26,551 bases of DNA, from positions 1-26,551 of the forward strand of contig CANLTW010000017.1 in the NCBI GenBank assembly GCA_947494155.1, in the 5' to 3' direction. A program made the position numbers and the translations under genes. Under the pieces are notes generated by a model, which saw nothing but the letters and a program-made list of their open reading frames with translations, was not told the origin of the DNA and searched no databases. Source of the stretch: Chlamydiota bacterium. Lineage in GTDB: Bacteria; Chlamydiota; Chlamydiia; Chlamydiales; RGXB01. The stretch's first letter is position 1; every line of letters begins with the position of its first letter. Shown here piece after piece: positions 1 through 26,551 of the stretch.

Positions 1-94
1 TAAAATATATTTTTTTAGGAGAAAGTTAACGTATTGAAAATTAGAGGAATAGAAATATCGGCAGGATAAATAGAAAAATAAACTTAAAAAAAGA

Positions 95-1312
95 TTATGA
101 GCAGCTGTTTTTAGGGTTTTTTAGAACAAAAAGCCAAAGGGCACTAAAAGTGGCAAAAAAAGCGGAAAAAATAATAGGAGAGGTGTAGCTGATGTTGGCT
201 AAAATGCCACAAAGAACAGCGCTAAAAGCCTCGGAAAAGACAACGCAGGACTGATTGATACCCAAAGCAATTCCCTGATCTTCAACGCTTACCGCATCAG
301 AAACCAGGATTGCCAGATAGGTGGTTCCTACAGCAATAAAAAAGCTTGGGGGAATCAGGGAAAAGAGGAGGTAAAAGGTCGAGTTGCTCAAGAGGACAAA
401 AAGGATCGAGAGGGTAAGCAAAAAGCCGGCTACTTGAGCGATACGTTTATTAGTCAGCCGCTTACTTATGGCGCCATAGAAGAGGGGGGCAAAACAGAAT
501 GGAATAGAGGTGTAACCCTCAAACAGAGCGATTACGGGTGGGGAAAACTCGAATCTTTTGATTAAAAGAAGGGGTAAGAAGCTGAAGAAGGCTGTAAAAG
601 AGAGGTAAAAAAACGTCCCCCCAATAAAAATCTGGTTCAGCTGGGGCGTAGGGGCGCTCTGGTATTTTTTTGTAGCGGTCACTTTGGAAACATCGGGGAG
701 GGTTTCAACGAAAAAAAGCATAACAAGTGCCAACGTAATAAAAGAAATAAAGCTGGCTAACCAAAAAGGGGTAGCAAAATTAAACCAGGTCACAATTTCT
801 GGATTAATAACGGCCGCCCCTATGAAGGGGCCAACCATCCAGCCCAAGTTGGAAAAGGTGATAACCCAGCCGAAATTGAACGTTTTTTCACTGTTATTTT
901 CTGATATATCGGCCATTGATGCGGTAGCGATTACCACATTCCCTTCAAAAAGGCCGGTCAAAAAGCGGCTCACAAAAAGGAGGAGGGGCTGTTTCCAGGT
1001 GATGGCAAGCCCCCCTAAAAGATATGCGGGAATCACGGGTAAAAGAGTATAGATGAGGATGTTTCTTCGCCCTAACTTGTCGGACAGCTTCCCTAAAATG
1101 GGGGAGCCAATCAGTTGTCCCAAAGGAAAGCAGGCGATGAGGAGGCCCACAAGAATATATCGTGTTGATTCGGATACCGCAGGATCTAACAGAGTATCTG
1201 TGGATATGAGCAAAGGGGTCAATATGGGAAGCACCATAGAATAACCTGTGTATCCCATCAAAAGGACAATAGCTATCGTAAAAAGCTGTAAGTAGTGTTT
1301 ATGACGGTGCAA
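95..1312 (-). CDS. MFS transporter, DHA1/TetA-like drug:H+ antiporter family
   Basis: 405 aa, about 12 hydrophobic segments, MFS motif A (GKLSDKLGRR) and the SRFLTGLFEG segment. TTG start, exact start uncertain. Confidence 0.9.
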   Translation of the reverse strand: MHRHKHYLQLFTIAIVLLMGYTGYSMVLPILTPLLISTDTLLDPAVSESTRYILVGLLIACFPLGQLIGSPILGKLSDKLGRRNILIYTLLPVIPAYLLGGLAITWKQPLLLFVSRFLTGLFEGNVVIATASMADISENNSEKTFNFGWVITFSNLGWMVGPFIGAAVINPEIVTWFNFATPFWLASFISFITLALVMLFFVETLPDVSKVTATKKYQSAPTPQLNQIFIGGTFFYLSFTAFFSFLPLLLIKRFEFSPPVIALFEGYTSIPFCFAPLFYGAISKRLTNKRIAQVAGFLLTLSILFVLLSNSTFYLLFSLIPPSFFIAVGTTYLAILVSDAVSVEDQGIALGINQSCVVFSEAFSAVLCGILANISYTSPIIFSAFFATFSALWLFVLKNPKNSCS

Positions 1313-1472
1313 ACAGTATCTTCTTCTATCTAAAAAAACTCTCTTATCGCTTCATAAAAGAAAAAACAGCTAAACGCAAATGTTTTGTTTATTTTTTTAC
1401 AAAAACGTTTTATCTTAATACCCTTTTCACCAGCCGAAAAAAACAGAATTTCAAAAAAGGGGAATCTATTAA

Positions 1473-1898
1473 GTGAAAACTAAACTGACAATTGACAATT
1501 TAGACCACACCCATTCTGTAACATTTGAAAAAATGGTAGATGCCAAGATTGCGTTTGAGGGTTTTGTCCCCCCCTTAAGCCCTTTTTCATCCTCAATAAG
1601 CGAACCTACTCTGTTCTCCCATTTGGATCAGCTTTTTGGCATTCAATCTTTTTTTCGAGCCTTTAGCAGATTCACCTTTCCCAGAGCTTTTGCCCGGATC
1701 CGCTTTCTTTTCACAAGCCGCATGATTGCAAGAATTTGCCCTCTTGCATGCATAGAGTGCATTCAGGACGTAATGCTTTTAACCCCCGAAAAGGAGAAAG
1801 AGGGGGAGATATTGTTAGAATGTTTTCAGGAGATTGAAGAAAAAGAGACCCTTTTAAAACAGATCACCTTAAGGATCCGCTCCCATCAAAGATCTTAA
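1473..1898 (+). CDS. Hypothetical protein, possibly a divergent chlamydial DUF5399/CT273-like protein
   Basis: 141 aa, GTG start with GGGGA upstream. The segments SHLDQLFG..AFSRF..P..F and EGEILLECF...QITLRI resemble my recollection of Chlamydia CT273; not verified by a search. Confidence 0.55.
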   Translation: MKTKLTIDNLDHTHSVTFEKMVDAKIAFEGFVPPLSPFSSSISEPTLFSHLDQLFGIQSFFRAFSRFTFPRAFARIRFLFTSRMIARICPLACIECIQDVMLLTPEKEKEGEILLECFQEIEEKETLLKQITLRIRSHQRS

Positions 1899-1935
1899 AG
1901 ACATCTTGATGCATGGGAGGCGACTACAGGGTTTT

Positions 1936-3255
1936 TCACCCCTGGCCTAAGGGGGTTTTTGTAAAATGGGTTGCATCCACAAGCTGTGGACGGACGAAAA
2001 TAAGGATACTCCGTTTTTCCTCTTTCTCCTCAGTTCGATTAAACAAAGAACCGATGTAGGGGAGTCCCCCAAGGCAGGGTATCCCAGAGGTCCTTTGGGT
2101 TTTGGAATTGCGAGCCATTCCGCTGAGCACCAGAAAATGGGCATTCGGAACATGCGCCGAGGTGGACATGTTCGTTTTTGTCGTTTGGATTCCAGAAAGT
2201 TGATAATCGGAATGGTGGGCAAGGGCCTCTGAGATCTCTTCAACGATGTTTAACGTGATCATATTGTCATCTCCAATAAGAGGAGTGATAAGGAGACTGA
2301 CTCCGACATCCTTGTAATCTATATTTGCTGTGGTTTGCTGCGCTTGTCCGGTGGTTGAAATCGTGGATCCTGTAAACGGGAGGTTGTCCCCAACGAATAT
2401 CTTGGAGGGTTTATTGTCCTGGGCTATCACTTTTTGGTTTAGGACAATCTTCACATCCGAATCTTGCTGCAAGGCCGATACTAAAGATGTGATACTTAGG
2501 TAGCTTTCCCCTTTATGCCGAATAAGGTCCCCAATAATCCCTAAATTGAGCCCAAAAGGGTTTTTGGGGATAAGTGTTTGGGTCAGGTTCGGAAGCAAGC
2601 GCCCTTTTTTCGTCTCAAAACTCCAGTCGAGCCCGAAATCCAAACCCTTATGCATGCTTGTGTCGATCACGAGAATCTCAATAAAAACCTGCTTTAGTGG
2701 TGCATCAAGCCGTTTAATAAACGCCTCAACCTCGCTAAAAACTTGTTGCGGGGCTGTAAAAACTATCGAATTTGTGGAGCGTACCCACTGCGTAGACTCT
2801 AGCGCTTTTTTCAGCAATTCTTGCTCGTGGTTCAAAGCATGAGATGCCTGTTTGATCGCATCAATCACCTCCGAGCCTGGATGGAATTGCAATTTCACTA
2901 TATGGAACTGATTCAAAGTTGCGGGTTTTATCTCTTTCGGTTCAAGATCGCATTTTTTTTGGATGTGAAAAACGGAGCCCTTTTTTTCCATCACCAGATC
3001 ATGACTCAAAAGAATCTGCTCAAAATGGGGTAAAAGCTCCTCTTGCTTGAGCCTTTTATGGCAGACAAAGTGGATAGTGTGTTTCCCGATATCCTCTTTG
3101 AAAACAAAATTTGTTTGGAGGATTTTTCCTAAAAACCTTGATAGCTCTTTAATTTCTATGCTATCGAAATTTATCAAAATCCCTTTCTCTCCATTTTCGG
3201 AAGAAATTAGGTTCAAATGAAAAAACGTTAAGAGTAAAGGAAGTATCCATTTCAT
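1936..3255 (-). CDS. Secretin (GspD/PulD-type type II/III secretion outer-membrane pore), short form
   Basis: Signal-like N-terminus MKWILPLLLTFF (ATG at 3255 preferred to 3291). N0-like INFDSIEIKELSRFLGK; secretin-domain motifs LDAPLKQVFIE, YKDVGVSLLITP, GIPCLGGLPYIGSLF and ILIFVRP. Confidence 0.9.
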   Translation of the reverse strand: MKWILPLLLTFFHLNLISSENGEKGILINFDSIEIKELSRFLGKILQTNFVFKEDIGKHTIHFVCHKRLKQEELLPHFEQILLSHDLVMEKKGSVFHIQKKCDLEPKEIKPATLNQFHIVKLQFHPGSEVIDAIKQASHALNHEQELLKKALESTQWVRSTNSIVFTAPQQVFSEVEAFIKRLDAPLKQVFIEILVIDTSMHKGLDFGLDWSFETKKGRLLPNLTQTLIPKNPFGLNLGIIGDLIRHKGESYLSITSLVSALQQDSDVKIVLNQKVIAQDNKPSKIFVGDNLPFTGSTISTTGQAQQTTANIDYKDVGVSLLITPLIGDDNMITLNIVEEISEALAHHSDYQLSGIQTTKTNMSTSAHVPNAHFLVLSGMARNSKTQRTSGIPCLGGLPYIGSLFNRTEEKEEKRSILIFVRPQLVDATHFTKTPLGQG

Positions 3256-3358
3256 GTGTCTAGTTCGCGTTAGAAGCAGGAATAATAACAAAAAAAATAG
3301 ATATCTTCGAGGTTTATTTTAAGCTTTGTTTAGCGAAAAATAAGGAAAGAAAAAGGGT

Positions 3359-4918
3359 TTAGGGATTACTGAAAAAGGAAAACTCTTTTTTCAGGCATGC
3401 CTGTTCCATTTCCCCCTTTATAGAATGGCCTGCCCCTTTTAGAATCTCATAGGAAAGTGAAAAAGAAGCACGATCCAAGCAGGCGACATATCTATCAGTT
3501 TTCTCCTTAGCAACAATCAAGTCCTTATCCCCTTGAAAAAGGATTGTTGGGGTACGTAATTTGCACATTTGTTTAAAAAAGTCGGCACCTTTTGGAAACA
3601 GATAGATGAGCTCTTCATCATGGGGATCATTTACGGTCACGGGGCAATAGATAGCCAATTTCTGTACCTCTTCTTGTATAGAGCTTAGAATAGCCGTTAG
3701 GCCTGCTGAGCTCTTCCCTTTAAGAAAGATATTCGAACTTTTAACGCCCTGATTTTTTAGTTCCCTGATCAGATGGACAACATCCTCTACATCAGCGTTG
3801 CCGTAGTTGTTTAGGAGTGCCATCCGATGGTTTCGCCCGTAACCTGTACTTCCTCTGTAATTAGGTAACAGAACCTGGTAACCCAACTCAACGGCCATCT
3901 CGATCTCTTGGGTAACCACTCTCTCGGTATGGACAATAGGCCCCGAATGGATGCGGATCAAAGTGGGCTTATTGGGATCAAACTTTCCAGTAATCCACCC
4001 CTTTCCCCAATGGAAAGGCAAAGGTTCAAGAGTCGAGGGCGAGTAATTTTTGGTTTCTTTGTAGGGGCTAAAATTCCCTTGTATATCCAAAACCGCTTGG
4101 ATGTCGAACACCCAGTTTTTCCCCTCAAGCGGCTTTTCGGCTTTGAGCAGGGTAAATTCCCCGCTAGCGGTTCTCCCTGATACAAAAAGTTGCCGTGTAT
4201 CGGCGAACATTTCGTCGATGGAGGTTAAAGGGAGCGCTATTTTTTCCAAGCCGTTCTTTTCCCAAACGTAAAGGCCATCCTCTCCCTGATGTGTGAATAG
4301 GAGAAAAAAGGTGTTTTTAAAAAAAAGGGAGTTTTTAGCGCCAAGGGGCCTTCTTTTAAACCCGTCAAGACCTTTTTCGGCTAGAATCGGATCGGTTTCC
4401 GACAAAAAGAAGGGGGAGCCATCCTCTTGAAATCCATAGTGGGTCACTAAAGATTCCCCTTGATAGAGGGGTGTTTTATTTTTTGAGGAGATGTCTAGCA
4501 AGCTAAGGGCTGTTTTATCATAAAAAGAGGCCCCTTCTACACTCTCATGGAGGAGAATTTGGGTTTCTAAAGGGGAAACGCTAAAACCTAATAGAGAGGT
4601 TTCGGTTTGGTAGAGAACCTCTTTACCCCCTTTACAAATCCGGTAGAGATTCTTGGCGTCCATCCCGTACGCTCTTTGCTTGCCCCCTTCAAGAAATACA
4701 CATTCCTCATCAAAATGGGGTCCCTCATCAGTAAAAGCATAAGGGCAACCGAAGGTAAATAGGGGGTGATAAAGGGACTCAAGATCCTTTTTGAAAGGGG
4801 TTATCGACCCGTTCTCCCAAAAAAAAAGGGTGCGTGACAGGGTATCTACAAAAAAGATTTTTCCCTGGTTTATCCGAAAAAAGGAGGGGATTTTCATTGT
4901 GAAAGGGGTCAATTTCAT
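3359..4918 (-). CDS. S9 (prolyl oligopeptidase/acylaminoacyl peptidase) family serine peptidase
   Basis: HSGP, NYRGSTGYG, nucleophile elbow GKSSAG, Asp in GDKDLIV and His in GAGHSI. The ATG at 4918 forms an ATGA overlap with the upstream stop. Confidence 0.88.
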   Translation of the reverse strand: MKLTPFTMKIPSFFRINQGKIFFVDTLSRTLFFWENGSITPFKKDLESLYHPLFTFGCPYAFTDEGPHFDEECVFLEGGKQRAYGMDAKNLYRICKGGKEVLYQTETSLLGFSVSPLETQILLHESVEGASFYDKTALSLLDISSKNKTPLYQGESLVTHYGFQEDGSPFFLSETDPILAEKGLDGFKRRPLGAKNSLFFKNTFFLLFTHQGEDGLYVWEKNGLEKIALPLTSIDEMFADTRQLFVSGRTASGEFTLLKAEKPLEGKNWVFDIQAVLDIQGNFSPYKETKNYSPSTLEPLPFHWGKGWITGKFDPNKPTLIRIHSGPIVHTERVVTQEIEMAVELGYQVLLPNYRGSTGYGRNHRMALLNNYGNADVEDVVHLIRELKNQGVKSSNIFLKGKSSAGLTAILSSIQEEVQKLAIYCPVTVNDPHDEELIYLFPKGADFFKQMCKLRTPTILFQGDKDLIVAKEKTDRYVACLDRASFSLSYEILKGAGHSIKGEMEQACLKKEFSFFSNP

Positions 4919-6852
4919 GCCATTTCTAAAACAGTTTGATGTCTTTGCTCTTCGATTAACTGGGTAAAACAATCCCGAATTTTTGGGATAATCGATTCCT
5001 CAAAGTGGCGTAATATTAGCCCCATAGCGCTAATACCGTATTGGTCAAAATGGGTTAGCGCTAATTGTGAAGAGGGGATCTTGAGTTTTTCTAGCGATTG
5101 TTTGAACCGGTTTTTAAATTGAATATCGTTATTAGCAACACCTATGATCAGAGTATCTCCGTGCACCTGATGCTCAAAAAACCCGTTTTCAGTCGATTGA
5201 TCGGTTGCTTTGGTAAGGAGTAAAAAAAGTCTTTTCAGAATATTAGGTTGCAGCACGCCCTGCATATAGCTTGGGGTAATTGCATGAAAAAACCGCTCTA
5301 AAAGAATTTCGGATCCTACGGTATAGGGTTTCACCTGTTTTTTAAAGTCTAAAAGGATTTCACTTTTTTTCAAAATAAGCCCCCCATTGTAGTCTCTAAA
5401 AGGGCCTATGAGTTCAAATAGCCGCATCGAGGCGGCTTTTCTTGCATCAAAAAGGTCTATGGAGCGGTCTTTACGAATGAATGGGGCCTTATCAATCATA
5501 AGCTCAAACACAAAAGCCTCTTTTGGATACTTAGAGCGTAAGTTCCCCATCATCCTTTTTTCGATATTTTCAACGGGGATATGTAAAGAGCGCCCCCTAT
5601 TGAGAGCAACAACAATGGTGGTAAAACTTAAAGAGTGGGGGGACTGTTTGTAAAAATTCAGCATCACTTGGGGAATATCGTCCACATATTTGAGCTCTTT
5701 GCTCAAAAGGATCATGTGTTTCATCACCTCTTCTTCATTCCGTGGCATAAAAATGGGTAGTACCGGCCTAAAGATCCTCTCATCCACCTCGAAGGGGAGC
5801 TTTTTTTTCAGGTTGTTGAGCGTGCTTTTTCCGAACTCTCCATCTTTTGTGATTTCAATATATAGACTTTTCAATCCCTCATGGGGTCTGAAGTGGACAA
5901 ATCGGGAATTCGACAGGAGCTTACAGTCGAAAAGGATGGCATTAACCGCTTCAAAAAGACCGCTGCAATCTAAGTTTTCAGACGGAGACTTGAAACGGAT
6001 TACGGCAAGAATCCCTAAGGAATGGGTCGATTCCTCTCTTTTATGGTGCGGTTTTAAAAATTTGATCTCCAAAGGTGCGGAGTCTTTCATCTCTTTGAGG
6101 ATACAGGTTTTTCTTAAAAGATAGATTTCTGCCAAAAGACGGCTAATAAAATGATTTGAGCGCTCTTTTAAAAACTCCTCTTTCATCGAGAAAATAAGCT
6201 GTTGAAGCTCTTGGAAAATCTCTCTGGAAAAAACCTCCGGAGAGATTTTTTTTGTCGCTAAAATCTTTTGGGTCAGTTCGGTCAGATGTTCACTCTCACG
6301 ATTTGTTCCCAAAAGGGTATGAATCCCCTCGACCCCTTTTATTTCGACGGTATCCTTCATCTTCTCCTGAATCAGATGGTTTTTTTCTTCAAACGAGAGA
6401 GGGGTATTTCTAAAGATATCTCTTAGGTAGCGGACCGCTTCAATATTCAAACGGATCTCTTGGGGAAGATCTTTGAGCGTGTTTAAAGCGATTTCTAGAT
6501 CCTCGATGCTCTCCAGGCGCGCATAGACTTTGTGCAAAAAATACCCCTCATTTTCGAGCCTATCTATCTTGAAAGCCATCGAGTAAGAGGAGGTAAGATT
6601 CACAAGCTTTCCGGGAACAAGGGAGCGCGAGCAGACATCATTCATGTAGCGGCCCACACCCAGAGTGTTCTCTTGGGAACAGACGAGAACAATCCCTAAA
6701 GTGAGCCCGTGATTCGTCCAAATTACGCGGCTCTCTACGGTGCTGGGGATCTTTTCAGGGTAGAGTTCTTTAAGAGTCGCTTTGACCGACTCCAAGTGGT
6801 GATAAGAGGCCGGATCATGCTCTGGCAGGTCAAATAGAGGAATTATCTTCAT
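4915..6852 (-). CDS. Large hypothetical protein translationally coupled to oppA
   Basis: 645-aa soluble-looking ORF with ATGA overlaps at both ends (6849-6852 and 4915-4918). No catalytic motif recognised. Confidence 0.8.
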   Translation of the reverse strand: MKIIPLFDLPEHDPASYHHLESVKATLKELYPEKIPSTVESRVIWTNHGLTLGIVLVCSQENTLGVGRYMNDVCSRSLVPGKLVNLTSSYSMAFKIDRLENEGYFLHKVYARLESIEDLEIALNTLKDLPQEIRLNIEAVRYLRDIFRNTPLSFEEKNHLIQEKMKDTVEIKGVEGIHTLLGTNRESEHLTELTQKILATKKISPEVFSREIFQELQQLIFSMKEEFLKERSNHFISRLLAEIYLLRKTCILKEMKDSAPLEIKFLKPHHKREESTHSLGILAVIRFKSPSENLDCSGLFEAVNAILFDCKLLSNSRFVHFRPHEGLKSLYIEITKDGEFGKSTLNNLKKKLPFEVDERIFRPVLPIFMPRNEEEVMKHMILLSKELKYVDDIPQVMLNFYKQSPHSLSFTTIVVALNRGRSLHIPVENIEKRMMGNLRSKYPKEAFVFELMIDKAPFIRKDRSIDLFDARKAASMRLFELIGPFRDYNGGLILKKSEILLDFKKQVKPYTVGSEILLERFFHAITPSYMQGVLQPNILKRLFLLLTKATDQSTENGFFEHQVHGDTLIIGVANNDIQFKNRFKQSLEKLKIPSSQLALTHFDQYGISAMGLILRHFEESIIPKIRDCFTQLIEEQRHQTVLEMA

Positions 6853-8405
6853 AGGATCTCCACCTCCTCAAGAAAAAGCCACCCGCTCGGAAACGATTTT
6901 AAATTTTTGATTTTTTTGGAAACAACATAACCATTACGACAGTGGTACAACGGGAAGAGATTGGCCGATTCGATAAGAATTTTTTCCGCTTGTGCCAGAA
7001 GCTTTTCCCGTTCCTTTGACGAGTATGTCTGATTGGCTCTTTCCAAAAGGGAGCTGTAGAGCGGATCTTCAAAAGCGGGATAATTTCTTAAGTTCGTTTT
7101 GCTTTTAAAGCGCTCCAAATAGGCTAAAGGATCAAGATATTGCGCCAATATAAAACTGCCGGATATATCAAAATCCCGTTTATGAAGACGATCCAGGTAG
7201 ACTTTATGTTCCAACTGCTCCATTTGTATGTGAATGTCTAAACTGACACGCAGCTGCTCTTGAATTGCTTGCCCGATTTGTGAGAATACTCCGTCTACGG
7301 AGTAAGGTGAGTAGGTAAAGCGGATTTTCAAATCCTCTTTGGATAGCTGCAATTCCTCAAGAGCCTCTTTGAAAAGCTCACGTGCTTTTTTTCGATCTGT
7401 AATCCAGACATATTGGCTCTCTTTCCCCTTCTGGAGCATAGGCGGTAAAAGACTTGTCGCCACTGTTTCGTTCAAAAAAGTGAGGTTCTCTACCAGATCT
7501 TTGCGGTCGATAGAAAGGAGGAAAGCCTGCCGTAATTTTTCATTTTTGAAATATTTTGAAAGGTTATTAAAACACAAAAATACAGTGCCAGCCGTGTCGA
7601 GCGATTCTAATTCGTACTGTTTTTTGATTATCGGAAGCGAATCGGGCGGAAGGGTTGTGAAAGGGGGGCCGAGAATATCTATTTCTCCCCGTTCAAACAT
7701 CTCTAAAGCTGTCACCGAATCATCGACAAGAAAAATTTGGATTTGTTCTAGTTTGACTTTTTCTGTCCCCCAGTATGTGGGGTTTTTTTCCAAGTCAATA
7801 TGGTCTTTCGTTTTATAGTCTTTCAATCGATAGGGTCCGCTGTAAAGCGGAATCGAGGATTCAAGCTCTTTATAGGGGAAAAAAGTACAAAACGCCGTGA
7901 GCTCAAGAAAGTAGGGGGCTGGGTGCTTAAGATCCACTCTTAACGTGTAGGCATCAATCGCCTTGATACCTATATTTTCTTTTGTACCTATCCCTTTTTT
8001 AGAGTCTTCAGCCCCAACGATGGAATAGAAAAGGTCGGCGCGGGGGCAGGGGAACTTCGGATCTAAAATCTCTTTCCAGGAGCGCTCAAAATCATAGGCC
8101 GTGATAGGGGTATGATCGGACCAAAACGCTTTTTTAAGGTGGAATATATAGGTAAGCCCCCTGTTTTGCACTTCAAACCTTTCGGCAAGCGCCGGTTCAT
8201 AAATGGCATTTGGTGTGCAGCGCATCAGACCCTCGTACAAAAAGAAGGTCAAGGTCGAGGAGGAAAAATCACCGGCCTTACGCGGATCGAGGGTACTGGG
8301 ATCCTGGCTGATATTTAAATGCAGGGGTCTAGTTGTCGGGGGAGCGGGTGATCTAGAGCAGCCCGAAAGTATCAGAAAAAAAGAAATGCTAAGATACTTG
8401 AACAT
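6849..8405 (-). CDS. oppA: Oligopeptide ABC transporter substrate-binding lipoprotein (SBP family 5)
   Basis: Lipobox LILSGC after the ATG at 8405. Motifs DPSTLDPR, LYEGL, WSDHTPITAYDF, YSGPY, EKNPTYWG and LRQAFLLSIDR. Confidence 0.92.
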   Translation of the reverse strand: MFKYLSISFFLILSGCSRSPAPPTTRPLHLNISQDPSTLDPRKAGDFSSSTLTFFLYEGLMRCTPNAIYEPALAERFEVQNRGLTYIFHLKKAFWSDHTPITAYDFERSWKEILDPKFPCPRADLFYSIVGAEDSKKGIGTKENIGIKAIDAYTLRVDLKHPAPYFLELTAFCTFFPYKELESSIPLYSGPYRLKDYKTKDHIDLEKNPTYWGTEKVKLEQIQIFLVDDSVTALEMFERGEIDILGPPFTTLPPDSLPIIKKQYELESLDTAGTVFLCFNNLSKYFKNEKLRQAFLLSIDRKDLVENLTFLNETVATSLLPPMLQKGKESQYVWITDRKKARELFKEALEELQLSKEDLKIRFTYSPYSVDGVFSQIGQAIQEQLRVSLDIHIQMEQLEHKVYLDRLHKRDFDISGSFILAQYLDPLAYLERFKSKTNLRNYPAFEDPLYSSLLERANQTYSSKEREKLLAQAEKILIESANLFPLYHCRNGYVVSKKIKNLKSFPSGWLFLEEVEIL

Positions 8406-8498
8406 TTCTGCATTTAAACAGAACCTTAAAGCAAATGTCAATCTTTTTTTAATACATGAAAAAGAATCTTTTAAGATTTTTCTATCCAACCAGTGAAG

Positions 8499-10094
8499 TC
8501 AAGAATTATTGCTATCTTTAAAATGGATCCATTGGAGGTGGGGACTGCCTATCGGCGATATATAAAACCCCTCAACCTGGTCTTGTTCCATAAACACGTA
8601 ATTTCCATGGTAAATGGGAGTCAGGGGGACCTCATCGACCAAAATTTGCTCCGCTTTTTCTAAAAGACAAGCCCTTTCGATAGGATCAAAAGTGGTCTCG
8701 GATTGCTCTAAAAGGAGAGCAAAATCCCTATTTTTCCATCCGGGATAATTGCGGAAATTTTTTCTGTTTTTAAACCTTTCTAAAATGGAGTACTGATCAT
8801 TATACATCGCAATCCACAGGAATTGTCCGAATTGGTATTGCTTATTATTGAGCAAAGAGAGGAAAGTCTTAAATTCGGTACCTACGATCTTGACCTCAAC
8901 ATCTAAAATATCTCTAAAATTTTCTTGAAGTGTCTGAGCGATCCGATCGTGGCAACCGAAGATGGGGTAGTGGTACGTCAAGGGGGGGAGAGACGTGAGG
9001 TTGAGCTCTTGTAGCCCCTTCTTCAACTCTTTTTTTGCCTCCGATGGATCGTAATTTTTAAAAAGCGCCCGATCCTCTTTTTTGAGAATAGGGGGGACAA
9101 ATCCTGTGGCGGCCAATTCCCCATTTTGCGTGATGTTTTCCACAATCGATTCCCTATTGATCGCCATACTAAACGCTTTTCGTATGTGGGCATTGTGGAA
9201 GGGAAAACTCGATACGTTGAAGGTGGTGAAAACGCTAAGGGCCAAATCCTTTTTTTGCAGGCGCTTTTTTTCTTTAAAGTCATGAATGGAGTCTACAGGG
9301 ATTGTGGTGAACGGGCCACCTATCAAATCGAGCTCATTTTGTTCGTAAAGATTGAGAGCTGTCGATTCATCCCTAATGAGGAGAATCTGCACCTCATGCG
9401 GTAGCACCTCGTTTTTAGCCCAGTAGGAGGCATTCTTTTGAAGAACGATCTTTTCATTCGGCAAAAAAGCCATGCATGTAAAGGGTCCGTTTGCAGGAGG
9501 CTGCTGCGTTTTTGACCATTTAGGATCGAGCTGGGCTTTCATTTTTGGTACCGGAAAGAAAACTGGGAAGCTTACCATCTGTAAGAAATAGGGGGCGGAG
9601 TGCTCCAGCTCCACTTGCAGGGTTTTCTCATCGATTGCTTTGACGCCAAAACAATCGGGTTCCAGTTCCCCCATTTTGATTTTTTCCCCATTTTTCACGA
9701 TGTAGAGCATGTGTGCGTTGGGGCATAAAAAGCTCGGTTTTATGCTCTCTTTCCAAGAGTATTCAAAATCATAGGCGGTCACTGGGGTTTTGTCGGACCA
9801 GAAAGCCTCCCTAAGTGAAAAGGTGTAAATCTTTTTGTCCTCTGAAATGTGTACCTCTTTTGCCATCCCGAATTCTCGAGTGGAATTTTTGGTGATACGC
9901 ATTAGACCCTCGTACAGCTGAAAATGTAATGCTGAGGAAAACTGGTCAGAGCTTTTTCTTGGGTCTAGTGTAGATGGGTCTTGCGTCATGTTAATGCGCA
10001 GAACGTGCTGGGCTAGCCGACTTTCTTTGGTTTCTCTGGTAAGATAAAAAAGGGTCATCGAAACAAGAGTTAAAGGTATCAAAGTACGAAACAT
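8499..10094 (-). CDS. oppA: Oligopeptide ABC transporter substrate-binding protein (SBP family 5), second paralog
   Basis: Motifs DPSTLDPRK, LYEGL, WSDKTPVTAYDF, NGPF, KNASYW and IRKAFSMAINR. N-terminal hydrophobic segment; ATG at 10094 preferred. Confidence 0.92.
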   Translation of the reverse strand: MFRTLIPLTLVSMTLFYLTRETKESRLAQHVLRINMTQDPSTLDPRKSSDQFSSALHFQLYEGLMRITKNSTREFGMAKEVHISEDKKIYTFSLREAFWSDKTPVTAYDFEYSWKESIKPSFLCPNAHMLYIVKNGEKIKMGELEPDCFGVKAIDEKTLQVELEHSAPYFLQMVSFPVFFPVPKMKAQLDPKWSKTQQPPANGPFTCMAFLPNEKIVLQKNASYWAKNEVLPHEVQILLIRDESTALNLYEQNELDLIGGPFTTIPVDSIHDFKEKKRLQKKDLALSVFTTFNVSSFPFHNAHIRKAFSMAINRESIVENITQNGELAATGFVPPILKKEDRALFKNYDPSEAKKELKKGLQELNLTSLPPLTYHYPIFGCHDRIAQTLQENFRDILDVEVKIVGTEFKTFLSLLNNKQYQFGQFLWIAMYNDQYSILERFKNRKNFRNYPGWKNRDFALLLEQSETTFDPIERACLLEKAEQILVDEVPLTPIYHGNYVFMEQDQVEGFYISPIGSPHLQWIHFKDSNNS

Positions 10095-10206
10095 GAAGAA
10101 AAAATAATACAAAAGAAGATTTTTTTGGACAACCCAAATATCAGATTCAAAGGGGAATAAAGGCCTCGATTTGACTTTAAACTTTTTTTACTTTATCGCT
10201 GAGAAA

Positions 10207-11361
10207 ATGCATTTTTTTCGGTTTATAACCCCTTTTTTTCTCATAATCCTGTTAACGATTCCCCGCGTATTACTTCAGTCTTTTATAGTAGTAACCCTGC
10301 CTGTAATAATTAATAGCCTTGGTCTTACAAGCCTTCAAGCGAAATTAGTCACTCCAACTACTTTAATTGGGACCATGCTTTTTTTGATTCCGGCTGGTAT
10401 GATCGGTGACCGCTATGGGCCCAAAATAACTATAATCTATACAAGTATTGCCTTTTTTTTTATTTCAATTTTCGCCGCTTATTGCCATTCACCAGTGCTA
10501 TTTCTCATCCTCGTGTTTTTGTTAGGTGTTACAACCGCCTTCGGCATTACCCAAGGTAGCAGCTATGTAGCGGACATATACCCTTTTGAAATGCGCGGTC
10601 GAATTATTGGAACGTACTCCGGGTTAATCTCTTTGACGTTTTATTTAGGACCTGTTGTCGGTGGAGTGGTTGCAGAGTGGGGCATCAAAGGGATTTTTCT
10701 CTCGAATTTACCCTTACTTTTGATCGGTCTTATTTTTGCTAAAATTCTTCCCAAATTACATAAAGAGGAGAAGGCAATTGTAAAAAAAGAATACAAAAAC
10801 TACTTTAACAAATCTTTTTTGTCCCATTGCATGATAGGATTATTCTGGCAGGGTATTATTGCGCTGATAAGTTTTTTTCCTGCTGAATTTCAGGTGTACC
10901 TAAATTTAAGCCCGGTTGAATCGGGTATTTTGTACTCTATGCTCTCCATCCCCTTCCCCTTATTTAGCCCTATTGCTGGTTGGCTTTTTGATAAGATGGG
11001 GTTTAAGATCCCCTACGTGATAGGGTATGTGGCTCTTTTCTTTGCTTGGTTTTTAAGCTTTAATAATTTAAATCTCTATGCATTATGTGTTATGGCCTTT
11101 GCTTTAGCCTATGTATTACCTGTCTCAGCATCCGCCAGTTGGGGGCTTTTCAACCAGGATCATCGCTCAACAGCCAATAGTATTTATTTTCTTTTGCGAT
11201 TCGTAGGCTCTTTAATTGGAAACATCGTTGCGGGATATATTCTGTTCTTAGACGATACCTCAAAAGATTTTTTCTATTTTAATTATTCTATAGCCATTTT
11301 TTTAGGGATTTTGAGCCTTCCGGCATTCTTTTATGTCTATAGAGCTTCCTCGACTAAATAA
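10207..11361 (+). CDS. MFS transporter (drug/metabolite efflux-like)
   Basis: Very hydrophobic. Motif A variants GMIGDRYGPK and GWLFDKMGFK, plus GPVVGG (motif C-like). ATG at 10207 preferred. Confidence 0.88.
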   Translation: MHFFRFITPFFLIILLTIPRVLLQSFIVVTLPVIINSLGLTSLQAKLVTPTTLIGTMLFLIPAGMIGDRYGPKITIIYTSIAFFFISIFAAYCHSPVLFLILVFLLGVTTAFGITQGSSYVADIYPFEMRGRIIGTYSGLISLTFYLGPVVGGVVAEWGIKGIFLSNLPLLLIGLIFAKILPKLHKEEKAIVKKEYKNYFNKSFLSHCMIGLFWQGIIALISFFPAEFQVYLNLSPVESGILYSMLSIPFPLFSPIAGWLFDKMGFKIPYVIGYVALFFAWFLSFNNLNLYALCVMAFALAYVLPVSASASWGLFNQDHRSTANSIYFLLRFVGSLIGNIVAGYILFLDDTSKDFFYFNYSIAIFLGILSLPAFFYVYRASSTK

Positions 11362-11498
11362 CCCCAAGTCCAAGCCGATCTATCTCTATTACGCTCTTTA
11401 ACTTATAAAATTATTTATAAAACTTATTGATGGCTACCCTTTTTTCTGTTATGAAAAGGGATTAGTGAACCCTGTCAAAGAAGGGCAAAAGGCAATTT

Positions 11499-13580
11499 AT
11501 GGACGAACAAAAATCCCAAGATACTGAGGCTTTGTTGGATGCAGTGGATATCCTTGCGGATGTGGTGGATATTGATCTGTCCTCCGATGAATCGGTTCAA
11601 AAAGGGGAGAAAACAGCCGATGCTCTAAAGGAAAAGTTTACCGTCATCCACAATTACCTAAAAGATGTCAACAAAGCCAAAAGCGTCGATCAGAAACTAG
11701 CCCGTGGAGTCCAATCGATTATCCAGCTTGCCTCGGAGGCAGCTACAAAAATTGACCGTATTTTACAGCAACAGGGTGTGAAAGGGGAACGTTTCAGCTC
11801 TTCTAAAGAGTTTACCGATCTCATAGGATTTTACAAAGAGACACTTAAAAAGCGGTTTGAAGAATCGCTTGAGAAGGAAGAGAGCTGGTATAAAGAGTGG
11901 GTTGAGGAGGATTTTGATCCGGTAGATATCCAAAGAAAGGGGTTGAGGGATTTAGAAATTGTCACCAAAGACAAGCACTACGAATTATTCTTTTTAACTA
12001 AAGAGGACGGGACGAGATTTTATAATAAAAGTCTTCTGAGGCATCTACGCCTTGTGGCCGATTTTGAGGCGCTGCTGTTAGATCAAAAAGAGGAGGATCC
12101 TATAGTGCGTATGGAGCGGATTAAAGATTCCTCCATCGCAAAAGCTGCCCGATCTATAAAAAAATCTACCCGCACCCTTTTCCAAAAATGGCTTCAACTT
12201 GCCTCTAAAAGGGACCAAGAGCGTATCGTGCGCCTTTTTTATCAGGCGTATATTGCTCTGACTTTTGCTGCAGAGCCGATCCACCTCATAGAGCAAGGGG
12301 GAAAAAAGAGCTGTCTTTCCTATTTCAGCGACTTTCAAAACTATATCCGGGAGCTTCTATTCGATATGGGGTACGGTAAATTAGTCGATAATCCCCCCGA
12401 TCCATCGGACCGTTTTTCCCTCTATTTTCTGGAGCTTGTTCACGCTTTGTGTTTTGCTATTTTTTCCCAAAAATTTGATCATGAGAGGGCTATCTCCTAC
12501 ATCTACCAATTAATTGGCAAAGAGTTGAAGAAAAATAGAAATACCGTTGATCCCTCTCACTTGGAGACCTACCATGAGATTATGGAAATCCACGAAATCT
12601 TGGGGAAAGAGTTAAATAAACACCCCAGCGGCCCCCTTTTCAAAGTGATAGAGATCTTCCAGCAACTGGATGAGCATACCGTTTTTGATCCTTATAGTCT
12701 GCGCAACATCGGTCACCGTTTCTTTGATCTTAATTATCTCGATAAAAAGGCCTCCATCTATCTACAACCTTGCCCTACGATGCAAGAGAGGATCGATCAG
12801 GCTCAACCCATTCCGGAGTACGAGGCCTTTTTAAGATCCACCCTTAATGATAAAGAGAATGTTCTTTGGATCAATCTGCAAGACAGGACCTCTCTAGAGG
12901 AATTCGCCCGCTGCAGAGAGCTGGAAAAAATTTCCCTTTGCGCCGAATTTCAACCCATACTTTCGCTTCTCACCCTACCTGTGTCGACCCCTTTTTATTT
13001 GCAATCTGAGGATTATCTAAAGCTTTCCGAAAAAAAGCAGTTCAAAAAAGTCTTTCTTGATCAGCTCTTATCCGGAATTCAGTGTGGATTTTATTACCCC
13101 GCTGATCTGGATGTGACAAAAGAGCTTTTCTCAAGCTTGATTGATGCGGTGGAAATCTGCAATTTTAAAGATAAAAAAGAACTCACAAGAAAAAATCGTC
13201 TCGATTGGATTGAGACGGTCTATTTATTATTGATTCTCAAGGCGGTAGAGAAAACAAAACCCCGACATATCGTTTTCATCTCTAAAGATGGCGTGGATGT
13301 TGGGGCTGTAACCATGGCAGCCTTTTACGCTCTGATTAAAATGCTAGATAGCAAGTCTAAATGGAAAGAGGGGGAAAAGGAGCTGTTTATTTCGATGCAT
13401 TTTTTACCCGCTCTGATGGAGCGCGAGCGCATAGTGGATCTTCATCGTTTAAATAGAACCATCTCCTCCATTTCTGTTTTGGCGGCTAATATAGAGGTGA
13501 AGGGGGGAAAGTTTGAGGGTATTGAGACCATCTTCCCTTCGAGCTTCCTTAAGGGACTTAGACTTTTGACTGACGAATAG
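11499..13580 (+). CDS. Large hypothetical protein with a degenerate CX5R-phosphatase-like C-terminal motif
   Basis: 693-aa ORF with ATG start and AAGG upstream. Helical acidic N-terminus; C-terminal HIVFISKDGVDVG and WINLQDR segments. Confidence 0.75.
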   Translation: MDEQKSQDTEALLDAVDILADVVDIDLSSDESVQKGEKTADALKEKFTVIHNYLKDVNKAKSVDQKLARGVQSIIQLASEAATKIDRILQQQGVKGERFSSSKEFTDLIGFYKETLKKRFEESLEKEESWYKEWVEEDFDPVDIQRKGLRDLEIVTKDKHYELFFLTKEDGTRFYNKSLLRHLRLVADFEALLLDQKEEDPIVRMERIKDSSIAKAARSIKKSTRTLFQKWLQLASKRDQERIVRLFYQAYIALTFAAEPIHLIEQGGKKSCLSYFSDFQNYIRELLFDMGYGKLVDNPPDPSDRFSLYFLELVHALCFAIFSQKFDHERAISYIYQLIGKELKKNRNTVDPSHLETYHEIMEIHEILGKELNKHPSGPLFKVIEIFQQLDEHTVFDPYSLRNIGHRFFDLNYLDKKASIYLQPCPTMQERIDQAQPIPEYEAFLRSTLNDKENVLWINLQDRTSLEEFARCRELEKISLCAEFQPILSLLTLPVSTPFYLQSEDYLKLSEKKQFKKVFLDQLLSGIQCGFYYPADLDVTKELFSSLIDAVEICNFKDKKELTRKNRLDWIETVYLLLILKAVEKTKPRHIVFISKDGVDVGAVTMAAFYALIKMLDSKSKWKEGEKELFISMHFLPALMERERIVDLHRLNRTISSISVLAANIEVKGGKFEGIETIFPSSFLKGLRLLTDE

Positions 13581-13746
13581 TCGAAAAAAATCGGTTAGCT
13601 CCTCAAGAACTTTGGGGGATTTTCCTCGCTTTTGCTCAGTCGAAATGATCGAGCTATTCTCCTCAAGATGCTGCTCTTTTTCTTCAAAATCGGAAAGAGA
13701 GATCACATATTGAGGAGTGTTAGTTAATCCCTTTATAGGCAAAGAA

Positions 13747-14607
13747 TTATCGGAAATTTGCTCTATTGAGGGCTTTTCGTTGTCTTCTGGTGAGATTAGA
13801 TGAGACTGGACTTGAGTCAAGCTCCTCTTTTTTTTTTATCCCTTCTGCATCTACAGAGGAGTCTAAAGCTTCGAGTGCATCCTGAGGGCTAAATGTTGCC
13901 ATTGCAACGGTTGCTGCCTCTTGAACTTTGATCTCATCAAACTCTTTGGCCAGCGCACACCCTCCAGCCATAGCCCTTTCTACCTTGATAGTGGGATTCA
14001 CGAACCAGTGTGAAACGGTTTTCAAACCCCAGGAGGCATATCCAACGCTCCCTTTGGATTTAACAACAGTCAGATGGTAATCTAAAGGTCGGGACAGATC
14101 CCCAATTCTTTTGTCAAAGTGGGTGCATGTAGCCTCTACCGATTTCTGTATTTTTACCAGCTCTTGCAAGTACTTTTTGCAAGTCTCTTGCAATTTTTCT
14201 ACCTGGCGCTGAATCTCCGGGCTTAAGTGCTTAAGCGTCTCCACATCCACAGGCTGGATAGGGGGGCGATCTAAAAAATGGATCCCCTTATTCACACTGT
14301 CTAAAAGAACATGTGAATGTGTTTGTGTTTCTTGGAATTTTTGGAAGAAGCGTTGAAATAGAGTCGATTGCTGTTCAAATTTTTTTATCTCATCTTCATT
14401 CAGTCTTTTGGCATTTGCCTCTAGCTGTTTTGTGGCGCTGCGGATGTCATCGATTGTAGAACCGATTTCTCCTACAGTCTCATCAAAATCGGGTTTTACC
14501 GATTCGTGCCAGTTGGAAAGGTTTTGATACACTTCATTAAAACTGATAGCAGGATCTTGGTAGTTCGGCAAAGCGAACGTTTTTCCATAATAGGTTACTA
14601 AGCTCAT
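13747..14607 (-). CDS. Hypothetical helical/coiled-coil protein (candidate secreted effector)
   Basis: 286 aa, strong RBS (GAGGAG upstream of the ATG), monocistronic, Q/E/K-rich heptads and a basic C-terminus. Confidence 0.8.
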   Translation of the reverse strand: MSLVTYYGKTFALPNYQDPAISFNEVYQNLSNWHESVKPDFDETVGEIGSTIDDIRSATKQLEANAKRLNEDEIKKFEQQSTLFQRFFQKFQETQTHSHVLLDSVNKGIHFLDRPPIQPVDVETLKHLSPEIQRQVEKLQETCKKYLQELVKIQKSVEATCTHFDKRIGDLSRPLDYHLTVVKSKGSVGYASWGLKTVSHWFVNPTIKVERAMAGGCALAKEFDEIKVQEAATVAMATFSPQDALEALDSSVDAEGIKKKEELDSSPVSSNLTRRQRKALNRANFR

Positions 14608-14789
14608 ATACTCCTCGTTTTGTTAACGATTGATTAAGACAATGTTTAACAAAAATGTAGAATTATGAAAAGCGAAAAAGGGTTTTCAGTGTGTTTTGGA
14701 GCCTTTTTTTACGAGACAAAATCGGGGATTTTTTTTTATTTTTTACACAAAAAAAATTTTTGAAAAATGCGTTTCTTGCGAAAAAAAAT

Positions 14790-15311
14790 TTAGTTTGCGT
14801 GAAGTTCTTTTGGAAAATGGGATACAAAGGTAAATCTTCCGCCTAGATCTTTGACGGCTCGTTGCCAAAGGTGTTCTGGTGGGGTGTGGAACAGATATTT
14901 TTTATCCATAGACCCTAAATACCATTCCCCCTGCAAAAATTCATCAATAAGTTTTCCCGGTCCCCATAGCGTGTAACCGACAACAAGGGCGATCTCTTTA
15001 TGAATATCGGGCTCGCCACCTAGAAAAAGCTCATCGCCAAGAGCGAATCCATTTGCTGTGGAGTCTGTATGTAAAAGGAAAATCTCTTTTTTTTGTGTTG
15101 TCCCACCACTGCGTCGTACGGTGATCGGATCGAGTTCCTCCACGCCTATAGGGAGCTCATCGATAAATGGTACATCGAGCCTAAGGCCTATAGAGGCATT
15201 TTCTGAGTGCTCGCACACAAGGTACACAGAGCGGTCAAACGGGGTTTTCGAAACTTCGGGGCTTTTCAAAAGAATAGTCCCTTTTTTGATTTCTTTAGTC
15301 CCTTTTTTCAT
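14790..15311 (-). CDS. YqgE/AlgH (DUF179) family protein
   Basis: Motifs FDRSVYLVCEHSENASIGL, GG..Q, LFLGG, GYTLWGPGKL..E and LW..AVKDLG. ATGA overlap with the mlaD stop. Confidence 0.85.
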   Translation of the reverse strand: MKKGTKEIKKGTILLKSPEVSKTPFDRSVYLVCEHSENASIGLRLDVPFIDELPIGVEELDPITVRRSGGTTQKKEIFLLHTDSTANGFALGDELFLGGEPDIHKEIALVVGYTLWGPGKLIDEFLQGEWYLGSMDKKYLFHTPPEHLWQRAVKDLGGRFTFVSHFPKELHAN

Positions 15312-16801
15312 CGCCCTTTCCTTTGTCTTAAGAAATTTTCCAACTCTTCCAGCATGCTGCGATCCTCTTCATGAATCTGCGGTTCCAATTTTAAGCGGAC
15401 GTTTTTTTTCTTTATTGCCGAGGTCGGATTCTTTTTTTCATCGGGGTTGCATGAAGGCACCATCGGAGCATTTTCTGTCGGACTGGAGCTCTCGTCCATT
15501 TTTTTGGGCTCGCTAGATGGAGCTTGATCGCAAGACGGGGCTGCTGGGCAGGAGGGATTGCAGTTTTTAACCGGCTCAACTTTAGGTGGGGGGACGCATG
15601 GTGTGGACATTTCTTTGCAGCTTGGATAGGCGAGCTCCTCTTGTACGCGGTTCAGACTATCTTGAAGCTCTTTCAGCATATCTTGGAGCTCTTTAAATTC
15701 TTTCTGGAAATTTTGGCTGCGGAAATAGGGGGAATCGCAAGAATTAGAAAGCTGGCCTATCCGGGAAACGGCACGATTCATTTCATCAAGATCTTTAGAG
15801 TAATAATTTCTGAAATCTTGCGGAGAGCGGATGGCATTCATCTCGGTAATTTTTTTGATCCGTGTTTTCTTCCAGTCATTATTGTAGGAGAAAAGAAGGC
15901 CGTACTGGTTGATGTCATTTAAGGTAATATTCGCTTTTGTGAGGAGTGTATTCACCTTGAAGTAGACCTCGTCATGCATTAAAAGGGGCCCTATAGACCC
16001 TTTTCCACTTGCTAATGTGCAGGAGATCGTGTTGATGGAATCGGTAATGGATTTGATGTTGTGGACAATAAGGGGTAGATCCTGGAACCCATTCCCATCT
16101 TTGATTTCTTGCAACGCCTCGTCAATAAGCTCCATCCCTTTTGCAAAATTAGCAAGTGAGGCTTTCACCTCTTGCATCACATCCATGTCGTTAAAATCTT
16201 TGACAGCTATGCTGATCTCTTTAAGGGCTTGACCTACGTAGTGGACTGCATCGGAAAGGTTGTCGGAATTTTCATCAAGCCATTCGTTGACTTTTTGGAA
16301 AGTTTTGTCCATTTCACTTGCTAGATTGGTGAGCTGCTTAAAGGCATCATCGATTGCATCACCCGATTTGGCATACATCGGGCACTCGTTGGTGACTCTG
16401 CGCGGCTTTACATTACTGGGGAGATAGACCGGAGTAATGGAGATGACGATATCGCCCAAAAGTCCGATCGTTTTGGTCCCAATTTTATCTGTTGTGTAGA
16501 TGATTACCCTGGAATCGACTTGTAAAATCACCTCGTAGAAATAGACCGCTTCCCCATCTTTTGTGGGTGCTTTTTGTCGAGCATCGGGGATTTGGCGTAT
16601 ATCATGAACTTCTCCAATCGTTTGGCCCGCGAGATTCACCCTTGTTCCTGTAGTGATCCCTGAAATATTCGTGAAGTAGACTCTGATCTGCTGTTTTCCG
16701 TCACCCGCCGATGGCTCAATAAAGAGAATCATCCCCACAATCAGCCCGATGGCAATTGCGACAAAAGCTCCGATAAGGGTGTTTTTTAGTTGAGGATTCA
16801 T
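15308..16801 (-). CDS. mlaD: MCE/MlaD family lipid-transport protein with a long helical region and a Cys/Pro-rich tail
   Basis: N-terminal TM helix (IGAFVAIAIGLIVGMILF). MCE motifs FTNISGITTGTRVNLAGQTIGEV and TIGLLGD..ISITP. Follows mlaE and mlaF. Confidence 0.9.
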   Translation of the reverse strand: MNPQLKNTLIGAFVAIAIGLIVGMILFIEPSAGDGKQQIRVYFTNISGITTGTRVNLAGQTIGEVHDIRQIPDARQKAPTKDGEAVYFYEVILQVDSRVIIYTTDKIGTKTIGLLGDIVISITPVYLPSNVKPRRVTNECPMYAKSGDAIDDAFKQLTNLASEMDKTFQKVNEWLDENSDNLSDAVHYVGQALKEISIAVKDFNDMDVMQEVKASLANFAKGMELIDEALQEIKDGNGFQDLPLIVHNIKSITDSINTISCTLASGKGSIGPLLMHDEVYFKVNTLLTKANITLNDINQYGLLFSYNNDWKKTRIKKITEMNAIRSPQDFRNYYSKDLDEMNRAVSRIGQLSNSCDSPYFRSQNFQKEFKELQDMLKELQDSLNRVQEELAYPSCKEMSTPCVPPPKVEPVKNCNPSCPAAPSCDQAPSSEPKKMDESSSPTENAPMVPSCNPDEKKNPTSAIKKKNVRLKLEPQIHEEDRSMLEELENFLRQRKGR

Positions 16802-17556
16802 CCTTTGATCCTTTTATCTAGACATTGCTGGGGCAGTATAGTTTTAAAGAAGTCGATCACATCATTCCCTTGGTGCGAGAAGAAGCCTTTAGGATTTTCG
16901 ACGATATGAATTTCCCCTTGATCGATAAGGGCAATTTTTGTAGCAACTGCTATAGCTAACACGATATCGTGGGTGACGACAATCGAGGTGGCATTGAGCT
17001 CTTTGTTTACTTTTATGATAAGATCTATAATAACCTGTGCGGTCAAAGGGTCCAGACCGGTTGTCGGCTCATCATAAAGAATCATGTTGGGGCGGTAAGC
17101 AATCAGGCGTGCTAATGCAGCTCTTTTTTTCATCCCTCCTGAAAGCTCAGAGGGCATCTTTTCCATAACGTCTTTCAAATCCACAGAGGTTAGAGCTTTT
17201 TGGGCGATCTCTTTCAGGTTTTCATAAGGGGTGTGTTTATGGTAATGTTCGTGAAATATCACATTTTCAAATACGCTCATAGAATCAAAAAGAGCGCCAC
17301 CCTGAAAAAGCATCCCCAGGTCCTTATTCGCAGCGTAGAGTGCATCGCCTGTAAGTTGGGTCGTCTCCACCCCTCTGATCCAGATTTCTCCCTCTTCGGG
17401 TTTACTGAGTCCGATGATTTGCTTTAGTAATACGCTTTTTCCAACACCAGATTTTCCCATGACAACCATGGTTTCCCCCTCTTCGATCTTCAAAGAGACA
17501 TTTTTAAGAACCTGAAGAGATCCAAAGGCTTTAGAGACATTTTTGACCTCGATCAT
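16798..17556 (-). CDS. mlaF: ABC transporter ATP-binding protein MlaF/Mkl
   Basis: Walker A GKSGVGKS, LFQGGALFDSM, signature LSGGMKKR, Walker B ILYDEPTTGLDP, H-loop VTHD. Confidence 0.95.
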   Translation of the reverse strand: MIEVKNVSKAFGSLQVLKNVSLKIEEGETMVVMGKSGVGKSVLLKQIIGLSKPEEGEIWIRGVETTQLTGDALYAANKDLGMLFQGGALFDSMSVFENVIFHEHYHKHTPYENLKEIAQKALTSVDLKDVMEKMPSELSGGMKKRAALARLIAYRPNMILYDEPTTGLDPLTAQVIIDLIIKVNKELNATSIVVTHDIVLAIAVATKIALIDQGEIHIVENPKGFFSHQGNDVIDFFKTILPQQCLDKRIKG

Positions 17557-18341
17557 AGTAAAAACCTCACGATCTGGTCATGGATTAGGTTGAGCCCCAT
17601 GGTGATAAAAAAGTTTGAAAAGAGGATCGCCGTATAACAAATAACCACCGAATTCGTGGTGGATCGCCCCACCCCTTCGGCCCCTCCACTGGTATTCATC
17701 CCTTTAAAACAGCAGATAGTGATGATCAAAACTCCAAAGAAAAACGATTTTACCAACCCGATAAAAAAATCGAAGTTGTGCATGTAGTCCTTGATTGGAT
17801 CGTAATAGCTGTTGGGTGCCATTTTAAAAAAGTTTACTGCGATCAGGTAGCCGCCAATTATCCCCATCATAACGCTAAAGATCGTCAAAAGGGGGGTCAT
17901 CACTGTACCCGCAATAAATCTTGGAGATATTAAGTAAGCATTCGGATCTACAGACATGGTCTCCAAAGCATCGATTTGCTCGGTGACGCGCATCGTCCCG
18001 AGTTCGGCGCACATGGCGGCTCCCACGCGGCCAGTGATCATAAAAGCAGTGAGGACGGGACCTAATTCAGTCACCATAGATTTGGCTACCAAGATACCGG
18101 TAGCACCGGCCAGACCTTTATCGTTCAGCTGGAAAAACGATTGCGTTGCCAAAACGAGACCTGTAGAAAATCCGGTCATGGAGACCACAGGCAGGGAAAG
18201 AACACCGATTTGGTAGAGCTGATCACGAATAAGGCGCCATTTGGGAGGGGTACGAAAAGAGGCGGTTATTACCGAGCTAATAAGGGAGGAGTACTCACCT
18301 AGAGCATTCAAAAACCAGAATGTTTCGGCTAAATTCCACAT
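17553..18341 (-). CDS. mlaE: MlaE family ABC transporter permease
   Basis: ELGPVLTAFMITGRVGAAMCAELGTMRVTEQIDALETM and GGAEGVGRSTTNSVV are MlaE signature segments. Confidence 0.95.
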   Translation of the reverse strand: MWNLAETFWFLNALGEYSSLISSVITASFRTPPKWRLIRDQLYQIGVLSLPVVSMTGFSTGLVLATQSFFQLNDKGLAGATGILVAKSMVTELGPVLTAFMITGRVGAAMCAELGTMRVTEQIDALETMSVDPNAYLISPRFIAGTVMTPLLTIFSVMMGIIGGYLIAVNFFKMAPNSYYDPIKDYMHNFDFFIGLVKSFFFGVLIITICCFKGMNTSGGAEGVGRSTTNSVVICYTAILFSNFFITMGLNLIHDQIVRFLL

Positions 18342-18579
18342 GTTTTCCCTATGAAGACCGCTTAAAGCGCACCATAGGGAACGGGGGGGATTTTTTCAAC
18401 CAAAAAGCCTAAAAAAAATTTTTGTAGATTAATTTTAACTAAATCTTTAAAAGTAAATGAGAAAAAAATCAAAAAAAAACCTCTAAACAACTCAGGATAA
18501 GATTTTTTTTGAGAAAATAATTAGTGATAAAAACGCATATTTTAGATAAAATATTCGCAAAATTTAAATAGAATTATTT

Positions 18580-19416
18580 ATGAATATACATTTGCCTCAG
18601 ATTCAATTCCCAGCAGAAATACCGGCTTGCTTAACAGCAAAATTTGAGGAGCAGAAGAAAACGGAAATATCCTCAGGAATGCATAGGGCGCAAATTGACC
18701 GTGAGAAAATAAACTTACATAAAATTTTGCGTGCACTAGACTGTATCGAACTATCGAACAGCTCCGCGAACATGCAAGCCTGCCTGGATAACCTGGAAAA
18801 AGCCTACAACACCCTTTCCAATACCTCTGATTCTTTCCCTGTTTACCTTCAAAAATTGGACAAAGGGGATCTTGCTCTGAAAGATGCCAAATTTTCGACG
18901 CGGCTAGAGGTTCTTAAAGCGGAATTGGAGGCAAAAAAAACTCCCGTAAAAAAAATCAATGAGCTTGCAACAAGTGTTTTTCAGCGTTTAAGGGATGCAA
19001 CAGCCCAGTTTATCCCCCCTGAACAAAAGTCCCTGTTGATATTTCAGCCAGCTTCTTTGCAAAAAAAGCGCTTTGAACAGGAAACGTTAAGAGGGGGTTG
19101 TCCTTCCCCATGTAAAGTCGCTAGCCCTTTTTTCATGGAGGGGGCTTTTCTTGAATCAAAAGGGGGATTAGCTCAGGCTGACTCGGCTCTTTTTTTCGAG
19201 GGGAGGGCAACTCCCGACTCGGCACGTCTTTTAGAGGGGAGAGAGACGCCGGATACGGCTCGATTGACTTGTCGAAAAGAGATTCAAGTGCAAACGGAGG
19301 TTTCCTTAGCTGACCCTTTTCCTCTTGTTGGAAAAACCTCTCTTAATAGTAGTGTGGATCAAACCGCCTCAAAAGGGGATCAAAAGGGCCGCGATTCAAG
19401 ATCCTGGGAGCAGTAA
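18580..19416 (+). CDS. Hypothetical protein with an internal 12-aa repeat (candidate secreted effector)
   Basis: 278-aa ORF with a helical N-half and a low-complexity C-half. It converges on the translocator cassette at a shared terminator. Confidence 0.7.
   Translation: MNIHLPQIQFPAEIPACLTAKFEEQKKTEISSGMHRAQIDREKINLHKILRALDCIELSNSSANMQACLDNLEKAYNTLSNTSDSFPVYLQKLDKGDLALKDAKFSTRLEVLKAELEAKKTPVKKINELATSVFQRLRDATAQFIPPEQKSLLIFQPASLQKKRFEQETLRGGCPSPCKVASPFFMEGAFLESKGGLAQADSALFFEGRATPDSARLLEGRETPDTARLTCRKEIQVQTEVSLADPFPLVGKTSLNSSVDQTASKGDQKGRDSRSWEQ
19180..19266 (+). repeat. Imperfect 36-bp in-frame tandem repeat (about 2.5 units)
   Basis: Translates as DSALFFEGRATP / DSARLLEGRETP / DTARL. The DNA units begin GACTCGGC, GACTCGGC and GATACGGC. 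Confidence 0.75.
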
Positions 19417-19451
19417 ATTTGATCCGCCTCAAAAAGTGGTATTCTCCTAAT

Positions 19452-19479
19452 AAAAAACCCGTTTAAAACGGGTTTTTTT
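19452..19479. terminator. Bidirectional intrinsic terminator
   Basis: AAAAAACCCGTT-TAA-AACGGGTTTTTTT: inverted repeat with an A-tract on one side and a T-tract on the other, between convergent genes. Confidence 0.85.
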
Positions 19480-19480
19480 A

Positions 19481-20008
19481 TTAAAAGCTGCTTGCCGTTC
19501 TCAAGAGATTGGTGAATTCATTTGAAACGCGAGCTATGAGTTGATTTAGGGCCTCTTTACGCTCCTTAGCCTCTGTTGTGCGCAGATCTTTTTCTCTCAA
19601 CGCAGCCGATCTGTAGGTCTCAATTTGACCTTGACCACGCGTAGCCAAGACTTTCCCTCCCACTTCAATAGTAGGTTTTGCTACTAAAGCAGCGGTGGTG
19701 AGGATGTGTTTCCCACGGTCTCCCAGAACAGCGGAAGCGGGGCAGAGCTCCGATGTTAGATAGGTATGAAGAAGTTGGCTCATTCCGCTGAAAAAAGGGC
19801 TAAATTCGATATTGCTCACCTGATGAAACTTTCTCCCTAGGTGATCTACCCCCTTTAGGTAATTTTCAAAAGCGTCTCTTGCAATTTGCCTCTCCTCAAT
19901 TCCTAACCTGGAGAAGACCGAGTAAACCGCTTGCATGTAGTCGGCTATGCGTACAATAGAGGATTTAGATTCTATGGCTGCTATTGGTTCTATATGTGAC
20001 ATAGTCAT
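19481..20008 (-). CDS. Probable type III secretion minor translocator (CopD/YopD-like) or cassette-associated protein
   Basis: Last gene of the chaperone cassette, ATGA-coupled to the upstream gene, with a C-terminal amphipathic/coiled-coil helix. Assignment is mainly positional. Confidence 0.45.
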   Translation of the reverse strand: MTMSHIEPIAAIESKSSIVRIADYMQAVYSVFSRLGIEERQIARDAFENYLKGVDHLGRKFHQVSNIEFSPFFSGMSQLLHTYLTSELCPASAVLGDRGKHILTTAALVAKPTIEVGGKVLATRGQGQIETYRSAALREKDLRTTEAKERKEALNQLIARVSNEFTNLLRTASSF

Positions 20009-20895
20009 CCCTTTGTTGTATTTTGTATATTTGCGATAGCGTCTTGGTAGTTTTTAAGAATTTCAGCTACCTGAGCCTCAATTGCCAGCCTCTCTTGTTC
20101 GTGGCGATTTTCGTCGAAAGTCTCTGTCAGGCGGGTTTGCTGTTGTTTTACTTTTTCGCTTTGCTCGCTTGCAATTTTGTTTAAAAGAGCAGCTTGCCGT
20201 TTGCGATAGCCCTCGTCGATTTGAGAAACTCCTGAGGTAATTTGGGAAGCTAGATTTGCGAATTTTTCCGCCGGAGAGGGGAGGGTAGCCATTGAGGACA
20301 TATGGTAAATGGTTGACCCAGCCAGTGCGATGATATTTAGAGAAAGTAGAGCATTTTTAAACCTCTCGTCCACCAGATCAAAACCATCAAAGGCATGAGC
20401 CATCAAGGAAGTCGTTGAAAGCGCCAACGTGGATCCTTTCAAAAGCTTTTCCCCTAAAGTAGCCTGACTCCAGGTTCCGGTAAAAAGAAAAGAAACGGTA
20501 GATGTTGTGAAAAGGGCCAAATTCTTTAAAAGTCGGGAAAAGTGAGCTTTTTCTTCAGCCTTAACACTCTCTTTTTCGGCATCTAGAAGACTTTTGCGGT
20601 GGGATTGGAGCTGTTTGGATAGATGGATGATCTGCTCTCGATTATCCTCGAGCAATTCCCCTTTGAGTTTGTCTAGACTTGTTACAAAATTTACAAGATT
20701 GAGCATAGGGTTGCAACCTATGCTGCTTGGGGCCGGAATTTTTGGCCTTAAATCGATTTTTTTTGATGAAGAGGACTCTTGGATGACTACATCAGGTGAA
20801 AAGGGGACAGAGTGGCTATCAAAAGATACAGCGATATCTTTTGCCGGTTCCACCCTTTTTTTATTCCCAACAGGTTCAATCCTTACATCGTTCAT
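20005..20895 (-). CDS. Probable type III secretion major translocator (CopB/YopB/SctE-like)
   Basis: Directly downstream of the LcrH/SycD chaperone. Pro-containing N-terminal segment (RPKIPAP, a PxLxxP-like chaperone-binding motif), coiled coil, central hydrophobic segments and a C-terminal coiled coil. Confidence 0.65.
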   Translation of the reverse strand: MNDVRIEPVGNKKRVEPAKDIAVSFDSHSVPFSPDVVIQESSSSKKIDLRPKIPAPSSIGCNPMLNLVNFVTSLDKLKGELLEDNREQIIHLSKQLQSHRKSLLDAEKESVKAEEKAHFSRLLKNLALFTTSTVSFLFTGTWSQATLGEKLLKGSTLALSTTSLMAHAFDGFDLVDERFKNALLSLNIIALAGSTIYHMSSMATLPSPAEKFANLASQITSGVSQIDEGYRKRQAALLNKIASEQSEKVKQQQTRLTETFDENRHEQERLAIEAQVAEILKNYQDAIANIQNTTKG

Positions 20896-21355
20896 ACAAA
20901 ACCTCCAGTTGGGTTTGAAAATCGAGATCCTCTTTGGGTGACAACTCTTCAGCTTTCAATAGCGCCCCTTTGGCCTCATCGTAACGCTTGAGATCCATAA
21001 GTGCTTTTGCCGTGTATAGATAGAGGAGAGGATCGTTCGGATCCATGAGTAAAGCTACAGAAAAGTATACCACGCTATCAGCCGACTGATCGAGCATCTG
21101 GCACGTGCATCCCAAGGCTTTCCAGTAGGCGGGATGGAAGGGGTGAGAAAAAATCAGCTTTAAAAAAAGTGATTTTGCTTTTTCATACTGACCTACTGAG
21201 TAAAAGGTGTAGCCCATAGAGTAAACAAGCTCTAAATCTTTGTCAGACAGTTCGACAATATCTAGCGGCGTTAGAGTGCTATTAGACCGAATTTTTCTAA
21301 CAATTGATTCGATTTGTTTTCTGGCCAGAAGAGATAAATGACTATCTGCCGGCAC
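20876..21355 (-). CDS. lcrH: SycD/LcrH family class II type III secretion chaperone (TPR)
   Basis: LELVYSMGYTFYSVGQYEKAKSLF, YWKALGCTCQM and ALLMDPNDP form three TPR-like repeats typical of LcrH/SycD. Confidence 0.9.
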   Translation of the reverse strand: MPADSHLSLLARKQIESIVRKIRSNSTLTPLDIVELSDKDLELVYSMGYTFYSVGQYEKAKSLFLKLIFSHPFHPAYWKALGCTCQMLDQSADSVVYFSVALLMDPNDPLLYLYTAKALMDLKRYDEAKGALLKAEELSPKEDLDFQTQLEVLYERCKD

Positions 21356-21836
21356 GATTCATCATCTTTTCTTTAAGTTCGCTCTCTTTTTGCACCACAT
21401 ATTTGGTGATTTCGGAAAGGAGCTTCATTAACTGGATTTGCGTCTCTATAACCATGATATCCGGTTGTACCCGGTTTTCCAAGGTAGATTTCGAACCCTC
21501 AACCTCATCAATCAGGGCCTCTAAGTCCTTAAGAGGTACTTTTTTTAGATCGAGCTTATCGAAATCAAACGAGCTCTTGAGTTCGCTGTCTAAACTGTTT
21601 TGGATCTCCTCGTGCTGCTTTCTATAGGAGGCTATGGCGTCTGAAAAAGGTGAAAGATCCACCTCTTTAGATCCATCAGTTTTACGACGTAAGTTTCTCA
21701 ATAAAATAGCATCTTGCCTGAGGTGAAAACTGATTTTATCCAGCTCCTCTTTTTTTTCTGCGATTTTACTATAAACGATATGATCAAATTGCTGAGCTGC
21801 GGCTACTACATAGTAAGATGCACACTTGATGCCCAT
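21342..21836 (-). CDS. Hypothetical coiled-coil protein, first gene of the chaperone/translocator cassette
   Basis: 164 aa, GAGG RBS upstream, overlaps the chaperone start. Confidence 0.75.
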   Translation of the reverse strand: MGIKCASYYVVAAAQQFDHIVYSKIAEKKEELDKISFHLRQDAILLRNLRRKTDGSKEVDLSPFSDAIASYRKQHEEIQNSLDSELKSSFDFDKLDLKKVPLKDLEALIDEVEGSKSTLENRVQPDIMVIETQIQLMKLLSEITKYVVQKESELKEKMMNRAGR

Positions 21837-21937
21837 AAAATTTCCTCAAAAAAAGTTTTCCTAAGTCTATTTTATCTTGAAAAGGGACTCTTTGGCAATA
21901 GTCGAAATTTTTTTATTTTATAAAGGCATTCTATTTT

Positions 21938-22450
21938 TTATTTACATTCATTGTAGGGGACAGGGGAGGTAGTAGGGGGAAGAGGGGTCTCTGTATACAA
22001 AACTTTAACCTCCATCATCGATTCGGCAAAAACAACCTTTTTCCCATCAATCTCCATTAGGTACAAAGTCGTTTTTGGGCTCAAAAGCCGTTTTTCTAAA
22101 ATTTGCAGAGAATGAGATTTCATTCCAAATGTATGCCTACTGTGAGACATGCGTCGTAGAAACCAAATCGTCAAGAGGATAAGAGTGACAAAGCCGAACA
22201 GGGATAAAAGGGTCTTCAGTATGGCGTTTTGAAAATTTTTATTTTGTGTTTGAATTTCCTGACTGTCCTGATTTTGATCCTCTTTTTCCGACTCCTGTGT
22301 TTTTTTCACCTCCTGAGCGGGAGCGGTTTTATCCGGCTCTACCACCACAATCGTTTCGTTAAGGGTAGCAATAGAGTTTTGTCCTAAGCTTGTATTTTCT
22401 GCAAAAGCCAAAGAGCTGAAAAAAACAAGGCATATTAAGTAACATCTCAT
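21938..22450 (-). CDS. fliO: FliO/MopB family membrane protein
   Basis: ATG at 22450 with a GGAG RBS and signal peptide (MRCYLICLVFFSSLAFA). TM LLSLFGFVTLILLTIWFLRR followed by the FliO-type LQILEKRLLSPKTTLYLMEIDGKKVV. Confidence 0.82.
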   Translation of the reverse strand: MRCYLICLVFFSSLAFAENTSLGQNSIATLNETIVVVEPDKTAPAQEVKKTQESEKEDQNQDSQEIQTQNKNFQNAILKTLLSLFGFVTLILLTIWFLRRMSHSRHTFGMKSHSLQILEKRLLSPKTTLYLMEIDGKKVVFAESMMEVKVLYTETPLPPTTSPVPYNECK

Positions 22451-22758
22451 AGCTGCTCCCCAAAAAATAGAAAAGACGATACGAAAACCTATAGCAGAAA
22501 AGCTTTTAAACCAACAGATGAAAAAAACGAGTTTTGGTCCGTTTTGCATTTCATGGAGAGGGGAGCTCCAAACGCCACTATTTTCCCCTACGAGAGCAAT
22601 CCTGCTCTATCTTTTGATGAAAAAACTCCTCAACGGACAACATCTTCTAGGTTTTTTGTTGTCTAAAGAGGTGTCTAACTTACTAAAAGAAAAAGGTTAA
22701 TCATCTTAGATGTACAAAAAAAACCATTGATTATATCTATAAATCAAAAGGGAAAGGC

Positions 22759-22878
22759 ATGAAAAAAAAGACAAGTACTAGTAAGAAAGCTTTAAATAAA
22801 AAAGTAGCCAAAGGAAAGAAATCACCAGTCAAAGGGGGGGTTACAGAGGAACCCGTCCCTGCTATACCGATCAATTAA
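22759..22878 (+). CDS. Small Lys-rich-leader/GG peptide P1 (39 aa): MKKKTSTSKKALNKKVAKGKKSPVKGG-VTEEPVPAIPIN
   Basis: Hand-translated. GGAAAGG upstream of the ATG; shares a 41-bp leader block with P2. Confidence 0.7.
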   Translation: MKKKTSTSKKALNKKVAKGKKSPVKGGVTEEPVPAIPIN

Positions 22879-22968
22879 CAAAAACCTAAATAAAACGAAG
22901 AGGACAAATGAAGAAGCAACCAAAGGCAAAAGTAGCCAAAGGAAAGAAATCACCAGTCAAAGGGGGGG
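22800..22968 (+). repeat. 41-bp exact direct repeat (22800-22840 and 22928-22968) encoding KVAKGKKSPVKGG
   Basis: AAAAGTAGCCAAAGGAAAGAAATCACCAGTCAAAGGGGGGG occurs twice; the sequences diverge after the G run. Confidence 0.92.
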
Positions 22969-23120
22969 GGGAGACAATCAAAGCAACTAGCGGGCAAACT
23001 TCAAATATGGATCCAAATTGTGGAATACAAAAGGTCCGCGAATATTAAAACGAAAAAGATAGCCATAATCTATTGACAAAACGAAGAGGACAAATGAAGA
23101 AGCAACCAAAGGCAAAAGTA
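22892..23120 (+). repeat. 43-bp exact direct repeat (22892-22934 and 23078-23120) covering the RBS and MKKQPKAKV
   Basis: AAAACGAAGAGGACAAATGAAGAAGCAACCAAAGGCAAAAGTA occurs twice. Confidence 0.92.
22908..23048 (+). CDS. Small Lys-rich-leader/GG peptide P2 (46 aa): MKKQPKAKVAKGKKSPVKGGG-ETIKATSGQTSNMDPNCGIQKVREY
   Basis: Hand-translated. GAGG RBS; leader blocks shared with P1 and P3. Confidence 0.78.
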   Translation: MKKQPKAKVAKGKKSPVKGGGETIKATSGQTSNMDPNCGIQKVREY

Positions 23121-23252
23121 CCCAAAAGAAAGAAAACTACAAAGAAAAAGATTGCTGGGGGGGGGGCGTATGGTGTTGATACAAGTTATCCAAAGTGTAT
23201 AAAACAAGAATGTGTCGGCAATCCCAGCAAATCTTTTAGAAATCTAAACTAG
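23094..23252 (+). CDS. Small Lys-rich-leader/GG peptide P3 (52 aa): MKKQPKAKVPKRKKTTKKKIAGGG-AYGVDTSYPKCIKQECVGNPSKSFRNLN
   Basis: Hand-translated. Same RBS block as P2, two Cys in the core. Its TAG overlaps the fabI TAG in a CTAG palindrome at 23249-23252. Confidence 0.78.
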   Translation: MKKQPKAKVPKRKKTTKKKIAGGGAYGVDTSYPKCIKQECVGNPSKSFRNLN

Positions 23253-24172
23253 CCTCTTGACAAGACGAGCGCCTCTTCTTTTTGGATCACTTTTTGTGTA
23301 GGTCTCCCCATCACGCCTAAGCCGTGATCGACAAACAGTACCTGCCCTGTAATCGCTTTTCCTAGAGGGGAGGCCAAAAAGAGCATTGTGTTGGCGACGT
23401 CTTCTGCTTCCAAATCTCTTTGAATAGGAGAGTTATGAAATGAGTACTCGATCATTGAATCAATCATACCAATAGCACGTGCAGCTCTAGAGGCCAACGG
23501 CCCTGCAGAAATGGCGTTTACGCGGATCATTTTTTCTTGGCCCAGTTCGTAGGCGAGATAGCGCACATCGGCTTCTAAAGCGGCTTTAGCGGAAGACATA
23601 CCCCCTCCATAACCAGGGATCACCTGATCGGCAGCGCGATAGGTAAGCGTTAGGCAGGATCCGTTTGGCTCCATAAGATTTTTGAAATGGGAACAGAGGC
23701 TAACGAAAGAGTAGCTAGAGGCGCTTATTGCGTGTAAATAGCCCTCTCTGGAGGTCATAGACAAGGGGTTTTTGATCTCTTTGGCATTTGCAATTGCATG
23801 AATTACAATATCCACTTTTTTAAAATCTTGGGCAACAGCAGATACAAAGCCGCTAATCGAAAAGTCTTGGAGTCCTTTATAGCGTTTATTTTCTTTGACT
23901 TCAAAAGGGACCGCGTCAAGGGTGTCGTATAGTGCATCTAATGGATAGATGGCATCAAAACTAAGCTCTTCACCATTTTTAAGCCTTCTGGATTCACTAA
24001 ATTTTTCATTTACCAGGATTTGTTCTAAAATTCCGAGCAAGGGGGGCCAGGTGCCTGCGATTACTTTCGCTCCAAGATTTTTGAAGGCCTTAGCAATAGC
24101 CCAGGCAAATCCCTGGTCATCGCCAATACCGGCAATCACAACAACCTTATCTTTTAAGTCCCATGGATCCAT
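23249..24172 (-). CDS. fabI: Enoyl-[acyl-carrier-protein] reductase (NADH), chlamydial/plant-type
   Basis: AGIGDDQGFAWAIAK, GTWPP, YPLDA, NKRY insert, TSREGYLHAISASSYS, catalytic YGGGMSSAKAALE and ISAGPLASRAA. Confidence 0.97.
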   Translation of the reverse strand: MDPWDLKDKVVVIAGIGDDQGFAWAIAKAFKNLGAKVIAGTWPPLLGILEQILVNEKFSESRRLKNGEELSFDAIYPLDALYDTLDAVPFEVKENKRYKGLQDFSISGFVSAVAQDFKKVDIVIHAIANAKEIKNPLSMTSREGYLHAISASSYSFVSLCSHFKNLMEPNGSCLTLTYRAADQVIPGYGGGMSSAKAALEADVRYLAYELGQEKMIRVNAISAGPLASRAARAIGMIDSMIEYSFHNSPIQRDLEAEDVANTMLFLASPLGKAITGQVLFVDHGLGVMGRPTQKVIQKEEALVLSRG

Positions 24173-24400
24173 ATCATTTCTCTCAAAGCTTTATCTATTG
24201 CAAGAATATACTACGAAGCTTGTTTTCCTGTTAACCCTGTTTTGTTTTGCTACTGCTAGTCGAAACAACAAAAGAAAATAGGCGTCTCCTAGTTTCTCTA
24301 GGTTAAAAAAGCCCTCTTTAATAGGAGATTTCATCGGTTTAACTCTTTAAATCGACAAAAAAGCCTATTCATATTACCAAAAAATTAAAGTGTGGGATGT

Positions 24401-24547
24401 ATGAAAAAAAAACAAACACCAAAAAAGAAAGCTGTAAAAAAGAAAAAAAATACTAAAGGTGGAGAGTGTGTTCAATCTGGTTCTTTTTGGGGGCAATGTA
24501 AAAACGATGGACCTGATGATTTTTGGAGAACCAATTTAATCAAATAG
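24401..24547 (+). CDS. Small Lys-rich-leader/GG peptide P4 (48 aa): MKKKQTPKKKAVKKKKNTKGG-ECVQSGSFWGQCKNDGPDDFWRTNLIK
   Basis: Hand-translated. GGGA upstream; 11 Lys in the first 19 aa, KGG hinge, core with 2 Cys and 2 Trp. Confidence 0.75.
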   Translation: MKKKQTPKKKAVKKKKNTKGGECVQSGSFWGQCKNDGPDDFWRTNLIK

Positions 24548-24644
24548 TGGGTTAATTTTTTTAAGGTTCACTCTCCCCTTTACCTATTTCAACTTAGCAG
24601 GGTTATATTGTTTTTCATGAGACTTCTAGCTATACTTTTGAAGT

Positions 24645-25865
24645 ATGCGACACAAAAATGCCTTAATCCTCAAAGCCTTTGAAAGGCACTACCAAGAGGA
24701 GACAGGGTTTATCCATTTTGGGGTAGTAGCTCCTATTTTGGAAAACGCCCTATTTGCTTTGGCCCTTTTTAGAAAAAAAGAGCAAAAAACTATGCTGGAG
24801 GGAAAGGTGCTTCTATTGCGTTTGCTCTCCTATCAAAGCTCATCTGGTCTATTTCCCGACGCAGTCCATCTACTGGATCATGGCCATTTTTCCTGGAAAA
24901 AGAATCTCTACCTTGCTGCCGTTTTTACCCATCTTCTTAGAGAATTTGACCGGGTGATTGATAAGGTGTCGAAGGAAAAGATCCACCGCTGCTACACTTT
25001 TCTGATCGACGGATTAAAAAAGCTGGAATTGGGCGGAGCCCTTTTATTTTTGCGCTCTCTCCTTTTAGAAGAAGACCCTTTTCCTCTGGCCCCGTTAGAA
25101 TCCCAAGAAGAGGTGGAGATTTTTGTTGTCGGTTATGCCATAGCGCCTGAATCGCAACGACTTAAATTTGAGGAAATCCTTTCTTGGTACGTACTCAAAG
25201 ATGCCCCTTTTTATCAGGGCCCTTTTGAAGGGGTCAAGCAGTACAAGGGTAGGCTATTAAAATCTTTGATAGAAATTTCTCTAACTGTCGAAGAGGAGCT
25301 GAATGAGGAGGAGGCGATATTCGATAGGGTGTGGATGGAATCGGTTTTGGCTCCAGATCTTTCGCATATTAAAGGTCAGGCATTTTGGGTTCGCCACAAG
25401 GATTTAAGGGAGAAGGGGGATCTTTATGCTCTGGCTTTTTTGGATTTAAAACAGGGGCTTACAGCTGCTTTGTATCTTCCCCAAAACACCTTTTTTGATC
25501 CAAAAACATCGATTTACACTTTTTCACTTGAGGGTTTTTATGAGGAGGATACTCATGAAATTAGCCTTTACATCCCTAAATCCCCCTCTATTGAAGTCCA
25601 TGTTGATCAGGTAAAATCTTCGATTTTTCGAGAAAACGAGTGTGTAATGATTGATACAGAAGGTCAAACCATCCCCCTAATGTTTCGCATTGTTGAAGGG
25701 GATGGGAAGTTTATAGGGCATATAAGTTTGGATTCCAGACCCAATGAAATGGAAAAAGGGGGAATTTACGACAGAAAAATCTCGATTCGAACAATCGAAA
25801 GATCTTTGAGTTGCAAAATAGAGCTTTTTATTGGTTGGAATCAAGAGACCCTCAACTCTCTTTGA
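24645..25865 (+). CDS. Hypothetical protein (N-terminal helical region, C-terminal beta-rich region)
   Basis: 406-aa ORF with ATG start. No motif I can assign with confidence. Confidence 0.75.
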   Translation: MRHKNALILKAFERHYQEETGFIHFGVVAPILENALFALALFRKKEQKTMLEGKVLLLRLLSYQSSSGLFPDAVHLLDHGHFSWKKNLYLAAVFTHLLREFDRVIDKVSKEKIHRCYTFLIDGLKKLELGGALLFLRSLLLEEDPFPLAPLESQEEVEIFVVGYAIAPESQRLKFEEILSWYVLKDAPFYQGPFEGVKQYKGRLLKSLIEISLTVEEELNEEEAIFDRVWMESVLAPDLSHIKGQAFWVRHKDLREKGDLYALAFLDLKQGLTAALYLPQNTFFDPKTSIYTFSLEGFYEEDTHEISLYIPKSPSIEVHVDQVKSSIFRENECVMIDTEGQTIPLMFRIVEGDGKFIGHISLDSRPNEMEKGGIYDRKISIRTIERSLSCKIELFIGWNQETLNSL

Positions 25866-25914
25866 ACAAAAAGCTCTTTATAGGGAGAACCACTGATTCT
25901 TCTTTTTGGGCTAC

Positions 25915-26046
25915 TTAATCATGTCCACAAACTTTTATGTCACCTTTTTGGGGGATACTAATCCATGACCCTTCCCCCCCCCCGAATTTTTTAATATTTT
26001 TTTTGTTTTTAGCCTTACTTTTTTTAGTTTCTGCATTCTTTTTCAT
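25915..26046 (-). CDS. Small Lys-rich-leader/GG peptide P5 (43 aa): MKKNAETKKSKAKNKKNIKKFGGG-EGSWISIPQKGDIKVCGHD
   Basis: Hand-translated on the minus strand. AGGGGA RBS upstream; same leader/GGG/core layout. Confidence 0.75.
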   Translation of the reverse strand: MKKNAETKKSKAKNKKNIKKFGGGEGSWISIPQKGDIKVCGHD

Positions 26047-26258
26047 AGAATTCCCCTAATTATAAATTCCACTTACAACTAATTACTTTTTTTAGCAAAA
26101 ATAGACTTTAATCCAGGTATACCGACCAGGCCTCACCTCACTCTCTTTGATTGTCCTCGCCCTAGTTTGAATAGTCCCAACCTTTTTGGAAAAAAAAACT
26201 TGCAATTTTTGAAAATTCAGATAGATCCAAAAATTAGAAGAACATAAAAGGGTTTTTT

Positions 26259-26374
26259 ATGAAAAAGCATCCAAAGATCAGCCATACAGCTGCAAAAAAG
26301 ACAGCAAACGCCTTGGTCAAAAATACAAGGGTGGGAATTATTCCACAGATTATGGCATGAATTCCCACAAATAA
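26259..26374 (+). pseudogene. Possible frameshifted sixth member (P6): MKKHPKISHTAAKKTANALVKNT, with KGGNYSTDYGMNSHK in the -1 frame
   Basis: The in-frame ORF 26259-26360 reads ...KNTRVGIIPQIMA. One extra base near 26327 would give NTKGG, matching the P4 hinge (KNTKGG), and a stop at 26372-26374. Confidence 0.4.
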
Positions 26375-26551
26375 TTGCCAACCAACAGGTTAGATCGACA
26401 TAGCGGGGTTATTTTTCGGAGTCCCTCTTCATTAACCCTTTAAACCCATAAATAAACGAAACAGTGTCGACTCCCTAAAAAAAATAAGCTCCCCATTCAG
26501 CGCAACTTGTTCATTATCAACAAGCTATTTTCTCTTACCCCCCCCCTTTTT

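Follow-up and report, generated by a model that had tools for sequence, protein, structure and literature searches.

Lysine-rich double-glycine peptides with fast-evolving cores and their probable export route in a freshwater chlamydia

Prochlorosins derive from many ProcA precursors with leaders of the Nif11 type, which are processed by one promiscuous enzyme, ProcM, that has a cyclase. NHLP and Nif11 precursors have been described together with a TIGR03794-TIGR03796-TIGR03797 cassette (Haft, Basu and Mitchell, 2010, PMC2887384), while AMS/PCAT transporters cut double-glycine leaders such as those found in competence pheromones and class II bacteriocins; LahT150 has been the subject of a study (PMC6363468). 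Putative NHLP-type bacteriocin type-I secretion systems, LB2SS and LB3SS, have been reported for Legionella (PMC6959600), and 'RiPP-like' clusters have been predicted in chlamydiae outside the Chlamydiaceae (Dharamshi et al., 2022, PMC9666466). Given the latter prediction, the statement of an earlier note on the DNA considered here that no such system is known in chlamydiae was too strong, although the particular peptide family it pointed out was not found in the published literature.

This family comprises at least 13 genes in the 1.41 Mb genome of an uncultured freshwater chlamydia, five of which, P1 to P5, lie in the window, the 26,551-nucleotide stretch of DNA that was analysed (contig CANLTW010000017.1). 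We read the family as a polybasic-leader variant that would feed a known NHLP-type export system, and give a probability of roughly 60% to the view that P1-P5 belong to a set of at least 13 genes whose products are precursors of small peptides exported via C39 cassettes. P1-P5 were found at exactly the coordinates and strands previously assigned to them, each with a purine-rich stretch 5-10 nt upstream of the ATG; as had been described, their leaders, counted up to the first GG, are lysine-rich and nearly free of acidic residues, and four of the five cores contain Cys:

22759..22878, plus strand: P1, 39 aa; leader of 25 aa with 11 Lys, no acidic residue and net charge +11; GG; Cys-free core of 12 aa
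22908..23048, plus strand: P2, 46 aa; leader of 18 aa with 8 Lys, no acidic residue, net charge +8 and V at -4; GGG encoded by a G10 run; core of 26 aa with 1 Cys
23094..23252, plus strand: P3, 52 aa; leader of 21 aa with 10 Lys, no acidic residue, net charge +11 and I at -4; GGG encoded by a G10 run; core of 29 aa with 2 Cys
24401..24547, plus strand: P4, 48 aa; leader of 19 aa with 11 Lys, no acidic residue and net charge +11; GG encoded by GGTGGA; core of 27 aa with 2 Cys
25915..26046, minus strand: P5, 43 aa; leader of 21 aa with 10 Lys, 1 acidic residue and net charge +9; GGG encoded by a G10 run; core of 20 aa with 1 Cys
26259..26360, plus strand: possible degenerate member, 33 aa, with a basic MKK start and without GG; excluded from the family count
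26529..26551, minus strand: possible sixth copy, truncated where the contig ends, in which a G9 run preceded by a run of A resembles the P1 hinge; uncounted

The 3′ half of the P1 leader is identical on the DNA level to the same part of P2, and P1 is the weakest of the five ORFs. P3 shares 97% identity with P2 over 58 nt that include the ribosome-binding site and the leader start, and its stop codon overlaps the 3′ end of a convergent fabI-like gene. The possible degenerate member reaches a profile E-value of only 0.53, with a start 62% DNA-identical to that of P1, while the terminal fragment matches 22831-22851 at 76% and its leader would fall past the contig end.

Genome-wide, 12 ORFs, equivalent to 11 independent genes and an overlapping-frame shadow of P5, match a pattern of ATG-initiated ORFs of 20-120 aa with at least six Lys, at least 33% Lys plus Arg, at most one acidic residue, GG at residues 11-40 and at least eight residues from GG to the end, and a profile search with the peptide family gives 13 matches. 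The earlier note had considered that shuffled A-rich DNA might produce such ORFs equally often, but 30 genomes shuffled locally within blocks of 60, 150 or 500 nt (10 genomes per block size) gave two matches in total, i.e. approximately 0.07 per genome. The family is thus real and non-random. None of the NCBIfam and Pfam models, those of histone-like families, which had been named as a possible known family, included, recognises the peptides. Among 61 genomes, the profile search identified members in three, all of one genus; in one sister species (G002) the ortholog adjoins dnaA and another (G006) possesses several members, while a further genome (G003) gave no profile match even at E ≤ 10, though a PCAT is present.

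Family leaders, 18-25 aa with a net charge of +7 to +11 and ending in GG, are short, unstructured and strongly cationic, and the GG is often preceded by V, I or L at -4 (7 of 13 leaders versus 19 of 240 other leader positions), the same position as the Val/Leu at position 10 of the logo with GG at positions 12-13 reported by Haft et al. (PMC2887384). The cores are near-neutral, 11-29 aa long and contain Ser/Thr and usually Cys. They had been called mutually unrelated, which does not hold, as shared features appear in alignments: a Cys 2-3 residues past GG in 6 of 13 cores, a Pro approximately 10-14 residues past GG and often a C-terminal Cys.

Between paralogs and between strains, leader and ribosome-binding site are nearly constant and DNA identity is lost right after GG. 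The leaders of both copies on contig C10 are almost identical, the protein variants P0002, P0003 and P0009 combine an unchanged leader with an altered core, and P0008, a strain variant of P2 from the protein collection, differs in two residues directly after GG while its leader is identical. In a member linked to an exporter operon, the upstream region plus leader, 139 nt in all, are identical between strains, followed by 10 differences in 24 nt of the core (5 of 8 residues) and one in the next 47, against a background of 98.65% identity over 13.7 kb. P4 is absent from one other strain, as a DNA contig joins 24295 to 24577. Damaged copies occur as well: the C18 copy, compared with a 65-aa variant, ends early at an A8 run, and one C10 copy has a stop codon. 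Cores evolve very fast, and copies are gained and lost between strains.

Contigs from three lake metatranscriptome runs of three studies cover P3, part of P4 (the core) and P5, whereby this evidence consists of assembled contigs which carry no strand, start or level and may include DNA carry-over. P3 is entirely contained in an X16 contig (22969-23307) and P5 in contigs of two runs (X15, 25716-26047; X16, 25824-26051), which hold an allele that differs in both leader and core, with the P5 core half also in a contig of a third run (X17, 25746-25983). The contig over P4 (X16, 24444-24764) differs mostly in the core, where 17 of its differences fall out of 20 that are listed. Two intergenic stretches, 24251-24377 and 26156-26400, are represented in a DNA run but have no cover in the RNA runs. 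No RNA contig lies over P1.

Two low-probability readings concern the DNA itself. That A-rich intergenic DNA yields these ORFs by accident, or that they are pieces of a non-coding repeat, is already very unlikely, with hardly any weight left to it. The ORFs are indeed A-rich and short, P5 is overlapped by a second lysine-rich frame, and an excess of promoter-like or terminator-like signals was looked for and none found; the pattern nevertheless far exceeds its frequency in shuffled genomes, the ORFs possess ribosome-binding sites and ATG starts, their frame is kept in sister-species orthologs, core differences are amino-acid replacements with the frame maintained, RNA-library contigs lie over the ORFs and an Rfam search gave no match. 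The other reading takes the peptides as products of phase-variable contingency genes, in which slippage of a G7-G10 run at the hinge shifts the frame and thereby turns the tail on or off or replaces its sequence. Such a run of at least 8 nt lies exactly at the hinge of 5 of the 13 members, where it encodes GG/GGG, and a related copy in genome G001 is off-frame at a G8 run with another frame open beyond. Contigs of this assembly frequently end at G runs, and these breaks would also fit. However, 8 of 13 members, the operon-linked one among them, are without such a run, the P2 G10 run is equally long in another sample, where a DNA contig spans it gap-free, Gly is encoded most often by GGG (34.5%), and G/C runs of at least 8 nt number 89 genome-wide versus about 10 in shuffles and occur also in conserved genes. 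The hinge G runs reflect codon preference rather than a switch, and phase variation appears very doubtful.

As to the machinery, Peptidase_C39 is found twice in the genome, which encodes two HlyD/C39-peptidase ABC/second ABC cassettes of the NHLP bacteriocin-export type. Both match TIGR03794, TIGR03796 and TIGR03797 with scores slightly under or over the equivalog cut-offs. Structures named for comparison were PCAT1 (4RY2) and ComA (8HF4); the exporter aligns full-length with PCAT1 (E 3.5e-90), and the catalytic Cys, His and Asp motifs are kept in the alignment. Five TolC-like genes and a single stand-alone DUF4135/LanM-type dehydratase domain, which aligns with LicM2 and CylM, are also present, whereas a LanC-like cyclase was not detected in the genome at E ≤ 1. 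NHLP leaders gave no significant match (best E 0.114) and Nif11 leaders none at E ≤ 1, so that the genome offers the exporters no such alternative substrates. The processing machinery expected elsewhere is present in the genome, and processing by the host, the other option that had been named, is not needed.

Processing genes do adjoin one further copy. This member precedes, at a distance of 360 nt and in the same orientation, an operon that comprises genes of 156 and 187 aa together with those for DUF4135, HlyD, PCAT and the second ABC; the arrangement is also present in a second sample. Lysine-rich GG peptides likewise adjoin the exporter in three other chlamydial genomes: in G001, HlyD-PCAT is preceded at a distance of 179 nt by the off-frame K/R-rich GG ORF; in G014, HlyD-PCAT-ABC2 directly follows a Lys-rich ORF of 52 aa, which has an end of the LSxxELxxLxxAG type and itself comes after an NHLP-like ORF; and in G044, an ORF next to the cassette encodes 91 aa and combines a polybasic leader with GG. 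On the other hand, 12 of 13 members, all five window copies among them, have no adjoining exporter or modifying gene, and the chance of one adjacency is about 10% by a rough estimate for this genome alone (approximately 8 independent loci, two zones of approximately 20 kb). Co-occurrence of peptides and PCAT within the genus is imperfect, as an NHLP-type PCAT was not found in G002 (genome 89% complete), which carries an ortholog.

As the genome encodes the cut-and-export pumps usual for such peptides, the organism probably secretes a varied peptide set. The shared leader would be recognised by both NHLP-type type-I cassettes, each of which would combine a HlyD-like adaptor and a C39-domain ABC transporter with a second ABC subunit and an outer-membrane protein of the TolC type, and the C39 peptidase domain would cut after GG during export. 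Before this, the LanM-type domain may dehydrate Ser/Thr in all cores or in a part of them; as no cyclase is present, ring formation, if any, would be spontaneous, or two Cys might pair as a disulfide. Fast core turnover and copy gain and loss fit secreted peptides engaged in competition, signalling or host interaction. Cleavage, export, modification and function of the peptides we infer from sequence. The genomic evidence bears out the core of the earlier proposal of a double-glycine library with a new leader type, with cleavage at GG as a prediction and with peptide cores that are partly related. Against export through C39 cassettes stand the leaders, in which the acidic and Leu residues typical of canonical GG leaders are missing and which match no HMM, the Cys-free P1 without RNA cover and the off-frame, shortened and stop-containing copies in G001, C18 and C10.

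Alternatively, the peptides might be host-directed or otherwise secreted effectors that bypass the C39 exporters, as type III substrates or with the polybasic N-terminus as a cell-entry or nuclear-targeting tag, in which GG would be a flexible, uncut joint. Other copies reside in variable regions among eukaryote-like genes (F-box on C10; two ankyrin-repeat and two patatin-like genes on C14), a CesT-type chaperone gene adjoins the C7 copy, the window holds a secretin gene, a FliO-like gene and a TPR chaperone-like gene, and hypervariable cores with presence/absence among strains are equally compatible with effectors. We nevertheless consider this unlikely, as the C7 peptide lies on the strand opposite to CesT, GG is invariant, V/I/L occurs at -4, a member heads an exporter operon here, and peptides neighbour the exporter in three other genomes. 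Improbable to a higher degree are unprocessed small basic cytoplasmic proteins that bind nucleic acids, ribosomes or polyphosphate through the Lys-rich part. The extreme charge of the 18-25 residues and conservation of just this part would be expected if function resides there, but 13 paralogs, strain-specific loss and pseudogenes are unexpected for a housekeeping binder, the 10 changes in 24 bases are restricted to the C-terminal tail, the family occurs in one genus only, in 3 of 61 genomes, and Pfam/NCBIfam models, histone-like ones included, do not match.

Read as exported precursors, the peptides resemble prochlorosins in combining one modifying enzyme with dispersed precursors, a common leader, hypervariable cores and strain-level turnover, but differ by the polybasic leader and the dehydratase-only enzyme, whose action on the dispersed copies is purely inferred. 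With class II bacteriocin and pheromone leaders they share shortness, the GG end, a hydrophobic -4 residue and an exporter with Cys, His and Asp motifs; unlike those, they are nearly devoid of hydrophobic and acidic residues with a charge of +7 to +11, belong to a chlamydial organism with an outer membrane and have no immunity or two-component genes nearby. As in the NHLP/Nif11 systems described in PMC2887384, a three-gene cassette of HlyD-like protein, C39 ABC and peptidase-free second ABC is present, likeness stops at GG with a short variable core next, many paralogs per genome lie partly away from the machinery, and a LanM-like enzyme is associated, there in some cases. Compared with the leaders of approximately 70-90 aa described there, those found here are short, polybasic and non-homologous, the published logo is retained only in the -4 hydrophobic residue and GG, without its acidic and Leu positions, and the enzyme is without a cyclase domain. 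LB2SS and LB3SS of Legionella (PMC6959600) equally represent an NHLP-type two-ABC cassette in a eukaryote-associated bacterium, but as described there are defined by transporters alone, whereas a candidate substrate family is available here. Finally, while the chlamydial RiPP-like clusters are category-level antiSMASH predictions with no precursor family in the text passage concerned (PMC9666466), a precursor family is defined here.

Five small ORFs with a polybasic leader, a double glycine and a variable core, proposed in the earlier note as a peptide library, are present exactly at the positions claimed and belong to a larger family, here defined as 13 intact genes at eight loci of the chlamydial source genome (G000; 1.41 Mb, 24 contigs, 42% G+C), the initial observation thus being confirmed and extended. 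The window, which represents contig C17 in its entire length of 26,551 bases, encodes

22759-22878, forward strand: peptide ORF P1
22908-23048, forward strand: peptide ORF P2
23094-23252, forward strand: peptide ORF P3
24401-24547, forward strand: peptide ORF P4
25915-26046, reverse strand: peptide ORF P5

As described, 18-25 residues with 8-11 lysines and at most one acidic residue precede GG in these five ORFs, a purine-rich stretch is found before every ATG, and cysteine occurs in four of the five cores, which extend over 12-29 residues after GG. A genome-wide scan for this pattern retrieved 12 ORFs, namely 11 separate genes and a shadow of P5 in an overlapping frame, versus two matches in total in 30 locally shuffled genomes. 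A profile built from family members gave 13 matches in G000, and an extra member on contig C8 was spotted by eye. The working family is distributed with five copies on C17, two each on C10 and C13 and one each on C14, C18, C7 and C8; a pseudogene with a stop codon (C10:31403) and several looser look-alikes stand outside the 13. The C18 copy (C18:20812-20919) is truncated at a run of eight A, and a 65-aa strain variant in the protein collection (P0010) reads past this stop into a cysteine-rich tail, which in G000 lies downstream and out of frame. On C14, a 78-aa ORF (L003:2336-2572; C14:6836-7072) combines a lysine-rich N-terminus and a GG encoded as a run of eight G with an acidic 48-aa tail, and a related stretch without ATG is found on C22 (L006:362-481); the two may constitute a divergent subfamily or decayed copies.

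Leader and core differ fundamentally in composition, with a net charge of +7 to +11 for the leaders and of -2 to +3 for the cores among the 13 members, while GG is present in every sequence of two alignments, of 12 and of 18 members. That the cores are mutually unrelated, as initially stated, holds insofar as they are otherwise unalignable, but they have weak features in common: a cysteine two to three residues after GG in six of the 13, a proline some 10-14 residues past GG and, in many cases, a cysteine at the C-terminus. Serine or threonine is present in all 13 cores and cysteine in 11, which might allow thioether rings as in class II lanthipeptides. Canonical GG leaders possess conserved hydrophobic residues at positions -4, -7 and -12 and form an amphipathic helix that includes acidic residues, and, to our knowledge, the GG leaders of C39-type exporters described so far are all acidic and hydrophobic. 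With a cut expected after GG, position -4 is V, I or L in seven of the 13 leaders, which otherwise are hydrophobic at 19 of 240 positions (nominal binomial 2e-5, an overstated value as paralogs are not independent); the published leader logo has further hydrophobic positions as well as acidic residues, and these are absent. Neighbouring paralogs are nearly identical in the DNA of ribosome binding site and leader, with the similarity ending at GG: P2 and P3 have 58 nt in common at 97%, P1 and P2 the 3' half of the leader, and the two C10 copies an almost identical leader.

Membership in a histone-like or other named lysine-rich family, which the earlier note had raised as a refutation, finds no match among the curated family models of Pfam and NCBIfam. 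The five window peptides retrieved nothing from NCBIfam at E <= 10, and from Pfam two sub-threshold matches at chance level for P4 and none for P1, P2, P3 and P5; a Protein Atlas look-up of P4 provided no usable match, Rfam no match for the peptide loci and a promoter/terminator scan no excess. That these ORFs are genes is addressed by their conservation and by RNA libraries. The C7 copy has an ortholog with the frame kept, which adjoins dnaA, in the sister species G002, G006 encodes several members including an ortholog of the C14 copy, and strain variants of the family are present in the protein collection. Many lake metagenomes carry the locus (20 of 24 listed runs in 14 studies). Three metatranscriptome runs, each from a different study, provide contigs that span all of P3, the P4 core and all of P5, evidence that, consisting of assembled contigs and not of reads, informs neither on strand nor on ends or level and may include DNA carry-over; the spacers 24251-24377 and 26156-26400 are uncovered in those RNA runs and covered by a DNA run. 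P1 and some spacers are found on no RNA-library contig, from which nothing follows about silence.

The cores turn over between strains. For the C8 copy, a metagenome contig of the same species is 98.65% identical over a background of 13.7 kb, and the upstream region together with the leader (139 nt) is identical between the two samples; in the core, 10 of 24 nt differ (FTTPGSKP to QAIPGGRP), followed by 47 nt with one difference. Variants with the same leader and a changed core equally exist for the C10 and C13 copies, and in an RNA-library contig covering P4, 17 of the 20 listed differences (27 in total, seven unlisted) are located in the 84-nt core and three just after it. The P5 allele of the RNA libraries shows differences in its leader as well. 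P4 as such is subject to presence/absence polymorphism, as in a DNA contig of another strain four other letters link 24295 to 24577 in place of the 281 nt of 24296-24576 with P4 and its upstream region; this strain also diverges upstream of 23259, the region of P3. The fabI-like gene of the window, whose relatives all derive from chlamydial metagenome bins, provides a view on local genome history. A relative with a 90% identical fabI product (L026) displays the order secretion-gene block, 406-aa gene and fabI, separated by spacers of about 130-150 nt that hold no peptide genes, whereas in the window (22527-26046) fabI and the 406-aa gene are swapped with peptide genes at every junction. Swapped order and filled junctions, together with the P4 indel, mark the peptide genes as recent, mobile additions to variable spacers.

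A reverse transcriptase gene was not found in the genome and the core changes of the C8 copy are not adenine-specific, so that a diversity-generating retroelement is unlikely. Convincing inverted or direct terminal repeats around P4 were not detected, which gives no indication of a transposable unit. A phase-variable switch operated via G runs could be proposed on the ground that the hinge is encoded by a run of 8-10 G in five of the 13 members and that a copy in G001, a sister genome, is out of frame at a run of eight G. Mixed ordinary glycine codons encode the hinge in the other eight members, GGG is the commonest glycine codon (34.5%), the genome contains 89 G/C runs of at least 8 versus about 10 in shuffles, some of them inside conserved genes, and the P2 run, the sole one comparable, has the same length in another sample; we see no evidence for such a switch. 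As an observation on the assembly, several ends of G000 contigs are located at or near G/C runs (C2 start/C24 end, C2 end/C16 start, C17 end and C19 end), with some ends repeating each other, which suggests that the assembly breaks at such runs.

Processing machinery, which had been expected elsewhere, is indeed encoded on other contigs of G000 by two C39-peptidase ABC exporter (PCAT) cassettes and a gene for a LanM-type dehydratase. Peptidase_C39 is found twice (PF03412, two matches with E 2.2e-37 and 1.1e-33), in

C5:59202-61424: PCAT gene
C8:48476-50689: PCAT gene

each with an HlyD-like gene before and a gene for an approximately 990-aa ABC protein without peptidase domain after it. The six cassette proteins match best to the NHLP bacteriocin-export models TIGR03794, TIGR03796 and TIGR03797, their scores falling slightly short of the equivalog cut-offs or slightly exceeding them. 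The alignment of the C8 exporter with PCAT1 (4RY2, E 3.5e-90) covers its entire length and includes the Cys, His and Asp catalytic motifs, and the Cys and His positions do not vary among 11 aligned chlamydial exporters, the C5 exporter being one of them; five TolC-like genes are present in the genome. Upstream of the C8 cassette, the operon encodes a 535-aa protein that consists of a LanM-type dehydratase domain alone (PF13575, DUF4135, E 1.8e-51; TIGR03897 over model positions 10-271). Alignments were obtained with LicM2 (E 1e-21) and CylM (E 2.3e-10), and the protein has kept a DFHxEN...D motif, which presumably constitutes the catalytic residues; the ORF stops at 535 aa, and a genome-wide search for a LanC-like cyclase (PF05147) retrieved nothing at E <= 1. 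Two further operon proteins are without clear family, a 187-aa protein with no family match and an unusable predicted structure (mean pLDDT 43.7), and a 156-aa protein with a weak AhpD/CMD-like match below cut-off (E 1.9e-4). Near the C5 cassette, a divergently transcribed gene for a 368-aa FAD-dependent oxidoreductase of the DAO family (L032:4966-6072; C5:56966-58072) is located 50 nt from the HlyD gene, and a similar gene order in G001 (L051) has a 329-aa ORF in its place. As the genome shows no significant match to the NHLP leader (TIGR03793; the top hit, with E 0.114, falls within a 314-aa frame) and none to the Nif11 leader (TIGR03798) at E <= 1, the exporters are without canonical substrate there. 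Complex prediction with the C39 domain (residues 1-170, 11-row alignment) and P4 (12-row alignment) scored 0.00 in both runs, which speaks neither for nor against an interaction, and the net charge of the C39 domain in 11 chlamydial exporters (-7 to +6) displays no pattern fitting polybasic leaders.

Physical linkage between peptides and exporters is provided by one G000 member and by other chlamydial genomes. The C8 member is positioned at the operon head, 360 nt upstream of the gene for the 156-aa protein on the same strand, an arrangement also found in a second sample. In G001, a K/R-rich GG ORF with an open continuation in another frame past the run of eight G is located 179 nt upstream of HlyD-PCAT. 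In G014, which belongs to a different chlamydial family, an NHLP-like 110-aa ORF (L045:1650-2137; TIGR03793 E 2.1e-12, just below cut-off) overlaps with its stop the start of a 52-aa ORF, whose lysine-rich N-terminus leads into a canonical LSxxELxxLxxAG-type end, both directly upstream of HlyD-PCAT-ABC2, and in G044 a 91-aa ORF with polybasic leader and GG is encoded beside the cassette. The other 12 of the 13 G000 members, including all five window copies, are unlinked to exporters. The C13 pair (C13:28057-28326) is located 229 nt downstream, on the same strand, of a tripartite HlyD-like/MFS/TolC-like pump operon (L069:5555-9777; C13:28555-32777), a position that may reflect chance, export or self-protection. 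The neighbours of the unlinked copies are of housekeeping or eukaryote-like type, in the window the fabI-like gene and the uncharacterized 406-aa gene, elsewhere F-box, ankyrin, patatin, CesT chaperone and dnaA genes. On C10, C14 and C7 (L070, L071, L073), the copies are found among genes for an F-box protein, two ankyrin-repeat proteins, two patatin-like phospholipases and a CesT-type chaperone, and such eukaryote-like neighbours suggest variable, effector-rich regions.

Among 61 chlamydial genomes, the peptide profile is found in three, all of one genus, the NHLP-type PCAT in nine (six of 55 genera) and DUF4135 in 12, mostly as stand-alone ORFs of 513-567 aa. Within the genus, co-occurrence of peptides and exporters is imperfect. 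G000 and G006, the two genomes with several profile-type members, are also the sole two DUF4135 carriers of the genus, which, as they are close kin, is only a hint. The profile retrieved nothing from the sister genomes G001, G003 and G005 at E <= 10, and as the divergent G001 member was seen by eye, the profile under-detects. Searches of 5.8 billion and 1.84 billion proteins gave 10 and seven matches, respectively, all variants of the source species; a lysine-rich profile of 38-42 positions has little power, so that these results do not show absence elsewhere. A metagenome scan with the DUF4135 protein found one locus, of the same species. In G026, G017 and G059, small ORFs of 41-77 aa with a common TKCCA[TG]GT-like motif adjoin stand-alone DUF4135 genes:

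L062:959-1192: TKCCA[TG]GT-like ORF
L064:947-1174: TKCCA[TG]GT-like ORF
L066:2822-2947: TKCCA[TG]GT-like ORF

These have no NCBIfam match and appear to represent another, distinct family of precursors for LanM-type enzymes that lack a cyclase.

Collectively, the peptides are probably (at a rough probability of 0.6) double-glycine precursors destined for export, with a polybasic leader of a new type. They would be processed by the NHLP-type C39 exporters of the organism itself, and the cyclase-less LanM-type enzyme may dehydrate them; we infer cleavage after GG, modification and export as well as the function of the family. Tentatively, a prochlorosin-like combinatorial system with a new recognition element might be envisaged, in which at least 13 dispersed precursors would share the extremely cationic 18-25-residue leader and, via this leader, be handled by a single LanM-type dehydratase lacking a cyclase and by the two C39 exporters. 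Cores under strong diversifying selection would give rise to strain-specific sets of secreted (dehydro)peptides, with which strains would compete, signal to kin or manipulate hosts. If true, the phylum would thereby gain its first defined library of secreted peptides. An almost pure-lysine leader that keeps GG and the hydrophobic residue at -4 would show how little leader these exporters or their partner enzymes need, and would offer a new pattern with which genome mining could find precursors missed by gene callers and family models. Chlamydiae are known for their type III effectors; the findings point to a second, peptide-based secretion output. That this output varies among nearly identical strains from lake water of one kind hints at symbionts competing with or recognizing each other or their hosts. 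For enzymology, the LanM-type dehydratase domain as a stand-alone protein is a lead of independent value.

The layout with many precursors and one enzyme resembles the prochlorosins, in which many precursors are likewise served by one enzyme. In the literature searched, outside subscription journals, descriptions were found neither of lysine-rich GG leaders nor of C39 exporters in chlamydiae or stand-alone DUF4135 proteins. RiPP-like clusters in chlamydiae are, in the accessible part of one survey, given as a category only (PMC9666466), and NHLP-type cassettes occur in Legionella, where bacteriocin-type systems are, in the sections available, defined by transporter proteins alone (PMC6959600). 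The same export cassette has been defined via NHLP and Nif11 precursors (Haft et al., 2010; PMC2887384), with a leader logo that features acidic residues and Leu as well as GG and, at the position corresponding to -4, Val/Leu; compared with this logo, the -4 Val/Leu-type residue and GG alone survive in the polybasic leaders described here.

Follow-up and report, generated by a model that had tools for sequence, protein, structure and literature searches.

Short open reading frames with a lysine-rich start, a glycine hinge and a variable tail lie in a 26,551-base stretch of DNA (the window) from an uncultured lake chlamydia, and the hinge of several of them is spelled by an unbroken run of G. 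Homopolymeric tracts underlie the contingency loci of Neisseria, Haemophilus and Campylobacter. The preliminary description of the window proposed that the runs are slipped-strand switches which toggle the peptides or exchange the core behind a constant leader. We ask here whether the runs sit in genuine peptide genes, whether they exceed what codon usage would give, and whether their variation is that of a switch. The features concerned are collected in Table 1.

Table 1. Peptide genes, hinge runs and related features of the window
Feature	Position	Strand	Basis
P1, 39-aa family ORF (Lys-rich leader, GG hinge, 12-aa tail)	22759..22878	+	ORF list and family scan
P1 hinge run, G7 (GGG GGG G)	22834..22840	+	run count
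58-nt repeat (ribosome-binding site, start codon, first leader codons)	22892..22949	+	97% to 23078-23135
P2, 46-aa family ORF	22908..23048	+	ORF list and family scan
P2 hinge run, G10	22962..22971	+	run count, strain comparison
P3, 52-aa family ORF, tail with two Cys	23094..23252	+	ORF list and family scan
P3 hinge run, G10 (GGG GGG GGG G)	23157..23166	+	run count; same in X1 record 8
P4, 48-aa family ORF, hinge GGT GGA, no run	24401..24547	+	family scan
P5, 43-aa family ORF	25915..26046	-	ORF list and family scan
P5 hinge run, G10 (C10 on +)	25974..25983	-	run count, strain comparison
P6, family member frameshifted in this assembly, not at a G run	26259..26360	+	strain comparison
C9 run at contig edge, non-coding	26538..26546	-	upstream of promoter-like site in L013

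The peptide family and its predicted exporters

Seventeen open reading frames of the genome fit the family pattern, against none when the genome is reversed and 2-5 per Markov-3 simulation (five simulations); the Gly-Gly at the leader end of all 17 is built into the scan pattern. A frame-blind pattern (start codon and two Lys codons, 36-66 nt, then G7) finds seven distinct loci in this genome and no match in the controls. In 60 other genomes of the order, it gave 15 matches in 11 genomes; by reading, none of the matches is Lys-rich, and the two that were read by codon have in-frame stops. Among nine aligned members, the invariant columns are only M1, K2, K3 and the two Gly. The leaders, about half Lys/Arg, place the Gly-Gly motif 18-26 residues from the start, the hinge counts 2 to 5 glycines, and many cores contain Cys and Ser/Thr, several being without Cys. 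The family has no match in Pfam, NCBIfam or the atlas, and its relatives in the protein database are close strains alone. Cores are conserved across species of the genus while leaders drift (an ortholog of P4 in genome G006 and of the C7 peptide in G002). Judged from these comparisons, the peptide family is real and specific to the lineage.

Several members of the window recur elsewhere. Exact copies of the P1 protein are present in other assemblies, together with a variant in which the run ends in a G-to-T change; P3 is found unchanged on an NCBI-sourced 564-base contig, an identical P5 protein is present on an 87-kb contig, and P5 is also covered by a contig from an RNA library (X15). In L013, a strain contig 97-98% identical to the window, the P2 ortholog has the same core, and the two-Cys core of P4 is conserved both there and in G006. 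The GGT GGA spelling of the P4 hinge is as originally described; this gene is missing from strain X2, and X3 has a deletion that removes its start. P6 in X3 differs by a single additional base behind 26293, which by hand translation restores the GG hinge and a tail like that of the G006:C149 ortholog.

The genome encodes two three-gene NHLP-type C39 peptidase/ABC export cassettes, one of them headed by a family member. Two PF03412 matches (C39 peptidase) are above cut-off, and the best NCBIfam matches (TIGR03794/03796/03797) are just below theirs (for TIGR03796, 818 and 808 bits against 853). The operon of that cassette, on C8, begins with the family peptide and includes a protein similar to the N-terminal part of LanM. 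This 535-aa protein matches positions 10-271 of the 932 of TIGR03897 (E 1.3e-61, below cut-off), and no cyclase domain was seen in it. The other 16 of the 17 peptides lie away from the transporters. We infer that the peptides probably leave the cell through the two NHLP-type C39-peptidase ABC transporters, after cleavage behind the glycines. The excess of the family over controls and the presence of C39 exporters of the Gly-Gly-cutting type both uphold the proposal that the runs occupy a real leader/core-type hinge.

Leaders of the double-glycine class run for 15-30 residues and close with Gly-Gly or with Gly-Ala/Ser, a form that all 17 members have. Double-glycine leaders of the C39/PCAT type carry hydrophobic residues at -4, -7 and -12, according to the available part of the LahT study (PMC6363468). 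The present leaders resemble C39/AMS/PCAT leaders in their Gly-Gly motif, in the two cognate cassettes, in the peptide that heads an operon and in position -4, which is often I/V/L (9/17). Unlike them, they are rich in Lys/Arg, are mostly without the usual hydrophobic residues at -7 and -12 (found in 2/17 each), have Lys and not Glu at -8 in 12/17, and end in a hinge of up to five glycines. A second parallel is provided by the prochlorosin-type systems, in which one enzyme serves many scattered precursors whose leader is conserved and whose cores vary (PMC10783134, accessible portion). As far as that portion goes, the likeness lies in precursor-like genes scattered over a small genome, neighbours sharing leader DNA, differing cores and a single LanM-related gene, whereas the leader here is not Nif11- or NHLP-like, no cyclase domain is seen and several cores are without Cys.

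Frequency and purity of the hinge runs

All five runs of the preliminary description (G7, G10, G10, C10 and C9) were found in place, and the run count confirmed the G9-G10 tracts as the longest G/C runs of the window: apart from these five runs of at least 7, none exceeds 7, and runs of at least 8 occur at no other locus. The statement that every run lies at a leader/core hinge holds for P1, P2, P3 and P5 and fails for the contig-edge run. The L013 counterpart of the latter (C7 then T9) borders a TTGAAT-17-TATAAT site, with a plus-strand ATG 27 bases further on, and the L013 sequence past the window end has no ATG-led Lys-rich frame. The edge run was therefore rejected as a peptide hinge, and with it the peptide gene proposed there; its length is C7 in L013 and 9 in G005:C46.

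The 1,414,195 bases of the genome contain 29 G/C runs of at least 9, a rate that predicts 0.076 for the 3.7-kb hinge region, where four were counted (Poisson 1.3e-6). Of the seven runs of 10 in the genome, this being the longest assembled G/C run, three fall inside 3.1 kb of the window; C10 runs elsewhere are at C2:150337 and C22:14931. The clustering exceeds chance. An independent assembly of the probable source run (X1, records 7 and 8) agrees in all three of G10, G10 and C10, without any difference or gap.

The genome does favour GGG, as had been remarked: it is the commonest Gly codon (34% of Gly codons). Among 1688 GG dipeptides, GGGGGG was observed 232 times for 194 expected, and 5 of the 145 Gly tripeptides of ordinary genes are all G, for 5.7 expected. 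The possibility that G9-G10 runs are common in ordinary genes was thus realised in part, since they are present at the expected rate, including a G9 in dnaK (C2:146637), at which relatives use mixed codons over always 9 nt. At the hinges the picture differs. Within the 17 peptide genes, 25 of 43 Gly codons at the hinge are GGG, compared with 6 of 39 Gly codons elsewhere, and six of the eight three-Gly hinges are pure (length given as G10, also as 9-12) compared with 5/145 ordinary tripeptides (Fisher p = 7.6e-7, or 8.6e-5 if counted as 4/6 lineages; the counted members being related, these tests overstate independence). The hinge runs are purer than codon usage predicts, and long runs are over-represented in this class of genes relative to the genome expectation. 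Besides the G10 of P2, P3 and P5, three other members have G9 and G8, and in 11 of the 17 members of this genome the hinge run does not exceed 7. Such an enrichment is also expected from selection for a hypermutable tract, and it therefore does not separate a slippage origin from a contingency locus.

Length variation among strains and paralogs

Run lengths vary among strains, and the invariance that would have spoken against the proposed switch was not found. Behind identical leader DNA, the hinge is G7 (P1), G10 followed by AG (P2), G12, G7-T-G4 or G10. The G7 of P1 is the end of a 41-nt stretch identical to 22928-22968, the joint in the strain comparison, where 41 letters fit both sides. 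In P2, the G10 and the next AG form a 12-nt block at which sister alleles have G12 or G7-T-G4; the position of the interruption differs between two strains. These in-frame variants, G12 as well as the interrupted ones, were met again in separate collections. Hinge runs of G7, G8 and G10 are found in a second subfamily, in G001. Long runs at the hinge thus occur in two subfamilies and in two species, a recurrence that counts against the slippage reading favoured below. In G002, two breaks divide the C7 run. Tract purity is accordingly not conserved in the P2 and C7-peptide orthologs, and the P5 run alone is kept. The latter is 10 in the window, in X1 and in L013, and apparently also in X15 (inferred, no length change being listed within the run); its length is held in L013 despite many flank indels and another codon phase. 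By this comparison, the P5 run itself could be preserved. Across the P5 leader and hinge, another allele has net in-frame (+3) indels.

Three alleles are apparently out of frame: the third copy in L013, a 29-aa form of P5 that corresponds to a G11 reading, and G001:C23. Their contigs measure 3936 and 1125 bases (the latter for the P5 form) and, in G001, 16 kb, and homopolymer error is possible. All seven run-bearing loci of the present genome are in frame. Of the first proposal, the differing lengths among strains and paralogs are supported, including apparent frame-breaking alleles with exactly the truncated products predicted; a tract purity conserved in orthologs is not. Members are also lost by other routes: the frameshift of P6, the deletions of P4, a P1/P2 fusion and, by reading of the sequence, leader look-alikes that contain stops and a TAG early in the L013 counterpart of P6.

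Interpretation of the runs

We favour, with a probability of about 0.55, the reading that the hinge runs are a slippage-inflated glycine spelling of a Gly-Gly(-Gly/-Gly-Gly) motif, which would make them mutational hot spots and not a core-exchange device. GGG is the preferred Gly codon and the hinge appears to accept two to five glycines, so a GGGGGG hinge could expand or contract by replication slippage. Selection would mostly retain the changes that keep the frame, and three-Gly hinges would in this way be born pure, as G9-G10. Runs made of slippage-prone G would be hot spots, and would therefore differ among paralogs and strains and at times be interrupted by point changes. A run shifted out of frame would cut the peptide short directly after the glycines, and such a tract frameshift would be one of several loss routes in this family of rapid turnover, beside nonsense codons, other frameshifts, deletions and recombination between repeated leader DNA.

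A contingency function, in which selection keeps G10-G12 hinges and reversible one-base slips switch exported peptides ON and OFF, is possible but doubtful. It would account for the purity of the three-Gly hinges, for the crowding of runs of 10, for alleles apparently out of frame exactly at the run in other assemblies and for a P5 run that stays at 10 in three or four assemblies (X15 by inference) whose flanks diverge. Precedents exist, as reported in the available parts of the sources, in the poly-G tracts of Chlamydia pmpG genes (PMC4488443) and in gonococcal NapC/NapR of the nap island, bacteriocin-like small peptides that are likely phase-variable and whose homopolymer lengths differ among isolates (PMC11798529). 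The latter resemble the present case as small peptides whose ORFs contain homopolymers of differing length, from which phase variability was judged likely there; the gonococcal case is drawn, in that part of the source, from more than 10,000 isolate genomes, and ours from a handful of metagenome assemblies, and that part does not place the gonococcal tract at the leader cleavage site. With contingency loci in general, they share an in-frame poly-G of 9-12 within the ORF, length differences among strains and truncation by a one-base change. Where the known loci encode a surface protein or glycosyltransferase, the product is here a 40-50-aa putative exported-peptide precursor; a functional glycine motif is encoded by the run, the run loses its purity in orthologs, and the length differences are those between assemblies. 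Against a contingency function also stand the short runs of most members, the in-frame state of all seven loci, the many other routes of loss and the ordinary genes, which do not avoid long G runs. The out-of-frame alleles, moreover, lie on short metagenome contigs, where homopolymer errors are common, and MutS is present in the genome, while a weak MutL_C match (22 bits for a 25-bit cut-off) suggests that a 630-aa frame is MutL. If the function were real, the population would hold a mixed, bet-hedged repertoire of secreted peptides in an intracellular bacterium, and contingency loci would be described for the first time both for RiPP-like precursor genes and for environmental chlamydiae.

The remaining explanations are less probable still. 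A mere by-product of codon usage, with GGG as favourite on a conserved Gly motif and neither slippage nor consequences, agrees with the codon frequencies and with ordinary G9 runs such as that of dnaK, and is improbable given the GGG excess at the hinges, which already strains it, and alleles with identical leader DNA whose runs differ, including by non-multiples of three. Homopolymer errors of sequencing or assembly could explain why a G/C run of at least 8 is no more than 40 nt away from 6 of the 48 contig ends (0.145 expected), why no assembled run exceeds 10 and why two of the three out-of-frame alleles are on short contigs; as a general account of run lengths or variants they are very unlikely, since X1 reproduces three lengths, G12 and interrupted forms recur across collections, and the interruptions are base substitutions, not length errors. 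We give equally little credit to A-rich-then-G-run stretches being non-coding elements with small ORFs by chance. The edge run is indeed non-coding and the databases hold no family beyond close strains, but this reading is opposed by the family excess over controls, the conserved cores behind drifting leaders, the +3 indels of P5 and the family member that comes first in an exporter operon. Just as implausible is a switch of cores, by which a one-base slip would retain the leader and place a different functional core behind it. Every alternative-frame peptide of the preliminary description was reproduced, and these frames read on for 1 to 37 residues beyond the Gly hinge, all short products; the G9 frame of P2 (34 residues) reads through the 58-nt repeat upstream of P3. 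Cys is found in the assembled-frame cores of P2, P3, P5, C7 and C10, and the cores of P2, C7 and the run-less P4 are conserved in relatives. Core differences among strains do not follow the choice of frame and map to recombination or cassette replacement at the repeated leader DNA and run.

Distribution of the glycine-hinge runs

The window corresponds to the whole of contig C17 in a 1.41-Mb genome of 24 contigs (G000). The organism is chlamydial by its gene content and is represented in roughly 15 studies, and the metagenome runs that contain it come mostly from lakes and other freshwater. The preliminary description had placed pure G runs at the Gly-Gly(-Gly) hinge that ends the leader of the small ORFs P1, P2, P3 and P5 and at the contig edge; all these runs were recovered, with no other G/C run above 7 in the window. 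The P4 hinge is indeed spelled GGT GGA, and every alternative-frame peptide proposed was reproduced. In X1, assembled separately from what is probably the source run, both G10 runs and the C10 run are identical. Genome-wide, 29 G/C runs of at least 9 are present (7 of length 10), so that the four such runs in 3.7 kb compare with 0.076 expected from this count. The observation is real, except for the edge "hinge".

Coordinates of the runs, peptide loci, neighbouring genes and export cassettes
Feature	Position	Strand or reading	Remark
G7	22834-22840	+	run search of window
G10	22962-22971	+	run search of window
G10	23157-23166	+	run search of window
C10	25974-25983	as read on +	run search of window
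C9	26538-26546	as read on +	run search of window
P4 locus	24296-24576		hypervariable cassette between fabI and 406-aa gene
P6, sixth family member	26259-26360		frameshifted in this assembly
406-aa protein gene	24645-25865		conserved across genus, 52-97% identity; no Pfam family
TPR protein and FliO-like small membrane protein	within 20876-22549		upstream neighbours
NHLP-type export cassette (L063)	G000:C8:45482-54941		HlyD-like, C39 peptidase-ABC, second ABC
NHLP-type export cassette (L064)	G000:C5:58335-64405		HlyD-like, C39 peptidase-ABC, second ABC

In the close-strain contig L013, the edge run reads C7 then T9, directly upstream of a promoter-like site (TTGAAT-17-TATAAT) and a plus-strand ATG, and no Lys-rich frame lies behind it; it was consequently rejected as a sixth hinge. 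Positions 26504-26551 (48 nt) are 98% identical to G005:C46:11-58, from another genome of the genus, in which the run measures 9 and likewise lies at a contig end; genes adjoining this stretch share only about 70-78% identity between the same two species. This suggests that the 48 nt form a conserved non-coding element next to the promoter-like site. More generally, 6 of the 48 contig ends of G000 (both ends of C2, and C14, C17, C19 and C24) have a G/C run of at least 8 no more than 40 nt away, against 0.145 expected, and the C24 end and the C2 start have a common G9 context. Assemblies seem to break at G/C runs, which is a technical warning on homopolymers in these data. Counts of A/T runs in G000 drop steeply, with 941 runs of 8 bases, 171 of 9, 3 of 10 and a single one of 11, and its G/C runs reach at most 10; either a limit of the assembly or selection acting against long homopolymers could be responsible.

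As the preliminary description had cautioned, this genome favours GGG, the commonest glycine codon in 1006 long ORFs (34%). GGGGGG is not avoided among the 1688 Gly-Gly dipeptides (232 seen, 194 expected), all-G Gly-Gly-Gly tripeptides occur at the expected rate (5 of 145, against 5.7), and 12 of the 29 long runs fall within ORFs of at least 150 aa. In dnaK, for instance, the Gly-Gly-Gly motif is spelled as a G9 (G000:C2:146637-146645) in this genome only; its closest relatives have mixed glycine codons at all three positions, with the same length. Codon usage thus explains the runs partly. The hinges nevertheless depart from the codon background of ordinary genes: in 17 small genes, GGG accounts for 25 of 43 hinge glycine codons versus 6 of 39 other glycine codons, and among 30 family members from five genomes or strains, six of the eight three-glycine hinges are G10 (Fisher p 7.6e-7, or 8.6e-5 if counted as 4 of 6 lineages).

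A lysine-rich leader family and its candidate exporters

A scan was made for short ORFs that begin with Met-Lys, contain at least 40% Lys/Arg as far as a Gly-Gly and continue into a tail. It identified 17 members in G000 and none when the genome was reversed, and five order-3 Markov simulations gave 2-5. A DNA pattern that ignores reading frame (start codon and two Lys codons, 36-66 nt, then G7) retrieved 7 distinct loci in G000 and none in the control. Among the 60 other genomes of the order, 11 yielded 15 matches in all; none of these appears Lys-rich from the match rows, and the two read codon by codon have in-frame stops. Family leaders drift between species whereas cores stay conserved. 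The P4 core is nearly unchanged, with its two cysteines, in G006 (another genome of the genus) and has a diverged form in L013, the two-Cys core of the family peptide on contig C7 is found again in G002, and G001 contains a separate subfamily. A profile built from 9 members gave matches in 3 of 7 genus genomes (E up to 1) and is insensitive, since the subfamily of G001, later found with the DNA pattern, escaped it. Pfam and NCBIfam gave nothing usable for the peptides or the 406-aa neighbour, and P4 had no usable match in the protein atlas and only itself in the protein database. An Rfam search of 21500-26551 returned just three matches, all far under gathering scores, and a promoter/terminator scan of 22500-26551 was uninformative (3 promoter-like sites, against 6.8 in shuffles).

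Two C39 peptidase domains are encoded in G000, within two three-gene cassettes whose best NCBIfam matches are NHLP-type HlyD, peptidase-ABC and second ABC subunit, each just below the cut-off. A family peptide with a five-glycine hinge comes first in the C8 cassette operon. Because of the family itself, its conserved cores, the C39 cassettes and this peptide-led operon, the hinge would most simply be read as a double-glycine cleavage site. The usual double-glycine leader consensus (PMC6363468) includes hydrophobic residues at -7 and -12; the family leaders are without them, which weakens this reading. The consulted part of PMC11798529 describes no homopolymer at a double-glycine site. Full-length matches to NHLP-type exporters were found in 8 of the 61 genomes of the order and are not confined to the genus, a second weakness of the cleavage-site reading, so that exporter presence alone does not tie them to the peptides. 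The C8 operon also encodes proteins of 156 and 187 aa and a 535-aa protein resembling the N-terminal part of LanM, which marks it as a candidate chlamydial gene cluster for a peptide natural product.

Tract variation and turnover among strains

The runs had been proposed to act as a slipped-strand switch, either of ON/OFF state or of core identity, and tract lengths do differ among strains and paralogs (G7, G8, G10, G12 and interrupted forms). In L013, with 97-98% identity, the P2 leader occurs in three genes arranged in tandem. Their hinges read G12, G7-T-G4 (in the ortholog of P2) and G10; the last of these, two bases short, is truncated five residues past the glycines, and the G12 frame would continue open for 57 codons further. 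In G001, the hinges are G7, G10 and a G8 allele stopping one residue after the hinge. The protein database contains a P5 form of 29 aa, encoded on a contig of 1125 bases and equal to the reading for G11, and a P1-leader/P2-core fusion with four glycines on three contigs, which fits a 128-base deletion in strain X3. A selected ON/OFF switch by run-length slips would agree with the P5 run, a sign of a preserved tract in that its length is 10 in the window, in X1 and in L013, although the flanks carry many indels, and, as inferred from the absence of any listed length change within it, apparently 10 in the RNA-library contig X15. Against such preservation, two strains show interruptions of the P2 block at different positions, and the run of the C7 peptide has two breaks in G002. 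We regard the switch as possible, though less probable than the reading favoured below.

Core-swapping by frame slip is unsupported. P4 is absent from strain X2, where four bases take its place, has lost its start through a 42-base deletion in X3, and is replaced in L013, where the leader differs; X3 also has one gap somewhere in 22928-24375. One extra base behind 26293 in X3 restores, by hand translation, the frame of P6, with a GG hinge and a tail resembling the ortholog at G006:C149. The printed sequence of L013 has an early TAG in this region, and that of G000 includes stop-bearing leader look-alikes. Homology between the window and L013 stops exactly at the P5 run, and leader DNA is repeated in the window, over 41 nt in one case and 58 nt in another. 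The diversity of cores therefore follows recombination and replacement rather than frame choice. Contig breaks of X1 at 22829/22939 and 23091/23107 were considered as tract heterogeneity and rejected, as they coincide with the two repeats.

We favour, with a probability of roughly 55%, the view that the runs are a slippage-inflated glycine hinge, a hot spot of mutation in a peptide family that turns over fast. On this conservative reading, a tolerated glycine hinge and the GGG preference would yield slippage-prone tracts and faster gene birth and death. If switching were true, a reduced 1.4-Mb chlamydial genome would vary the small exported peptides made per cell, the cleavage-site codons themselves would serve as the switch, and phase variation would be tied to peptide natural-product or bacteriocin biology. 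The locus in any case flags a previously unnoticed Lys-rich-leader peptide family, plus NHLP-type exporters, in chlamydiae.

Neighbouring genes

Gene order at 23249-25865, which covers fabI and the 406-aa gene, is unlike that of the genus relatives G005, G001 and G003; in these, fabI follows the 406-aa gene, and small peptide genes were not found next to the pair. For the 406-aa protein, a low-confidence AlphaFold model (mean pLDDT 58) predicts an N-terminal half made of helices and a C-terminal half rich in beta structure, and Foldseek returned just low-TM (0.2-0.3) matches to polysaccharide lyases and not to LanC, so that no link to the peptides was established. A metagenome scan with this protein retrieved just 3 loci, one of them from a close strain. 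Finally, the upstream TPR and FliO-like proteins are probably related to type III secretion.

Follow-up and report, generated by a model that had tools for sequence, protein, structure and literature searches.

Expansions of peptide precursors that keep one leader and vary their cores are known from the prochlorosins and from the Nif11 and NHLP groups, in which many precursor genes, scattered or in tandem, are found in one genome. The sections of Haft et al. 2010 on these leaders (PMC2887384) describe a domain of 60-80 aa with an acidic, Leu-rich motif before the terminal Gly-Gly, followed by hypervariable cores, and a three-gene cassette of HlyD, peptidase-ABC and second ABC proteins (TIGR03794, TIGR03796 and TIGR03797), the transporter of which was argued to drive conservation of the leader. 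In Synechococcus elongatus, several small, non-antibiotic proteins with a GG secretion motif need a PCAT-type exporter and take part in biofilm control (PMC4997328).

Short leaders of 15-30 aa that end in Gly-Gly, or in Gly-Ala or Gly-Ser, are also characteristic of the class II bacteriocins, microcins and competence pheromones, which are processed by C39 peptidases with a Cys-His-Asp triad (ComA, PCAT1 and LahT150, 6mpz) and whose small cores often contain a Cys pair. Double-glycine leaders form an amphipathic helix with conserved hydrophobic positions before the Gly-Gly.

We identified a family of small genes in a chlamydial genome that compares closely with these systems. GG-leader peptides exported by PCATs are a known kind, as are prochlorosin-like expansions; the variant with a cationic leader is absent from the libraries and literature searched, in which no chlamydial double-glycine peptides or lysine-rich leaders were described (subscription journals and supplements lay outside the scope of the search). 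Like the Nif11 and NHLP systems, as those sections of Haft et al. present them, the family comprises many precursor genes within a single genome, dispersed or in tandem, a conserved leader that ends in Gly-Gly before hypervariable cores, and three-gene HlyD/peptidase-ABC/second-ABC cassettes, with a LanM-type enzyme near one of them (PMC2887384). It differs from them in its leaders, which are Lys-rich and only 20-27 aa long, in its LanM-like enzyme, which is without the cyclase half, and in its host, a chlamydia of 1.4 Mb; the Nif11 leader model TIGR03798 matched nothing in the genome, and the NHLP leader model TIGR03793 nothing over its cut-off (one 12.9-bit match, inside a 314-aa ORF). The leaders lack the acidic, Leu-rich pattern before the Gly-Gly, and only in some half of them is position -4 aliphatic (judged by eye). 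This leader charge, opposite to that of the motif of Haft et al., is both the main caution and the main novelty of what follows.

The short leader ending in Gly-Gly, the catalytic triad of the exporters and the small cores, often with a Cys pair, are shared with the C39-processed bacteriocins and pheromones. In contrast to these, the classical hydrophobic leader positions are mostly absent, the bacteriocin signal model TIGR01847 matched no member (and nothing over its cut-off in the genome), and no immunity gene was identified. The family also resembles the S. elongatus proteins in comprising several small proteins with a GG motif, and differs in leader type, organism and gene number (PMC4997328).

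The window, that is the whole stretch of DNA analysed (26,551 nt), is all of contig C17 of a genome of 1.41 Mb in 24 contigs that is 97.6% complete (G000). It encodes components of a type III secretion system as well as Opp binding proteins, which fits a chlamydial host. Between 22700 and 23260 lie three small ORFs on the forward strand, flanked on either side by reverse-strand genes, a FliO-like gene (21938-22549) and fabI (23249-24172, convergent with the third ORF). P1 (22759-22878, 39 aa), preceded at 5-12 nt by an SD-like purine run, has a Lys-rich leader ending in Gly-Gly (22759-22839) and a core of 12 aa without Cys. P2 (22908-23048, 46 aa) and P3 (ATG at 23094, to 23252; 52 aa) have leaders ending in Gly-Gly-Gly (22908-22970 and 23094-23165, respectively), with a core of 25 aa and one Cys in P2, and of 28 aa and two Cys in P3, the stop codon of which overlaps that of fabI.

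The three genes are linked by two exact direct repeats, both on the forward strand. One, of 43 nt (22892-22934 and 23078-23120), covers the ribosome-binding region and the first nine codons of P2 and P3, within a 58-nt alignment of 97% identity (22892-22949 against 23078-23135) whose first mismatch follows the 43 nt. The other, of 41 nt and 100% identity (22800-22840 and 22928-22968), forms the 3' half of the P1 and P2 leaders. The blocks have 7 nt of P2 in common, and the P2 leader is thus a mosaic of the 5' end of P3 and the 3' end of P1. Neither block extends past the G run with which each leader closes. An earlier note on this DNA had reported the three ORFs, the two exact blocks and an end of P1/P2 identity at the G run, and all of these proved accurate, the identity ending inside the run (G7 at 22834-22840 in P1, against G10 at 22962-22971 in P2).

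In the probable source run the repeats are separate unitigs of 41 nt (depth 20.9) and 43 nt (depth 26.9), between flanks with a depth of ~14-17, the raised depth being that expected of two-copy sequence, and all the junction unitigs of the array exist. A near-identical P2 with the identical mosaic leader (P0012) was additionally found on an independent contig of 131,919 nt, which rules out an assembly chimera as the source of the mosaic gene. Thus, the array is real.

We investigated the distribution of similar genes in the whole genome with a pattern of ORFs of 27-75 aa that start with M-(K/Q/R)-K and continue up to a GG with a stretch in which Lys/Arg make up 33% or more and hydrophobic residues 20% or less. 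Sixteen ORFs matched; two further ones, of which one is cut short by a stop codon, came from a leader HMM, giving a family of 16 to 18. Five members reside in the window: P1 to P3; a fourth at 24401-24547 on the forward strand (48 aa, recorded as P0008), with its Gly-Gly spelled GGT GGA and two Cys in the core; and a fifth at 25915-26046 on the reverse strand (43 aa, recorded as P0006), with one Cys in the core and a G10 run that reads as C10 on the forward strand (25974-25983). Contigs C10 and C13 carry tandem or divergent pairs of members. M1, K3 and both Gly are invariant in the alignment of the leaders, an SD-like purine run lies upstream of 15 of 17 members, and Cys is present in 11 of the 16 cores, six of which have two (our own count).

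The ORFs are short, low-complexity and homopolymer-rich, and neither Pfam (searched with P1-P3) nor NCBIfam (searched with the five window members) gave a match, as would be expected if A-rich and G-rich intergenic repeats were being read by chance as Lys and Gly. However, the same pattern found no ORF in the reversed genome and none in any of five local shuffles, an SD-like site and an ATG are present in most members, their glycines are in part encoded by mixed codons, and orthologues differ by in-frame indels and keep their Cys residues, all of which makes spurious ORFs extremely improbable. We conclude that P1-P3 are real protein-coding genes, of a family restricted to one genus.

A search of 5.8 billion protein clusters with alignment A3 (E up to 0.1) yielded, from 2471 candidates, 14 small proteins, all unnamed or annotated as 'hypothetical'. 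Nine of these are related to members without being identical to them. In P0014 the 20-aa leader is identical and the core about one-third identical (by eye), the terminal Cys being retained; P0007 and P0009 share a conserved acidic core of 48 aa; P0001, P0003 and P0004 all correspond to one peptide of a second genome of the genus (G006), in three variants; and P0002 is identical to P3 as a protein. P0011 holds a P3-like gene with 77% identity, the leader of which ends in G-K-G and not in G-G-G. At the level of DNA and RNA, a promoter consensus scan found no sites and a terminator scan one, both at chance level, and Rfam gave two matches only, both likewise at chance level.

The earlier note had claimed that the three cores show no recognisable similarity and result from complete core replacement. 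For P1 the first claim held, as the scores of local DNA alignments of the P1 core to those of P2 and P3 were reached by 482 and 480 of 500 shuffles, respectively. For P2 and P3 it needs slight correction, since their alignment scored 12 against 7.6 +/- 1.3 in shuffles, a score reached by four of 500, and the aligned patch of 11 nt lies in a common frame, giving x-P-x-C in both peptides. Complete replacement is therefore too strong a description of this pair, and the weak patch argues for fast divergence over pure replacement.

The same tendency is found among orthologues elsewhere, in which cores diverge fast and Cys positions are kept. For a member on contig C7 and its orthologue in a further genome of the genus (G002), we counted by eye five differences in the 66 nt before the glycines and eight in the 42 nt of the core, with ~9% in the flanks; both Cys are kept, and a hairpin and T run follow the stop. 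To judge from this one pair, cores seem to evolve more rapidly than the sequence around them. We found neither a toxin domain nor a large carrier protein, and an analogy to polymorphic toxins that the earlier note had drawn is not borne out.

The long G runs at the end of the leaders allow a different reading of the locus. Runs of poly-G or poly-C act as contingency loci in Neisseria, Haemophilus and Campylobacter, and poly-G tracts occur in chlamydial pmp genes; as in such loci, the runs of this family lie in coding sequence near the 5' end. Slippage in tracts of G7-G10, which would switch the frame of the core on and off, or between cores, might then be the main design point of the genes. 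G10 is the longest G run in the genome, and three of its seven runs of that length lie in the window (one of them in P3, at 23157-23166). The sole RNA evidence, one contig from an RNA library that possibly contains DNA, has G9 in P3 where the window has G10 (a contig, not reads). Furthermore, in a member of a third genome of the genus (G001) a single G separates the frame of the leader from that of a core that contains Cys, and P1 and three other members, whose cores are very short in the assembled frame, have longer cores in another frame, one extra G in P1 giving a longer core that contains Cys.

Against slippage, GGG is the commonest Gly codon of the genome (34.5%), and GGGGGN spells 45.6% of the 1284 Gly-Gly pairs in 594 long ORFs. 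Six of the 16 members spell the Gly-Gly with mixed codons, and in the G002 orthologue of the C7 member the run is interrupted in frame (GGT GGG GGT), with a gain of 3 nt that keeps the glycines and both Cys. Population DNA contigs (of runs X1 and X3; again contigs, not reads) have no change of run length, keep P2 and P3 in frame, and vary by substitution. We consider contingency switching improbable as the main logic of the genes, although some change of run length may occur. The mixed codons in the members and in the orthologue indicate that the conserved feature is the boundary between leader and core, not a homopolymer in the DNA, and, together with the in-frame gain, point to selection on the protein. 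The G run consists mainly of the codons of the Gly-Gly(-Gly) at this boundary, and a role of the tract as a recombination breakpoint, as the earlier note had suggested, is not needed.

Recombination at the repeats themselves was identified in another population. Parts of the stretch are present in 20 run rows from 17 studies, all labelled as freshwater or lake-water metagenomes (habitat being known from the run labels only). In a contig of 3190 nt from another lake (run X3), 22799 is joined to 22928 with 41 shared letters. The array of this strain comprises two genes, the first made up of the start of the P1 leader and the core of P2; the matching hybrid protein of 53 aa (P0013) is found on three contigs. 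The join is either a deletion between direct repeats or the reverse insertion, a deletion being the single-step reading. As it falls exactly across the 41-nt repeat, it indicates that leader repeats drive the fusion or loss of genes. On its minus strand, ~1.7 kb beyond 24200 and at about the place of the fifth window member, the X3 contig also repeats 26 nt from the 3' end of the P3 leader without a mismatch, which points to gene conversion between loci. The proposal of a recent leader duplication or gene conversion is thus strengthened by the X3 join and the P0013 hybrid, in addition to the exact blocks on which it was based.

In run X2, 23110-23258 is without cover at >=88% likeness, and a loose end of 27 nt before 23259 differs from the window; the loose end might represent a different P3 core, and the missing cover is itself no evidence. 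A poly-C loose end of 27 letters before 22975 in run X15 looks like a sequencing artefact and was set aside.

We next consider how the peptides might leave the cell. Two ABC transporters with C39 peptidase domains are encoded in the genome (PF03412, 127.8 and 115.9 bits). At both loci HlyD, PCAT and second ABC genes are adjacent, and the best NCBIfam models are those of the NHLP export trio, with scores close to the cut-offs: 833 and 808 bits for the C39 ABC protein (TIGR03796, cut-off 853), 691 and 700 for the second ABC protein (TIGR03797, cut-off 709), and 145 and 164 for HlyD (TIGR03794, cut-off 156), 164 being the sole score above. The best solved match of the C39 domain is LahT150 (6mpz, E 1.7e-42), and the Cys, His and Asp of the triad are invariant in 14 chlamydial homologues (alignment A2).

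Two members of the family adjoin such cassettes. On contig C8 the order is a member (C8-54941), two small ORFs, for which a CMD/AhpD-like match is a lead only, a LanM-N-like gene, HlyD, PCAT and the second ABC gene, with a TolC-like outer-membrane protein encoded nearby. In G001 the HlyD, PCAT and second ABC genes of an orthologous cassette are immediately preceded by an ORF with a Lys/Arg-rich leader and GG. Adjacency to a transporter is thus found for one of the 16 members in G000 and for this one ORF in G001; P1-P3 are not beside an exporter, which counts against export, as does the fact that the link between leader and C39 domain depends on sequence and context.

With a probability of roughly 0.55, we propose that the NHLP-type exporters handle P1-P3 as precursors of exported peptides, whose double-glycine leader is of a new, cationic type. 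From sequence and genome context we infer recognition, cleavage, export, any modification and a biological target, as follows. The precursor would be recognised by one or both of the NHLP-type systems, each with HlyD, C39 ABC and second ABC proteins, and with the TolC-like protein nearby; the C39 domain would cut behind the Gly-Gly; and the core would be exported, some cores perhaps gaining a disulfide or a modification by the LanM-N-like kinase/dehydratase. The leaders may stay alike through selection for a shared exporter and through gene conversion, and, being alike, would provide portable homology by which recombination fuses, deletes and duplicates genes while the cores diverge.

A complex prediction for the C39 domain (with alignment A2) and P3 scored 0.01, against a mark of 0.32, and, run without controls, speaks neither for nor against binding. 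The C39 domain encoded on C8 has a net charge of -10, tied for the most acidic of 37 compared; charge complementarity was rejected as a diagnostic of C39-leader pairing, as three other lineages also have -9 or -10.

The peptides could alternatively remain uncleaved, the Lys-rich N-terminus being a cationic working module that acts on a membrane, nucleic acid or the host, with the Gly-Gly as a hinge and export by another route, such as type III secretion. The leaders are indeed extremely basic and without the usual amphipathic pattern, the array is flanked by type III secretion genes, the PCAT cassettes are far from P1-P3, and G-K-G replaces G-G-G in one relative (P0011). However, the Gly-Gly is shared without exception by all 16 members, a conserved N-terminus with a variable C-terminus is the pattern of leader and core, two members adjoin C39 exporters, and the genome has no other candidate substrate for these exporters. 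We consider uncleaved peptides unlikely on this balance. The G-K-G of P0011 also counts against the export model, as do the 12-aa, Cys-free core of P1 and the very short cores of four members, P1 included.

The LanM-N-like gene raises the question of modification before export. Its product has 535 aa, a PF13575 score of 176 bits and solved matches in LicM2 and CylM, and the aligned stretch appears, by eye, to keep the kinase-like active-site motifs. As this gene lies beside one exporter, and most cores contain Ser/Thr and Cys, the peptides might be strict class II lanthipeptides, in which a LanM enzyme dehydrates Ser/Thr and forms thioether rings prior to export, as for prochlorosins. Nevertheless, the protein corresponds only to the N-terminal part of the LanM model TIGR03897, with its best stretch covering positions 10-271 of 932 and a score of 208 bits, below the cut-off (304); the member beside the enzyme has a core without Cys; and the enzyme is absent from G001, G002, G003 and G005. 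Moreover, no LanC-like cyclase domain (PF05147) was matched anywhere in the 97.6%-complete genome, which in itself makes a true lanthipeptide unlikely, and the whole of the evidence leaves strict lanthipeptides very unlikely. The comparison with prochlorosins made in the earlier note is apt in a broader sense, since the genome combines a family of precursor genes that share a leader and vary in their cores with peptidase-ABC exporters of the NHLP type and an enzyme resembling LanM.

We compared the presence of members and exporters across the genus. G000 (at least 16 members detected) and G006 (at least one) each have two PCATs and one LanM-N-like protein. G002 has at least one PCAT, no LanM-N-like protein and at least one detected member, and G001 two PCATs, no LanM-N-like protein and the one member found by eye. 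G003 has one PCAT, no LanM-N-like protein and no detected member; G005 has none of the three; and in G004, which is 72% complete, neither PCATs nor members were detected. This co-occurrence of members and PCATs is suggestive only, as the genomes are non-independent kin and the profile search is insensitive: run with the leader alignment A1 on 41 genomes, it matched in G000, G006 and G002 only, and recovers just six of the 16 members of G000 itself, such that its misses mean little. The PCAT of G003 without a detected member counts against the export model within the limits of this insensitive search, as does G001, with none by profile search and one by eye.

More broadly, we identified PCATs in 52 of 300 sampled chlamydial genomes and, at the thresholds used, Nif11-type leaders in 11 of the 300. 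Both were found together in two genomes only (G089 and G261), the other 50 PCAT genomes being without such a leader. If its peptides are cut and exported, the family would be the first candidate substrate set for these chlamydial NHLP-type cassettes. Within 1.5 kb on either side of 30 chlamydial PCAT genes, in windows that end within the cassette, we found one loose match to the family pattern and no clear member.

The interval between fliO and fabI, which the earlier note had proposed to compare across relatives for copy number and core turnover, does not serve this purpose. In the five same-genus genomes read, of six with a fabI match, the interval is not conserved: another gene lies at the 3' end of fabI, no family ORF is present, and the DNA alignment is confined to fabI. 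Thus, copy number is comparable only among close strains.

Should cleavage and export be correct, C39 transporters would accept a type of leader outside the models of current bacteriocin and RiPP miners, and the family would provide a compact natural case of leader-guided core shuffling, caught between lake populations. It would also raise the question of the role of ~18 secreted peptides in a presumed intracellular bacterium with a genome of 1.4 Mb. As a tentative answer, the ~18 micro-peptides could be a recombining arsenal of an intracellular chlamydia, secreted behind an unrecognised, strongly cationic double-glycine leader that would act both as an address tag for the orphan NHLP-type exporters and as portable homology for swap, fusion and loss of cores; such peptides, type I-secreted and directed at hosts or competitors, might be shaped by an arms race.

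Finally, several contigs of the genome end at G or C runs, where the adjacent sequence is mostly without a family leader. The window itself ends close to a G9 run on the reverse strand (26538-26546) that is preceded, on that strand, by Lys codons, and this run may close another leader, truncated where the contig stops.

For the fabI region, we found the gene order in the window to be rearranged relative to that of same-genus genomes. The 406-aa ORF at 24645-25865 (+ strand), which matched no Pfam family, is the homolog of a 405-413-aa gene that is arranged tail-to-tail with fabI in G001, G003, G004 and G005. In the window, fabI and the 406-aa ORF are instead head-to-head, and genes of the peptide family, whose Lys-rich leaders end in Gly-Gly, are found at each of the three junctions of this rearranged segment. 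We additionally noted 3-4 tandem repeats of about 45 nt each within the approximately 200 nt preceding the fabI stop in G001 (locus L017) and G003 (L018), which are copies of the 3' end of the 413-aa gene and are located between that gene and fabI. At G006 locus L015 (about 570-700), just 3' of fabI, there is a small Lys-rich ORF followed by a short two-Cys peptide in a different frame, and these may represent a different leader type in the place occupied by the family genes P1-P3 in the source genome (G000).

Within G000, we identified a candidate peptide-modification and export cluster on contig C8 (L005, 3483-12942). It begins with a family member, followed by genes for two small proteins that are possibly CMD/AhpD-like, a 535-aa protein that corresponds only to the N-terminal part of LanM and lacks the cyclase half, HlyD, a C39 ABC transporter and a second ABC transporter; genes encoding a TolC-like protein and AcrB flank the cluster. 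A radical SAM gene was found on contig C18 (18733-19203), approximately 1.7 kb from the family member C18-20919. In two other chlamydial genomes, G089 (L090) and G261 (L094), a C39 ABC gene has tandem Nif11-type leader peptide genes at a distance of a few kb, indicating that classical precursors exist elsewhere in the phylum.

Finally, G or C runs of at least 8 nt occur 89 times in the 1.41-Mb G000 genome. Several contigs terminate at runs of this kind, as in the case of C24, whose right end shares an overlap spanning a G9 run with the left end of C2; thus, some of the assembly breaks may be homopolymer-related.
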